Notes under the pieces: generated by a model
What the model was told of the DNA's origin: nothing
The model's database searches: none
What the model saw: only the letters and a program-made list of their open reading frames with translations
IMG/VR virus record: IMGVR_UViG_2608642106_000003
Reading direction: 5' to 3' (one strand)
DNA from: a virus
Lineage: Duplodnaviria; Heunggongvirae; Uroviricota; Caudoviricetes
DNA: 30,648 bases
In this document: positions 1 through 30,648 of the stretch, one piece after another
Layout of the letters: the number at the start of each line of letters is the position of its first letter
Numbering within the stretch: position 1 is the stretch's first letter
Made by a program: the position numbers and the translations under genes

Positions 1-1
1 A

Positions 2-568
2 TTAGCCTCTTATCTTGAATTCTGCTATAACTTTGCCGATGAATACAAGGTCATTAATGTTCATATCAACAATGATATTCCCATAGTTAATCTTAACTTT
101 ATTATCAGGAATTCTAATAACTTGTTTTATAGAATGCTTTCCATCAATGGAGATTAACCAATCACCATCAACTACATCTGTGAAATCCCTCTCAATAAAA
201 TAAGAGTTATTCCCGTTTGATATCACAGATGGTGATGATAAACCATCAGGAATGAACACTTTGTCAAACATTAGTGTTCCTGCATCCAATAGCACTCCAT
301 CAATCAATTTTATTTTTTGAATATTGATGATGTCAGAAGTTAAATATTCATGTTTAGGAGGTAAGCCTGTTACCAGCCACTTTATGTTTACTCCTGTTTC
401 GAGCGCGCACTGAATAACCCAATCAGAAGGGAATGAATCTCTCATGTAGCGTGTAGCAAGACTGCTTTTTGATATGCCTAGTTGTTCACATAACGCCTGT
501 CTTGTAGTGAACCCATAGGCTTCAACCATCCTTTCGATAGCTTTCTTTCCACCTTGACTAAAATCCAT
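2..568 (-). CDS. Phage immunity repressor (186 CI-like, N-terminal helix-turn-helix)
   Basis: ORF 2..673 on minus strand; preferred ATG at 566-568 (MDFSQGGKKAIERMVEAYGFTTRQALCEQLGISKSSL...), ~188 aa; HTH-like segment near N-terminus; transcribed divergently from the early lytic operon as in P2/186 immunity regions. Confidence 0.65.
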   Translation of the reverse strand: MDFSQGGKKAIERMVEAYGFTTRQALCEQLGISKSSLATRYMRDSFPSDWVIQCALETGVNIKWLVTGLPPKHEYLTSDIINIQKIKLIDGVLLDAGTLMFDKVFIPDGLSSPSVISNGNNSYFIERDFTDVVDGDWLISIDGKHSIKQVIRIPDNKVKINYGNIIVDMNINDLVFIGKVIAEFKIRG

Positions 569-574
569 CGATTT

Positions 575-694
575 CACCTTGTGAACTTTATGGTTGACGA
601 TTTCAATTTGTGATCTTATAGTCGCATTGATTTCAAAATGTGACTTACAACTACTCGTCAATGTTAAACACACTTAAACAGGAGATGTTGCCTT
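575..694. promoter_or_regulatory. Divergent early promoter/operator region between repressor and first lytic gene
   Basis: Three TGTGA motifs at 580-584, 609-613 and 639-643 spaced ~30 bp apart; direct repeat GATTTCAA(T/A)(T/A)(T/A)TGTGA at 599-613 and 629-643; AGGAG-type RBS at 681-686 before ATG 695. Confidence 0.4.
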
Positions 695-916
695 ATGACT
701 CAGCACATTTCAATCACATTAGCTGTCCCATCCATTTCGGTTGAAAAGTACAGTGAACTCACAGGGTTATCTGTAGACACTATCAACAGTATGCTCGCAG
801 ATGGACGCCTTAAGCGGCATCGTCTTCGCAAGGATAAAAAACGTGAAAAGGTAATGATCAACATTGCAGCCATGACAGTGGATGCGCTTGCCGATTCCAA
901 TGTCGTAATCAATTGA
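695..916 (+). CDS. Cox/Apl-like small DNA-binding regulator/excisionase (first gene of early lytic operon)
   Basis: 73-aa basic protein (..GRLKRHRLRKDKKREK..) with RBS; called from position and size, analogous to 186 apl / P2 cox. Confidence 0.45.
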   Translation: MTQHISITLAVPSISVEKYSELTGLSVDTINSMLADGRLKRHRLRKDKKREKVMINIAAMTVDALADSNVVIN

Positions 917-948
917 TTCGATTTTGAAATAAAGGGAAGGGGCTGACT

Positions 949-1458
949 ATGTTTGATTATCAAGTTTCCAAACATCCACATTTTGACGAAGCCTGTCGTG
1001 CATTCGCACTGCGCCACAACCTGGTGCGACTGGCAGAACGTGCAGGCATGAATGTACAGATTCTGCGGAACAAGCTGAACCCAGCTCAACCTCATTTATT
1101 AACCGCACCAGAAATCTGGTTGCTTACCGATCTGACTGAAGATTCAACGCTGGTAGATGGCTTTCTGGCACAGATTCACTGCCTGCCATGTGTACCGATT
1201 AATGAGGTGGCAAAAGAGAAACTGCCGCATTATGTCATGAGTGCAACCGCAGAGATCGGGCGTGTTGCTGCAGGTGCGGTATCTGGCGATGTAAAAACCA
1301 GTGCAGGTCGTCGTGATGCTATCAGCAGCATTAACTCTGTAACACGACTGATGGCGCTGGCCGCTGTTTCATTGCAGGCCCGTTTACAGGCTAATCCTGC
1401 GATGGCGAGTGCAGTTGATACCGTGACTGGCCTCGGTGCTTCATTCGGTTTGCTGTGA
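949..1458 (+). CDS. Phage regulatory protein CII-like
   Basis: 169-aa ORF with RBS AAGGGAAGGGG before ATG 949; second gene of early operon, position and size as 186 CII. Confidence 0.5.
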
Positions 1459-1465
1459 GGTGCTT

Positions 1466-1666
1466 ATGCTGACGAAAGAACCATCATTTGCATCGCTGCT
1501 GGTAAAACAAAGTCCGGCAATGCACTACGGTCACGGCTGGATCATGGGTGAGGATGGTAAACGCTGGCATCCGTGCCGTTCACAAGATGAATTGCTGGCA
1601 GAACTATCTACGAAAAAACGGGGGAACAAATGGCTATTGAAGGCGCTGCGGCGACTGTTCCATTAA
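1466..1666 (+). CDS. Small early-region hypothetical protein
   Basis: ATG at 1466 after GAGGTG, just downstream of CII stop at 1456-1458; alternative GTG at 1436 overlaps CII. Confidence 0.4.
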   Translation: MLTKEPSFASLLVKQSPAMHYGHGWIMGEDGKRWHPCRSQDELLAELSTKKRGNKWLLKALRRLFH

Positions 1667-1971
1667 GACCCGGTGAACGCCTGAATGGACTTAATCATAT
1701 TGCGGAGTTAAGGGCGAAAGTTTTTGGTTTGAATATTGAGTCAGAGCTTGAGCGGTTTATTAAAGATATGCGTGATCCTCGGGATATCAATAATGAACAA
1801 AATAAACGGGCACTGGCTGCCATATTCTTTATGGCAAAAATTCCAGCTGAACGTCATAGCATCAGCATTAATGAGCTGACCACTGACGAAAAGCGGGAGT
1901 TGATTAAAGCAATGAATCATTTTCGTGCAGTGGTGAGCTTATTTCCCAGACGGCTAACCATGCCGAATTAA
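1630..1971 (+). CDS. Early-region hypothetical protein
   Basis: 113-aa ORF, ATG 1630 preceded by GGGGGAA; overlaps the upstream gene by 37 nt. Confidence 0.4.
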   Translation: MAIEGAAATVPLRPGERLNGLNHIAELRAKVFGLNIESELERFIKDMRDPRDINNEQNKRALAAIFFMAKIPAERHSISINELTTDEKRELIKAMNHFRAVVSLFPRRLTMPN

Positions 1972-2038
1972 CCAACTAATGAAATTAATGGCGTAAACCC
2001 GCCGGGCATCCCTTTATCTAAATTCAGGAGAATTGCTT

Positions 2039-2272
2039 ATGCGTAATATTGAAACCCTCACGACCAAAACCGGACCGGATGATGCAGGTCTTAATCTTTT
2101 ACTGACAGAGGCTCGTCTGGAAGAACGCCGGGCAAGGGCTGAAGCAATGGCTGCTCGCCTCGATAGCCTGGCGTGTCATATCACCTCCCGCCAGCTAAAC
2201 CACGTCGAAGCGGCAGAACTGCTGCGTGTGACTGCTGAAGCAATCCAGAACGAAGCGCAGGAGATCCACTGA
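2039..2272 (+). CDS. Early-region hypothetical protein (helical, charged)
   Basis: ATG 2039 preceded by AGGAG at 2026-2030; the ORF-track start at 2033 is a TTG. Confidence 0.45.
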   Translation: MRNIETLTTKTGPDDAGLNLLLTEARLEERRARAEAMAARLDSLACHITSRQLNHVEAAELLRVTAEAIQNEAQEIH

Positions 2273-2499
2273 TGGCTGATGCAATGGATCTCGTACAGCA
2301 GCGCGTTGAAGAAGAACGCCAACGCCATATCCGTGCTGCCCGTGCCAAAACGCCGGGCGTGTCCCGCGTGCTTTGCGTTGAGTGTGAAGCGCCAATTCCG
2401 CCAGCACGCCGCCGTGCCATTCCGGGTGTGCAGCTTTGCATTACCTGTCAGGAAATCGCAGAGCTGAAAGGCAAACATTACAACGGAGGTGCTGTATGA
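2272..2499 (+). CDS. TraR/DksA-type C4 zinc-finger protein
   Basis: 75 aa with CxxC...CxxC (CVEC ... CITC); start overlaps upstream stop (ATGA). Confidence 0.6.
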   Translation: MADAMDLVQQRVEEERQRHIRAARAKTPGVSRVLCVECEAPIPPARRRAIPGVQLCITCQEIAELKGKHYNGGAV

Positions 2500-3350
2500 G
2501 CACCATCCTGAAATGGGCAGGAAATAAAACCGCCATAATGTCCGAACTGAAAAAGCATCTTCCTGCTGGCCCGCGACTGGTTGAACCTTTCGCGGGTTCC
2601 TGTGCAGTGATGATGGAGACGGATTACCCCAGCTATCTTGTTGCGGATATTAATCCTGATTTAATCAACCTCTATAAAAAGGTTGCTGCTGATTGTGAGG
2701 CGTTTATATCTCGTGCCAGAGCTTTATTTGAGGAAGCAAACAGGGAGGTGGCTTATTACAACATAAGGCAGGAGTTTAATTACTCCACTGAAATTACTGA
2801 TTTCATGAAAGCGGTATATTTCCTGTATCTCAATCGTCACGGTTACCGTGGTTTATGTCGCTATAACAAGAGCGGGCATTTCAACATTCCCTACGGTAAT
2901 TATAAAAATCCGTATTTCCCTGAAAAAGAAATTCGCGCATTTGCAGAGAAAGCCCAGCGGGCAACGTTTATCTGCGCCAGCTTTGATGAAACGCTGGCGA
3001 TGTTGAAGGTGGGGGATGTGGTGTATTGCGATCCGCCTTATGACGGTACGTTTTCCGGCTATCACACTGATGGTTTCACTGAAGATGATCAGTATCACCT
3101 GGCATCCATTCTTGAACATCGGTCATCAGAAGGACATCCGGTCATTGTTTCTAACAGTAACACGTCTTTGACCCGGTCCCTTTATCGTAATTTCACTCAC
3201 CACTACATCAGGGCGAAACGCAGCATCGGCGTTGCAGCGGGGGAGGGAAAATTTGCAACAGAGATGATTGCCACTAAATCTGCTAATTGGTTTAGTGCCG
3301 ATTTTAGTAGGGGACGTGACTCTACTGTTATTTTCGGGGTGCAAGTGTGA
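2496..3350 (+). CDS. dam: DNA adenine methyltransferase (Dam family, GATC-specific by family)
   Basis: N-terminus [12 protein letters not shown] and catalytic DPPY motif ([10 protein letters not shown]); GGAGG RBS 2485-2489; start overlaps zinc-finger gene stop. Confidence 0.85.
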
Positions 3351-4177
3351 AAGAAATGCACCACGGAATTCATCATTTCCATGGGACGCCTGTCTGGGGA
3401 AGTGCTGGCGACGTTCATCGTATTGCGGTGAGCGGAGCTGGCGCTTTCGTCTCCTATGTACGACCAGATCAGATTGCGGCGTCCATTCAGCACGCTCAGG
3501 TCGTCGGCATTGATAACGGCGCATTTTCTGCATGGGTGCGTGGGCTAAAAATTAACTGGAGTGATTTTTATAAATGGCTCCTGAACTATTACCACCATCC
3601 TAAGGTCGCTTTTTTTGTCATTCCTGATGTTGTGGACGGAGGTGAACGTGACAATGATGCCCTGATAAACGAAGTTCCGAAAATGTTCTACGGGAAGGCA
3701 ACTCCCGTCTGGCATCTGCACGAGTCAATCGATCGGCTTATCGAGCTATGTCGTGAATGGCCTCGTGTCTGCTTTGGATCGTCTGGTGAATATGCGGCTA
3801 TCAGAACTGCGCACTGGCATCGTCGTATGCAGGACGCTTTTGAAGCAATTTATTGCCGACACAATTTCAAAACAGCTGTTCATGGTTTGCGCATGCTTGA
3901 CGGTCGTGTGTTGGGAAATTACCCACTGGCGACTGCCGACAGTACAAATCTTGCCTGCAATGTCCCCAAATTTAATAGCAAATATCCTGAGCTGACGCGG
4001 GCTATTCAGGAGGCTGAGTATTCGCGCAATCTGACGGAAAAGGAGCTGAAAGCTGTCATTCTGAAAAACCGTTGCGCAATTTTAAAAGGTGCAATTGAAG
4101 CTGTTCGCCCACCTTCAGTTTCTGATTGGCTGTCGAATGGTTTGCAGCCTTCACAGCTCGAACTGGAGATTGCGTAA
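3347..4177 (+). CDS. Hypothetical protein translationally coupled to dam; possible nucleic-acid-modification enzyme
   Basis: GTG 3347 overlaps dam stop (GTGA); alternative ATG at 3356. 276 aa, His-rich N-terminus; stop overlaps gene A start (TAATG). Confidence 0.5.
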
Positions 4178-6549
4178 TGAACTACAGCTATTCCTGGAAT
4201 GCTGAGAAAAAAGCAATCAATCCTTACGTAGAGACGGAAGAGCAATCTTCAGTTTCTGCGCTTTCAAACCTGATCGCTCTGTACGCTGCCGATAACGAGC
4301 AGGAACAGCTGCGCCGCGAGGCACTGAGTGATCAGGTCTGGGAGCGTTATTTCTTTAATGAATCCCGTGATCCTGTCCAGCGCGAAATGGAGCAGGATAA
4401 GCTCATTAGTCGGGCAAAGCTGGCGCATGAGCAGCAGCGTTTTAATCCAGATATGGTCATTCTGGCGGACGTTAATGCCCAGCCTTCCCATATCAGCAAG
4501 CCACTGATGCAACGTATTGAATACTTCAGCAGCCTGGGCAGGCCAAAGGCTTATTCCCGCTATTTGCGTGAGACGATTAAGCCATGTCTGGAACGGCTGG
4601 AGCATGTACGCGACTGTCAGCTATCCACTTCTTTTCGCTTTATGGCAAGCCATGAAGGGCTGGACGGCCTGCTGATCCTGCCTGAAATGAGTCAGGATCA
4701 GGTGAAACGCCTGTCCACCCTGGTAGCTGCGCATATGAGCATGTGCCTTGATGCAGCTTGTGGCGATTTGTATGTCACCGATGACGTTAAGCCAGAAGAA
4801 ATCCGCAAGACATGGGAAAAGGTGGCAGCGGAAACCCTGCGTCTGGATGTCATCCCGCCTGCGTTTGAGCAACTCCGCCGGAAAAGAAACCGCCGTAAAC
4901 CCGTGCCCTATGAACTCATTCCGGGTTCGCTGGCGCGTATGTTGTGCGCTGACTGGTGGTACCGGAAATTATGGAAGATGCGTTGCGAATGGCGGGAAGA
5001 GCAGTTGCGTGCTGTCTGCCTGGTCAGCAAAAAAGCATCTCCCTATGTCAGCTATGAAGCCGTGATGCATAAACGTGAGCAGCGCCGTAAGTCGCTGGAG
5101 TTTTTTCGTTCTCATGAACTGGTGAACGAAGACGGCGACACGCTGGACATGGAGGATGTGGTAAACGCCAGCAGCAGCAACCCTGCGCATCGCCGCAATG
5201 AGATGATGGCCTGTGTTAAAGGCCTGGAGCTTATCGCGGAAATGCGCGGTGACTGCGCCGTTTTCTACACCATCACCTGTCCGTCACGTTTCCATTCCAC
5301 GCTAAATAATGGCAGGCCCAACCCAACTTGGACAAATGCGACGGTAAGACAAAGCAGTGATTATCTGGTCGGCATGTTTGCTGCATTTCGTAAGGCGATG
5401 CACAAAGCCGGATTGCGGTGGTATGGCGTGCGGGTGGCTGAGCCGCATCATGACGGTACAGTTCACTGGCACCTGTTGTGTTTTATGCGCAAAAAAGACC
5501 GCCGCGCCATCACTGCATTACTGCGTAAGTTTGCCATCCGTGAAGACCGCGAGGAACTGGGCAATAACACTGGGCCGCGCTTTAAGTCTGAGTTGATTAA
5601 CCCGCGCAAAGGTACGCCAACAAGCTACATCGCGAAATACATCAGTAAGAACATTGACGGGCGTGGTCTGGCTGGCGAGATCAGCAAGGAAACGGGGAAA
5701 TCCCTGCGTGATAATGCTGAATACGTTAATGCCTGGGCGTCTCTGCATCGTGTTCAGCAATTCCGCTTCTTTGGCATTCCGGGGCGTCAGGCTTACCGTG
5801 AACTGCGATTGCTGGCTGGTCAGGCGGCAAGGCAACAGGGGGACAAAAAAGCAGGTGCGCCGGTACTGGATAACCCGCGCCTTGATGCCATCCTGGCTGC
5901 TGCTGATGCTGGTTGTTTTGCCACCTACATCATGAAGCAGGGCGGCGTACTGGTTCCCCGCAAATATCACCTCATCAGAACCGCTTATGAAATCAACGAA
6001 GAGCCGACCGCCTATGGCGATCACGGCATTCGTATTTATGGCATCTGGTCACCTATTGCAGAGGGCAAGATCTGCACTCATGCCGTGAAGTGGAAAATGG
6101 TTCGTAAGGCCGTTGATGTTCAGGAGGCGGCAGCCGACCAGGGCGCTTGCGCCCCTTGGACTCGTGGCAATAACTGTCCCCTTGCTGAAAATTTGAACCA
6201 ACAGGAGAAAGATAAATCAGCTGATGGGGGCACCAGAACGGACATTACCCGCATGGATGACAAGCAGTTGCACGATTACCTGCACAGTATGAGCAAAAAA
6301 GAGCGCCGGGAACTGGCAGCAAGGTTACGCCTGGTTAAACCGAAACGGCGTAAAGACTACAAACAGCGAATTACAGACCATCAGCGACTGCAGCTCGTCT
6401 ATGAGCTGAAGTCCAGAGGATTTGATGGTAGCGAGAAAGAGGTCGATTTACTCCTTCGCGGCGGCAGTATTCCGTCAGGAGCAGGCCTGCGTATCTTCTA
6501 TCGGAACCAGCGTTTGCAGGAAGATGATAAGTGGCGAAACCTGTATTAA
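4177..6549 (+). CDS. A: Rolling-circle replication initiation endonuclease (P2 gpA family)
   Basis: 790 aa from ATG 4177; HUH-like motif ([10 protein letters not shown]) and tyrosine motif (YIAKYISKN); position as P2 gene A. Confidence 0.85.
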
Positions 6550-6643
6550 TTACGCGGGTTAACAATTCGTGCTCTTAATAATACCAGGCATATCAGGCTG
6601 ATGAACGTAAAAAAACGTTTTACATCAGTAAGATTATTATATA

Positions 6644-6659
6644 CTGTAAATATAAACAG
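6644..6659. promoter_or_regulatory. LexA (SOS) box overlapping a promoter
   Basis: CTGTAAATATAAACAG matches CTGT-N8-ACAG with AT-rich spacer; TTTACA at 6619-6624 upstream; precedes ORFs 6702 and 6902. Confidence 0.6.
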
Positions 6660-6701
6660 TGGTTATATTTACAGTATTGCTTTGGTGTCATAGGAGGAAA
6701 G

Positions 6702-6890
6702 ATGCAGGACTATTTTTTGGAGTCTTTGAAGCTCCAGCGCATTGATTTTTTTCTTAAGCTTGTAGCGGCTAGTGAGTGTAGTGATGAAGAGAAGGGGCTG
6801 GCTTTGCAGTGGGTTTCTGAACTAACAGATGAACTCATGGCAAAAATCAGAACCCACGAATACAACCGCTCAATGGATGTCATCAGTTGA
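6702..6890 (+). CDS. Small SOS-controlled protein, candidate Tum-like antirepressor
   Basis: 62-aa ORF with AGGAGG RBS directly downstream of the LexA box; position matches the LexA-controlled tum locus of 186-type phages. Confidence 0.4.
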   Translation: MQDYFLESLKLQRIDFFLKLVAASECSDEEKGLALQWVSELTDELMAKIRTHEYNRSMDVIS

Positions 6891-6901
6891 GGTGACTTTT
6901 T

Positions 6902-7135
6902 ATGCGCATTGAAATAATGATCGATAAAGAGCAGAAGATTAGCCAGTCTACCCTGGACGCCCTTGAATCCGAGCTTTACCGCAATCTGCGTCCTCTGTAT
7001 CCCAAAACGGTAATTCGTATCCGCAAAGGTAGCTCTAACGGTGTGGAACTGACCGGATTGCAACTGGACGAAGAAAGAAAACAAGTGATGAAAATTATGC
7101 AGAAGGTGTGGGAAGACGACAGCTGGCTGCATTAA
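6902..7135 (+). CDS. dinI: DinI-family damage-inducible protein
   Basis: 77 aa starting MRIEIMIDKEQKISQSTLDALESELYRNL..., closely resembling DinI (MRIEV...); GAGGTG RBS. Confidence 0.75.
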   Translation: MRIEIMIDKEQKISQSTLDALESELYRNLRPLYPKTVIRIRKGSSNGVELTGLQLDEERKQVMKIMQKVWEDDSWLH

Positions 7136-7405
7136 GAAACGTTGCTGGCGTCTGAACTTGCTTCTGGCGTCAGCAAGGTTGAACAACGAGCTATGCGAGG
7201 CGTTAGTGTCAATTTGTTACCTTAACCACTATATATGCCAGGAAATTAACAGTTCTTAAGAAACAGCTTGCATGATCGAGCGCATTGAACTTAAGTTTAA
7301 GTAACGCAATCAACAGATGATATTGTTGTCTAAATTTTAAAGATAATCTGTTGAGGTTGTAGGCGTCGGAGTGTAGACTTCCGCGCCATGTGAAAAGGGG
7401 GAGTT

Positions 7406-7621
7406 ATGTCAAGCATCGCCGCATTTAGCCTGGGTAACCCAGTTGAACGTCTGGCAAGGGTTCTTAAAGAGAACCAGGACAAACTCAATCTTAGTAAAGA
7501 TGGTTTTGTGTCCGTAGACTTGTCTAACAAAAGAGCAATGGATGCCATCAAGGCACAGATGGATAAGCTTGAAGGCATCAAAACGAGCACTGTAAAAGAG
7601 AAAACTAATAGAACCAGATAA
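7406..7621 (+). CDS. Small hydrophilic hypothetical protein (cargo, first gene of 2-gene operon)
   Basis: 71 aa, strong RBS AAGGGGGAG before ATG 7406; stop overlaps downstream start (TAATG); AT-rich. Confidence 0.45.
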   Translation: MSSIAAFSLGNPVERLARVLKENQDKLNLSKDGFVSVDLSNKRAMDAIKAQMDKLEGIKTSTVKEKTNRTR

Positions 7622-8463
7622 TGGCAACATTACTTTTAGCAGTGATTTTGGTTAGTGGTTTTATTTATGTAAACCTATCACTTTCAACAAGATACCGATA
7701 TAAGCGTTCCAACGGCTGGGACGCTTATTTTTTTGTGGCTGCCTGGGGTATCGTTTTTTTTCTCCTTGGCGGTTTTTTCACCTTTATTTTGAACGTCAGC
7801 GGAGGGTTTCGTTGGCTGGCTAATGCCTTGAATCTAACACCTGACAGTTTTAATGGCATGTTGTCTTCATCGAAAGACAAACTTCAAAGAATAAATGAAA
7901 TCAAACAGATAGCATGGGTTATGATTTCAATTGTCCTCGCTGCGATTTCAGGTTTTGGAAATAAGTTACGCACATCACGTGGAGATCGTCGCTGGGATGC
8001 CTTAGCTAAAGCTGTGGGTAATAACGCTTTCGAATCATTACTCATGGAAGCGTCCGCAAGACAGTTTCCGATCATAGCAACTCTGTCGTCTCGCAAAATC
8101 TATGTTGGTCTTGTTACTTGTCCGGCGTTAGAAAACGGGCTTTCAGAGCACCTTGAACTTCTCCCGATGTTAAGCGGATATCGGGATAAAGATGATCTAA
8201 CGATTAGTATCACGACTAACTATCACCAACATTATCTTGATAGTGGTGTGATAAGTGGAATGTCTCGGCTTAATATCGAAGATTTCCGTGTGCTCATACC
8301 AAAAGATGAGGTTGAAACAATTTCGTTTTTTGATACTGAGACATATAACAAATTTAAAGAAAATGAAGCCAGGGATAGAAAGAACTGTCGAAAGATTGAT
8401 AGTAAAAGTGCATCTTCGCGCAGCAAGCGTGCAGCAGATGCTGAGTCAAATGATCGTGCATGA
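7621..8463 (+). CDS. Integral membrane protein with soluble C-terminal domain (cargo)
   Basis: 280 aa; three hydrophobic helices (approx. residues 3-20, 36-58, 96-113) then ~165-aa hydrophilic region; translationally coupled to 7406..7621. Confidence 0.55.
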   Translation: MATLLLAVILVSGFIYVNLSLSTRYRYKRSNGWDAYFFVAAWGIVFFLLGGFFTFILNVSGGFRWLANALNLTPDSFNGMLSSSKDKLQRINEIKQIAWVMISIVLAAISGFGNKLRTSRGDRRWDALAKAVGNNAFESLLMEASARQFPIIATLSSRKIYVGLVTCPALENGLSEHLELLPMLSGYRDKDDLTISITTNYHQHYLDSGVISGMSRLNIEDFRVLIPKDEVETISFFDTETYNKFKENEARDRKNCRKIDSKSASSRSKRAADAESNDRA

Positions 8464-8511
8464 CTATGCTGCATGAGATCGCATGATCGTTTGAGGATCG
8501 TTTTTGCTAGG

Positions 8512-8538
8512 GCCCGCCAGAACTGGCGGGCTTTCGCG
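8512..8538 (+). terminator. Putative intrinsic terminator after membrane-protein gene
   Basis: GCCCGCCAG/CTGGCGGGC inverted repeat (8512-8531) followed by CTTTCGCG; U-tract weak. Confidence 0.35.
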
Positions 8539-8580
8539 TAGATCATGCACCTGCATGAAAACTACTACATAAAGCGGGCA

Positions 8581-8600
8581 GGCGTGGCGGGGATACGAGC
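8581..8600. other. cos-like cohesive-end site
   Basis: GGCGTGGCGGGGATACGAGC followed by GCGCGCTCACTGAC...TTTTCAG resembles the P2 left-end cohesive sequence as recalled from memory. Confidence 0.4.
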
Positions 8601-8675
8601 GCGCGCTCACTGACAGTTTTCAGAAAAGTATATATAATCGCCTGAAAGATCTATACGTGCAGTGGAAATCATCAA

Positions 8676-9710
8676 ATGGATAAAAGATATCAGGTTTTTG
8701 TTAGTTCAACTTTTGCTGATCTTGAAGAAGAAAGGCAGGAAGTAATGCAAGCACTGCTGGAGCTTGATTGTATGCCAGCAGGAATGGAATTATTTCCAGC
8801 AACAAATAGTGATCAGTGGAGTTTAATAAAAAAAATAATTGACGATAGTGATTATTATATTGTTATCTTGGCAGGGCGTTATGGTTCAATTGGTCCTGAT
8901 GGAATAAGCTATACAGAAATGGAGTATCGTTATGCTTTGGAAACTGGTAAGCCAGTTATAGGTTTTATTCATAAAGATAAAAGTAACCTCCCCGCAAAAC
9001 GTTGTGAGTCAAACCCTGAAGGCGTAGAAAAACTAAAGGCTTTCGAAGAGCTAGTTAAAACAAAATTATGTCGTTTTTGGGAGTCTCCTGCAGAGTTAGG
9101 TAGCCAGGTTAGCAGAAGTTTGATTAGACTAATTAAAGAATGTCCTGCAATTGGGTGGGTTAAAGGAAATTTAGTAACTAATGATGGTGATGCAAAGGAA
9201 ATATTGAAATTAAAAAGGCGAATTGAGGAGCTTGAAAGTCAACTTGTATCAAGTATGACTGAAGCGCCTGCAGGTGCAGAAAAACTATCTCAAGGAGATG
9301 AGCTTTTTGAATTGGATTATGAATTCTGTGTGTCGCCTACAGAATGGAGACATAATGGTGAAGAATATACCGATAAGGTCAAATTAAGCTGGAACGATAT
9401 TTTTTCATATGTTTCGCCTTTGATGATAGATGAGATAGTGGATGATAAGCTATATAGTGCTTTAAATAACTGTGTGCGAAATGCAGTTCAAGATATCATC
9501 TATGAGGATTTTAAAGATATGAATTTATTATCTTTAAAAGTATCTAATTCTGATTTCCAAACAATAAAAGTGCAGTTTAGGGCGCTTGGGTTAATTATTA
9601 AAAGTGAAAAGAGTAGAAGTGTTAAAGATAAAGGTACTTATTGGACTTTAACACCGTATGGCGAAAATTTAATGACAACATTGAGAGCGATTAAAAAAAC
9701 TTTGGTATAG
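8676..9710 (+). CDS. DUF4062-like N-terminal domain protein, candidate anti-phage effector (cargo)
   Basis: 344 aa; N-terminus YQVFVSSTFADLEEERQEV matches the signature I associate with DUF4062; coiled-coil-like KEILKLKRRIEELESQL; unassigned C-terminal domain; AT-rich. Confidence 0.6.
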   Translation: MDKRYQVFVSSTFADLEEERQEVMQALLELDCMPAGMELFPATNSDQWSLIKKIIDDSDYYIVILAGRYGSIGPDGISYTEMEYRYALETGKPVIGFIHKDKSNLPAKRCESNPEGVEKLKAFEELVKTKLCRFWESPAELGSQVSRSLIRLIKECPAIGWVKGNLVTNDGDAKEILKLKRRIEELESQLVSSMTEAPAGAEKLSQGDELFELDYEFCVSPTEWRHNGEEYTDKVKLSWNDIFSYVSPLMIDEIVDDKLYSALNNCVRNAVQDIIYEDFKDMNLLSLKVSNSDFQTIKVQFRALGLIIKSEKSRSVKDKGTYWTLTPYGENLMTTLRAIKKTLV

Positions 9711-9712
9711 AT

Positions 9713-9746
9713 AACAAAGGCCGTTCATATATGAACGGCCTTTGTT
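9713..9746. terminator. Bidirectional intrinsic terminator between converging cargo gene and portal gene
   Basis: Perfect inverted repeat AACAAAGGCCGTTCATAT/ATATGAACGGCCTTTGTT, followed by GTTTTATTG on plus strand. Confidence 0.55.
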
Positions 9747-10784
9747 TTATTGTGTGGGAAAGCTATATGATTCGAATTTTATAATAACTTTACCAAGCCA
9801 TTTATTTACTTCTTGTATATGCTTTTGCAGTGGTGTTAGCTCATTTCGCACAAAGACGCGGCTGGCCTTCTCCACATCCCCAAACCCCCCGACATTATTA
9901 GGCATAATCCCCATCATTTGCGGCGGCACGCGGTGCGCAGCCATCATGTCATCACGGCTCACGTTTTTGATATTCAGAAACTCATCCTTCGCTGCGACTT
10001 CTGACAACGGGATAATCTGAAGTCCGTCCTTTTTGCCGTTAGGCGAGTACATAAACAGATTGCGGAAGTTGCCAGGGCCTTTGGAGCTTTTCATCGCATT
10101 GCGGAGGTTGTTCACATCCTCCTGGTTCTGCGCGGCATCGGTCATGTACATGATGAAGCCTGCATGACTACCGTTAATGTAATACTTGCGGCGGAACAGC
10201 GTGGCGGATTCGTTGAGCAGGGCTGACGGAATGGCAGAAAGATAACCGGGCAGGCCGTAGATCTCCTGGTTGATGTCCGGTTCCATCAGATGAAAAATAC
10301 TGCCTTTCGTGAACTGATACGGTTGCGTGGTCATGCCGTATTGCACAAACCAGTAGGTATCCAGGTCTAACCCGCGTCGGGTGTATTTTGCCAGGGCAGG
10401 TTCAAGGGCGATAACTTCACCGAAGCGGTTCGTGCGTTTTTCCAGGTAGGCGTTACCAAATACCAGATAGTCCTGCACAAAACGTGAAAACGCCTGCTGG
10501 CTGAGCAACGGGTGAGGGATATAGGTGCTGGTCAGAATATTGCACTTTACTGCAATCGGTGAGCTGTGATGCACGGCGGCGCGGAAGGTTCGCGCCAGTC
10601 CGTCAAAACTCACTGGCGGCTCATACCAGCGATCTGTCTGTACGCATTCCACATAGTCCAGCAGTTCGCGGCGGTCCAGTACTGGAATGGGATCGCCGAA
10701 GCTGAATGCTTCGGCTGAAGTCTGGCTTTTATGCTGGGTCTGGTTCTGCGACGCAGCGCGGTTCTTCTTACTCTTTCCCATCAA
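9747..10784 (-). CDS. Q: Portal protein (P2 gpQ family)
   Basis: 345 aa on minus strand, immediately downstream of and overlapping terminase gene; order Q-P opposite O-N-M-L as in P2. Confidence 0.9.
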   Translation of the reverse strand: MMGKSKKNRAASQNQTQHKSQTSAEAFSFGDPIPVLDRRELLDYVECVQTDRWYEPPVSFDGLARTFRAAVHHSSPIAVKCNILTSTYIPHPLLSQQAFSRFVQDYLVFGNAYLEKRTNRFGEVIALEPALAKYTRRGLDLDTYWFVQYGMTTQPYQFTKGSIFHLMEPDINQEIYGLPGYLSAIPSALLNESATLFRRKYYINGSHAGFIMYMTDAAQNQEDVNNLRNAMKSSKGPGNFRNLFMYSPNGKKDGLQIIPLSEVAAKDEFLNIKNVSRDDMMAAHRVPPQMMGIMPNNVGGFGDVEKASRVFVRNELTPLQKHIQEVNKWLGKVIIKFESYSFPTQ

Positions 10785-12547
10785 AAAATCTCCACAATAT
10801 TACTTGTATTGGCGGACTCGCCCTGCAGTGGTTCGTTAAACAGTGCGTGCATTGTTGCCCAGGCCAGATCGGCGTGGCTGGCTTCTTCGCTGCGGCTGGC
10901 TTCATAGGTCGGGCGGTTGCCGCTGGCGGTGGTGGCGCGACGGATTGCCATAAATGATTGCGCAATGTCGGTGTGCCCGGCGTCAAACTCCAGACGGCGG
11001 TGGCTGATAATGTCGTAGGCCTTGAGTACCAGCGCGTTTTTAACGTTGGGGTTGTAGACAAACTCCCGGACGGCAGGAAAGAACGCTTTCACGTTCTCAT
11101 AAACCCCGTGACCGACGCCGGTCGAGTCGATGCCGATATAGGTCACGTTGTACTGTTCGGTCAGTTTTTTGATGGCGTCCGCCTGGGCGCGGAAGTCCAT
11201 CCCGCGCCACTGGTGACGCTCAAGAATGCGGAACTTACCGCCCGGCACGGCTGGCGGAGCCACCACAACGCATCCGGCACTGTCGCCGTTCTGCGTACCT
11301 TTTGCCGGGTCATAACCGATCCACACCTCGCGCCAGCCAAACGGGCGCAGGGCCAGTGCATGAAAGTCGGTCCAGACTTCCCAGCTGTCCACCATGCACG
11401 CCTGCAGCTCGCTGAGCGGGAACACGGACGCGAGATCGTCCACGAACTCACACATCAGCAGGTTCTGGTATTCGTCCGGGCTGTACTCCATGCGCAACTG
11501 GTCGAGGTCGAACAGGTTACAGCCGCCGCGCACCGCATCTTCCACGGTGACTATCTGGCGGTATTGCCCGTCTGCGCACAGCAGGCCGGGGGCCAGATTG
11601 TTGTGGGACAGGTCGATGTCCACCTTATCGGCTTTGTTGCGCCCACGGTTGAACAGCGCACCGGACCAGAACGGATAAGCACTGTGTGTCAGGCTGGATG
11701 GCGTGGAAAAATAGGTTTGTCGCCATTTTTTGTGAATAGCCATACCGGATGCCACTTTGCGCAGCTCCTGGAATTTCGGTATCCAGAAATATTCATCCAG
11801 ATACAGGTTACCGTGGTAACTCTGGGCAGTGCGGGCATTGGTGCCGAGGAAATACAGTGTGGCCCCGTTGGGAAGCACCATCGGATCGCCTTTCAGCTCC
11901 ACCTCCACTTCTTTGGCAAAGTCGATGATGTACTGTTTGAAGACGTGGGCCTGTGCCTTGCTGGCGGAAAGAAAAATCTGGTTACGTCCGGTAAGCAGAG
12001 CGTCAATCAGGGCTTCACGGGCAAAGTAAAAGGTCGCGCCGATCTGGCGTGACTTCAGCAGATTGCGGATGCGGTTGGTTTTTCCGGCTTCCCACCAGTG
12101 GCGCTGGTAGTTGAACATGGAGGAATGGAAGATTTCTTCCAGCTTCTCAATCTGTTCATCGGTGAAGACATTCTTTTCCGGCTGACGGCGCGGGCCTTTG
12201 TTGCGGTTGGCGACGTTAGGGTTTAAGTCGGCTTCGTTGCCGCCATTGTTAAACTTGCCGATCCGCGCGTGGCGTTCCGACTGGCGCGCCAGCAGGTCAA
12301 TCTCTTTGAAATCTTTCCCTTCTTTGTGCTCCTTCATAATGAGCTGGCAGTAGCGTGCGGCGGTGGTGAGCTGCATCTGATCCAGCGGCCCATAGTCACC
12401 CCACTTGTCGCGTTTTTTCCAGCTGTGAACGGTTGCAACTTTCTCGCCCAGCATTTCAGCAATGCGGGCTACGCGGTATCCCTGAAAGTACAGCAGCATG
12501 GCCTGCCGACGGGGATCGAGATCTGCGGGTGTCAGTGTGGTGTTCAT
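10781..12547 (-). CDS. P: Terminase large (ATPase) subunit (P2 gpP family)
   Basis: 588 aa; divergent from the O-N-M-L operon; ATG at 12545-12547. Confidence 0.9.
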   Translation of the reverse strand: MNTTLTPADLDPRRQAMLLYFQGYRVARIAEMLGEKVATVHSWKKRDKWGDYGPLDQMQLTTAARYCQLIMKEHKEGKDFKEIDLLARQSERHARIGKFNNGGNEADLNPNVANRNKGPRRQPEKNVFTDEQIEKLEEIFHSSMFNYQRHWWEAGKTNRIRNLLKSRQIGATFYFAREALIDALLTGRNQIFLSASKAQAHVFKQYIIDFAKEVEVELKGDPMVLPNGATLYFLGTNARTAQSYHGNLYLDEYFWIPKFQELRKVASGMAIHKKWRQTYFSTPSSLTHSAYPFWSGALFNRGRNKADKVDIDLSHNNLAPGLLCADGQYRQIVTVEDAVRGGCNLFDLDQLRMEYSPDEYQNLLMCEFVDDLASVFPLSELQACMVDSWEVWTDFHALALRPFGWREVWIGYDPAKGTQNGDSAGCVVVAPPAVPGGKFRILERHQWRGMDFRAQADAIKKLTEQYNVTYIGIDSTGVGHGVYENVKAFFPAVREFVYNPNVKNALVLKAYDIISHRRLEFDAGHTDIAQSFMAIRRATTASGNRPTYEASRSEEASHADLAWATMHALFNEPLQGESANTSNIVEIF

Positions 12548-12593
12548 GGCACAAACCTACAGCCTTGAATGAAGGCTTTCCCCGCCTGCGGTT

Positions 12594-12611
12594 TGTGTGG
12601 TTGTCGGTACA
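12594..12611. promoter_or_regulatory. Ogr-type late promoter activator site (TGT-N12-ACA) in the P/O divergent region
   Basis: TTTGTGTGgttgtCGGTACAA, nearly identical to the element at 23408-23425; centre ~87 nt upstream of the O start. Confidence 0.45.
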
Positions 12612-12689
12612 AATACCGCGCATTGTTTCACTGCCCCCATCACCGCAACCATAAGGCTCCAGTAAGTTTTTTCTAACGGAGCACGGCTC

Positions 12690-13523
12690 ATGACAGTGAA
12701 AGTAAAGCGTTTTCGCATCGGGGTGGAAGGTGCCACCACCGACGGACGCGAAATCCAGCGTGAATGGCTGGAACAGATGGCAGCCAGCTACAACCCGACG
12801 GTGTACACCGCGCTGATTAACCTTGAGCACATCAAGTCTTATCTGCCGGACAGCACCTTTAACCGCTACGGCAAGGTGACGGCGCTGTTTGCTGAAGAAA
12901 TCACGGAAGGTCCGCTGGCAGGCAAGATGGCGCTGTATGCCGACGTTGAGCCAACGGAGTCCCTGGTGGAGCTGGTGAAAAAAGGCCAGAAATTATTCAC
13001 CTCTATGGAAGTCAGCCCGAAGTTCGCTGATACGGGCAAAGCCTACCTGGTCGGCCTGGCTGCCACTGATGACCCTGCCAGTCTGGGCACTGAAATGCTG
13101 ACATTCAGCGCCAGTGCAGCCCATAACCCGCTGGCAAACCGCAAGCAGAATCCTGCCAATCTCTTTACCGCTGCAGAGGAAACGGTGATCGAACTGGAAG
13201 AAATCCAGGATGACAAACCGTCCCTGTTTGCCCGTGTCACGGCGCTGTTCACCAAAAAAGAGCAGTCCGATGACGCCCGGTTCTCTGATGTGCATAAGGC
13301 CGTGGAGCTGGTCGCCACTGAGCAGCAGAACCTGAGCGCACGCACCGAAAAATCCCTGTCTGAGCAGGAAGAACGTCTGTCTGAGCTGGAGACTGCCCTG
13401 CAGGCACAGCAGACCGCCTTTAACGAACTGGTGAATAAGCTGAGTCATGAAGACAGCCGCCAGGACTACCGCCAGCGTGCAACAGGCGGTAACGCCCCCG
13501 CTGACACTCTGACCAATTGCTGA
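12690..13523 (+). CDS. O: Capsid scaffolding protein (P2 gpO family)
   Basis: 277 aa; ..FRIGVEG..DGR...INLEH...MEV.P.FA.TGK.YLVGLA.TDDPASLGTE matches recalled P2 gpO. Confidence 0.85.
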   Translation: MTVKVKRFRIGVEGATTDGREIQREWLEQMAASYNPTVYTALINLEHIKSYLPDSTFNRYGKVTALFAEEITEGPLAGKMALYADVEPTESLVELVKKGQKLFTSMEVSPKFADTGKAYLVGLAATDDPASLGTEMLTFSASAAHNPLANRKQNPANLFTAAEETVIELEEIQDDKPSLFARVTALFTKKEQSDDARFSDVHKAVELVATEQQNLSARTEKSLSEQEERLSELETALQAQQTAFNELVNKLSHEDSRQDYRQRATGGNAPADTLTNC

Positions 13524-13539
13524 TGGAGCACAAAACCTG

Positions 13540-14598
13540 ATGAAGAAGAATACCCGCTTTGCTTTTAACGCTTACCTGCAGCAGCTGGCGCGTCTGAACG
13601 GTGTGGCAGTTGAAGAACTGTCCAGCAAGTTCACCGTGGAGCCGTCTGTGCAGCAGACGCTGGAAGACCAGATCCAGCAATCCGCCGCTTTCCTGACGCT
13701 GATTAACGTCACGCCAGTGACCGAGCAGTCTGGTCAGCTGCTGGGGCTGGGTGTTGGCAGCACCATTGCCGGAACCACTGATACCACCGCAAAAGAGCGT
13801 GAGCCTGTCGATCCGACGCTGATGGTCGATGTGGAATACAAATGCGAGCAGACCAACTTTGACACGGTGCTGACCTACGCGAAGCTGGACCTGTGGGCGA
13901 AGTTTCAGGATTTCCAGGTGCGTATTCGTGACGCGATCGTGAAACGTCAGGCACTGGACCGCATCATGATCGGCTTTAACGGCGTGAAGCGTGCGAAAAC
14001 CTCAAACCGTAGCGAAAACCCGCTGCTGCAGGATGTGAATAAAGGCTGGCTGCAGAAAATCCGTGAGGATGCACCGGATCACGTCATGGGCAGCACCACC
14101 ACGGGCGGTGAAACCACACCGGGTGCGGTGAAAGTCGGGAAAGGTGGCGAATATGCCAACCTGGACGCCGTGGTGATGGATGCCGTCAATGAGCTTATCG
14201 ACGTGGTCTACCAGGACGATGACGATCTGGTGGTGATTTGCGGTCGTGAACTGTTGTCTGACAAGTATTTCCCACTGGTCAACAAAGAGCAGGAAAACAG
14301 TGAAAAACTGGCTGCCGATATGATCATCAGTCAGAAACGCATGGGTGGCCTGCAGGCCGTGCGTGCGCCGTTCTTCCCGCCGAATGCACTGCTGATCACC
14401 CGTCTGGATAACCTGTCCATCTACTGGCAGGAAGACACCCGCCGCCGTTCAGTTATCGACAACCCGAAACGTGACCGGATTGAAAACTTTGAATCCGTTA
14501 ATGAAGCCTATGTGGTTGAGGACTACCGCTGCGCCGCACTGGTGGAAAACATCCAGATTGGTGATTTCAGCGCCGCCGCAGCCGAAACCGGAGCGTAA
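13540..14598 (+). CDS. N: Major capsid protein (P2 gpN family)
   Basis: 352 aa; extensive identity to recalled P2 gpN (TRFxFNAYL...KFTVEPSV...ISQKR.G.L.AVR.P.FP). Confidence 0.9.
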   Translation: MKKNTRFAFNAYLQQLARLNGVAVEELSSKFTVEPSVQQTLEDQIQQSAAFLTLINVTPVTEQSGQLLGLGVGSTIAGTTDTTAKEREPVDPTLMVDVEYKCEQTNFDTVLTYAKLDLWAKFQDFQVRIRDAIVKRQALDRIMIGFNGVKRAKTSNRSENPLLQDVNKGWLQKIREDAPDHVMGSTTTGGETTPGAVKVGKGGEYANLDAVVMDAVNELIDVVYQDDDDLVVICGRELLSDKYFPLVNKEQENSEKLAADMIISQKRMGGLQAVRAPFFPPNALLITRLDNLSIYWQEDTRRRSVIDNPKRDRIENFESVNEAYVVEDYRCAALVENIQIGDFSAAAAETGA

Positions 14599-14601
14599 TC
14601 C

Positions 14602-15252
14602 ATGAGCCTGAGTCCCGCACGGCAGCATCGCCTGCGCGTTCAGGCTGAACAGGCCGCCCGCGAGGGCGGCAGTGTTCGCCACGCATCGGGCTATGACCTG
14701 ATGCTGCTGCAACTGGCGGAAGACCGCCGCCGTCTCAAGGGCGTTCAGTCCACGGTCAAAAAAGCGGAAATCAAGGTGGAGCTGCTGCCGAAGTACGCCG
14801 CCTGGGCAGAGGGTGTCCTGGCTGCCGGAGGCGCTCAACAGGATGACGTGCTGATGTACGTGATGCTGTGGCGCATTGATGCCGGAGATTATGCCGGGGC
14901 GCTGGAGATCGGGCGTCATGCCCTGCGTCATGGCTGGGTGATGCCGCTGGGTAACCGCAACGTGCAGACCGTGCTGGCAGAGGAAATGGCAGACGCCGCG
15001 CAGAGCGCAATGCTTGCCGCCACCGGCTTTGATGCCGATCTGTTGTTGCAGACGCTGGAGCTGACAGACGGTCTGGATATGCCGGACCAGTCACGGGCGC
15101 GTCTGCATAAAGCGATTGGCGCTGTCCTGAGTGAAAGCAATCCGGCTTCCGCCCTTAATCATCTCAACCATGCGTTACAGCTTGATCCCCGCTGTGGCGT
15201 GAAAAAAGACAAACAGCAGCTGGAGCGCAGACTGCGCAATGACAGCCGCTGA
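14602..15252 (+). CDS. M: Terminase small/endonuclease subunit (P2 gpM family)
   Basis: 216 aa; matches recalled gpM (..QDD.LM.VMLWR.D.GD.AGALEI..); starts 3 nt after N stop. Confidence 0.85.
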   Translation: MSLSPARQHRLRVQAEQAAREGGSVRHASGYDLMLLQLAEDRRRLKGVQSTVKKAEIKVELLPKYAAWAEGVLAAGGAQQDDVLMYVMLWRIDAGDYAGALEIGRHALRHGWVMPLGNRNVQTVLAEEMADAAQSAMLAATGFDADLLLQTLELTDGLDMPDQSRARLHKAIGAVLSESNPASALNHLNHALQLDPRCGVKKDKQQLERRLRNDSR

Positions 15253-15347
15253 CAGAACGTGCCCCCGCGCACGGGCGGCACGGGGTGGCGAAAGGCACTG
15301 CCACATCAAAACCCCGTCCACCGCCCTCTATTTCAGGAGAAAGCAGC

Positions 15348-15812
15348 ATGAAGTTTGTTGCGCCAGAACAGGCACCGGAACAGGCGGAAATCATCAGAAA
15401 TACGCCGTTCTGGCCTGATGTGGACCTGTCGGAGTTTCGCAGTGTCATGCGCACTGACGGCACGGTGACGCAGCCGCGTTTAAAGCAGGTTGCGCTGTCG
15501 GCAATTTCGGAGGTCAACGCAGAGCTGTATGAGTTTCGCAGACGTCAGCAGATGCTGGGGTATGTGTCGCTGGCTGAGGTTCCGGCGGAACAGCTGGACG
15601 GCAAAAGTGAGCGCATTCAGCACTATTTCAACGCGGTTTACTGCTGGGCACGCGCCATGCTCAACGAACGATACCAGGACTATGACGCCACGGCATCCGG
15701 TGTGAAGCGAGGCGAGGAACTGGCGGAATCCAGCGGTGATTTGTGGCGTGACGCCCGCTGGGCCATCAGTCGGGTGCAGGATGCGCCGCACTGCACAGTG
15801 GAGCTTATCTGA
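15348..15812 (+). CDS. L: Head completion/stabilisation protein (P2 gpL family)
   Basis: ATG 15348 after AGGAGA; ..NAELYE.R...DELWRD.RWA..R.Q..P.C.V; the ORF-track start at 15285 is a GTG. Confidence 0.8.
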   Translation: MKFVAPEQAPEQAEIIRNTPFWPDVDLSEFRSVMRTDGTVTQPRLKQVALSAISEVNAELYEFRRRQQMLGYVSLAEVPAEQLDGKSERIQHYFNAVYCWARAMLNERYQDYDATASGVKRGEELAESSGDLWRDARWAISRVQDAPHCTVELI

Positions 15813-16015
15813 TGAAAGTGCGTGCGCATCAGTATGACACGGTGGACGCGCTTTGCTGGCGTCATTACGGGCGCACGCAGGGTGTCACGGAGCAGGTACT
15901 GAAGGCAAATCCGGGGCTTGCCGAATATGGCCCCTTTTTACCTCACGGGCTGCAGGTGGAGCTGCCGGACATTCCGACCACCACCACCGTGCAGACCGTC
16001 CAGCTATGGGACTGA
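15812..16015 (+). CDS. X: Tail protein X (P2 gpX family)
   Basis: 67 aa; ..D..DA.C.R.YGRT.GV.E.VL.ANPGLAE.G..LPHG..VELPD; overlaps L stop (TGATG). Confidence 0.8.
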   Translation: MKVRAHQYDTVDALCWRHYGRTQGVTEQVLKANPGLAEYGPFLPHGLQVELPDIPTTTTVQTVQLWD

Positions 16016-16018
16016 ATT

Positions 16019-16234
16019 ATGACGCTTGAGCGAATCAGCGCCTTTATCACGTACTGCATCGCCGTTGTGCTGGCCTGGCTGGGCGATTTGTCCATCAAGG
16101 ATGCCTCAACGCTGGGCGGCCTGATGATTGGTGTGCTGATGCTGGCTATCAACTGGTACTACAAACACAAAGCCTACCAGCTTCTGCGCGACGGGCAGAT
16201 CTCGCGGGAGGACTATGAATCCATCAATCGTTAA
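16019..16234 (+). CDS. Holin, two-TM pinholin-like
   Basis: 71 aa, two hydrophobic helices, charged C-terminus; immediately upstream of and overlapping the endolysin gene. Confidence 0.6.
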   Translation: MTLERISAFITYCIAVVLAWLGDLSIKDASTLGGLMIGVLMLAINWYYKHKAYQLLRDGQISREDYESINR

Positions 16235-16727
16235 ACGCTGCCTTGTCGGGGCCGTGCTGGCTATTGCTGCCACGCTGCCGGGGTTTCAGCAGCTTCACAC
16301 CTCCGTGGAGGGGCTGAAACTGATTGCCGATTACGAAGGCTGTCGTCTGCAGCCGTATCAGTGCAGCGCGGGCGTCTGGACCGACGGCATTGGTAACACG
16401 TCAGGCGTCATTCCCGGCAAAACCATTACGGAACGACAGGCAGCAGAAGGACTGATTTCCAACGTGCTGCGTGTGGAGCGGGCGCTGGAAAGGTGTGTGA
16501 AACAACAGCCGCCGCAGAAGGTATATGACGCTGCGGTGTCGTTTGCCTTCAACGTGGGAACGGGCAATGCCTGCAGTTCCACGCTGGTGAAATTACTCAA
16601 TCAGCGGCGCTGGGCGGATGCGTGTCGACAGTTGCCGCGCTGGGTTTATGTAAAAGGTGTTTTTAATCAGGGGCTGGATAACCGCCGTGCGCGGGAGATG
16701 GCCTGGTGCTTACAGGGAGCAAACTGA
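16215..16727 (+). CDS. Endolysin, GH24 lysozyme with N-terminal signal-anchor-release (SAR)-like segment
   Basis: 170 aa; weakly hydrophobic Gly/Ala-rich N-terminus (KRCLVGAVLAIAATLPG); E...D...T catalytic spacing (VEG...GVWTDGIGNT). Confidence 0.8.
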   Translation: MNPSIVKRCLVGAVLAIAATLPGFQQLHTSVEGLKLIADYEGCRLQPYQCSAGVWTDGIGNTSGVIPGKTITERQAAEGLISNVLRVERALERCVKQQPPQKVYDAAVSFAFNVGTGNACSSTLVKLLNQRRWADACRQLPRWVYVKGVFNQGLDNRRAREMAWCLQGAN

Positions 16728-16728
16728 A

Positions 16729-17106
16729 ATGAAAAAGAAAGTAATCAGCGGGCTGTTTCTGATGTTATGGATAGATCTGTTAATCGCCGTAATGGTGTAT
16801 CCGCAGGGGATTTTTCCGGTACTGGCAGCATCTGGTGTCTGGGTAGCCTGTCTGCTGACATGGGCAGTAATTCCGGTATCACTGGCTGCGTTAATTAAGA
16901 ACGGCCCGCTCTGGCAGGAGTTGAGGGCATCTTTGCTGAAGACAATTACCCGAAAAGAAAACGTATTTATCAGCTGGATGATGCGATTGCTGATTGTCGT
17001 CAGTCTCGCCTGGACGGGGTGGGCTATTACCCTGGTCTTTTTTCTGCTGACCGTTATTGCCTTTTGGATGACCCGTAATCAGATTGCGCAACAGGTATCA
17101 GCATGA
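16729..17106 (+). CDS. Lysis-associated membrane protein (LysA-like)
   Basis: ATG 16729 after AGGGAG; ~125 aa, four hydrophobic segments; between endolysin and spanin genes. Confidence 0.5.
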   Translation: MKKKVISGLFLMLWIDLLIAVMVYPQGIFPVLAASGVWVACLLTWAVIPVSLAALIKNGPLWQELRASLLKTITRKENVFISWMMRLLIVVSLAWTGWAITLVFFLLTVIAFWMTRNQIAQQVSA

Positions 17107-17531
17107 ACCGGTTGCTGCTGGTTGTGCTGGCGTTATTACTGGCGGCGCTGGGCTGGCAGACGTGGCGGCTGGCTGGTGCCAGCCAGACCATCAGCACGCA
17201 GGCAGACGAGCTGCAGAGCAAAAGCCAGGCACTGGCAAAGAGCAACAGCCAGCTTATCAGCCTGTCCATTCTGACTGAAACCAATAACCGGGAGCAGGCG
17301 CGGCTCTATGCCGAAGCAGAACAGACCAGCGCGCTGCTGAGACAACGACAACACCGGATCGAGGAACTGAAACGTGAGAACGAGGATTTACGCCGCTGGG
17401 CTGATACTACTTTGCCTGCTGACATTATCCGGCTGCGGGAACGTCCGGCACTCACCGGAGGTACGGCTTACCGTCAGTGGTTGTCCGCGAGTGACGCCGT
17501 GTCGGCTGGATCAGGCAACGCCGCGCACTAA
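17103..17531 (+). CDS. i-spanin (LysB/Rz-like)
   Basis: 142 aa; N-terminal TM helix then coiled-coil-like periplasmic domain; contains the embedded out-of-frame o-spanin gene. Confidence 0.6.
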   Translation: MNRLLLVVLALLLAALGWQTWRLAGASQTISTQADELQSKSQALAKSNSQLISLSILTETNNREQARLYAEAEQTSALLRQRQHRIEELKRENEDLRRWADTTLPADIIRLRERPALTGGTAYRQWLSASDAVSAGSGNAAH

Positions 17532-17664
17532 CGGTGATCTGAACGCGTTGCTGGATGAAACGGAGGCCGCCTGGGCGGTCTGTGCAGACAAAGTGGACAT
17601 GATTATTGCGTGTCAGGAGCGAAACAGTGAACAAACCACAATCCCTGCGCCACGCACTCAATAA
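17374..17664 (+). CDS. o-spanin lipoprotein (LysC/Rz1-like), overlapping the i-spanin 3' end in another frame
   Basis: GTG start; lipoprotein signal with lipobox LTLSG|C (MRTRIYAAGLILLCLLTLSGC); Pro-rich mature region. Confidence 0.55.
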   Translation: MRTRIYAAGLILLCLLTLSGCGNVRHSPEVRLTVSGCPRVTPCRLDQATPRTNGDLNALLDETEAAWAVCADKVDMIIACQERNSEQTTIPAPRTQ

Positions 17665-18058
17665 AGCAGTGCCTTATGTCCGCAATAACCCGGACAAACT
17701 GCATCTGTTTGTGGATAACGGTTCGCTGGTTGCCACGGGGGCCAGCTCCATGTCATGGGAGTACCGTTACACACTGAACGCGGTGATTGAGGATTTCAGC
17801 GGCGACCAGAATCTGCTGATGGCCCCGGTTTTGCTGTGGCTGAGGGATAACCAGCCCGATGCCATCAATAACCCGGCGTTACGGGAAAAACTATTCACCT
17901 TTGAGGTGGATATTCTGCGCAACGATGTCTGTGATATCAGCTTGAACCTGCAACTGACGGAACGTGTGCTGGTCAGCACTGACGGCAGTGTGTCGAGCGT
18001 TGAAGCTGTAGCGGAACCCGATGAACCTGAAGAAATGTGGACGGTGAAACGTGGCTGA
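17627..18058 (+). CDS. R: Tail completion protein (P2 gpR family)
   Basis: GTG 17627 after AGGAG at 17614-17618; ..P.SLR.AL......NPD.L..FVDNGS...RYTLN....DF.GD...L..PVL.WLR.NQPD; the ORF-track start at 17606 is a TTG. Confidence 0.7.
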   Translation: MNKPQSLRHALNKAVPYVRNNPDKLHLFVDNGSLVATGASSMSWEYRYTLNAVIEDFSGDQNLLMAPVLLWLRDNQPDAINNPALREKLFTFEVDILRNDVCDISLNLQLTERVLVSTDGSVSSVEAVAEPDEPEEMWTVKRG

Positions 18059-18497
18059 ACTGCAGAAAGTGGACGACTGGCTGAGTGCCTTGCTGGCGAA
18101 TCTGGAACCAGCCGCCAGAAGCCGCATGATGCGCCAGCTGGCGCAGGAACTGCGCCGGACACAGCAGCAGAATATCAGGATGCAGCGCAACCCTGACGGC
18201 AGCAGCTATGAACCGCGACGGGTAACAGCACGAAGTAAAAAAGGGCGCATCAAACGTCAGATGTTTGCAAAGCTGCGCACCACAAAATACCTGAAAACCG
18301 CCGCCAGCGCGGATTCTGCCAGCGTACAGTTTGAAGGTAAGGTGCAGCGCATTGCCCGTGTTCACCATTACGGCTTGCGCGATCGCGTCAGTAGCAAAGG
18401 ACCTGAGGTCCGTTACGCAGAACGCCGCCTTCTGGGTGTAAATGATGATGTTGAGGCAATGACCCGCGACATGATTCTGCAATGGCTGGCGGGGTGA
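18051..18497 (+). CDS. S: Tail completion protein (P2 gpS family)
   Basis: 148 aa, GTG start overlapping R stop; position as P2 S. Confidence 0.7.
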   Translation: MAELQKVDDWLSALLANLEPAARSRMMRQLAQELRRTQQQNIRMQRNPDGSSYEPRRVTARSKKGRIKRQMFAKLRTTKYLKTAASADSASVQFEGKVQRIARVHHYGLRDRVSSKGPEVRYAERRLLGVNDDVEAMTRDMILQWLAG

Positions 18498-18500
18498 TCT

Positions 18501-18520
18501 TTGTATCAGCACTGATACAA
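18501..18520. promoter_or_regulatory. Ogr-type late promoter activator site (TGT-N12-ACA) upstream of V
   Basis: TTGTATCAG-CA-CTGATACAA, perfect 9-bp inverted repeat in the S-V intergenic region; centre ~55 nt upstream of V ATG. Confidence 0.45.
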
Positions 18521-18565
18521 GTTGCAGCACTGCCGCCTTTCTTCCCCTGATGGCAACCTTTCCCT

Positions 18566-19144
18566 ATGAACGCACAATTAACCGAAATCATGCGCCTTAT
18601 CACCAACCTGATCCGCACAGGTGTAGTCACCGAAGTGGACAGGGCAAACTGGCTGTGTCGGGTGAAAACTGGCGACCTCGAAACCAACTGGATTAACTGG
18701 CTGACACTGCGCGCGGGCAAATCGCGCACCTGGTGGAAACCGTCTGTGGGTGAGCAGGTTGTGCTGTTCAGTCTTGGCGGCAATCTGGAAACCGCGTTTG
18801 CCCTGCCTGCGGTCTACTCAAACCAGTTTCCGCCACCTTCAGGCTCTGAGGACGGCAACGTGACGGAATACCCGGACGGCGGCTGGTTTGAATACGAACC
18901 CGCCACCGGGCGCTGGTATGTCAGGGGCATCAAATCAATGGTCATTGAGGCCGCTGACAACATCACCATGAAAACCAGTGAGTTTGTACTGGAGGCTGAC
19001 CGCACGCGCATTAACAGCGAAGTGGTGATCAATGGTGGCGTTACCCAGGGCGGCGGAGCGATGAGTTCTAACGGGATCGTGGTTGATGCGCATCAGCATA
19101 CTGGCGTCCTGAAAGGCGGCGATACAACCGGAGGCCCGGTATGA
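18566..19144 (+). CDS. V: Baseplate spike/assembly protein (P2 gpV family)
   Basis: 192 aa; position and size as gpV; start of V-W-J-I-H-G operon. Confidence 0.85.
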   Translation: MNAQLTEIMRLITNLIRTGVVTEVDRANWLCRVKTGDLETNWINWLTLRAGKSRTWWKPSVGEQVVLFSLGGNLETAFALPAVYSNQFPPPSGSEDGNVTEYPDGGWFEYEPATGRWYVRGIKSMVIEAADNITMKTSEFVLEADRTRINSEVVINGGVTQGGGAMSSNGIVVDAHQHTGVLKGGDTTGGPV

Positions 19145-19500
19145 CGCTTTATATCGGGATGAACAATACCAGCGGTAAAGCCATTACTGATATTGACCAT
19201 CTGCGTCAGTCGGTGCGGGACATTCTACTGACACCGCAGGGTAGCCGCATTGCCCGTCGTGAATATGGTTCCCTGCTGTCGACACTGATAGACCAGCCAC
19301 AAAATCCGGCATTACGCCTGCAGGTCATGTCGGCAGTGTATGTGGCGCTGAGTCGCTGGGAGCCACGGCTGACGCTGGATTCCATCACCATTAAAAGCAA
19401 TTTTGACGGTTCAATGGTGGTGGGGCTGACCGGGCGGCGTAATAACGGTGTGCCTGTTTCCCTTTCCGTATCAACAGGAGCAGAGAATGGCAGTGATTGA
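19141..19500 (+). CDS. W: Baseplate protein (P2 gpW family)
   Basis: 119 aa; start overlaps V stop (ATGA). Confidence 0.8.
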   Translation: MTLYIGMNNTSGKAITDIDHLRQSVRDILLTPQGSRIARREYGSLLSTLIDQPQNPALRLQVMSAVYVALSRWEPRLTLDSITIKSNFDGSMVVGLTGRRNNGVPVSLSVSTGAENGSD

Positions 19501-20395
19501 CCTTTCGCAGTTGCCTGCGCCGCAGATTGTCGATGTGCCGGACTTTGAGACGCTGCTTGCCGAACGCAAGGCCGAATTTGTTGCGCTTCATCCGAAAGAT
19601 GAGCAGGAAGCCGTGATCCGCACGCTGGAACTGGAATCTGAACCCGTCACCAAATTGCTGCAGGAGAACGCTTACCGTGAGTTGCTTCTGCGCCAGCGCA
19701 TTAACGAAGCCGCGCAGGCTGTGATGGTGGCTTACGCGATGGGCGGCGATCTTGACCAGCTCGCTGCCAACTACAACGTGAAACGCCTGACGGTGACGCC
19801 TGCTGATAATGACGCTGTGCCACCCGTTGCGGCTGTGATGGAAAGCGATGAAGCGTTACGCCTGCGTGTGCCCGCAGCCTTTGAAGGGCTTTCTGTTGCG
19901 GGGCCAACTGCCGCTTATGAATTTCATGCCCGAAGCGCCGACGGTCGGGTGGCGGATGCCAGTGCAACCAGTCCGGCACCTGCAGAGGTGGTACTGACTG
20001 TCCTGAGTCGTGAAGGCGACGGAACAGCAGAAAAAGACTTGCTGGATGTGGTGGAGAAAGCCCTGAACAGTGAGAACGTCCGCCCGGTGGCTGACCGTCT
20101 TACGGTTCGCAGCGCAGAAATCATTCCGTATCGCGTGGAAGCCACCATTTTTCTCTATCCGGGACCGGAAGCAGAGCCGGTAATGGCAGCGGCAAAAGCC
20201 AGTCTGCAGAAGTACATTGCCAGCCAGACGAGGCTTGGTCGGGATATTCGCCGTAGCGCCATCTTTGCTGCTCTGCATGTTGAGGGTGTTCAACGTGTGG
20301 AACTGGCTTCTCCGCTGGCGGATGTGGTCCTGAACAAAACACAGGCGGCATCATGTACGCAGTGGAGCGTAACCAACGGAGGAACGGATGAATAG
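19487..20395 (+). CDS. J: Baseplate wedge protein (P2 gpJ family)
   Basis: ATG 19487 after AGGAG; 302 aa; the ORF-track start at 19448 is an upstream extension. Confidence 0.85.
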   Translation: MAVIDLSQLPAPQIVDVPDFETLLAERKAEFVALHPKDEQEAVIRTLELESEPVTKLLQENAYRELLLRQRINEAAQAVMVAYAMGGDLDQLAANYNVKRLTVTPADNDAVPPVAAVMESDEALRLRVPAAFEGLSVAGPTAAYEFHARSADGRVADASATSPAPAEVVLTVLSREGDGTAEKDLLDVVEKALNSENVRPVADRLTVRSAEIIPYRVEATIFLYPGPEAEPVMAAAKASLQKYIASQTRLGRDIRRSAIFAALHVEGVQRVELASPLADVVLNKTQAASCTQWSVTNGGTDE

Positions 20396-20993
20396 TCTGC
20401 TGCCACCGGGTTCAACTTCACTGGAGCGCCGACTGGCGCAAACCTGTAGCGGGATTTCTGATTTGCAGGTGCCGCTGCGTGACTTGTGGAATCCGGCTAC
20501 CTGTCCGGTCAGTTTCCTGCCTTATCTCGCCTGGGCGTTCTCTGTGGATCGCTGGGACGAGGGCTGGACAGAAAGCGTCAAGCGCCAGGTGGTGAAGGAT
20601 GCTTTTTATATTCATCAGCATAAAGGGACCACCAGTGCCGTGCGGCGGGTGGTGGAGCCGTTCGGCTTTCTGATCCGCATTATTGAGTGGTGGCAGACCG
20701 GAGAAACACCCGGCACGTTTCGCCTGGATATCGGCGTGCAGGACCAGGGCATCACTGAAGATACCTATCTGGAACTTGAGAGGCTGATAAGCGATGCCAA
20801 ACCATGTAGCCGTCACATGATCGGCATGTCCATCAATCTGCAGACCAGCGGCCCGTATTGGTTGGGGGCAGCCAGTTATCTTGGTGAAGAAATCACGATC
20901 TTTCCGTATATCAACGAAACAATTATTTCCGGCGGCACCGCGCATGAAGGCGGGGCGGTCCATGTTATTGACACAATGAGAGTGAATCCATGA
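20388..20993 (+). CDS. I: Baseplate/tail protein (P2 gpI family)
   Basis: 201 aa; overlaps J stop and H start. Confidence 0.8.
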   Translation: MNSLLPPGSTSLERRLAQTCSGISDLQVPLRDLWNPATCPVSFLPYLAWAFSVDRWDEGWTESVKRQVVKDAFYIHQHKGTTSAVRRVVEPFGFLIRIIEWWQTGETPGTFRLDIGVQDQGITEDTYLELERLISDAKPCSRHMIGMSINLQTSGPYWLGAASYLGEEITIFPYINETIISGGTAHEGGAVHVIDTMRVNP

Positions 20994-21732
20994 GCACAAA
21001 ATTTTATACCCTGCTGACGGATATTGGCGCGGCGAAACTTGCCAGCGCCGCCGCGCTCGGTGTGCCGTTAAAAATTACCCATATGGCGGTCGGCGATGGC
21101 GGCGGAACATTACCAACGCCGGACGCAAAGCAGACAGCACTGGTAAATGAGAAACGCCGGGCTGCGCTGAATATGCTCTATATCGACCCGCAGAACAGCA
21201 GCCAGATTATTGCTGAACAGGTGATCCCTGAAAACGAGGGCGGTTGGTGGATACGTGAAGTGGGCCTGTTTGATGAGTCCGGGGCATTGATTGCCGTGGG
21301 CAACTGCCCGGAAAGCTATAAGCCGCAACTGGCTGAAGGCAGCGGGCGTACCCAGACCGTGCGTATGGTGTTGATTACCAGCAGCACGGACAATATCACC
21401 CTGAAAATCGACCCTGCCGTAGTGCTGGCAACCCGCAAGTATGTGGATGACAAAATATCAGAGCACGAACAGTCACGACGTCACCCGGACGCCTCGCTGA
21501 CCGCAAAGGGTTTTACTCAGTTAAGCAGTGCGACCAACAGTGAATCCGAAATACTGGCCGCAACACCGAAGGCTGTGAAGGCTGCATATGATCTTGCAGC
21601 AGGTAAAGCATCCGCCAGTCACACACACCCGTGGAATCAGATAACGGATGTGCCTGCAGCTTCACTGACGGTAAAAGGCACCGTGCAACTCAGCAGCGCC
21701 ACTAACAGCACGTCAGAAACGCAGGCTGCCAC
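20990..21732 (+). CDS. H: Tail fibre protein (P2 gpH family), N-terminal part, interrupted by assembly gap
   Basis: MSTKFYTLLTDIGAAKLA...MAVGDGGG...ESYKP.LAEGSGR.QT.RMV matches recalled gpH N-terminus; contains SSATNS.SE..AATPKAVKA repeats; runs into the N-run at 21733. Confidence 0.8.
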
Positions 21733-22027
21733 NNNNNNNNNNNNNNNNNNNNNNNNNNNNNNNNNNNNNNNNNNNNNNNNNNNNNNNNNNNNNNNNNNNN
21801 NNNNNNNNNNNNNNNNNNNNNNNNNNNNNNNNNNNNNNNNNNNNNNNNNNNNNNNNNNNNNNNNNNNNNNNNNNNNNNNNNNNNNNNNNNNNNNNNNNNN
21901 NNNNNNNNNNNNNNNNNNNNNNNNNNNNNNNNNNNNNNNNNNNNNNNNNNNNNNNNNNNNNNNNNNNNNNNNNNNNNNNNNNNNNNNNNNNNNNNNNNNN
22001 NNNNNNNNNNNNNNNNNNNNNNNNNNN
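21733..22027. other. Assembly gap (295 N) inside tail-fibre gene
   Basis: Run of n characters; flanks are near-identical to each other. Confidence 0.95.
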
Positions 22028-22028
22028 T

Positions 22029-22982
22029 CACACGCACCCGTGGAGCCAGATAACGGATGTGCCTGCAGCTTCACTGACGGTAAAAGGCACCGTGCAACTC
22101 AGCAGCGCCACTAACAGCACGTTAGAAACGCAGGCTGCCACACCAAAAGCCGTGAAGGCTGTATATGACCTTGCCAATGGAAAACAACCTGCCGACGCCA
22201 CACTGACCGCACTGGCAGGCCTTGCCACTGCGGCAGACAAACTTCCGTATTTTACGGGGAATGATACAGCCAGCCTGACAACCCTGACTAACGTTGGACG
22301 GAATATTCTGGATAAAGCAAGCACACAGGCGGTTATTCAATATCTTGGTCTGAGCGATGCAAGTGGATACGTTGGACGCTGGCTGAATACCCGGGTTTTC
22401 ACCTCATCAGGTACGTACACCCCGACGCCAGGAACAAAACGGATCAGGGTCACAATAACTGGCGGCGGTGGCGGTGGGGGCGGCTGCAAGGCTATATCCA
22501 ATAATGAAACGTTTTTCGGTGCTGGCGGTGGGGCCGGTGGAACAATAATTTCAATAATGACCCCGACACAGAATAGTTATCCAGTCACTATCGGCGCAGG
22601 TGGGGCCGGTGGTGTTAGTGCGACGAACGGCACCAGTGGCGGGAATAGCGTATTTGCATCGTTAATTGCTCCTGGTGGCGCAGGTGGCGGGAAAGTGGGA
22701 GTTACAAATACAAACGGCGGTAACGGAGGTGTGCCGAGTACTGGCGATATCCGCATCACTGGTGGAAATGGAGGCGACGGTCAGTCCGGAAATATCAGCG
22801 TCAGCGGTGAAGGCGGAACATCGTACTGGGGTGGCGGTGGACGCGCAGGCGCTGGCGGTGGCGTTAGCGGTAAGGCATATGGTTCAGGCGGAGGTGGTGC
22901 ATACGATGCCGGTTATAGCGGAACCAGTATGACGGGCGGGAAAGGCGCTGCAGGGATTTGTATTATCGAGGAGTTTGCATAA
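22029..22982 (+). CDS. H: Tail fibre protein (gpH family), C-terminal part with glycine-rich distal domain
   Basis: Frame from 22029 reads HTHPWSQITDVPAASLTVKGTVQLSSATNS...KQPADATLTALAGLATAADKLPYFTGND (gpH-like), then Gly-rich segment GGGGGGGGCK...AGICIIEEFA; stop 22980-22982. Confidence 0.75.
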   Translation, partial: HTHPWSQITDVPAASLTVKGTVQLSSATNSTLETQAATPKAVKAVYDLANGKQPADATLTALAGLATAADKLPYFTGNDTASLTTLTNVGRNILDKASTQAVIQYLGLSDASGYVGRWLNTRVFTSSGTYTPTPGTKRIRVTITGGGGGGGGCKAISNNETFFGAGGGAGGTIISIMTPTQNSYPVTIGAGGAGGVSATNGTSGGNSVFASLIAPGGAGGGKVGVTNTNGGNGGVPSTGDIRITGGNGGDGQSGNISVSGEGGTSYWGGGGRAGAGGGVSGKAYGSGGGGAYDAGYSGTSMTGGKGAAGICIIEEFA

Positions 22983-23395
22983 TGAATGCGTCATATGCAG
23001 TTATTGAAAATGGGATGGTTGTGAATGTCATTGTCTGGGATGGTGAGGATGAATTCACTGTGCCGGATAATCTGCAGCTCATTAATATTTCTGATATCAG
23101 TGAGCAGCCCGGAATCGGCTGGGCGTATTCAGACGGGGTATTTACTGCGCCGCTCCCTCCGGAACGTTCTCATGATGAACTGGTAGCTGACGCTGAACAG
23201 AAAAAACAGTCGCTGATAGACGCAGCAATGGTCAATATCAGCGTGATTCAGTTAAAGCTGCAGGCCGGGCGCAAACTGACGCAAGAGGAAACTACCCGAC
23301 TTAACGTTGTGCTGGATTATATCGAGGCTGTGACGGCAACAAATACCAGCACCGCACCTGATATTATTTGGCCTGTTTTCCCTGCAAGCAGATAA
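22982..23395 (+). CDS. G: Tail fibre assembly chaperone (gpG/Tfa-like)
   Basis: ATG 22982 overlapping H stop (TAATG), GAGGAG RBS; C-terminus ..TAPDIIWPVFP typical of Tfa proteins; N-terminal region divergent. Confidence 0.6.
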   Translation: MNASYAVIENGMVVNVIVWDGEDEFTVPDNLQLINISDISEQPGIGWAYSDGVFTAPLPPERSHDELVADAEQKKQSLIDAAMVNISVIQLKLQAGRKLTQEETTRLNVVLDYIEAVTATNTSTAPDIIWPVFPASR

Positions 23396-23407
23396 ATACC
23401 GTCATTT

Positions 23408-23425
23408 TGTGTGAATAACGGTACA
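23408..23425. promoter_or_regulatory. Ogr-type late promoter activator site (TGT-N12-ACA) upstream of FI
   Basis: TTTTGTGTGaataaCGGTACAA, nearly identical to the element at 12594-12611; centre ~85 nt upstream of FI ATG. Confidence 0.45.
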
Positions 23426-23501
23426 ACTGCGCTTAGCTGCTTGTCAGACACAATCACTTCAACATAGGGCGAAGCCTAATCCAATCAGGAGGTTCGCCAC
23501 T

Positions 23502-24674
23502 ATGGCTCAGGATTACCACCACGGAGTGCGCGTTGTTGAAGTCAACGAAGGCACTCGATCCATTACCACGGTGAGCACCGCCATCGTGGGCATGGTCTGC
23601 ACGGGCGATGATGCCGATGCAAAAATGTTCCCTCTTAATAAACCCGTGCTGATCACTGATGTGCTTACTGCCAGCGGTAAGGCGGGTGAATCCGGTACGC
23701 TGGCCCGTTCGCTGGATGCCATCGCTGACCAGGCAAAACCCGTGACCGTTGTTGTGCGTGTGCCGCAGGGTGAAACGGAAGAAGAAACCACGACCAATAT
23801 CATCGGCGCAGTGACTGCTGAAGGTAAAAAAACTGGTATGAAAGCCCTGTTATCTGCCCAGTCACAGCTCGGTGTTAAACCGCGCATTCTCGGCGTGCCG
23901 GGGCACGATAATAAAGCCGTTGCTACTGAGTTGCTGGGCGTGGCGCAAAGCCTGCGTGGGTTTGCTTACCTGTCAGCGTATGGCTGCAAGACGGTGCAGG
24001 AGGCGATCACTTACCGTAAAAACTTCAGTCAGCGTGAAGGGATGCTGATTTGGCCTGACTTTACTGGCTGGGACACGGTGCTGAATGCCGACGCAACGGC
24101 ATATGCCACCGCCCGTGCGCTTGGTCTGCGTGCCAAAATTGATGAGCAGACAGGGTGGCACAAAAGCCTGTCCAACGTGGGCGTGAACGGTGTCACCGGA
24201 ATTTCTGCTGATGTGTTCTGGGATCTGCAGGACCCGGCAACTGATGCGGGACTGCTTAACCAGAACGATGTTACCACACTTATCCGCAAAGACGGCTTTC
24301 GCTTCTGGGGTTCCCGCTGTCTGAGTGATGACCCACTCTTTGCCTTTGAAAACTACACACGCACGGCGCAGGTGCTGATGGACACGATGGCAGAAGCGCC
24401 AATGTGGGCGGTCGACAAACCGCTGAATCCGTCGCTGGCCCGCGACATTATCGAAGGTATCCGCGCCAAAATGCGCAGCCTGATCAGTCAGGGCTATCTC
24501 ATTGGTGGCGATTGCTGGCTGGATGAGTCGGTGAACGACAAAGACACGCTGAAAGCTGGAAAACTCACCATCGACTACGACTACACACCAGTGCCGCCAC
24601 TTGAAAACCTGATGCTGCGTCAGCGCATCACCGATCAGTACCTGGTGAATTTCGCCAGCCAGGTCAGCGCGTAA
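23502..24674 (+). CDS. FI: Contractile tail sheath protein (P2 gpFI family)
   Basis: 390 aa; AGGAGG RBS; position before tube gene. Confidence 0.9.
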
Positions 24675-24683
24675 GGGGACAAC

Positions 24684-25199
24684 ATGGCTTTACCACGCAA
24701 ATTAAAACACCTCAACCTGTTTAACGACGGGAACAACTGGCAGGGGATCGTTGAGTCGCTGACGCTGCCGAAATTCACCCGCAAATATGAGAAGTATCGC
24801 GGCGGCGGAATGCCGGGAGCAGTGGATGTGGATCTGGGGCTTGATGACAGTGCGCTGGACACAGAATTTTCCATTGGTGGTACTGAACTGCTGCTGTTTA
24901 AGCAGATGGGCAAAGCCACGGTGGATGGCATCCAGCTGCGCTTTACCGGCTCTATCCAGCGTGACGATACCGGGGAAGTGCAGCCCGTGGAGCTTGTGGT
25001 ACGTGGACGTCACAAAGAAGTGGATTCCGGTGAGTGGAAGACGGGCGAAAGCAACACCACCAAAGTGACCAGTACCAACAGCTACGCGAAGCTGACCATC
25101 AATGGTGAGGTGCTCTATGAAGTGGACCTTATCAACATGGTGGAAATTGTGGACGGTGTGGACCTGATGGAAGCGCACCGCAACGCCCTCGGCCTCTGA
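24684..25199 (+). CDS. FII: Tail tube protein (P2 gpFII family)
   Basis: 171 aa immediately after sheath gene. Confidence 0.85.
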   Translation: MALPRKLKHLNLFNDGNNWQGIVESLTLPKFTRKYEKYRGGGMPGAVDVDLGLDDSALDTEFSIGGTELLLFKQMGKATVDGIQLRFTGSIQRDDTGEVQPVELVVRGRHKEVDSGEWKTGESNTTKVTSTNSYAKLTINGEVLYEVDLINMVEIVDGVDLMEAHRNALGL

Positions 25200-25253
25200 T
25201 GTATCTGAACGGCGCGGGATTCCGCGCCAGAACCCAATTCACAGGACAACAAA

Positions 25254-25556
25254 ATGAGCGATAAGCAGACTGAAAAGACCATTCAACTGGATACCCCTAT
25301 CAAGCGCGGTAAAACAGAAATTACCGAAATTGTGCTGCGTAAACCGCAGTCCGGTGCGCTGCGCGGTACACGCCTGCAGGCCATTATGGATATGGATGTG
25401 AACGCGATGATGACCGTGATCCCCCGCATCTCCAGCCCGGCACTGACCGCACAGGAAATTGCAGAGATGGACCCGGCAGATCTCACCGCCATGTCGGTTG
25501 AGGTTGTCACTTTTTTGTTGAAGAAGTCGGTGCTTGCCGGTTTACCGACAGCCTGA
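25254..25556 (+). CDS. E: Tail assembly chaperone gpE
   Basis: 100 aa; position between tube and tape-measure genes; slippery heptamer near 3' end. Confidence 0.8.
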   Translation: MSDKQTEKTIQLDTPIKRGKTEITEIVLRKPQSGALRGTRLQAIMDMDVNAMMTVIPRISSPALTAQEIAEMDPADLTAMSVEVVTFLLKKSVLAGLPTA

Positions 25557-25690
25557 CGGTTGACGATCTGGTGGCAGATATCGCCACCATTTTTCACTGG
25601 CCGCCATCCGTTACTGACGTTATGCCGCTGACCGAAGTGCTGGAATGGCGGTATAAAGCGATTCAGAGAAGCGGGGCCAATGATGAGTGA
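25254..25690 (+). CDS. E': Tail assembly chaperone E+E' made by -1 programmed frameshift
   Basis: TTTTTTG at 25511-25517 in X_XXY_YYZ phasing relative to E; the -1 frame from 25517 stays open to TGA 25688-25690 (..VADIATIFHWPPSVTDVMPLTEVLEWRYKAIQRSGANDE), overlapping the T start. Confidence 0.6.
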
Positions 25691-28600
25691 TAACAACCTG
25701 CGGCTGCAGGTCATTCTTAATGCGGTTGACAAACTCACCCGCCCATTCCGTGCTGCACAGGCCAGTTCGAAAGAGCTGGCTGGCGCAATCAGAAACTCCC
25801 GTGACGCATTAAAGCAACTCAATCAGGCGGGTAACAGCCTGGAAAAATTTCGCAAGCTGCAGGCCGATAACAAGAAGTTAGGCGACAGGCTGAACTATGC
25901 CAGACAGAAGGCTAATTTGCTTAGCTCTGAGCTGGAGTCGATGGAACAACCATCACAACGGCACCTTGTGGCTTTAGGTCGGCAAACGCTGGCAGTCCAA
26001 CGCCTGGAAGAACAACAAAAATATTTGCAGAAGCAAACGGCGCTTGTGCGTGCAGAACTGTACCGGGCGGGAATTTCTGCGAAAGATGATGCGGGAGCAA
26101 CTGCCCGTTTAGCCCGTGAAACATCACGTTATAACCAGGAATTGTCGAAACAGGAGGCGCGGCTGAAGCGACTGGGGGAAGCTCAGCGCAGGATGAATGC
26201 GGCGCGTGCCAGTTATGCCCGTTCACTGGAGGTGCGTGATCGTATTGCAGGTGCCGGAGCCACCACCACGGCTGCAGGGCTGGCAATGGGCGCACCAGTG
26301 ATGGCGGCAGTAAAAAGCTATACCAGCATGGAAGATGCCATGAAAGGTGTGGCAAAGCAGGTCAATGGTCTGCGTGACGATAATGGAAACCGTACTGCAC
26401 GTTTTTATGAAATGCAGGATGCCATCAAGGCTGCCAGCGAACAGTTACCGATGGAAAATGGTGCGGTGGACTTCGCCGCACTGGTTGAAGGTGGTGCGCG
26501 CATGAACGTCGCAAACCCTGACGACAGCTGGGAAGACCAGAAACGTGACCTGCTGGCCTTTGCCAGTACGGCAGCAAAGGCGGCAACAGCTTTTGAGCTG
26601 CCAGCGGATGAACTGTCAGAAAGTCTGGGGAAAATCGCCCAGCTCTACAAAATCCCTACCCGCAATATTGAACAGCTCGGTGATGCGCTGAACTATCTGG
26701 ATGATAACGCCATGTCGAAAGGGGCAGACATCATCGATGTCATGCAACGCCTGGGCGGTGTGGCTGATCGTCTGGATTATCGTAAAGCGGCGGCGCTGGG
26801 TTCCACCTTCCTGACACTGGGCGCTGCGCCGGAGGTTGCAGCCAGTGCAGCAAACGCGATGGTGCGTGAATTGTCCATTGCCACCATGCAAAGCAAGAGT
26901 TTCTTTGAAGGGATGAATCTGCTGAAACTCAATCCTGAAGTGATTGAAAAGCAGATGACGAAGGATGCGATGGGAACTATCCAGCGTGTGCTGGAGAAGG
27001 TGAACGCACTGCCGCAGGATAAGCGCCTGTCTGCCATGACCATGTTGTTTGGTAAAGAGTTTGGCGATGACGCAGCGAAACTGGCAAACAACCTGCCGGA
27101 ACTACAGCGCCAGCTAAAACTGACAGCGGGCAATGATGCGCTCGGTTCCATGCAGAAAGAATCCGACATCAACAAAGACTCACTTTCTGCTCAGTGGTTG
27201 CTGGTCAAAACCGGAGCGCAGAACACCTTCAGCAGCCTGGGCGAAACGCTGCGCCAGCCGCTGATGGATATTCTGTACACGGTGAAAAGCGTCACGGGGG
27301 CGTTGCGTCGCTGGGTGGAAGCTAACCCGGAACTGACAGGCACACTGATGAAAGCATCGGCTGTTGTGGCTGCGGTGACCGTCGGCCTCGGCACCTTAGC
27401 GGTGGCGCTGGCTGCAGTGCTGGGGCCGCTGGCAGTGATCCGTCTGGGATTCTCTGTGCTGGGTATCAAAACGTTACCTTCCGTTACGGCAGCAGTAACT
27501 CGAACCAGCAGCGCGTTGTCCTGGCTGGCTGGCGCACCACTGGTACTGCTGCGACGCGGGCTTGCTTCATCGGGCAACGCTGCGGGTTTACTTACTGCAC
27601 CGTTGTCATCTTTGCGCCGCACGGCATCACTGACGGGAAATGTCCTGAAAACTGTAGCAGGTGCGCCGGTTGCACTTTTGCGGTCTGGATTATCCGGTTT
27701 ACGTGCTGTTGCTGTGATGTTTATGAATCCTCTGGCGGTACTGCGCGGTGGACTGGTCGCCGCAGGCACGGTGCTGCGAGTACTGGCATCTGGTCCACTG
27801 GCGATGCTGCGCGTTGCCCTGTATGCCGTATCTGGTCTGTTAGGTGCTCTGCTCAGTCCGATAGGTCTTGTGGTTACTGCACTGGCGGGCGTGGCGCTGG
27901 TTGTCTGGAAATACTGGCAACCCATCACCGCATTTCTTGGTGGCGTGGTGGAAGGATTCAAAGCGGCGGCAGGTCCCGTCAGTGCAGCATTCGAACCGCT
28001 TAAGCCCGTGTTCCAGTGGATTGGCGACAAAGTACAGGCGCTGTGGGGCTGGTTTACTGATCTGCTGACGCCCGTTAAGTCGACCTCTGCCGAACTGCAG
28101 AGTGCAGCGGCAATGGGGCGGCGATTCGGGGAGGCACTGGCGGAAGGGCTGAATATGGTCATGCATCCGCTGGACTCCCTGAAATCCGGCGTTTCCTGGT
28201 TGCTGGAGAAGCTCGGCATTGTCAGTAAAGAGGCCGCAAAGGCAAAACTGCCGGAAAGCGTGACGCGTCAGCAACCTGCGACGGTGAATGCAGACGGTAA
28301 AGTGATGATGCCATCGGGTGGTTTTCCATCATGGGGATATGGCTTTGCGGGGATGTATGACAGCGGCGGCTATATCCCGCGCGGGCAGTTTGGCATCGTC
28401 GGTGAAAACGGGCCGGAAATTGTTAACGGCCCGGCAAATGTGACCAGCCGGAGAAATACAGCTGCACTGGCTGCCGTTGTTGCCGGAATGATGGGCGTTG
28501 CTGCCGCGCCTGCAGAGCTTCCACCGTTGCACCCTTTGGCACTTCCCGCGAAAGGCGGCGAAGCGATGGTGAGTCGTGCAGCCACTGTGCCGCCCGTTCA

Positions 28601-28760
28601 ACGGATTGAGGCACCGATGCAGATCATCATTCAGACGCAGCCAGGACAAAGTGCGCAGGATATTGCGCGGGAGGTGGCCCGCCAGCTTGATGAACGTGAA
28701 CGCAGGCTGAAGGCAAAAGCCAGGAGTAACTACAGCGATCAGGGGGGATACGACGCATGA
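25680..28760 (+). CDS. T: Tail tape measure protein (P2 gpT family)
   Basis: 1026 aa, helical/Ala-rich, after E/E' and before U. Confidence 0.85.
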   Translation: MMSDNNLRLQVILNAVDKLTRPFRAAQASSKELAGAIRNSRDALKQLNQAGNSLEKFRKLQADNKKLGDRLNYARQKANLLSSELESMEQPSQRHLVALGRQTLAVQRLEEQQKYLQKQTALVRAELYRAGISAKDDAGATARLARETSRYNQELSKQEARLKRLGEAQRRMNAARASYARSLEVRDRIAGAGATTTAAGLAMGAPVMAAVKSYTSMEDAMKGVAKQVNGLRDDNGNRTARFYEMQDAIKAASEQLPMENGAVDFAALVEGGARMNVANPDDSWEDQKRDLLAFASTAAKAATAFELPADELSESLGKIAQLYKIPTRNIEQLGDALNYLDDNAMSKGADIIDVMQRLGGVADRLDYRKAAALGSTFLTLGAAPEVAASAANAMVRELSIATMQSKSFFEGMNLLKLNPEVIEKQMTKDAMGTIQRVLEKVNALPQDKRLSAMTMLFGKEFGDDAAKLANNLPELQRQLKLTAGNDALGSMQKESDINKDSLSAQWLLVKTGAQNTFSSLGETLRQPLMDILYTVKSVTGALRRWVEANPELTGTLMKASAVVAAVTVGLGTLAVALAAVLGPLAVIRLGFSVLGIKTLPSVTAAVTRTSSALSWLAGAPLVLLRRGLASSGNAAGLLTAPLSSLRRTASLTGNVLKTVAGAPVALLRSGLSGLRAVAVMFMNPLAVLRGGLVAAGTVLRVLASGPLAMLRVALYAVSGLLGALLSPIGLVVTALAGVALVVWKYWQPITAFLGGVVEGFKAAAGPVSAAFEPLKPVFQWIGDKVQALWGWFTDLLTPVKSTSAELQSAAAMGRRFGEALAEGLNMVMHPLDSLKSGVSWLLEKLGIVSKEAAKAKLPESVTRQQPATVNADGKVMMPSGGFPSWGYGFAGMYDSGGYIPRGQFGIVGENGPEIVNGPANVTSRRNTAALAAVVAGMMGVAAAPAELPPLHPLALPAKGGEAMVSRAATVPPVQRIEAPMQIIIQTQPGQSAQDIAREVARQLDERERRLKAKARSNYSDQGGYDA

Positions 28761-29242
28761 TGATGGTGCTGGGATTGTACGTGTTTATGCTGCGCACCGT
28801 GCCGTATCAGGAACTGCAGTATCAACGCAGTTGGCGACATGCGGCAAACAGCCGGGTAAACCGTCGTCCGTCCACGCAGTTTCTGGGACCGGAAAACGAC
28901 ATGCTGACGCTTTCCGGTGTTCTTATGCCGGAGATAACAGGCGGCAGGCTGTCGTTGCTGGCACTTGAGCAGATGGCAGAACAGGGGAAAGCATGGCCTC
29001 TGATTGAAGGCAGCGGCACGATTTACGGCATGTATGTGATTGAGGGACTGAATCAGACTAAAACGGAGTTTTTCCGCGACGGTATGCCGCGCCGGATTGA
29101 GTTCACCCTGTCGCTCAAACGGGTGGATGAATCCCTGTCCGATATGTTCGGTGATCTCAGTGCGCAGCTGAATAATTTGCAGGATACGGCAACGTCTGCC
29201 TTAAGCGATATCAGTAAAACGGTGGGAGGGCTGCTGTCGTGA
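28757..29242 (+). CDS. U: Tail protein (P2 gpU family)
   Basis: 161 aa; ..FLG....TL.GVL.PE.TGG.L.......MAE.G.AWPL..G.G.IYGMYVI matches recalled gpU; overlaps T stop (ATGA). Confidence 0.85.
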   Translation: MMMVLGLYVFMLRTVPYQELQYQRSWRHAANSRVNRRPSTQFLGPENDMLTLSGVLMPEITGGRLSLLALEQMAEQGKAWPLIEGSGTIYGMYVIEGLNQTKTEFFRDGMPRRIEFTLSLKRVDESLSDMFGDLSAQLNNLQDTATSALSDISKTVGGLLS

Positions 29243-30339
29243 ATTTCAGCTCTGAACTGCTTAACAAAGGCAACAAAACTCCCGCATTCAGCATCAGTAT
29301 TGAAGGCAAGGATATCACCACTGTGCTGGACAACCGCCTGATGGGGCTTACGCTGACGGATAACCGGGGCTTTGAAGCGGACCAGCTTGATCTGGAGCTG
29401 GACGACGCCGACGGAAAAATCGTGCTGCCGCGCCGTGGTGCGGTCATCACGCTGGCGCTGGGCTGGAAGGGGCAGCCGCTTTTCCCGAAAGGGGCATTCA
29501 CAGTGGACGAGATTGAACACACTGGCGCACCGGATCGCCTGACTATCCGGGCGCGAAGTGCTGATTTTAGGGAAACGCTGAATACCCGCCGTGAAAAATC
29601 GTGGCACAAGACCACTGTCGGGGAAGTGGTGAAGGAAATAGCCGCGCGTCACAAGCTGAAGATGGCACTGGGTAAAGACCTGTCGGATAAGCCCGTGGAG
29701 CATATAGACCAGACTAATGAGAGTGACGGCAGTTTTCTGATGCGGCTGGCGCGCCAGTACGGTGCCATCGCGTCGGTGAAAAATGGCAATCTGTTATTCA
29801 TCCGGCAGGGACAGGGCAAAAGCGCCACTGGTAAACCACTGCCGGTGATCACTATCACACGCAAGGACGGCGACAGTCACCGCTTTACCCTGGCAGATCG
29901 CGGAGCCTACACGGGGGTAATTGCCAGCTGGTTGCATACCCGCGAACCCGCGAAGAAAGAAAGCACTACGGTGAAGCGTAAGCGCAGGACTAAGAAGCAG
30001 AAGAAAGAGCCGGAAGCGAAGCAGGGCGATTACCTGGTGGGGACGGATGAAAACGTGCTGGTACTTAATCGCACTTATGCCAACCGGAGCAACGCCGAAC
30101 GAGCGGCAAAAATGCAGTGGGAACGCCTGCAACGCGGCGTTGCGTCATTCTCGCTACAACTGGCGGAAGGGCGGGCAGATCTCTACACGGAAATGCCTGT
30201 GAAGGTCAGTGGTTTTAAACAGCCGATAGATGATGCGGAATGGACCATTACGACTCTGACACATACCGTCAGCCCGGATAACGGTTTTACGACCAGTCTG
30301 GAGCTTGAAGTGAAGATTGATGATTTCGAAATGGAATGA
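29239..30339 (+). CDS. D: Tail protein/late control protein (P2 gpD family)
   Basis: 366 aa; GTG start overlapping U stop (GTGA); last gene of tail operon. Confidence 0.85.
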   Translation: MNFSSELLNKGNKTPAFSISIEGKDITTVLDNRLMGLTLTDNRGFEADQLDLELDDADGKIVLPRRGAVITLALGWKGQPLFPKGAFTVDEIEHTGAPDRLTIRARSADFRETLNTRREKSWHKTTVGEVVKEIAARHKLKMALGKDLSDKPVEHIDQTNESDGSFLMRLARQYGAIASVKNGNLLFIRQGQGKSATGKPLPVITITRKDGDSHRFTLADRGAYTGVIASWLHTREPAKKESTTVKRKRRTKKQKKEPEAKQGDYLVGTDENVLVLNRTYANRSNAERAAKMQWERLQRGVASFSLQLAEGRADLYTEMPVKVSGFKQPIDDAEWTITTLTHTVSPDNGFTTSLELEVKIDDFEME

Positions 30340-30429
30340 TTCTTCGCAATGGAGAACTTTTAAGTTTTCAAAATGGAATAATGCGGTATCATTATTGTGA
30401 ATTTAGCAAAAATGGGGAGAACTCGAAAA

Positions 30430-30648
30430 ATGATGATTTGCCCACTGTGTGGAAGTGCCGCCCATACTCGCAGCAGTTTTCAGGTATCTTCATTGACCAA
30501 AGAGCGTTACAACCAGTGCCAGAACATTAACTGCAGCCATACTTTTGTTACCCATGAAACTTTTGTTCGTTCGATTGCAACGCCAAAAGAGTCAAATCCG
30601 GTTCAGCCGCATCCAATGAAATCAGGACAGGTGGCGCTCTCTCTTTGA
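30430..30648 (+). CDS. ogr: Late gene transcription activator, zinc finger (Ogr/Delta family)
   Basis: MMICPLCGSAAHTRSS...KERYNQCQNINCSHTF... has the CxxC...CxxC arrangement and matches recalled P2 Ogr; ATG 30430 after GGGGAGAA; stop at window end. Confidence 0.8.
   Translation: MMICPLCGSAAHTRSSFQVSSLTKERYNQCQNINCSHTFVTHETFVRSIATPKESNPVQPHPMKSGQVALSL

Follow-up and report, generated by a model that had tools for sequence, protein, structure and literature searches.

A dpdA-like gene between dam and gene A of a P2/186-like Escherichia coli prophage, predicted to encode a DNA-guanine transglycosylase

The open reading frame (ORF) at 3347..4177 on the plus strand of a 30,648-nucleotide stretch of viral DNA (IMGVR_UViG_2608642106_000003, here called the window) probably specifies an enzyme of the DpdA type, a DNA-guanine transglycosylase belonging to the "DpdA-only" clade of gamma-proteobacterial phages. 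We put the probability of this reading at roughly 0.7, the enzymatic activity being a prediction from sequence and a structural model. The assignment is supported by a family-level match to PHROG 887, by relatives in phages SEN1 (75% identity) and MED16 (55%), by a profile alignment with the DpdA of Escherichia phage CAjan, and by a small set of invariant residues. An earlier note on this DNA had proposed, on faint motif resemblances, a protein related to tRNA-guanine transglycosylases (TGTs) and of the DpdA type, and this identity is borne out by the PHROG match, the CAjan alignment and a TGT-like barrel in the model. The family is already described, and the gene is a member of it that is labelled hypothetical in E. 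coli RefSeq; literature searches found no published test of the P2-like prophage gene itself.

Position of the gene in the early operon

The window comprises most of a P2/186-like (Peduoviridae) E. coli prophage, and its early operon runs on the plus strand from about 695 to 6549, with genes chained by abutment or overlap. Their order is a small protein (695-916), a CII-like regulator, Fil, DUF5347, DUF2732, a TraR/DksA zinc-finger protein, dam, the dpdA-like ORF and gene A. The last three genes and their junctions, the latter read from the sequence, are as follows:

2496..3350, plus strand: dam, a D12-class N6-adenine DNA methyltransferase (PF02086, E 2e-76), upstream neighbour in the early operon
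3347..3350, plus strand: GTGA, the dpdA-like start (GTG, 3347-3349) overlapping the dam stop (TGA, 3348-3350)
3347..4177, plus strand: dpdA-like gene, 276 aa with a GTG start, a predicted enzyme of the TGT superfamily with a compact (beta/alpha)8 fold, placed in the phage "DpdA-only" clade
4175..4179, plus strand: TAATG, the dpdA-like stop (TAA, 4175-4177) overlapping the gene A start (ATG, 4177-4179)
4177..6549, plus strand: gene A, a P2-type replication endonuclease (Phage_GPA, PF05840, E 8e-128)

The boundaries first proposed for the ORF, with its start overlapping the dam stop and its stop overlapping the gene A start, are thus exact. PGAP places the start at an in-frame ATG at 3356, nine bases later, to give a protein of 273 aa (WP_001420002.1, "hypothetical protein"), and starts gene A on the last base of the dpdA-like ORF. 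At the equivalent of 3347, most of the diverged homologous loci examined have a start codon (GTG or ATG) that overlaps or abuts the upstream stop (as GTGA, ATGA or TGATG), and the internal Met chosen by PGAP shows no conservation among them; the coupled GTG start is therefore favoured over ATG 3356. Judged from this arrangement, the dpdA-like gene is coupled translationally to dam through the GTGA overlap. Scanning the inside of the early operon for promoters and terminators returned nothing above chance. The idea that the ORF is foreign by base composition was rejected, its GC content of 48-50% being like that of the neighbouring genes.

Sequence relationship to phage DpdA

PHROG 887, which carries the name "queuine tRNA-ribosyltransferase", matched the protein over its full length with an E value of 2.4e-96, a family-level signal far beyond chance. 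When phage genomes were searched with tblastn, homologues were found in Salmonella phages SEN1 and SW9 (75% identity), the Flyfo siphovirus Tbat1_6 (about 61%), an E. coli O111 prophage-like phage (about 60%), Pantoea phage MED16 (55%), HK106 (38%) and Salmonella phage 7-11 (34%, E 3e-50). A profile was built from 72 diverged relatives having 26-59% identity to the query, and its comparison with CAjan DpdA using hhalign gave a probability of 98.9% (E 1.7e-17, 173 columns) at an identity of about 19% between the two proteins. The alignment paired IDNGAFS with LDSGAFS, WHLHES with FHFGED, HGLRML with HAFGIT, and TADSTN with SCDSSS.

General sequence libraries were silent by comparison. Pfam (including PF01702, the TGT family), NCBIfam and the PADLOC DpdA model gave no real match to the protein, and a Pfam scan of the 72 relatives revealed no consistent family, PF01702 being absent from all 72 at E <= 1. 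Searches of PDB sequences with phmmer and two family profiles returned nothing, or spurious GCN4 coiled-coil matches only, and CAjan DpdA likewise had no match among PDB sequences, and so offered no residue-level link to a solved TGT. Against E. coli Tgt, taken as one sequence, the same 72-member profile reached an hhalign probability of 0.5%. Since these libraries and the E. coli Tgt comparison miss the protein, its link to TGTs rests on structure and on the bridge provided by phage DpdA.

Predicted structure

An AlphaFold2 model built on a 44-sequence alignment (mean pLDDT 88.6, pTM 0.86) consists of eight alternating strands and helices, with strands beta1 to beta4 at residues 10-13, 32-36, 52-56 and 87-91, strands beta5 to beta8 at 121-123, 140-144, 177-180 and 196-199, and a long terminal helix at 231-251. 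The modelled fold is a (beta/alpha)8 TIM barrel whose nearest counterparts are structures of the TGT/DpdA kind. Structural comparison gave the following matches, with their Z scores:

9ntn_B: Cap10 of type IV CBASS, 16.2
7ui4_A: DNA preQ0 insertase DpdA of Salmonella Montevideo, 14.8
1iq8: archaeosine TGT, 14.7
3unt: bacterial TGT, 14.1
6fv5: QTRT2, 13.8

Foldseek against the PDB also ranked archaeosine TGT at the top, weakly (E 1.4e-3), and against predicted viral structures it gave 33 matches at E <= 1e-3; phage proteins bearing the name queuine tRNA-ribosyltransferase account for many of these, and one match comes from Vibrio phage nt-1. The earlier note had named the fold as a feature by which its proposal should be judged; the TGT-like barrel was found, and no confident match to an unrelated family appeared.

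The model has an insertion of only about 30 residues between beta8 and alpha8, and neither the dpdA-like protein, nor any of the 72 relatives, nor CAjan DpdA contains the zinc motif CxCxxC. The missing zinc site sets the protein apart from TGT and from DpdA of bacteria, though not from phage DpdA.

Predicted active site

Only six positions were invariant across the 72 relatives, namely D56, D94, H123, H179, D198 and S199. In the model they sit at, or just after, the C-terminal ends of beta3, beta4, beta5, beta7 and beta8. The C-terminal strand ends are where the active sites of TIM barrels sit, and from these positions we infer that the six residues share one pocket. Their codons are:

3512..3514, plus strand: D56 (IDNGAF), end of beta3, aligned with LDSGAFS of CAjan DpdA
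3626..3628, plus strand: D94, invariant, just after beta4
3713..3715, plus strand: H123 (VWHLHES), end of beta5, aligned with the His of CAjan FHFGED
3881..3883, plus strand: H179 (VHGLRML), on beta7, aligned with the His of CAjan KLHAFG
3938..3943, plus strand: D198-S199 (TADSTN), end of beta8, aligned with CAjan SCDSSS

In bacterial DpdA, D95 acts as the acid/base and is followed by F99 four residues later, the base is read by D130 and H181, G206-G207 come next, D256 is the nucleophile, and the D95A and D256A variants are inactive (PMC10164549). The motifs of the dpdA-like protein run in the same order as these residues: D-x-G-x-F, a hydrophobic strand with an Asp, a strand with a His, a Gly-rich loop after beta6 (FGSSG), and D-S on beta8. 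The order in E. coli Tgt agrees (TDSGGFQ, IFDE, GGLAVGE, MFDC), the nucleophilic Asp of TGT being D264 by count in the E. coli Tgt translation. [quoted passage not shown]

From motif, order and strand position, D56 is the predicted general acid/base, the counterpart of bacterial DpdA D95 and of the Asp in the TGT DSGGFQ motif. The likeness first noted between the segment VGIDNGAF and DSGGFQ is borne out: the segment holds D56, which is invariant in the 72 relatives and aligns with CAjan LDSGAFS, and it corresponds to the D-S-G-G/A-F motif of TGT (TDSGGFQ in E. coli Tgt). D94 would be the base-binding Asp equivalent to D130 by order and position; hhalign puts the second Asp of CAjan three residues later than D94. 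H123 is predicted to be the base-recognition His corresponding to bacterial DpdA H181, and H179 a hydrogen-bond partner of the nucleophile, for which role we predict D198, the probable counterpart of bacterial DpdA D256 and of the nucleophilic Asp of TGT. The H179/D198 pair recalls the H226/D248 residue pair described in Cap10 (bioRxiv 10.1101/2025.04.06.647259). The conserved His that distinguishes DpdA from DpdA2 is His196 (of phage 9g DpdA) in the numbering of Hutinet 2019 (PMC6884629); H179, invariant and aligned with the His of CAjan KLHAFG, is a candidate for its counterpart.

The second resemblance first reported, between a 10-residue segment and the TGT signature TPxxMPVGT, stands in part. 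The segment is present on beta1, contains the nearly invariant H12 and G13 (72 relatives), and occupies the same place in the motif order as ETPCFMPVGT of Tgt, a segment that we take to be strand beta1 of that enzyme; the resemblance supported here is one of place in that order.

Distribution and genomic neighbourhood

Of 5426 complete E. coli genomes, 102 (about 2%) carry an intact copy of the ORF with 99% identity or more. A search of 5.8 billion proteins recovered 4313 relatives at E <= 1e-5, and those whose source was named came from Escherichia, Enterobacter, Citrobacter, Salmonella, Klebsiella, Serratia and related genera, nearly all of them annotated as "hypothetical protein". The family profile had 900 matches at E <= 1e-3 among 1.84 billion cluster representatives; among the full-length matches listed, most were about 220-270 aa and covered profile positions of about 5-204.

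Genome neighborhoods were surveyed in 80 related IMG/VR loci (71-100% identity). Gene A lies directly downstream in 78 of them, even where gpA is just 30-38% identical. Upstream, dam is the neighbour in 50 loci, a DUF5405 gene in 21 and other genes in 9, the DUF5405 arrangement being that of SEN1-like phages. The gene had been described as part of an early operon beside a DNA methyltransferase, which is correct for this prophage, where dam adjoins it; across the survey, however, dam is not an obligatory partner. In Klebsiella P2-like phages dam abuts gene A directly with nothing between, and the dpdA-like gene is therefore optional cargo of the dam/gene A slot. When the dam/A junction in Klebsiella phage 4LV2017 was aligned with both junctions of the window, no information on insertion boundaries emerged. 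Members of the clade also occur elsewhere, near int/xis in a b-region-like slot of the lambdoid phage HK106, and in the lytic phages 7-11 and MED16.

One homologue of 61% identity directly follows a gene for a Vut_1/YhhQ-type transporter, a family that includes a preQ0 importer. No homologue of FolE, QueC, QueD, QueE or YhhQ was found within 8 kb in the 80 related loci, and the PGAP annotation of an E. coli prophage with an identical copy of the gene contains no preQ0 synthesis or transport genes. With no preQ0 synthesis genes near the dpdA-like gene, the 7-deazaguanine base must be supplied by the host. A PADLOC search among the other unknown ORFs of the early region and the cargo slot gave no match to a DpdC-like amide-forming partner.

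Comparison with known systems

The dpdA-like protein shares its PHROG and motifs with a clade comprising SEN1 gp38/SW9 gp39, MED16 DpdA, 7-11 gp032 and HK106 gp29, whose genes, like the prophage gene, are unaccompanied by preQ0 genes. Supplementary Data 1 of Hutinet 2019 lists SEN1 (YP_009217891) and HK106 (YP_007151699) as DpdA-only phages, and the hosts of such phages encode the Q pathway (PMC6884629). SEN1 gp38 and SW9 gp39 were named as the only close viral homologues of MED16 DpdA, next to which the SEN1 protein was placed, and MED16 DpdA itself has an HHpred match of 99.18% to the TGT 2ASH (PMC8306585). SEN1 and SW9 have P2/186-like genomes, and in them too the gene immediately precedes gene A. 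What distinguishes the E. coli prophage allele from that of SEN1 is its coupling to dam, in place of the DUF5405 gene, and its annotation as hypothetical. Compared with 7-11 and HK106, the protein has, by eye, an insertion of about 20 residues in its C-terminal helical region.

DNA of phage 7-11 contains dADG at 50 per 10^6 nt, about 0.02% of G (PMC6884629), and that of MED16 contains dADG at 354 per 10^6 nt, about 0.13% of G, with dPreQ0 at only 3 per 10^6 nt, and is still cut by the restriction enzymes tested that recognise G-containing sites (PMC8306585). In MED16 and 7-11 dADG and dpdA occur together, which is an association and not a genetic demonstration. Mycobacterium phage Orion has a singleton DpdA and no modification, and its host is without the pathway (PMC6884629). 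Expressed on its own in E. coli, phage DpdA2 inserts preQ0 made by the host; the insertion is lost in a delta-queD strain, so that the preQ0 supply of an E. coli host is sufficient.

The DpdA1 proteins of Queuovirinae (Escherichia phage CAjan gp35 and Enterobacteria phage 9g DpdA) are validated insertases of preQ0 into DNA, and CAjan delta-dpdA loses dPreQ0 (PMC6884629). CAjan DpdA resembles the dpdA-like protein in its aligned D-x-G-A-F-S, H, H and D-S motifs and in the absence of CxCxxC. CAjan differs in that its dpdA is accompanied by folE/queD/queE/queC and a preQ0 transporter gene, and in that about 32% of G is modified (PMC6884629), whereas the prophage has none of these genes and phages related through the dpdA-like gene modify at most 0.13% of G, mainly as dADG. 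Bacterial DpdA of Salmonella Montevideo (PDB 7UI4) is a protein of 413 aa, against 276 aa here, with a four-helix Ins8 insertion, a CxCx2Cx22H zinc site and a need for the DpdB ATPase (PMC10164549). All of these are missing from the dpdA-like protein, and no dpdB-like or ParB-like gene is annotated around the identical gene in an E. coli prophage.

Alternative explanations

The name "queuine tRNA-ribosyltransferase", given to homologues by RefSeq and PHROG, could be taken at face value, the gene then encoding an enzyme that alters host tRNA during infection, and the TGT-superfamily fold is common to both kinds of enzyme. We nevertheless regard this as very unlikely. The name is an inherited annotation and not a test; the gap between beta8 and helix alpha8 is about 30 residues, as against the zinc-pinned Ins8, a point of contact with the tRNA anticodon stem-loop (PMC10164549); the TGTs proper (bacterial Tgt, archaeal arcTGT and eukaryotic QTRT1/2) belong to PF01702, found in 0 of 72 relatives, and E. 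coli Tgt is all but invisible to hhalign; and those proteins of the phage branch that have been characterised use DNA as substrate, as is expected here. The top structural match raises the thought of a Cap10-like enzyme acting on a protein-attached 7-deazaguanine in the manner of type IV CBASS, with which the phage could imitate or counteract immunity based on deazaguanylation. Cap10 (PDB 9NTN) binds an NDG-modified CD-NTase and has the QueC-like Cap9 as partner (bioRxiv 10.1101/2025.04.06.647259), and its operon combines Cap9 with a CD-NTase that has an N-terminal M(G/S)G(G/S)GG tail. We found no QueC-like or Cap9-like gene near the gene in the 80 loci and no PADLOC match, and no CD-NTase is apparent among the annotated neighbours; the identity between the two proteins in the structural alignment is 10%, the difference in Z from DpdA and TGT is small, the sequence homology is to phage DpdA, and phages carrying related genes have modified DNA. 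A Cap10-like function is accordingly one to which we give very little credence.

That the gene is a decayed or inactive passenger with no current function might be argued from its hypothetical label in PGAP and from Orion, where a singleton DpdA goes with unmodified DNA. E. coli, however, makes preQ0, unlike the host of Orion; the ORF is intact at the high identity noted above in E. coli, the catalytic set is invariant in relatives as distant as 26% identity, and the translational coupling is conserved, all of which make a dead gene highly improbable. Somewhat easier to entertain, yet still distinctly unlikely, is an active TGT-like enzyme with another outcome, which would remove guanine without putting in a base (a DNA glycosylase) or insert a base at no more than one or a few regulatory sites (ori or cos, for example), its role then being control of replication or packaging rather than anti-defence. 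Such a role would fit the placement before gene A across diverged gpA proteins, the absence of restriction protection in MED16 DNA, and modification levels of 0.02-0.13% of G, which by a rough estimate from G content correspond to a few to some tens of sites for a genome of this size. Against it, clade members occur in unrelated contexts (the HK106 slot and the lytic phages 7-11 and MED16), and the position before gene A may be a permissive insertion slot, as the Klebsiella relatives with dam abutting gene A indicate. The preferred reading remains a DpdA-type enzyme that would exchange guanine in phage DNA for a host-derived 7-deazaguanine.

Proposed mechanism and significance

For the DpdA-type reading we propose that the enzyme would be made together with Dam and gpA after induction or infection and would flip a guanine out of double-stranded phage DNA. 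[quoted passage not shown] By analogy with MED16 and 7-11, the product would be dADG with traces of dPreQ0 at about 0.02-0.1% of guanines, and a modification this sparse suggests a sequence-specific motif. The amide could originate from direct insertion of ADG or from hydration of dPreQ0.

What the phage would gain is the least secure part of this proposal, and the idea that we favour is evasion of some host nuclease or defence system. The anti-restriction role originally put forward is not established for the clade: related phages modify only 0.02-0.13% of G, and MED16 DNA is cut. We suggest tentatively, and without expecting it to prove right, that this compact, zinc-less clade may serve for something other than bulk anti-restriction and may mark a few specific sites of the phage genome with a 7-amido-7-deazaguanine, drawing ADG or preQ0 from the host QueC pathway, as an epigenetic signal for replication initiation, for packaging or for evasion of one defence. 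A site-specific mark of this kind would explain both the conserved placement before gene A and the very low levels in MED16 and 7-11.

The clade is without a Pfam or NCBIfam model, though the literature recognises close relatives as DpdA, and the value of the present assignment lies in annotation. It also bears on what singleton DpdAs do biologically, given that related phages carry trace dADG and that no restriction protection was seen in MED16. An inducible P2/186-like E. coli prophage, combined with mutants of the queuosine pathway, would be a convenient system in which to address the identity of the base, the target motif and the defence that may be evaded.

Start codon and 5′ junction of the dpdA-like gene

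The dpdA-like gene, predicted to encode a phage DNA guanine transglycosylase, was assigned a start at ATG 3356 by PGAP, giving a protein of 273 aa. When diverged loci are compared, the probable start is instead GTG 3347, which overlaps the dam stop. Just 5′ of the ORF start, within the 3′ end of dam, lies the following feature:

3305-3327, + strand, hairpin with an 8-bp stem, followed by TTATTTTCGG

Terminator-like sites in this region were no more frequent than in shuffled sequence. The large protein search also returned P0011, a 421-aa predicted protein from one Logan contig, in which the N-terminal part of Dam (PF02086) runs into dpdA-like residues 45-271. The dpdA-like portion is 100% identical to the window protein, and P0011 probably arose by deletion or through misassembly and is unlikely to be a natural fusion.

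Variable gene content around the dpdA-like gene

Downstream in the window, the interval between the DinI-like and portal genes carries cargo with a GC content of 31-40%, compared with approximately 50% elsewhere:

6902-7135, DinI-like gene, bounding the slot
7621-8463, + strand, cargo gene, 280-aa product of unknown function (phrog_3630)
8676-9710, + strand, cargo gene, 344-aa product, DUF4062 domain at the N terminus (PF13271, E 1.5e-29)
9747-10784, minus strand, portal gene, bounding the slot

PADLOC returned no match for the two cargo genes. The prophage of E. coli RM10466 contains an identical dpdA-like gene, yet has other genes in this slot, which looks like a variable hotspot containing candidate defence genes. 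The same prophage carries a second set of genes between its integrase and CI repressor genes:

6921-8654 of the RM10466 prophage locus, genes encoding a DUF4276 protein and an AAA ATPase

This interval, which lies beyond the window (the window starts inside the repressor gene or a short way 5′ of it), is probably a further cargo or defence slot. The slot preceding gene A also accepts alternative cargo: the window prophage has dam 5′ of the dpdA-like gene, whereas SEN1-like phages have a DUF5405 gene upstream of the DpdA homologue:

4692-4970 of Salmonella phage SEN1, DUF5405 gene (phrog_154, named 'replication initiation protein')

Transporter neighbour in a siphovirus

In Flyfo siphovirus Tbat1_6, a transporter gene directly precedes the dpdA-like homologue:

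3525-4001, Vut_1/YhhQ-type transporter gene (PF02592, E 4.7e-10)
4043-4783, dpdA-like homologue (61% identity)

This neighbour provides independent contextual support for a 7-deazaguanine precursor link in the DpdA-only clade.

Follow-up and report, generated by a model that had tools for sequence, protein, structure and literature searches.

How does the prophage carried on this stretch of DNA leave the lysogenic state? The window analyzed here, i.e., the whole stretch of 30,648 nucleotides of the Caudoviricetes record IMGVR_UViG_2608642106_000003, holds the early region and the morphogenetic genes of a prophage that belongs to the P2 family and is of the 186/Fels-2 type (Table 1). Two small open reading frames (ORFs), which we refer to as tumA and tumB, lie downstream of replication gene A in this phage with a 186-type CI repressor; they are followed by ~2.6 kb of cargo and then by the portal, terminase, and tail genes, and the large P2-type ORFs from portal to gpD form a full set in the window. 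A sequence-only reading had proposed that the two ORFs are controlled by LexA in the manner of the tum gene of 186 and that the prophage is induced by an antirepressor rather than by autocleavage of its repressor. Based on the analyses described below, we conclude that the module very probably is the SOS-induction unit of a Fels-2/186-like E. coli prophage in a split tumA/tumB form. Positions 6550 to 7400 recur at 100% identity in the chromosomes of several E. coli strains, among them ECCRA-119 and EC3. Of 5426 complete E. coli genomes, 1125 carry all or part of the module, some of them in two to three copies. PADLOC returned no match on the module and the downstream cargo.

Table 1. Positions of the genes and predicted regulatory elements in the window
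Feature	Position	Strand	Description
cI	2-568	minus	Phage_CI_repr + Phage_CI_C
apl/cox-like gene	695-916		phrog_575
cII	949-1458		PF06892
DUF5347, DUF2732, and TraR/DksA-like genes	after cII, before Dam methylase		
Dam methylase gene	2436-3350		
Replication gene A (gpA)	4126-6549		PF05840, 8.4e-128
Predicted -35 element, TTTACA	6619-6624	+	A-tract at 6609-6615 just 5'
Predicted -10 element, TACTGT	6642-6647	+	Left half-site of LexA box 1
Predicted LexA box 1, TACTGTAAATATAAACAGTG	6642-6661		Core CTGT-N8-ACAG at 6644-6659; 23.3 bits
Predicted LexA box 2, CAGTGGTTATATTTACAGTA	6657-6676		Core at 6659-6674; 16.0 bits
Shine-Dalgarno sequence of tumA, AGGAGG	6692-6697	+	5 nt 5' of the ATG at 6702
tumA	6702-6890	+	62 aa; predicted acidic helical hairpin; putative antirepressor of CI
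tumB	6902-7135	+	77 aa; DinI-like; 11 nt after tumA
Hairpin	7138-7180	+	Strong, without U-tract, just 3' of tumB; may serve in partial termination or in processing

The repressor itself points to the likely route of induction. In Pfam, the window CI matches Phage_CI_repr (1.3e-28) and Phage_CI_C (2.4e-26), and it aligns end to end with the CI of 186 (30% identity, E 2e-31). The Pfam scan detected no Peptidase_S24 domain, which a repressor with lambda-type autocleavage would carry; besides the CI domains, only a sub-threshold match to DUF7087 was obtained. Because CI is of the 186 type and without an S24 domain, an antirepressor, and not autocleavage, is the expected induction route.

To score LexA sites, we used a symmetrised matrix of our own, based on 18 E. 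coli LexA operators, with training sites that score from 12.8 to 26.7 bits. The sequence CTGTAAATATAAACAG at 6644-6659 is the sole occurrence of CTGT-N8-ACAG in the window. This bare pattern is weak evidence on its own, as the expectation is 0.48 occurrences per window, and at least one was present in 37 of 100 shuffles. The full 20-mer of box 1, by comparison, scored 23.3 bits, while the best sites in 200 Markov-random windows had a median of 10.8 bits and a maximum of 19.0 bits. The second-highest LexA site in the window is box 2, and the third reaches only 10.7 bits. The 16-bp cores of boxes 1 and 2 overlap by a single base, G6659, which is the spacing of colicin-type double operators. The canonical box of the sequence-only reading is an exact and unique match; the second, overlapping box had been missed in that reading. 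From the matrix scores, both boxes are predicted to be bound by LexA.

For comparison, one genome per species of Enterobacterales was scanned for homologous loci, which yielded 35 loci with a TumA relative (65 to 100% identity) from Escherichia, Citrobacter, Enterobacter, Klebsiella, Serratia, Pantoea, Erwinia, and others. A box 1 of at least 19 bits within ~100 nt 5' of the start codon is kept in 32 of these loci, and its variation across loci is mainly confined to the AT-rich center. Of the other three loci, one lies on a truncated contig, one has two boxes of 16 bits, and one (L038) combines a decayed box with a frameshift in tumA. Box 2 is found at the same 15-nt offset with at least 14 bits in 22 of the 35 loci, mainly in Enterobacteriaceae, while the Pantoea/Erwinia group, like 186 and PSP3, has a single LexA box.

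A generic sigma-70 scan of positions 6400 to 7500 did not find a promoter. The scan misses the -10 element because TACTGT fits TATAAT at just three of six positions, and we therefore placed the promoter based on the phylogenetic footprint and the annotation of 186. When the loci are aligned on box 1, an A-tract, the -35 element TTTACA, a 17-nt spacer, and TACTGT become visible; in nearly all of the 35 loci, TTTACA or TTCACA lies exactly 17 nt 5' of TACTGT, and the spacer is constant in length and free to vary in sequence. The p95 promoter of 186 is annotated alike, with a -35 element TTCACA, an 18-nt spacer, a -10 element TACTGT, and a LexA site that begins at the -10 element. The -10 element in the window is contained in box 1, so that operator and promoter overlap at the sequence level. 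Box 1 would cover the -10 element and the likely transcription start, expected at ~6653-6656, and box 2 would lie just downstream. Farther downstream, the Shine-Dalgarno region of tumA is kept across related loci as ATAGGAGG(G)AA. The promoter-like region that had been noticed before the 62-aa ORF is thus borne out by a conserved arrangement of -35, 17-nt spacer, -10, and Shine-Dalgarno elements and by the p95-like layout.

Among the 35 ungapped homologues of tumA, the median dN/dS was 0.074 (438 pairs; median dS 1.09), and these comparisons indicate that tumA is a real gene whose protein sequence is under strong purifying selection. An antisense ORF of 158 aa (6710-7186) and a 30-aa ORF (6601-6693) were rejected as artefacts, as the homology and the selection signal lie in the plus-strand genes. 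In public records, the 62-aa gene is listed as "hypothetical protein" or, wrongly, as "levan regulatory protein."

TumA has no match to a Pfam or NCBIfam family, and BLASTP gave no alignment of TumA with 186 Tum or PSP3 TumA. Profile comparisons, by contrast, related TumA to the N-terminal half of 186 Tum, which is not DinI-like. TumA matches phrog_698 at 3.6e-38 and, more weakly, phrog_8554 and phrog_1993, and residues 1-69 of 186 Tum match the same three families (phrog_1993, 1.5e-23; phrog_8554, 3.3e-12; phrog_698, 5.7e-6). Using hhalign, a profile of 27 diverse family members aligned with 186 Tum over residues 3-45 of both with a probability of 94.9% (E 4.7e-8), while the comparison of the family with PSP3 TumA gave a probability of only 7% (E 0.005). 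The family and Tum have in common the motif E-x-[LIV]-x-[LIV]-[QE]-R-[IV]-[DE]-x(3)-[KR]-L-x(5)-C-x(3)-[DE]-[KR]-x-[LI]-A-[LI]-x(2)-[LIV]-x-E-[LI]. An AlphaFold2 model of TumA based on the family alignment (pLDDT 85.6) predicts a helical hairpin with helices at residues 2-22 and 28-61 and the conserved Cys26 in the turn. The protein has 12 Asp/Glu and 7 Lys/Arg residues by direct count. A Foldseek search of the PDB with this model returned generic helical hairpins only, none at an E value of 0.001 or better, and the family profile, searched against PDB sequences, had no hits.

TumB matches the Pfam DinI family PF06183 with an E value of 6.6e-23 and 81.3 bits (cut-off, 24.2 bits) and the structure of E. 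coli DinI (1GHH) with an E value of 2.7e-6. It is 41% identical to residues 71-145 of 186 Tum and 78% identical to PSP3 TumB, i.e., the second gene of the module corresponds to the DinI-like second half of Tum. Its score of 42.7 bits lies below the cut-off of 111 bits for the NCBIfam DinI equivalog (NF007893). By these matches, TumB is a phage paralogue of the DinI family and neither the host gene nor a DinI orthologue. Of the 35 loci that retain tumA and the LexA box, 15 lack TumB; by this distribution, TumB is evolutionarily dispensable to the module, and TumA is its constant element.

Two hairpins were considered in this region. A terminator-like hairpin flagged between tumA and tumB (6879-6896) was rejected as an attenuator, as it folds no better than shuffled sequences (z -0.85). 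The fold of positions 7128-7215, which includes the hairpin just 3' of tumB, has an energy of -28.9 kcal/mol (z -2.0), and this hairpin corresponds in position to the partial terminator t95a of 186. DNA homology with several relatives reaches position 7206.

The module is already known from phages that are nearly identical over it and in which it has been tested genetically. Over positions 6550-7133, Fels-2 and the window have 97.9% DNA identity, and the Fels-2 genes STM2728 and STM2726.1 are the counterparts of the two ORFs; the annotation of STM2726.1 notes its similarity to PSP3 TumB. In DuoHS, the prophage of E. coli HS, the counterparts of tumA and tumB are ECHS_RS04495 and ECHS_RS04500. 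Across the entire module, with the two LexA boxes included, Fels-2 and DuoHS have 96 to 98% DNA identity to the window, and their TumB proteins are nearly identical to that of the window. Box 1 of DuoHS is identical to that of the window, while the center of box 2 differs by one to two bases in Fels-2/DuoHS, and the cargo 3' of tumB differs from that in both phages. ECHS_RS04495 is a 189-nt ORF directly 5' of the DinI-like gene, and TumA is identical to its product at 61 of 62 positions. In the Phollow study, an in-frame deletion of this gene, named tum, abolished lysis and the formation of virion foci in response to mitomycin C, and a lexA(Ind-) allele likewise abolished mitomycin C induction of DuoHS (PMC12055606). 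The Fels-2 operon STM2726-2727-2728 responds to the mutagen MX, with STM2727 upregulated 5.5- to 14.8-fold (PMC2225428). Fels-2 and PSP3 are described as having tum split in two, with the upstream half acting as the antirepressor in PSP3 (PMC3121763).

These data agree well with the sequence-only reading on its central points. The 62-aa ORF was taken for a candidate Tum-like antirepressor, and both the homology to the N-terminal part of Tum and the near identity to DuoHS Tum favor this assignment; the ORF after it was called DinI-like, as the Pfam match and the identity to PSP3 TumB confirm. The sequence elements of a LexA-repressed tum system as in 186 are present, i.e., the boxes, the Tum homologue, the DinI-like gene, the position after gene A, and the type of CI. 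Induction by an antirepressor instead of repressor autocleavage is supported by the lack of an S24 domain in CI and by the need for tum in DuoHS. The DuoHS phenotype is not strictly assignable to TumA alone because tumB lies 11 nt away and its expression could be affected by the deletion. In addition, the transfer of the DuoHS genetics to the window would presuppose that TumA tolerates the divergence between the two CI proteins. Since the logic is established for 186, Fels-2, PSP3, and DuoHS, the finding mainly serves correct annotation.

The divergence of CI is considerable. The CI proteins of the window and DuoHS are 47% identical, with 75% identity in residues 1-68 and 29% in the remainder. 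DNA homology (91%) between the two starts at position 393 of the window; they have in common apl, cII, the operators between cI and apl (569-694), and ~58 codons at the start of cI, while the C-terminal domain of CI is replaced. Likewise, phage records with a TumA 100% identical to that of the window have CI proteins that are just 34 to 47% identical to the window CI. Pairwise comparison of the 24 loci that carry both genes gave median identities of 82% for TumA and 41% for full-length CI (62% for residues 1-68 and 30% for the C-terminal domain). The identities of TumA and CI were not positively correlated (Spearman -0.18; 24 loci), and in pairs with at least 95% identical TumA, the N-terminal domains of CI were 54 to 84% and the C-terminal domains 24 to 66% identical. 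That TumA is nearly invariant while the paired CI proteins diverge to 30 to 50% identity is a point absent from the literature surveyed. Tentatively, and with rather less confidence than we would place in an even chance, we suggest that TumA may be a generalist antirepressor that recognizes an invariant surface of the helix-turn-helix domain of CI and tolerates swaps of the immunity region. If so, one SOS-induced TumA could induce heteroimmune Fels-2/186-like prophages in the same cell, and the double LexA operator of the colicin type would make such a shared decision depend on a high level of damage.

Taken together, we propose the following model for induction. In the lysogen, LexA would bind the two overlapping operators, one at the -10 element and one in the region just downstream, and keep the promoter tightly shut. 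Upon DNA damage, RecA would be activated, LexA would cleave itself, and the promoter would open to give a transcript encoding TumA and TumB. TumA would then bind the 186-type CI non-covalently and block its binding to the operators; for the CI of the window, this action is extrapolated from its relatives. With CI off its operators, the early lytic promoter adjoining cI would be released, and lytic development would follow. TumB most likely modulates the activity of the RecA filament and hence the strength or duration of the SOS response, a role we infer from its family, and the double LexA box may serve to hold a lethal decision, prophage induction, tightly off. This model predicts a widespread family of E. 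coli prophages inducible by DNA-damaging agents, including antibiotics such as quinolones, and it predicts that deletion of tumA or a lexA(Ind-) allele would lock the prophage in.

The module could be intact and SOS regulated in a prophage that is itself not productively inducible, with its effect exerted in trans on other 186/Fels-2-like prophages or on the host SOS response. There is a precedent in BTP5 of Salmonella D23580, in which the tum homologue is strongly expressed and no infectious phage was recovered (PMC7067206), and trans-acting antirepressors have been documented in the Gifsy and Fels-1 prophages (PMC3121763). Action in trans is also made plausible by identical TumA proteins that occur with very different CI proteins, and the E. 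coli genomes with two to three copies of the module fit such a scenario. Moreover, int and att lie outside the window and a masked run of N (21733-22027) falls in the tail-fibre region, so that the intactness of the prophage cannot be judged from the window. However, the set of large P2-type ORFs is full, the cI, apl/cox, cII, and gpA genes are intact, and DuoHS, the closest tested relative, is productively inducible (PMC12055606). We consider a non-productive prophage unlikely on this evidence and favor an SOS-induction unit that serves its own prophage.

Far less probable is that TumB is the effector of induction and the 62-aa ORF a mere leader or coupling ORF. The short distance between the two genes would fit coupling, a weak hairpin spans the stop codon of tumA and the Shine-Dalgarno sequence of tumB so that deletion of tumA might lower TumB, and a separate 77-aa DinI-like product of 186 is annotated as a modulator of SOS induction. 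Against this, the hairpin is unremarkable, as noted above, tumA is under strong purifying selection as a protein, its product is homologous to the half of Tum that is not DinI-like, and TumB is absent from many loci that keep tumA and the box. In PSP3, antirepressor activity is reported for the upstream gene (PMC3121763). We give next to no credence to the last alternative, in which the LexA box is a chance match in AT-rich intergenic sequence and LexA does not control the operon. The frequency of the bare 8-base pattern in shuffled windows would allow for this, but the 20-mer outscores all 200 random windows, a second box lies at the colicin-type offset, and the box is kept in nearly all loci while the flanking spacer has diverged. 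In addition, the box has decayed in the sole locus with a frameshifted tumA, and DuoHS, with an identical box 1, is blocked in induction by lexA(Ind-) (PMC12055606). We therefore retain a LexA-controlled operon with TumA as the probable effector.

Among known systems, the module can be compared with the SOS operon of 186, which consists of p95, its LexA site, tum, and orf97 and is located at the same position, after replication gene A. In 186, the SOS response de-represses the LexA-regulated p95, and Tum, an anti-CI factor, inhibits and sequesters CI (PMC7708051). As in the window, the -10 element TACTGT of 186 is inside the LexA box, and CI is of the same family and lacks autocleavage. The two differ in that 186 Tum is one polypeptide of 146 aa, from which internal starts also yield the DinI-like part, while the window has two ORFs. 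Moreover, 186 has a single near-consensus LexA box of 28.6 bits instead of two overlapping, weaker boxes, and orf97 downstream instead of unrelated cargo. PSP3 has the two-gene layout of the window, with tumA annotated as "similar to 5' end 186 tum; UV induction of prophage" and tumB as "similar to dinI and 3' end of 186 tum"; it differs in its single LexA box and in a TumA that is at most a marginal relative.

The double operator has its counterpart in the promoters of colicin operons, which contain two overlapping SOS boxes with 16-bp cores and one common base. A 51-nt query matched hundreds of small Col-type plasmids. In plasmid NZ_CP010128, ctgtatataaaaccagtggttatatatacagta is located 45 nt 5' of a colicin-like pore-former gene in the same double-box layout, and the operator of the window is 84% identical to this operator over 47 nt. 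The genes controlled in colicin operons are unrelated to those of the window, and the likeness is limited to the operator and does not imply common descent. In the colicin operons, the double boxes are bound by two LexA dimers, and untimely lethal expression is prevented (PMC2994835). Finally, the antirepressors GfoA and GftA of the Gifsy and Fels-1 prophages belong to lambdoid phages with a different repressor family and are encoded in operons with dinI first, i.e., in the reverse order; as here, they are LexA repressed, act by binding a non-cleavable repressor, and have a dinI homologue in the operon (PMC3121763).

We compared the prophage in the window with DuoHS, a prophage of E. coli HS, over positions 2-392 and 393-3271. 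DNA homology of 91% sets in at position 393, within the repressor gene cI, and the two prophages have the CI N-terminal domain, the operators, apl, and cII in common. The CI C-terminal domain, encoded by 2-392, is a different allele from that of DuoHS, with 29% protein identity. As judged from this sequence comparison, the recombination break point between the window and DuoHS is within cI.

The DNA comparison also showed that 3272-4251 has no counterpart in either DuoHS or L006, a related locus encoding a TumA relative. A 276-aa ORF lies in this region. PHROG comparison matched it to phrog_887, annotated as queuine tRNA-ribosyltransferase (2.4e-96), and searches of Pfam and NCBIfam returned no match. 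The product is possibly a transglycosylase resembling DpdA, which would serve the modification of DNA with 7-deazaguanine and be encoded on a P2-family prophage.

The cargo island that follows the DinI-like gene tumB is a variable slot: gene content between tumB and the portal gene differs among relatives, and E. coli EC3, for instance, has a gene of the SieB family there, whereas the Salmonella prophage Fels-2 has STM2726. The content of this slot may be superinfection-exclusion or defence genes; PADLOC gave no matches for the 71-aa, 280-aa, and 344-aa genes of the island. Separately, a run of N (masked sequence) occupies 21733-22027 inside ORF 20990-22114 of the tail-fibre region.

Coordinates of the features discussed (window unless another locus is named)
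Feature	Position	Strand	Remark
276-aa ORF	3347-4177	+	flanked by Dam methylase and gene A
Cargo island	7136-9746		tumB on one side, portal gene on the other
71-aa ORF, cargo island	7406-7621		phrog_9843
280-aa ORF, cargo island	7621-8463		phrog_3630
344-aa protein, cargo island	8676-9710		N-terminal DUF4062 (PF13271, 1.5e-29)
Frameshifted tumA	L038 8001-8186		Siccibacter turicensis

The 62-aa gene, tumA, is labeled "hypothetical protein" in RefSeq and "levan regulatory (domain) protein" in some phage and UniRef records; none of the database records listed names it Tum or antirepressor. In the Siccibacter turicensis locus, the frameshifted tumA is accompanied by a decayed LexA box with a top score of 6.0 bits, and this prophage is presumably defective, with joint decay of tumA and its operator. 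Many TumA relatives of <50% identity share a C-terminal tail of conserved sequence, K-[NS]-P-[QR]-x-G-G...G-x(1-3)-[LF]-Q; P0147, P0152, P0155, P0172, P0177, and P0181 are the distant relatives in question. Unlike these proteins, TumA of the window lacks the tail.

Follow-up and report, generated by a model that had tools for sequence, protein, structure and literature searches.

A cos-proximal accessory locus with two exchangeable cargo slots in a P2-like prophage of Escherichia coli

Introduction

In P2-like phages, the interval between the genes gpA and gpQ has been described as the main hotspot for defence genes (Rousset et al., 2022, PMC9122126; Moura de Sousa et al., 2026, PMC13586616). 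Non-defence cargo is also found at this hotspot, including partition systems and toxins such as the cytolethal distending toxin (Rousset et al., PMC9122126). In P2 itself, tin and old occupy the equivalent position. The 30,648-nt stretch of DNA analyzed here in full (the window; IMG/VR record IMGVR_UViG_2608642106_000003) belongs to a P2-like E. coli prophage, in which positions 7137-9746 lie between gpA/DinI on the left and the portal gene gpQ on the right and span cos. The original prediction, which was made from the sequence alone, described this interval as an AT-rich accessory island that holds three unrecognised genes, a cos-like sequence, and terminator hairpins. What kind of locus is this, how is it delimited, and what may its genes do? 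The interval is very likely a cos-proximal accessory (defence) hotspot with two exchanged cargo slots, of which the right one carries a Swarozyc-type gene and the left one a two-gene module. As such, the locus is an ordinary instance of a known hotspot together with one candidate system. It is established where the island lies and ends, what its composition is, and that it is exchangeable, and the functions of its genes are discussed below with the caution that each requires.

Results and Discussion

Location and gene content

In the window, gpA ends at 6549, dinI is located at 6902-7135, and the genes for the portal gpQ (9747-10784) and the terminase (10781-12547) are both on the minus strand. 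Three cargo genes, all of them intact ORFs on the plus strand, lie in 7137-9746 and encode proteins of 71, 280, and 344 amino acids (aa). The RefSeq annotation of a 100%-identical E. coli O9:H10 chromosome has the same three cargo genes and agreeing flanking genes. Furthermore, the exact five-gene arrangement (WP_001154434, WP_001217575, WP_000094764, WP_021556032, and WP_001513676) is listed in Table S5A of Rousset et al. (2022, PMC9122126), and the exact sequence of the 344-aa DUF4062 protein was already given in Table S5 of the same work. A full-text literature search for the three cargo WP accessions found no mention of them, and no RNA family was found anywhere in the window with Rfam at gathering thresholds.

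Counts were obtained from 5426 complete E. coli genomes. The conserved flanks are present in 1282 of these; 52 have the left cargo, seven the right cargo, and only three both. The position between gpA and gpQ, the adjacency to cos, and a content that varies among prophages with near-identical core genes are all found here, and the locus shares with the published P2-like hotspot the same flanking genes and the rapid swapping of cargo between near-identical prophages. The placement of the cargo in an A-to-Q variable locus spanning cos, as in P2, had been predicted, and the flanking genes, the cos site, the literature, and the tin/old comparison all agree with it.

Two cargo slots around a conserved cos block

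Boundaries were drawn by comparison with 13 related loci, among which the variable DNA falls into two stretches, 7207-8455 and 8607 to approximately 9835. The predicted limits of 7137-9746 are therefore about right, but the right edge actually lies some 90 nt farther, inside the 3' end of the portal gene. The cargo island is likewise real, but it is not one unit: it consists of two separately exchangeable slots split by a conserved 151-bp cos block, with sharp and recurrent junctions at 7206/7207, 8455/8456, and 8606/8607. The left slot (7207-8455, plus strand) is a 1249-bp exchangeable cassette with the 71-aa and 280-aa genes. At its left edge, homology to nine related prophages ends at 7206/7207 and homology to two others at 7133 and 7145; at its right edge, homology resumes at 8456-8458. 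One related locus (L015) has an empty left slot, its flanks being only 7 nt apart. The right cassette (8607-9746, plus strand) is a single-gene moron with a promoter-like site, the DUF4062 gene, and a terminator, and its homology to loci with other cargo (L003 and L004) stops at 8606/8607. Nine left-slot states, namely eight alternative contents and the empty one, are found beside the same right-hand gene; the left gene pair, in turn, is also found beside SieB or beside two other genes. In P2, tin and old are both in the left slot and the right slot is empty, the cos-to-Q interval being only 186 bp long and devoid of genes. The published descriptions consulted treat the locus as one hotspot, whereas two slots with fixed junctions around the 151-bp cos block are recognized here. 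The contents of the slots would be exchanged by recombination in the conserved flanks, that is, in dinI, the cos block, and the body of the portal gene Q. An apparent second copy of the right cassette per genome was discarded: a self-match indicates that it is most likely due to the terminator, a palindrome, aligning with its own opposite strand.

The cos block itself (8456-8606) has 98.8-100% identity in 13/13 related loci, whatever cargo is present on either side. The cos-like sequence of the original prediction proved to be a P2-type cos with the 19-nt cohesive end GGCGTGGCGGGGATACGAG at 8581-8599 (plus strand), of which 14 bases are the same as in P2 cosL/cosR, and the flanks conserved relative to P2 are AAGCGGGC on the left and GCGCGC on the right. 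All 14 of the E. coli loci compared (L001-L004 and L012-L021) have the same 19 nt, and the right-hand cargo diverges 7 nt past cos.

Strong hairpins are present at 7138-7180, 8509-8534, and 9713-9746, in line with the predicted terminator hairpins. The first (plus strand; dG -23.8 kcal/mol, z -2.5; inverted repeat I2) lies 3' of dinI, outside the left slot and within the conserved DNA to its left. This hairpin is retained with compensatory changes in a Klebsiella quasipneumoniae locus (L025) and has no T-run. The second, GC-rich and inside the cos block, has a dG of -27.2 and a z of -4.6. The third is a bidirectional terminator with a 15-bp stem (z -6.8 on the plus and -8.6 on the minus strand) between the convergent DUF4062 and portal genes, and it is part of the cassette in every DUF4062-carrying locus. 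A sigma-70 promoter-like site in the right cassette (CTGACA-17-TATAAT, 8610-8638, plus strand; 11/12 consensus matches) falls within the sequence that is missing from loci with other cargo. Upstream of orf62-dinI is an exact LexA box, with its promoter at about 6642. The DNA 5' of the 71-aa gene has an inverted repeat (7310-7354) that was considered as an operator; orthologous cassettes do not conserve it, and this reading was rejected.

The 3' end of the portal gene (9747-9835, minus strand), which corresponds to the last 30 codons or so, is hypervariable and moves with the right-slot cargo. The tail ...IIKFESYSFPTQ is common to 13/13 E. coli loci with the DUF4062 gene (the window, its own record L001, L002, and L012-L021). 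In L003 and L004, where the cargo differs, the identity of the portal protein is 96-97% over residues 1-310 and falls to 50-56% over residues 311-344. A functional pairing of this tail with the Swarozyc-type protein was rejected: the loci with other cargo each have a tail of their own, and the tail is also different in a K. quasipneumoniae prophage whose Swarozyc gene is 70% identical. The pattern is explained by linkage (hitch-hiking).

A mobile two-gene module in the left slot

The first gene of the left cassette (7406-7621, plus strand) encodes a soluble 71-aa protein (WP_000094764) that belongs to phrog_9843 (E 1.4e-36) and has no Pfam, NCBIfam, or PADLOC match. Its stop codon overlaps the start (TAATG) of the gene for a 280-aa inner-membrane protein (WP_021556032; phrog_3630; 7621-8463, plus strand). 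The latter is predicted to cross the membrane with three helices near its N terminus, followed by a cytoplasmic Sm/Hfq-like beta-barrel (residues ~150-236) and, at the C terminus, a charged helix. In the structure model, the C-terminal domain appears as a five-stranded bent beta-barrel that is superposable on Sm proteins, as is characteristic of the Sm/LSm/Hfq fold; a viral fold library returned weak Sm-like matches only. MscS-type channels offer an architectural analogy, and no sequence or structural match to their MS_channel domain was found in the 280-aa protein. The left slot would thus encode a translationally coupled operon of a soluble protein and a three-helix membrane protein with a cytoplasmic Sm-like barrel. 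To our knowledge, such a barrel has no known counterpart in superinfection-exclusion proteins.

The two genes travel together. A homologue of the small gene directly precedes a homologue of the 280-aa gene in prophages of Aeromonas (46% identity) and Enterobacter (33%), and the pair is kept between the tail genes K and I of a lambda-like prophage and ahead of the tape measure gene of an HK97-like one. The pair is also present at the edge of a Shewanella P2-like prophage and in the P2-like phages SEN4/SEN5 and ST15-OXA48phi14.1, and the family of the left cassette comprises 2889 clusters at 50% identity. The left pair is thus a mobile functional unit (moron) of P2-like, lambda-like, and HK97-like prophages.

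Because lambda-like and HK97-like prophages also carry the pair as an inserted moron, it is a candidate module for exclusion or abortive infection, and its context leads us to guess that it may act at the membrane. That the cassette is a new and widespread anti-phage or exclusion system, with a ring-forming Sm-barrel membrane effector carried as a moron by P2-, lambda-, and HK97-like phages, is a tentative proposal on the doubtful side of even. The left pair resembles SieB-type exclusion proteins and morons, which are small AT-rich cassettes flanked by conserved phage genes, in that one of its products is an inner-membrane protein; SieB itself occupies the right slot in E. coli ECCRA-119. However, the pair has no sequence or profile similarity to SieB or other described exclusion proteins. 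The pair had no match in PADLOC-DB v2.0.0, Pfam, or NCBIfam, nor did 10 distant relatives of the 280-aa protein match any PADLOC model; this search therefore detected no homology to known defence proteins.

The same lack of a PADLOC match for the protein and its 10 relatives favors the alternative that the cassette is not anti-phage at all and serves, for example, lysis timing, envelope physiology, or another kind of lysogenic conversion, at a hotspot that merely tolerates insertions. This alternative comes fairly close to an even chance. The partition systems and cytolethal distending toxin reported at the hotspot (Rousset et al., PMC9122126) are precedents for it, and the pair sits inside tail-gene clusters in the lambda-like and HK97-like prophages. 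In addition, the LexA box upstream of orf62-dinI and the dinI hairpin without a T-run raise the possibility that the pair is expressed when the SOS response is induced, and not in the resting lysogen. On the other hand, the pair assorts like the surrounding defence cargo, often with SieB or Swarozyc, and its absence from most relatives indicates that it is not needed for phage growth. Moreover, six of eight randomly chosen unknown cargos turned out to be defensive, but those came from P4 hotspots and not from P2 (Moura de Sousa et al., PMC13586616).

A Swarozyc-type DUF4062 protein in the right slot

The right gene (8676-9710, plus strand) encodes a 344-aa protein (WP_001513676) of the Swarozyc type, with a TIR-like domain and a predicted NADase activity. 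Of the three genes found as predicted, this one is not unrecognised. KpSwz (Swarozyc), a DUF4062 protein and TIR-like NADase, is activated by a phage portal and brings about abortive infection; among the five Swarozyc proteins tested, which were picked for similar auxiliary domains, one is from E. coli, and Osinski et al. reported a defence phenotype for an E. coli homologue (UPI0002A39D72) as well as for KpSwz (preprint 10.64898/2026.05.01.722283). The 344-aa protein matches Pfam DUF4062 (PF13271) over residues 6-87 (E 1.5e-29) and KpSwz (PDB 10wc/11cq/11cv) over residues 1-341 (E 6.6e-69), and its auxiliary domain alone matches KpSwz residues 211-324 (E 9.9e-8). Over its whole length the protein is 38% identical to KpSwz, with more identity in the TIR-like domain (51%) than in the auxiliary domain (25%). 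In the alignment, E83 falls opposite the E97A position of KpSwz (PDB 10wc), and E81, E83, Y84, Q47, and W48 are invariant in 32 homologues. In a structure model, the N-terminal domain matches TIR and NDT folds (Foldseek, with a PDB copy older than the KpSwz entries), and a beta-hairpin (residues 210-238), with W224 at a tip that matches the W238 anchor of KpSwz, is predicted to be followed by a winged helix. By sequence, the right gene is a full-length KpSwz homologue with the catalytic Glu conserved, having the N-terminal DUF4062 TIR-like domain and the hairpin plus winged C-terminal auxiliary domain of Swarozyc proteins. The PADLOC check proposed in the original prediction was run with PADLOC-DB v2.0.0 and matched nothing (E<=0.1 for all five proteins between gpA and Q), because this database predates the relevant papers.

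Like KpSwz, the 344-aa protein is encoded by a stand-alone gene on a mobile element. The gene has its own promoter-like site and terminator and occurs with the nine left-slot states, including the empty one. These features show that the DUF4062 cassette is genetically independent, which speaks to independence only and not to sufficiency for defence.

For the WP_001513676 allele, NADase activity, the identity of the trigger, and a defence phenotype are what analogy with KpSwz suggests. The protein would consist of a DUF4062 TIR-like NADase (with E83 as the catalytic Glu), a helical stalk, and a C-terminal sensor made of the beta-hairpin and winged helix. As in KpSwz, it would be auto-inhibited in the lysogen, and the sensor domain would bind an assembled structural protein of the infecting phage, most likely the portal ring. 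The shared domain order, catalytic Glu, and hairpin-tip Trp are consistent with this scheme, whereas the hairpin reads W-R in the 344-aa protein and W-Y in KpSwz.

With only 25% identity to KpSwz in the auxiliary domain, the trigger may not be the portal. The protein could be active but respond to something else, such as replication intermediates or a capsid or tail protein, or it could use a substrate other than NAD+; we regard this as possible, if rather less probable than not. A large subfamily in Pseudomonas, Burkholderia, and Xanthomonas is closer to the 344-aa protein (~60% identical over the full length) than KpSwz is (38%), and nucleoside-hydrolase folds (DNPH1 and BcmB) are among the structural neighbours of the model. 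Evangelion Eva01-04 are DUF4062 single-gene defences on Staphylococcus aureus resistance plasmids; Eva01 is reported to sense replication-associated processes, and its escapers implicate replication proteins and not the portal (preprint 10.64898/2026.06.25.731849). The Evangelion proteins resemble the 344-aa protein in a DUF4062 core with E-Y and Q/W motifs, a required auxiliary region, reported NAD+ depletion, and an abortive-infection logic. However, Swarozyc was placed in a lineage separate from Eva01-04, and the auxiliary regions differ (preprint 10.64898/2026.06.25.731849). Against a different trigger or substrate, the auxiliary domain aligns with that of KpSwz from end to end, including the hairpin-tip Trp and the C-terminal winged helix, and the five tested Swarozyc proteins, one of them from E. 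coli, were chosen for just such similar auxiliary domains.

The gene for the 344-aa protein lies 36 nt from the resident phage's own portal gene. No sequence similarity could be detected between the resident portal and the trigger of KpSwz, the portal of Bas14. A weaker possibility is that a portal-sensing NADase so placed would need a mechanism for tolerating the resident portal, and the sequence contains no sign of one.

Base composition and integrity of the cargo

The interval 7137-9746 has a GC content of 0.394, which is below that of all 389 other 2610-nt segments of the sequence (minimum 0.457, mean 0.546, sd 0.03). GC3 is 0.25 in the 344-aa gene and 0.35 in the 280-aa gene, compared with 0.61 in portal Q and 0.71 in terminase P. 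The GC profile and GC3 thus confirm that the island is more AT-rich than the flanking phage genes. The AT-rich zone begins earlier, at about 6400, and takes in the conserved orf62 and dinI (GC 0.43-0.46). What looks like another AT-rich island, at 21.5-22.25 kb, is artefactual and results from the N run at 21733-22027. Given the non-uniform GC and the few genomes with the cargo (left 52 and right seven, against 1282 with the flanks), the interval is neither uniform in composition nor conserved across all relatives.

That the AT-richness is instead a functional property of a packaging or regulatory region around cos, and not a mark of imported genes, is highly improbable and already refuted by the composition and slot-junction comparisons, for although the orf62-dinI segment left of the island is also somewhat AT-rich and yet present in 1282 genomes, the conserved cos block is itself not AT-rich and has, at 0.495, the highest GC content of the interval, GC is lowest in the coding cargo, and this cargo is replaceable, with the left slot empty in one locus. 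Equally improbable, and already largely refuted, is that the cargo genes are decaying remnants without present function, for although the adjacent gpA is annotated in RefSeq as frameshifted in the identical genome, an intact 790-aa ORF can be read for gpA from ATG 4177, and the same form is called in other genomes, all three cargo ORFs are intact, identical proteins are present on 609 to more than 1000 contigs, and catalytic and structural residues are invariant.

Conclusion

The main yield of this analysis is a confirmation that P2-like prophages keep a rapidly swapped arsenal beside cos. With the precise junctions and the empty-site sequence, future hotspot surveys could score the two slots separately. 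The left cassette is a concrete and cheaply testable candidate from a large uncharacterised family, and the presumably portal-sensing NADase, encoded next to the portal gene of the resident phage, lends itself to studying how prophages escape autoimmunity caused by their own defences.

Composition and Organization of the Cargo Locus

The window is a P2-like prophage with 100% identity to part of the chromosome of E. coli O9:H10 Res13-Lact-PEB20-37-A. The replication endonuclease gene gpA ends at 6549 and is followed by a conserved 62-aa gene (orf62, phrog_698; 6702–6890), dinI (6902–7135), three cargo genes, and, on the minus strand, the portal gene Q (9747–10784) and the terminase gene P (10781–12547). 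The original prediction placed an AT-rich accessory island between dinI and Q. The GC content of 7137–9746 is 0.394, and the minimum among 389 other windows of 2610 nt is 0.457 (mean 0.546, sd 0.03). The island is thus more AT-rich than the flanking phage genes, as predicted; the AT-rich zone already begins near 6400 and takes in the conserved orf62-dinI genes (GC 0.43–0.46), and the cos block itself has a GC content of 0.495. The GC contents at third codon positions (GC3) of the 344-, 280-, and 71-aa cargo genes are 0.25, 0.35, and 0.44, respectively, compared with 0.61 for Q and 0.71 for P. An apparent second AT-rich island at 21.5–22.25 kb was rejected, as a run of 295 Ns (21733–22027) within a tail-fibre gene (ORFs 20990–22114 and 22059–22982) produces a false dip to 0.25 in the GC profile. 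At the left end, a 223-aa ORF (2–673, minus strand), which reads by eye as a putative CI-type repressor, is as AT-rich as the cargo island (GC 0.356, GC3 0.33).

The predicted cos-like sequence and hairpins were both found. The cos-like sequence (GGCGTGGCGGGGATACGAG, 8581–8599) shares 14 of 19 bases with the annotated P2 cohesive end and is conserved on both flanks. Three hairpins are present, at 7138–7180, 8509–8534 (z −4.6 relative to shuffled sequence), and 9713–9746 (15-bp stem; z −6.8 and −8.6), the latter two folding far better than shuffled sequence. BLAST comparison of the window with 13 related loci provided the island limits, resolving the variable DNA into two blocks with sharp and recurrent junctions. 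The left block is 7207–8455; in the related E. coli locus L015 this slot is empty and the flanks are 7 nt apart. The right block begins at 8607, 7 bases past the 19-nt cos-like sequence. Between the blocks, 8456–8606 is kept at 98.8–100% identity regardless of the cargo on either side.

Of 5426 complete E. coli genomes, 1282 contain the flanks, whereas 52 carry the left cassette, seven the right cassette, and three both. Beside an identical DUF4062 gene in the right slot, nine left-slot states were observed: a DUF4145 gene, a 141-aa gene, a DUF2971 gene, nothing, a three-gene set, an HNH-like gene, a 387+178-aa pair, a DUF8087 gene, and the 71+280-aa pair. Elsewhere, this last pair is accompanied in the right slot by SieB or by two small minus-strand genes. 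The two slots assort independently. This organization differs from that of P2, whose tin and old genes are both on the left side of cos and whose gene-free cos-to-Q interval measures 186 bp. Two K. quasipneumoniae loci (L025 and L026, 3737–6032) carry a 72-aa, 280-aa, and DUF4062 trio in a diverged P2-like prophage (85, 87, and 70% amino acid identity, respectively, to the window genes). Therefore, the combination predates the recent shuffling in E. coli or arose more than once.

The right-side divergence extends into Q, taking in its final ~30 codons (9747–9835, minus strand). The tail ...IIKFESYSFPTQ is common to all 13 E. coli loci that carry the DUF4062 gene, and in two loci with other cargo (L003 and L004) Q is 96–97% identical over residues 1–310 but only 50–56% over residues 311–344. 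These hypervariable tail variants each travel with their own right-slot cargo. Co-adaptation of tail and cargo would account for this association; it was rejected because the K. quasipneumoniae prophage L025 combines a DUF4062 gene of 70% identity with a tail that is different again. Consequently, the association is read as linkage, which seems enough to explain the pattern.

Several features lie upstream of the slots. RefSeq labels gpA (4126–6549) in the identical genome as frameshifted. Reading from ATG 4177, however, gives an intact 790-aa ORF whose start overlaps the stop codon of a 276-aa ORF upstream, and the same form is annotated in L015 and L020 after a 273-aa gene; the frameshift label probably reflects an annotation artefact. 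The 276-aa ORF (3347–4177), without assigned function, lies between a Dam-like methylase gene (2436–3350) and gpA. Its absence from E. coli ECCRA-119 (L004), where dam adjoins gpA, makes it a possible further variable accessory gene. An exact LexA/SOS-box consensus (TACTGTAAATATAAACAGT, 6642–6660) within an 18-nt inverted repeat (6641–6677) precedes the orf62-dinI pair by 42 nt. No other exact-consensus site occurs in the window (chance expectation 0.25), and this one suggests SOS-controlled transcription toward the left slot.

Cargo of the Right Slot

The right slot encodes a 344-aa protein (WP_001513676) with an N-terminal DUF4062 domain (E 1.5e-29). Residues 1–341 align to the K. pneumoniae Swarozyc protein KpSwz (PDB 10wc, 11cq, and 11cv; E 6.6e-69). 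Identity is highest in the TIR-like domain (51%) and lower in the stalk (30%) and the auxiliary domain (25%), the last of which on its own still matches KpSwz (E 9.9e-8). E83 aligns with the catalytic residue mutated in the deposited KpSwz construct (E97A), and E81, E83, Y84, Q47, and W48 are invariant among 32 homologues. In the AlphaFold model (pLDDT 82), structural matches of the N-terminal domain include TIR domains from plants and bacteria, SPARTA TIR-APAZ, and the nucleoside hydrolase DNPH1. The C-terminal part has a beta-hairpin (210–238) tipped by W224 and, after it, a winged helix, in agreement with the KpSwz features reported as a hairpin anchor (W238/Y239) and an HTH/winged fold. 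On sequence grounds, the product is classified as a Swarozyc-type protein. KpSwz is reported to be auto-inhibited as dimers to hexamers, and an E. coli homologue (UniParc UPI0002A39D72), which may or may not be WP_001513676, reportedly also protected cells (preprint 10.64898/2026.05.01.722283). The related Evangelion DUF4062 proteins are reported as single-gene defences, with Swarozyc placed in a separate lineage (preprint 10.64898/2026.06.25.731849).

The cassette includes a near-consensus promoter-like site (CTGACA-17-TATAAT, 8610–8638) and shares the 9713–9746 terminator with the convergent Q-P operon. Homologues with ~60% full-length identity are widespread in Proteobacteria; no close homologue was found among deposited phage genomes. 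Such homologues are found as morons in other settings, two examples being the head module of a Pseudomonas Mu-like prophage and a Burkholderia integrase island. The former (62% identity; L024, Pseudomonas sp. MRSN 12121, 5001–6059) lies within the head-morphogenesis module, where the Mu-type portal gene ends ~2.4 kb upstream of it (at 2591), a second case of a DUF4062 gene near a resident portal gene.

Cargo of the Left Slot

All three cargo genes had been described as unrecognized; this holds for the left pair, with no match in Pfam, NCBIfam, or PADLOC families, but not for the Swarozyc-type gene. The 71-aa (phrog_9843) and 280-aa (phrog_3630) genes overlap at TAATG. As read from sequence and model, the 280-aa protein has three N-terminal helices of transmembrane character with positive loops after the first and third, so that its C-terminal domain would be cytoplasmic. 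Its conserved motifs include LSSRKxYVG, LLPLLSGYRDKD, and ISFFD..TY. A word-indexed search had pointed to a small family; an exhaustive profile search found 2889 representatives (E<=1e-3).

The pair also occurs in the P2-like phages SEN4/SEN5 and ST15-OXA48phi14.1. Two further prophages have a homologous small gene directly 5′ of the membrane gene: a lambda-like one from Enterobacter, with the pair between tail genes K and I, and an HK97-like one from Aeromonas, with the pair ahead of the tape measure gene. At a Shewanella P2-like prophage edge, a small gene takes the equivalent position but is only 15% identical. The pair moves as a unit, and its occurrence pattern is the signature of a self-sufficient moron. 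The barrel domain of the 280-aa protein also exists by itself close to the termini of other phage genomes; such small Sm-like barrel genes (compare phrog_23864) lie within ~1 kb of the genome termini in a Cronobacter and a Pseudomonas phage (JQ780327, 224–610; PP003917, 421–765). Because the pair occupies a defence hotspot, often with SieB or Swarozyc, our best guess is a membrane-acting exclusion or abortive-infection role; this guess is a tentative one, given that the pair lacks a tie to any known defence protein.

Relationship to the Known Hotspot

Interpretation of the island as a variable cargo locus of P2-like phages at cos is supported: this is the gpA-gpQ hotspot that Rousset et al. 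2022 (PMC9122126) described and Moura de Sousa et al. 2026 (PMC13586616) later revisited. The former study includes the exact five-gene arrangement (Table S5A) and the exact DUF4062 sequence (Table S5B, line "67 DUF4062 63", in which we take 67 as the system number); we found no sign in it that this sequence had been tested. To this known hotspot, our analysis makes a modest addition: a two-slot structure with defined junctions and cos as the fixed divider, the recognition of the right-slot gene as Swarozyc-type, and an account of the structure of the left pair and of its pattern of mobility. The cargo is an already catalogued combination of one recently characterised defence family and one candidate system.

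What the first reader, a model, noticed from the sequence alone, without database searches (positions are those of the whole stretch)
7406..8463. Translationally coupled small-protein plus 3-TM membrane-protein operon in AT-rich cargo
A 71-aa hydrophilic protein with a strong RBS has its stop overlapping (TAATG) the start of a 280-aa protein with three N-terminal transmembrane helices and a charged C-terminal domain. The pair is AT-rich and lies between the SOS module and the cos-like site, where P2 carries the exclusion genes tin and old. This layout fits a superinfection-exclusion, abortive-infection or toxin-antitoxin-like module, but I recognise neither protein.
Basis: inference. Interest (0 to 1): 0.6.

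Follow-up and report, generated by a model that had tools for sequence, protein, structure and literature searches.

The report
Mobile small-protein plus membrane Sm-barrel cassette
The two overlapping genes are real and form a self-contained cassette that hops between prophages and plasmids: a small soluble protein and a membrane protein with an Sm-like barrel, whose gene contains a conserved terminator-like hairpin. It is a plausible but untested new phage-exclusion module.

Summary
A (7406-7621, 71 aa) and B (7621-8463, 280 aa) overlap in TAATG. A has a strong Shine-Dalgarno sequence and B has none. B has three N-terminal hydrophobic helices.

The window is a P2-like E. coli prophage. The pair holds the tin/old position, as the last genes before cos (about 8581-8599). 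The DUF4062 gene beyond cos is a separate, published single-gene defence.

A+B is an autonomous cassette. B's family has about 2,000-2,900 clusters at 50% identity. In 71 of 80 genomic loci a small ORF abuts B, while the other neighbours vary: P2-like, lambdoid nin and tail regions, IncC plasmids, chromosomal islands.

New here: a terminator-like hairpin plus U7 sits inside B (7700-7734). Its synonymous sites are frozen (1 of 7 variable against 55 of 55 elsewhere, p=1e-7).

Best reading is a toxin-antitoxin-like membrane-effector exclusion module with A kept in excess. This is inference; the function is untested.

The parts
7395..7403 (+). Shine-Dalgarno sequence AAGGGGGAG of gene A
   Evidence: Read directly from the sequence. 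A purine-rich SD is kept in homologous cassettes from other contexts.
7406..7621 (+). Gene A: 71-aa soluble basic protein (WP_000094764; phrog_9843). Predicted helix, beta-hairpin, helix.
7619..7623 (+). TAATG stop/start overlap (translational coupling of B to A)
   Evidence: Sequence. B has no SD of its own. Overlaps of 1, 4 or 13 nt occur in 29 of 71 homologous pairs, and the rest have gaps of 35 nt or less.
7621..8463 (+). Gene B: 280-aa membrane protein (WP_021556032; phrog_3630). N-terminal membrane region followed by a conserved beta-barrel domain.
   Evidence: ORF. PHROG hit E=8.8e-99. 57 clusters in the word-indexed search. 2,884 clusters at 50% identity with E<=1e-3 and 2,009 with E<=1e-10, mostly full-length matches.
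7621..7956 (+). Membrane region of B: hydrophobic helices at residues 1-23, 34-63 and 94-112. Between the first two lies the highly conserved basic loop RYxxKRSxGWDAYF.
   Evidence: Hydropathy. AF2 helices 2-19, 33-60, 87-119. R29, Y36 and G43 are invariant. One distant member matches Pfam DUF6338 below threshold on this region.
7700..7734 (+). Intragenic intrinsic-terminator-like element: 12-bp stem, 5-nt loop, then U7, spanning codons 27-38 of B
   Evidence: Found by the terminator scan. RNA fold of the 56-nt segment 7690-7745 containing it gives -17.2 kcal/mol, z=-2.5. The nucleotides are invariant in homologues down to 41% protein identity. Among invariant-residue degenerate codons, 1 of 7 varies inside the element against 55 of 55 outside, Fisher p=1.1e-7. 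96.7% of cells are paired against 32-49% in slid controls. The element is present only in the clade sharing at least about 43% identity with B. No Rfam match.
8026..8328 (+). Sm/LSm/Hfq-like small beta-barrel domain of B (about residues 136-236), with invariant SRKxYVG and LSGYRDKD motifs
8456..8607 (.). cos region bounding the cassette (cohesive-end sequence about 8581-8599, GGCGTGGCGGGGATACGAG). It separates A+B from the next cargo gene.
   Evidence: The block is conserved in 1,279 E. coli records. The linear phage records SEN8 and Midge end at window 8580 and 8589. The P4 cos GGCGAGGCGGGGAAAGCAC is visible in a cloned sequence in Rousset Table S2.

Best explanation
A and B form an autonomous, horizontally mobile two-gene cassette carried as a moron by temperate phages and plasmids. 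I propose it is a phage-exclusion module with a toxin-antitoxin-like layout.

B is an inner-membrane protein. Its N-terminal helices anchor a cytoplasmic Sm-like beta-barrel. Like other Sm-fold domains, this barrel would oligomerise into a ring and bind a ligand, possibly a nucleic acid. On activation B would compromise the membrane or block phage DNA entry.

A is a small soluble partner, acting as restraint or sensor, that is made in excess. It has the only Shine-Dalgarno sequence, and B is translated by reinitiation at TAATG. In this clade a conserved terminator-like hairpin plus U7 at codons 27-38 of B should truncate most transcripts after A.

Shown: the gene structure, the coupling layout, conservation of the pair, its mobility, the predicted fold, and nucleotide-level selection on the hairpin. 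Inferred: topology, oligomerisation, toxicity of B, neutralisation by A, attenuation, and any anti-phage phenotype.
For: - The pair, and only the pair, is conserved. A small ORF abuts B in 71 of 80 loci, and 50 of these are A homologues. Flanking genes show no recurrent third partner.
- The same cassette occurs in unrelated mobile contexts: the P2-like gpA-cos hotspot, the lambdoid nin region next to hok, a lambdoid tail cluster between K and J, the edge of a Shewanella prophage, and IncC conjugative plasmids.
- It sits in the P2 hotspot where old and tin lie and where many validated defences occur. Two diverged relatives are catalogued as hotspot systems 43 (93 occurrences) and 57 (75 occurrences).
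- Roughly 10% of immediate neighbours hit PADLOC defence models, including bSEFIR, SspH, HEC-05, PDC-S16, type I REase and MADS.
- The distribution is patchy: 52 of 5,426 complete E. coli genomes carry it.
- B's fold is Sm-like, with invariant loop motifs.
- The intragenic hairpin is under nucleotide-level selection. This fits a need to keep B low relative to A.
Against: - There is no experimental phenotype for any family member. Rousset et al. listed relatives but did not test them.
- No literature hit was found for the accessions or PHROG identifiers.
- The motifs and accessions are absent from the DefensePredictor supplementary tables. Those tables were partly truncated, and the strains used may simply lack the cassette.
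- The P2 hotspot also carries non-defence cargo such as partition systems and CDT toxin.
- Many loci lie next to housekeeping genes, and in Pseudomonas the cassette sits at one conserved chromosomal site.
- No promoter meeting the scan's 9-of-12 threshold was found upstream of A.
- The hairpin is confined to one clade.
- The A-B interaction could not be modelled.
- The B model is of medium confidence only (pLDDT 76, pTM 0.56).
Confidence: 0.4

Rival explanations
1. This is a non-abortive superinfection-exclusion module. B sits in the inner membrane and blocks genome injection or an inner-membrane entry factor of incoming phages, as HK97 gp15, P22 SieA or T4 Imm do. A acts as its cofactor or chaperone, and there is no toxicity.
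For: B is predicted to be a membrane protein. The cassette occupies moron sites typical of Sie genes, including a lambdoid tail-cluster site and the P2 tin/old slot. In some P2-like prophages it lies beside SieB.
Against: Known Sie proteins are usually single genes, and there is no homology to any of them. The tight A-first coupling and a selected attenuator inside B suggest that B dosage is dangerous, which a pure blocker would not require. An Sm-like cytoplasmic domain is not needed for blocking entry.
Confidence: 0.2
2. This is an addiction or stabilisation toxin-antitoxin module that maintains the mobile element. B is the membrane toxin and A the antitoxin, and there is no anti-phage role.
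For: The layout is antitoxin-first and coupled. The cassette is present on conjugative IncC plasmids near parB and next to hok in a lambdoid prophage. The attenuator would hold the A:B ratio high.
Against: There is no similarity to any known toxin-antitoxin family. Many toxin-antitoxin modules in hotspots turn out to be defensive, so this reading overlaps with the best explanation rather than excluding it.
Confidence: 0.12
3. The cassette has a function outside genetic conflict. Examples are a membrane-anchored Sm/Hfq-like RNA-binding or channel-like protein (a mini-MscS architecture of three transmembrane helices plus an Sm-like domain) that alters host envelope or RNA physiology as lysogenic conversion, or an anti-defence factor.
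For: B has an Sm-like fold. There are about 2,000-2,900 clusters, including chromosomal sites beside housekeeping genes. The hotspot also carries non-defence cargo.
Confidence: 0.2
4. A and B are accessory components of a three-gene system with the downstream TIR-like DUF4062 NADase, analogous to the 2TM+1TM+TIR system of phage AC1.
For: Adjacent to the pair in the prophage is DUF4062 here and a 69-aa protein plus a TIR/SEFIR protein in Klebsiella phage ST15-OXA48phi14.1. Phage AC1 combines transmembrane proteins with TIR.
Against: cos lies between B and the DUF4062 gene, so the two are at opposite ends of the virion DNA, and DUF4062 has its own 11/12 promoter. The same A+B pair is followed by SieB or by other hypothetical proteins in other prophages. 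DUF4062 is listed as a stand-alone hotspot system (63 occurrences) and defends when expressed alone. The pair occurs in dozens of contexts with no TIR-like gene nearby. A and B do not match PADLOC models.
Confidence: 0.03

Closest known systems
Unnamed P2-hotspot systems 43 and 57 of Rousset et al. 2022 (Table S5B, PMC9122126)
   Same: They have the same B family (hhalign E=4.8e-40 and 3.8e-26) and lie in the same gpA-gpQ hotspot. System 57 also lists a small partner protein that aligns in register with A.
   Different: They are diverged variants (36% and 25% identity over the hhalign-aligned columns), catalogued as hypothetical '2 TM' proteins without name, test or mechanism. System 43 is listed without the small gene.
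Type II toxin-antitoxin / abortive-infection pairs with membrane toxins (e.g. P4 gop-beta, lambda RexAB)
   Same: Each is a small coupled operon in a prophage or satellite hotspot, with a membrane protein as the presumed effector and a soluble partner.
   Different: There is no sequence or fold relationship. B's Sm-like domain and the intragenic attenuator-like hairpin have no counterpart that I know of. Toxicity and neutralisation are unproven here.
CBASS Cap15-type effectors (N-terminal transmembrane helices plus a C-terminal small beta-barrel that binds a signal and disrupts the membrane)
   Same: The architecture is analogous: transmembrane helices followed by a small cytoplasmic beta-barrel that could act as sensor or oligomeriser.
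   Different: No cyclase or other signal-generating enzyme is in the operon. B has no PADLOC hit. The barrel here is a five-to-six-stranded Sm-like fold. The comparison rests on my own knowledge of Cap15 and was not tested structurally.
Sm/LSm/Hfq superfamily
   Different: There is no sequence-level match to Pfam LSM or Hfq. B is membrane-anchored and carries different conserved motifs (SRKxYVG, LSGYRDKD). Ring formation and RNA binding are untested.
Pfam DUF6338 (uncharacterised)
   Same: One distant B-family member (P0203) matches the N-terminal half of the model over residues 3-124 at 25.1 bits.
   Different: The score is below the gathering threshold of 26.5 bits. Only 3 of 49 members match at E<=0.01, and B itself does not match. 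The similarity lies in the membrane region and may be compositional.

Membership tests
P2-like gpA-gpQ cos-proximal hotspot cargo (Rousset 2022) | Located between replication gene A and portal gene Q, next to cos, in a P2-like prophage | tested here: met
   gpA is at 4126-6549 and the portal gene at 9747-10784 (-). cos is at about 8581-8599. The accessions appear in Table S5A.
Type II toxin-antitoxin system | Two adjacent co-oriented, translationally linked genes with the small partner first | tested here: met
   TAATG overlap; A has the SD and B has none. The layout is conserved in 71 of 80 loci.
Type II toxin-antitoxin system | One product is toxic and is neutralised by direct binding of the other | not testable with these tools
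No experimental data exist.
Type II toxin-antitoxin system | Homology to a described toxin or antitoxin family | tested here: not met
   A and B have no Pfam, NCBIfam or PADLOC hits.
2TM+1TM+TIR system of phage AC1 (Rousset 2022) | A TIR protein encoded in one operon with two transmembrane proteins homologous to the AC1 components | tested here: not met
   A and B have no PADLOC match. The TIR-like DUF4062 gene is separated from them by cos and has its own promoter. The partners of A+B vary between prophages.
Sm/LSm/Hfq fold | N-terminal helix plus a five-stranded bent beta-barrel | tested here: met
Sm/LSm/Hfq fold | Sm1/Sm2 sequence motifs or a Pfam LSM/Hfq profile match | tested here: not met
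   No Pfam hit at E<=1. A profile against PDB sequences gives only YaeO (Rof) at E=0.11.
Sm/LSm/Hfq fold | Hexameric or heptameric ring that binds RNA | not testable with these tools
   No multimer prediction or binding assay was available.
MscS-like mechanosensitive channels | Match to the MS_channel family (pore helix TM3 continuous with the beta-domain) | tested here: not met
P2 Old / Tin, and SieB exclusion proteins | Sequence homology to Old (ATPase-TOPRIM), Tin or SieB | tested here: not met
   No Pfam, PHROG-annotated or PADLOC family of these kinds was hit.
Pfam DUF6338 | Score at or above the gathering threshold (26.5 bits) | tested here: not met
   B has no hit. The best family member reaches 25.1 bits on residues 3-124 only.
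Rho-independent (intrinsic) terminator | GC-containing stem-loop immediately followed by a U-tract on the sense strand | tested here: met
   12-bp stem, 5-nt loop and U7 at 7700-7734. The structure is conserved, with frozen synonymous sites.
Rho-independent (intrinsic) terminator | Transcripts actually end there | not testable with these tools
   This needs Term-seq, 3' RACE or a Northern blot.

The most novel reading that the evidence does not exclude
A+B is the founding example of a widespread, undescribed anti-phage family. In it a membrane-anchored Sm-like ring senses a phage-derived ligand, possibly nucleic acid arriving at the inner membrane, and opens or disrupts the membrane. The small partner holds it in check. 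Its dosage is set by a transcription attenuator embedded in the effector's own coding sequence.
Probability: 0.2. Interest if true: 0.8.

Novelty: new variant of a known kind. Interest (0 to 1): 0.58.

Why it matters
If this is a defence module, it adds a new protein family to the known anti-phage repertoire. The family is large (about 2,000-2,900 clusters at 50% identity across Proteobacteria and Acidobacteria). It is carried by P2-like and lambdoid phages and by IncC plasmids, and current annotation tools (Pfam, NCBIfam, PADLOC) miss it entirely.

A membrane-tethered Sm-like barrel would be a new kind of effector or sensor. An intrinsic-terminator-like hairpin under nucleotide-level selection inside a coding sequence would be a compact, testable way to fix the partner-to-effector ratio.

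In practical terms, three diverged versions of the cassette together occupy a measurable share of E. coli P2 hotspots that are at present scored as having 'no known defence'.

Tried and rejected
- Pfam, NCBIfam and PADLOC scans of A and B gave nothing meaningful. PHROGs gave only unknown-function families.
- Profiles of B against PDB sequences gave no significant hit. The best was YaeO (Rof) at E=0.11.
- Literature: there were no hits for the accessions or PHROG identifiers. A search for 'Sm-like + anti-phage + transmembrane' found only WYL-regulator papers. The DefensePredictor supplementary tables contain neither the accessions nor the motifs. Brenes & Laub 2025 is not in the held library and was not checked. 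The supplements of the 2026 NAR P2/P4 paper are not held either.
- The three-gene reading with DUF4062 was rejected because of cos, the variable partners and the published single-gene activity.
- I first took the conserved 150-bp block after B for a module-boundary repeat. It is the cos site.
- No promoter meeting the scan's 9-of-12 threshold was found upstream of A, and the upstream DNA is not conserved between contexts. The transcription start is therefore unresolved; read-through from the LexA-controlled orf62-dinI unit is possible.
- There is no Rfam family in 6500-9800.
- The U7 run also forms a U_UUU_UUU slippery heptamer. I considered programmed frameshifting and set it aside, because the hairpin lies upstream rather than downstream of the run, and the -1 frame, read by hand, seemed to encode only a short unremarkable peptide. 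This was not tested.

Full report
**What is there.** The window is a P2-like (Peduoviridae) prophage of E. coli, and 7300-8650 is 100% identical to NZ_CP062853.1. ORF A (7406-7621, 71 aa, WP_000094764) and ORF B (7621-8463, 280 aa, WP_021556032) are on the + strand. The stop of A and the start of B share one base (TAATG). A is preceded by AAGGGGGAG, whereas B has no Shine-Dalgarno sequence. A has no hydrophobic stretch. B has three, at residues 1-23, 34-63 and 94-112. GC content is 41-42% against 52% for the window.

**Where it sits.** Upstream lie replication gene A (4126-6549) and a LexA-box (CTGTAAATATAAACAG, 6644-6659) orf62-dinI unit.

Downstream of B is a 150-bp block (8456-8607) that recurs in 1,279 E. 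coli records. It is the cos site: the linear genome records of Salmonella phage SEN8 and Escherichia phage Midge end at window positions 8580 and 8589, immediately before GGCGTGGCGGGGATACGAG. The P4 cos GGCGAGGCGGGGAAAGCAC is visible in Rousset's Table S2.

A+B are therefore the last genes at the right end of the virion chromosome. According to Rousset et al. 2022 (PMC9122126), this is the locus where P2 carries old and tin.

Beyond cos come an 11/12 sigma-70 promoter (8610-8638), a DUF4062 gene (8676-9710), a terminator (9713-9746) and the portal gene.

DUF4062 proteins have been reported in 2026 preprints as single-gene NADase defences (Swarozyc/NIR). They are active when expressed alone, and DUF4062 is listed as a stand-alone hotspot system with 63 occurrences.

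**The pair is an autonomous cassette.** In Rousset's Table S5A the same A+B accessions are followed by SieB, by two other hypothetical proteins, or by DUF4062. In Klebsiella phage ST15-OXA48phi14.1 they are followed by a 69-aa protein and a TIR/SEFIR protein.

More distant B homologues always bring a small upstream gene with them, in unrelated settings:
- an E. coli lambdoid nin region next to hok (68+272 aa);
- an Enterobacter lambdoid tail cluster between K and J (72+266 aa);
- the edge of a Shewanella prophage (55+279 aa);
- the isolated phages SEN4 and SEN5, again as the last genes before the genome end (58+281 aa);
- IncC conjugative plasmids (68+262 aa).

A scan of one genome per species returned 80 loci from Gamma- and Betaproteobacteria and Acidobacteria. 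In 71 of them a 40-135 aa ORF ends within 35 nt of B's start, and 29 of these overlap it by 1, 4 or 13 nt. An iterated profile of A recognises 50 of the ORFs. The rest share the same strand-turn(G)-strand-helix pattern by eye.

The two genes on either side show no recurrent partner. They include integrases, portal, tail and terminase genes, TraG and housekeeping genes. Roughly one in ten matches a PADLOC defence model. An exhaustive profile search found 2,884 clusters at 50% identity with E<=1e-3 and 2,009 with E<=1e-10, nearly all 230-340 aa with full-length matches.

**What the proteins look like.** Neither protein matches Pfam, NCBIfam or PADLOC. PHROGs places them in the unknown-function families phrog_9843 and phrog_3630. 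Forty-nine diverse B relatives also lack hits, apart from sub-threshold DUF6338 matches on the membrane region in 3 of 49 (25.1 bits against a cut-off of 26.5). NCBI's name for A homologues, 'multidrug ABC transporter ATPase', cannot be right for a protein of about 70 aa.

The invariant residues lie in three places: SRKxYVG, LSGYRDKD and the basic loop RYxxKRSxGWDAYF between helices 1 and 2. By the positive-inside rule, that loop and the Sm-like domain should be cytoplasmic; this is inference.

A is predicted as helix, beta-hairpin, helix (pLDDT 69) with no structural neighbour.

**A conserved terminator-like hairpin inside B.** The terminator scan flagged 7700-7728 followed by a T-run: a 12-bp stem, a 5-nt loop and U7, covering codons 27-38. 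The 56-nt segment 7690-7745 that contains it folds at -17.2 kcal/mol, z=-2.5.

In an alignment of eleven homologues, the block TATAAGCGTTC...TGGGACGCTTATTTTTTTGT is invariant at the nucleotide level. The only changes are in the loop or keep pairing (C-G to U-G, A-U to G-U).

I then examined twelve homologues (41-97% pairwise protein identity), taking the codons whose amino acid is invariant and degenerate. All 55 outside the element show synonymous variation, but only 1 of 7 inside does (Fisher p=1.1e-7). Pairing is 96.7% against 32-49% when the partner strand is slid.

The element is found only in the clade that shares at least about 43% identity with B. There is no Rfam match.

The simplest reading is an attenuator that ends most transcripts after A. 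Together with reinitiation-dependent translation of B, this would keep A in excess. That reading is inference. Translational pausing for membrane targeting and slippage on the U-run are alternatives that I could not test.

**Interpretation.** The evidence supports a self-contained mobile two-gene module, carried as a moron in sites where temperate phages keep exclusion and defence genes. Its design minimises expression of the membrane protein relative to its small partner.

I therefore favour a toxin-antitoxin-like, membrane-acting phage-exclusion module (confidence 0.4). The rivals are:
- non-abortive superinfection exclusion (0.2);
- a pure addiction module (0.12);
- a function outside genetic conflict (0.2);
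- a three-gene system with DUF4062 (0.03), largely excluded by cos, the variable partners and the published stand-alone activity.

No family member has been tested. Rousset et al. catalogued two diverged relatives as systems 43 (93 occurrences) and 57 (75 occurrences, with a small partner) without testing them.

**Novelty and score.** The proteins are unrelated to any described defence, toxin-antitoxin or exclusion family. The architecture of a small partner plus a membrane effector in a hotspot is a familiar kind, so I rate this a new variant of a known kind. The Sm-like membrane protein, the size of the family and the selected intragenic hairpin make it worth testing. The absence of any phenotype keeps the interest score at 0.58.

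Noticed in passing
window 8456-8607 (cohesive end about 8581-8599): This is the P2-type cos site. The block is conserved in 1,279 E. coli records, and two linear phage genome records end at window 8580 and 8589. It splits the gpA-gpQ hotspot into a right-end slot (A+B here) and a left-end slot (DUF4062 here). A GC-rich hairpin (about 8512-8531) lies just upstream of the cohesive end.
   Followed up: yes
window 8610-9746: A separate cargo unit sits here: an 11/12 sigma-70 promoter (8610-8638), a 344-aa DUF4062 protein (8676-9710, WP_001513676) and a strong hairpin terminator (9713-9746). DUF4062 was reported in 2026 preprints as a TIR-like NADase single-gene defence (Swarozyc/NIR). PADLOC v2.0.0 does not recognise it.
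   Followed up: partly
window 6644-6659 and 6702-7135: A near-consensus LexA box (CTGTAAATATAAACAG) lies upstream of a 62-aa ORF (phrog_698) and a DinI homologue. DinI is followed by an imperfect hairpin without a T-run (about 7144-7175), so SOS-driven read-through into A+B is conceivable.
   Followed up: partly
window 7406-7621 (homologues P0059-P0076): NCBI and UniRef name many A homologues (about 70 aa) 'multidrug ABC transporter ATPase'. This is evidently a propagated misannotation.
   Followed up: partly
window 4126-6549: In the identical RefSeq record the replication endonuclease (gene A) is annotated as frameshifted, a pseudogene. The window shows an 807-aa ORF with a TTG start that overlaps the upstream 276-aa ORF, so the prophage may be replication-defective.
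   Followed up: no
window 21501-22000: GC content dips sharply to 25% inside the 374-aa ORF 20990-22114 in the tail region. This suggests a horizontally swapped segment or another accessory insertion.
   Followed up: no
L001 3493-5132 (Klebsiella phage ST15-OXA48phi14.1): In this phage the slot after A+B holds a 69-aa protein and a 477-aa TIR/SEFIR protein (PADLOC bSEFIR-like). This shows that the left-end slot swaps independently of A+B.
   Followed up: partly
H89-H92 (Cronobacter phage phiES15, Pseudomonas phages vB_Pae_U5 and U6): The tblastn matches cover only B's C-terminal Sm-like half (residues about 124-258) and lie at genome ends. These may be family variants with a different or absent N-terminal membrane region.
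   Followed up: no

Follow-up and report, generated by a model that had tools for sequence, protein, structure and literature searches.

The DUF4062 domain has been described as a TIR-like NADase (Osinski et al. 2026, bioRxiv 10.64898/2026.05.01.722283). Five single-gene proteins, chosen for the similarity of their AUX domains, were tested in that work, and strong, broad defence was reported for the Klebsiella pneumoniae protein (the Swarozyc protein KpSwz) and for a protein labelled ‘Enterobacteriaceae/E. coli’, both of which protect E. coli against BASEL phages. [quoted passage not shown] Swarozyc defence is abortive, requires residue E97 and the AUX domain, and goes with a drop in NAD+ once a phage infects. 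Escapers of Bas14 carry their changes in the portal, a protein that switches on the NADase in vitro; the ligand sensed by KpSwz is the portal dodecamer. The same authors remarked that identical sequences occur in several genera beside different defence systems; the supplement to their report gives neither sequences nor RefSeq identifiers (all from 10.64898/2026.05.01.722283).

Further systems use the same domain. Le Mouellic et al. (2026, 10.64898/2026.09.04.749371), who renamed DUF4062 as NIR, showed that PsAvs2, Vulcan and Vesta work by this chemistry too but answer to different triggers: the terminase for PsAvs2, lambdap79 for Vulcan and the A1 nuclease pathway for Vesta. These three share with the Swarozyc family the effector domain, a Glu-dependent depletion of NAD+ and the abortive phenotype, but their sensors consist of STAND plus TPR, of HEAT repeats, or of a small ligand-binding domain plus an alkaline phosphatase. 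Evangelion (Eva01), found on S. aureus plasmids, has escaper mutations that implicate replication proteins rather than the portal, and Swarozyc was placed in a lineage separate from it (Ibarra-Chavez et al. 2026, 10.64898/2026.06.25.731849). The canonical TIR NADases, such as Thoeris ThsB and SPARTA TIR-APAZ, resemble these proteins in their flavodoxin-like TIR fold and catalytic Glu. However, DUF4062 is a separate family, and the published dimer interface (AB) of KpSwz differs from that of the canonical enzymes.

The stretch of DNA analysed here (the window; 30,648 nt) is, from its sequence, a 186/P2-like prophage of E. coli, whose genes include those for CI, CII, Fil, the replication endonuclease A, a DinI/Tum-like protein, the portal, the terminase, the scaffold and the capsid. 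It carries a DUF4062 gene whose product is named WP_001513676.1, ‘DUF4062 domain-containing protein’, in RefSeq. This gene is very probably a single-gene abortive-infection defence of the Swarozyc family, accessory cargo of a P2/186-like E. coli prophage lying in the cos-portal part of the gpA-gpQ hotspot. The first-pass annotation had put it forward as a candidate anti-phage effector; homology to KpSwz over the full length, from which a defence function of the protein is inferred, supports that proposal. The features of the locus are collected in Table 1.

Table 1. Features of the DUF4062 gene, of its product and of the flanking cos and portal regions in the window
Feature	Position	Strand	Remarks
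Conserved cos segment, left anchor of the cargo cassette	8456..8607	+	Aligns to the phage 186 cos junction
19-nt cohesive-end sequence GGCGTGGCGGGGATACGAG	8581..8599	+	cos cut site by homology to 186
Sigma-70-like promoter, CTGACA-17 nt-TATAAT	8610..8638	+	Consensus scan, 11/12 matches, pattern match only
DUF4062 / Swarozyc-family gene (probable)	8676..9710	+	ATG start, 344 aa, N-terminus MDKRYQVFVSSTFADLEEERQEV
DUF4062 / TIR-like domain, predicted NADase	residues 1 to about 165		Q47, W48, predicted catalytic E83-Y84
Stalk helix	residues 170-195		AlphaFold2-predicted
Winged-helix AUX domain, predicted sensor	residues about 201-344		Variable modules 218-236, 256-292
Hairpin, 15-bp stem	9713..9746	.	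Terminator scan and folding
Resident-prophage portal gene, homologous to P2 gpQ and 186 W; bounds the cassette on the right	9747..10784	-	Pfam Phage_portal (PF04860), E=1.3e-17

The open reading frame was confirmed as first called, with the same length and N-terminus, and no competing frame of at least 40 aa overlapped it on either strand. Its low G+C content, at first estimated from samples, was measured at 0.349 (GC3, 0.246) by composition count, against 0.51-0.57 in the flanking genes (0.51 in the portal gene, whose GC3 was 0.607, and 0.568 in the terminase gene) and 0.518 in the window as a whole. The base composition of the gene is therefore clearly foreign to its surroundings. The putative promoter lies within the cassette, 38 nt 5′ of the start codon. 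The hairpin that follows the gene had a folding energy of -24 kcal/mol on either strand (z=-8.2 and -9.3) and is followed by the T-run TTTTATTG. The DUF4062 and portal genes converge on this hairpin, which is likely to be a bidirectional intrinsic terminator. Hairpin terminators had been proposed on both sides of the gene. The downstream one was thus upheld, and the upstream one is also real: an 11-bp GC stem lies within about 8509-8534 (-27.2 kcal/mol, z=-4.8 by folding; the terminator scan made no call there), where phage 186 has its terminator t95b. However, this hairpin precedes cos, so that it would close the preceding operon and does not directly flank the DUF4062 gene.

Pfam assigned residues 6-87 to DUF4062 (PF13271) over the complete profile (1-82 of 82) with E=1.5e-29 and 102 bits (cut-off, 24.7), in agreement with the N-terminal domain that had been recognised by eye. 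No Pfam TIR family (TIR, TIR_2) matched the 344-aa protein at E≤1, so any likeness to TIR lies at the level of the fold. The AlphaFold2 model (mean pLDDT, 79.7) showed an N-terminal domain of Rossmann-like, beta-alpha-beta build, a single long helix, which accounts for the coiled-coil-like stretch noted earlier, and an alpha/beta C-terminal domain modelled with high confidence. The latter had been described as a domain without assignment, and a Pfam search of residues about 201-344 indeed returned no match. Foldseek related the N-terminal part to SPARTA TIR-APAZ (the top matches), the CMP N-glycosidase BcmB, RPPT-TIR, DNPH1, TcpB and SARM1, and the C-terminal part to the winged-helix proteins TubR and FOXK1. 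The N-terminal fold is accordingly predicted to be TIR-like / nucleoside-2-deoxyribosyltransferase-like. Since the PDB library used by Foldseek (entries to April 2026) did not contain KpSwz, this search backs the TIR-like and winged-helix folds only, and the link to KpSwz rests on sequence. Other libraries were uninformative as to function. PADLOC-DB 2.0.0 (2023) gave no match for the 344-aa protein, as expected for a family named only in 2026; NCBIfam, a library that predates or omits the family, gave none either. In PHROGs, only families of unknown function were matched, phrog_15411 by the whole protein and phrog_9489 by its N-terminal half.

A search of all PDB chains gave a single significant match, KpSwz (10wc/11cq/11cv), with residues 1-341 of the query aligned to residues 2-324 of the chain (E=6.6e-69). 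BLASTP against KpSwz gave 39% identity (E=1e-82). When residues 193-344 (152 aa) were used alone as a query against the PDB, KpSwz was again the only protein found (residues 204-324, E=1.1e-8), indicating that the domain without a Pfam assignment is the Swarozyc AUX domain. Both are thus single proteins of about 340 aa in which an N-terminal DUF4062/TIR-like domain is followed by a helical stalk and a C-terminal winged-helix AUX domain. The start codon of the window gene corresponds to residue 15/16 of KpSwz, the point at which Osinski et al. began their active constructs (10.64898/2026.05.01.722283). In the structure of the KpSwz E97A mutant (10wc), the introduced alanine aligns with E83 of the window protein; E83 is therefore the counterpart of E97 and, by alignment, the catalytic Glu. 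The likeness is uneven along the chain. The TIR-like core is 51% identical (64% in the part covered by Pfam), whereas the stalk is 31% and the AUX domain just 28% identical, and the hairpin anchor is W224-R225 in place of the portal-anchoring W238-Y239 of KpSwz. These two differences in the AUX region mean that the trigger may not be the same as that of KpSwz.

Membership of the other DUF4062 systems was also considered. In the Pfam search, none of the STAND plus TPR, HEAT-repeat or ligand-binding plus alkaline phosphatase sensors of PsAvs2, Vulcan and Vesta was found in the window protein. Eva01, which is borne on pMW2-type plasmids and for which NAD+ depletion has been proposed, is likewise a single gene with a DUF4062 core and the E-Y and Q/W motifs. 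Yet tblastn against the S. aureus 20.65-kb pMW2-type plasmids aligned residues 4-163 only (39.8% identity). The AUX region is therefore unrelated to Eva01, and the protein does not belong to the Evangelion Eva01 lineage. As to the second protective protein of Osinski et al., the ‘Enterobacteriaceae/E. coli’ protein (UniParc UPI0002A39D72), it is possibly the window protein itself: its label fits the RefSeq title ‘MULTISPECIES ... [Enterobacteriaceae]’. The remark by the same authors on identical sequences recurring in several genera also favours this identity. A full-text literature search did not find WP_001513676, and cluster look-ups gave no accession for the exact 344-aa sequence.

At E≤1e-5, the relatives of the window protein number more than 6900; the 120 best-scoring ones match it over the full length with 58-74% identity. 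When one genome per species was scanned, homologues spanning the full length, with 44-64% identity, turned up in many phyla (Proteobacteria, Bacteroidota, Acidobacteriota, Planctomycetota, Firmicutes and Chloroflexota, as well as two archaeal MAGs), mostly outside P2-like phages. The window protein thus belongs to a widespread clade whose members, 45-74% identical and spread over many phyla, are closer to it than KpSwz is. Residues E83, Y84, Q47 and W48 were invariant in 44 close homologues. In a family alignment of 79 species-level homologues and the window protein, conservation among the homologues was 100% for E83, 99% for W48 and 96% for Q47. In the same alignment, the winged-helix core of the AUX domain was well conserved (frequency of the commonest residue, 0.65-0.86), with W239, Q300, W323, T326 and G329 invariant, while the commonest-residue frequency fell to 0.14-0.31 in two hypervariable stretches, residues 218-236 (mean, 0.19) and 256-292 (about 0.3), which vary more than any other part of the family. 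By alignment, the first corresponds to the hairpin anchor of KpSwz and the second, plausibly, to its alpha-loop-beta module. A conserved scaffold bearing fast-changing contact loops is what the published sensor model predicts, and this pattern therefore supports the mechanism proposed below. The pattern of variability is silent on which phage protein the window variant recognises.

These observations bear on a related possibility, namely that the protein belongs to the same family and has the same NADase effector, but that its clade senses a cue other than the portal, be it another oligomeric structural or replication protein or, via the winged helix, a nucleic acid. Such a change of trigger is conceivable, if on the whole unlikely. 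It would agree with the low identity of the AUX domain and the replacement of the anchor Tyr, with the hypervariability of the contact modules throughout the family, and with the different triggers of other DUF4062 systems (PsAvs2, Vulcan, Vesta and Eva01); the winged-helix fold is, besides, commonly a DNA-binding one. The AUX domains are nevertheless homologous, with their elements in the same order, the five proteins of Osinski et al. were picked precisely for the similarity of their AUX domains, and the portal is the only trigger mapped for the KpSwz architecture.

The position of the gene was examined next to its two anchors. The presence of a cos-like site upstream, suspected from the start, was borne out by alignment with the annotated cos of phage 186: in 186, the cos annotated at nt 1-19 reads GGCGTGGCGGGGAAAGCAT, the first 13 nt of which are the same as in the cohesive-end sequence of the window, and about 125 nt on the upstream side are conserved as well. 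All 15 further P2-like loci retrieved from E. coli have the same 19-mer. A search of the window for the 19-nt cos of P2, tolerating three mismatches at most, was negative, and the site is, from its sequence, of the 186 type. On the other side, the annotation of the portal gene agrees with the records of identical loci; this gene is outside the defence system. The statement that P2 has no gene between cos and Q proved correct for the P2 record and holds for 186 too. In both records, cos and the stop codon of the portal gene (at around nt 187-196) are only about 140-180 bp apart, with a terminator (at around nt 160-187) but no gene between them.

In other prophages with the same cos, this slot holds different cargo before the portal gene: a gene of the SieB family in locus L005, a phosphoribosyltransferase plus DprA in L006 (the ShosTA/DprA-PRTase system, which Rousset et al. 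2022, PMC9122126, validated) and a KAP-type P-loop NTPase in L007. Blastn against these three loci placed the exchange boundaries at window positions 8606-8609 and 9741-9796, that is, 7-10 nt past the cohesive-end sequence and around the portal stop codon. Consistently, 1274 of 5426 complete E. coli genomes contained a 150-nt cos segment, and the homology ended at window positions 8605-8611 in every case. The cos-to-portal segment behaves as an exchangeable slot of its own, with sharp boundaries at 8607 and about 9741. The comparison of related prophages thus showed the locus to be variable. It also lies at a known site of defence cargo, because the gpA-gpQ interval beside cos is the P2 defence hotspot (Rousset et al. 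2022, PMC9122126) and the order in the window (A gene, 4126-6549; cos; portal gene) places the DUF4062 gene between A and Q. Since the whole interval was defined as the hotspot in 2022, the cos-to-portal position was already known; P2 and 186 carry nothing there, but the use of this part of the interval for cargo is routine.

The exact protein is itself in that catalogue. P2-hotspot system #67, ‘DUF4062’, has the protein sequence WP_001513676 and 63 occurrences (Rousset et al. 2022, PMC9122126, Tables S5A/S5B), in the arrangement WP_001154434 + WP_001217575 + WP_000094764 + WP_021556032 + WP_001513676 (Table S5A). This gene order, hypothetical + DinI + hypothetical + hypothetical + DUF4062, is identical to that of the window. 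In the tables of that study, the DUF4062 entry is absent from the tested or cloned systems, and was catalogued only.

Only seven of the 5426 complete E. coli genomes carried the DUF4062 gene, against the 1274 with the cos segment, which makes it an accessory gene rather than a core gene. The identical 344-aa protein was found on 609 contigs from E. coli, Salmonella, Klebsiella and Shigella. A tblastn search of 50,697 deposited phage genomes returned no close homologue, but only an Acinetobacter gene with 23.5% identity. Ten non-redundant contexts were compared for the identical protein; in every one, the portal gene lay 36 nt 3′ of the DUF4062 gene on the opposite strand, while the side preceding cos held at least eight different cargos, or none. 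These included DUF4145, DUF2971, DUF8087, an HNH-like gene and several sets of hypothetical genes, among them the pair found in the window, which codes for proteins of 71 and 280 aa. The constant portal neighbour and the varying cargo before cos indicate a stand-alone module, with the two sides of cos exchanged independently. No partner gene was conserved across the ten contexts, in accordance with the description of the gene as standing alone. Two ideas about the upstream pair were discarded. The 71-aa and 280-aa genes do not form one system with the DUF4062 gene, since cos and a strong hairpin intervene and the DUF4062 gene is also found with many other upstream cargos or with none. The 280-aa protein, considered as a relative of 186 Orf97, proved to be unrelated to it.

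These data also weigh on two explanations in which the gene would not be a defence cargo. It might mainly serve the prophage, as an addiction or stabilisation toxin, a factor for lysis timing or superinfection exclusion, or an anti-defence enzyme clearing immune signals derived from nucleotides. Its location in a phage genome beside the packaging genes, the presence of SieB in the same slot of L005, and the resemblance of the DUF4062 fold to the nucleotide N-glycosidases BcmB and DNPH1, owing to which the substrate may not be NAD+, are all compatible with this. But a conserved partner antitoxin is absent, the upstream neighbours being variable or missing; the full-length homologues are spread over many phyla and mostly found outside P2-like phages; and those examined experimentally, KpSwz and the E. 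coli homologue, are NADase defences. A service to the prophage is thus improbable. It is harder still to believe that the gene is a passenger, inactive or in decay, without a present-day function. Its rarity among E. coli genomes and strongly foreign base composition might suggest as much, and some of the host prophages look degraded (in L011, L014 and L017 the terminase is missing beside the portal gene). The reading frame is, however, intact and keeps all the catalytic and structural invariant residues, the same sequence recurs on hundreds of contigs in four genera, and the promoter-like site and the terminator hairpin are both preserved.

The reading of the gene as a Swarozyc-family defence is therefore preferred. 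Its domain architecture, homology to KpSwz, conserved catalytic residue, variable sensor and accessory, modular genomic setting were obtained directly; what is proposed of its enzymatic activity, of abortive infection and of triggering by a portal follows the literature on its homologues. On that basis, a lysogen would express the protein from the gene's own promoter, and the protein would rest as an autoinhibited oligomer with the TIR-like DUF4062 domains paired head to head on the helical stalks. When another phage infects, the winged-helix AUX domain would bind an oligomeric phage protein (the portal dodecamer in the case of KpSwz) through contacts made by the variable hairpin and the variable alpha-loop-beta module. 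Binding would realign the stalks and open the active sites, NAD+ would be destroyed, and the infected cell would then arrest or die before the phage cycle ends, protecting the lysogen population and the prophage with it.

A prophage bearing a portal sensor must tolerate its own portal at induction, a point that counts against the preferred reading. The resident portal (PF04860) and the Bas14 portal (PF13264) showed no similarity by BLASTP. It is plausible, from this comparison of sequences, that the window protein does not recognise the resident portal; the dissimilarity is compatible with self-tolerance and is no proof of it.

The family already has a name, a structure and a mechanism, and the exact protein has been in the P2-hotspot list since 2022. 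The recognition, from raw sequence, of a gene that probably encodes a Swarozyc-type NADase defence thus adds little to knowledge. It does place the newly named Swarozyc family in the hotspot of P2-like prophages, where the identical protein has stood since 2022 without a function, and the sharp-edged exchange slot between cos and the portal gene is a small point of possible use. What is still of interest is the trigger to which this clade responds and its tolerance of the portal of the host phage, a question raised by the presence of a probable portal sensor 36 nt from the portal gene of its own prophage. A speculative and rather unlikely answer to both is that the clade, whose members keep 45-64% identity over the full length across Proteobacteria, Firmicutes, Planctomycetota and archaeal MAGs, may sense a different, very widely shared infection cue instead of the portal, and may have co-evolved with the adjacent portal of the host phage so that induction spares the host. 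If so, the locus would be a natural system in which to study how a phage-borne sensor of structural proteins discriminates self from non-self.

The cassette lying between cos and the portal gene, which holds the DUF4062 gene, showed sharp exchange boundaries when compared with other P2-like prophages, within window stretches 8456-8609 and 9741-9796. On the left, homology to these prophages stopped 7-10 nt past the 19-nt cohesive-end sequence, so that the conserved cos sequence lies nearly all on the replication-gene side; on the right, homology restarted around the portal stop codon. Each of 15 fetched E. coli P2-like prophage loci (L001, L002, L005-L007 and L010-L019) has the cohesive-end 19-mer of the window without a mismatch. 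The cohesive end of phage 186 differs from it by five mismatches among the last six positions. The coordinates of the features discussed here are collected in the table.

Features flanking the cassette, and homologues of the DUF4062 protein in metagenome-assembled genomes
Feature	Location	Strand	Remark
62-aa ORF and DinI-like gene (conserved backbone pair)	window 6702-7135	+	downstream of gene A
71-aa and 280-aa gene pair	window 7406-8463	+	overlap at ATGA junction; directly 5' of cos
Cohesive-end 19-mer GGCGTGGCGGGGATACGAG	window 8581-8599		compared with phage 186 and fetched loci
Full-length DUF4062-protein homologue	L054 (Methanothrix MAG) 6001-7035		
Full-length DUF4062-protein homologue	L085 (Methanoflexus MAG) 1712-2734		

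On the replication-gene side, the 62-aa ORF (phrog_698 in PHROGs) and the DinI-like gene (PF06183 in Pfam, E=6.6e-23), whose counterpart in phage 186 is the tum region, were found in all related loci ahead of the variable cargo. The replication endonuclease gene is a single uninterrupted ORF in the window (4126-6549); related loci have a 790-aa version with a 273-aa gene before it. In the identical prophage of strain Res13-Lact-PEB20-37-A (L001, 4476-6874, equivalent to window ~4151-6549), RefSeq labels this gene 'frameshifted', a pseudogene call that may be an annotation artefact of the variant.

The 71-aa and 280-aa genes matched phrog_9843 and phrog_3630, respectively, in PHROGs, and neither protein had a significant match in Pfam, NCBIfam or PADLOC. 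The pair has a G+C content of 0.41, and the N-terminal helices of the 280-aa protein are hydrophobic. The same pair is followed by SieB in another prophage (L005), and Table S5A of Rousset 2022 (PMC9122126) lists several different cargos preceded by the 71-aa gene (WP_000094764). The pair is a candidate for uncharacterised defence or exclusion cargo. The 280-aa protein is unrelated to 186 Orf97.

Among the ten contexts encoding the identical DUF4062 protein, three (L011, L014 and L017) had no terminase gene beside the portal gene, with tail or other genes in its place downstream of the latter. Some of the prophages carrying the DUF4062 gene are therefore rearranged or degraded.

Full-length homologues of the DUF4062 protein, with ~48-52% identity, were found in more than ten bacterial phyla and also on contigs putatively assigned to archaeal MAGs, for which binning error is possible. 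Such conservation of the whole protein, sensor domain included, is unusually high for a defence protein.
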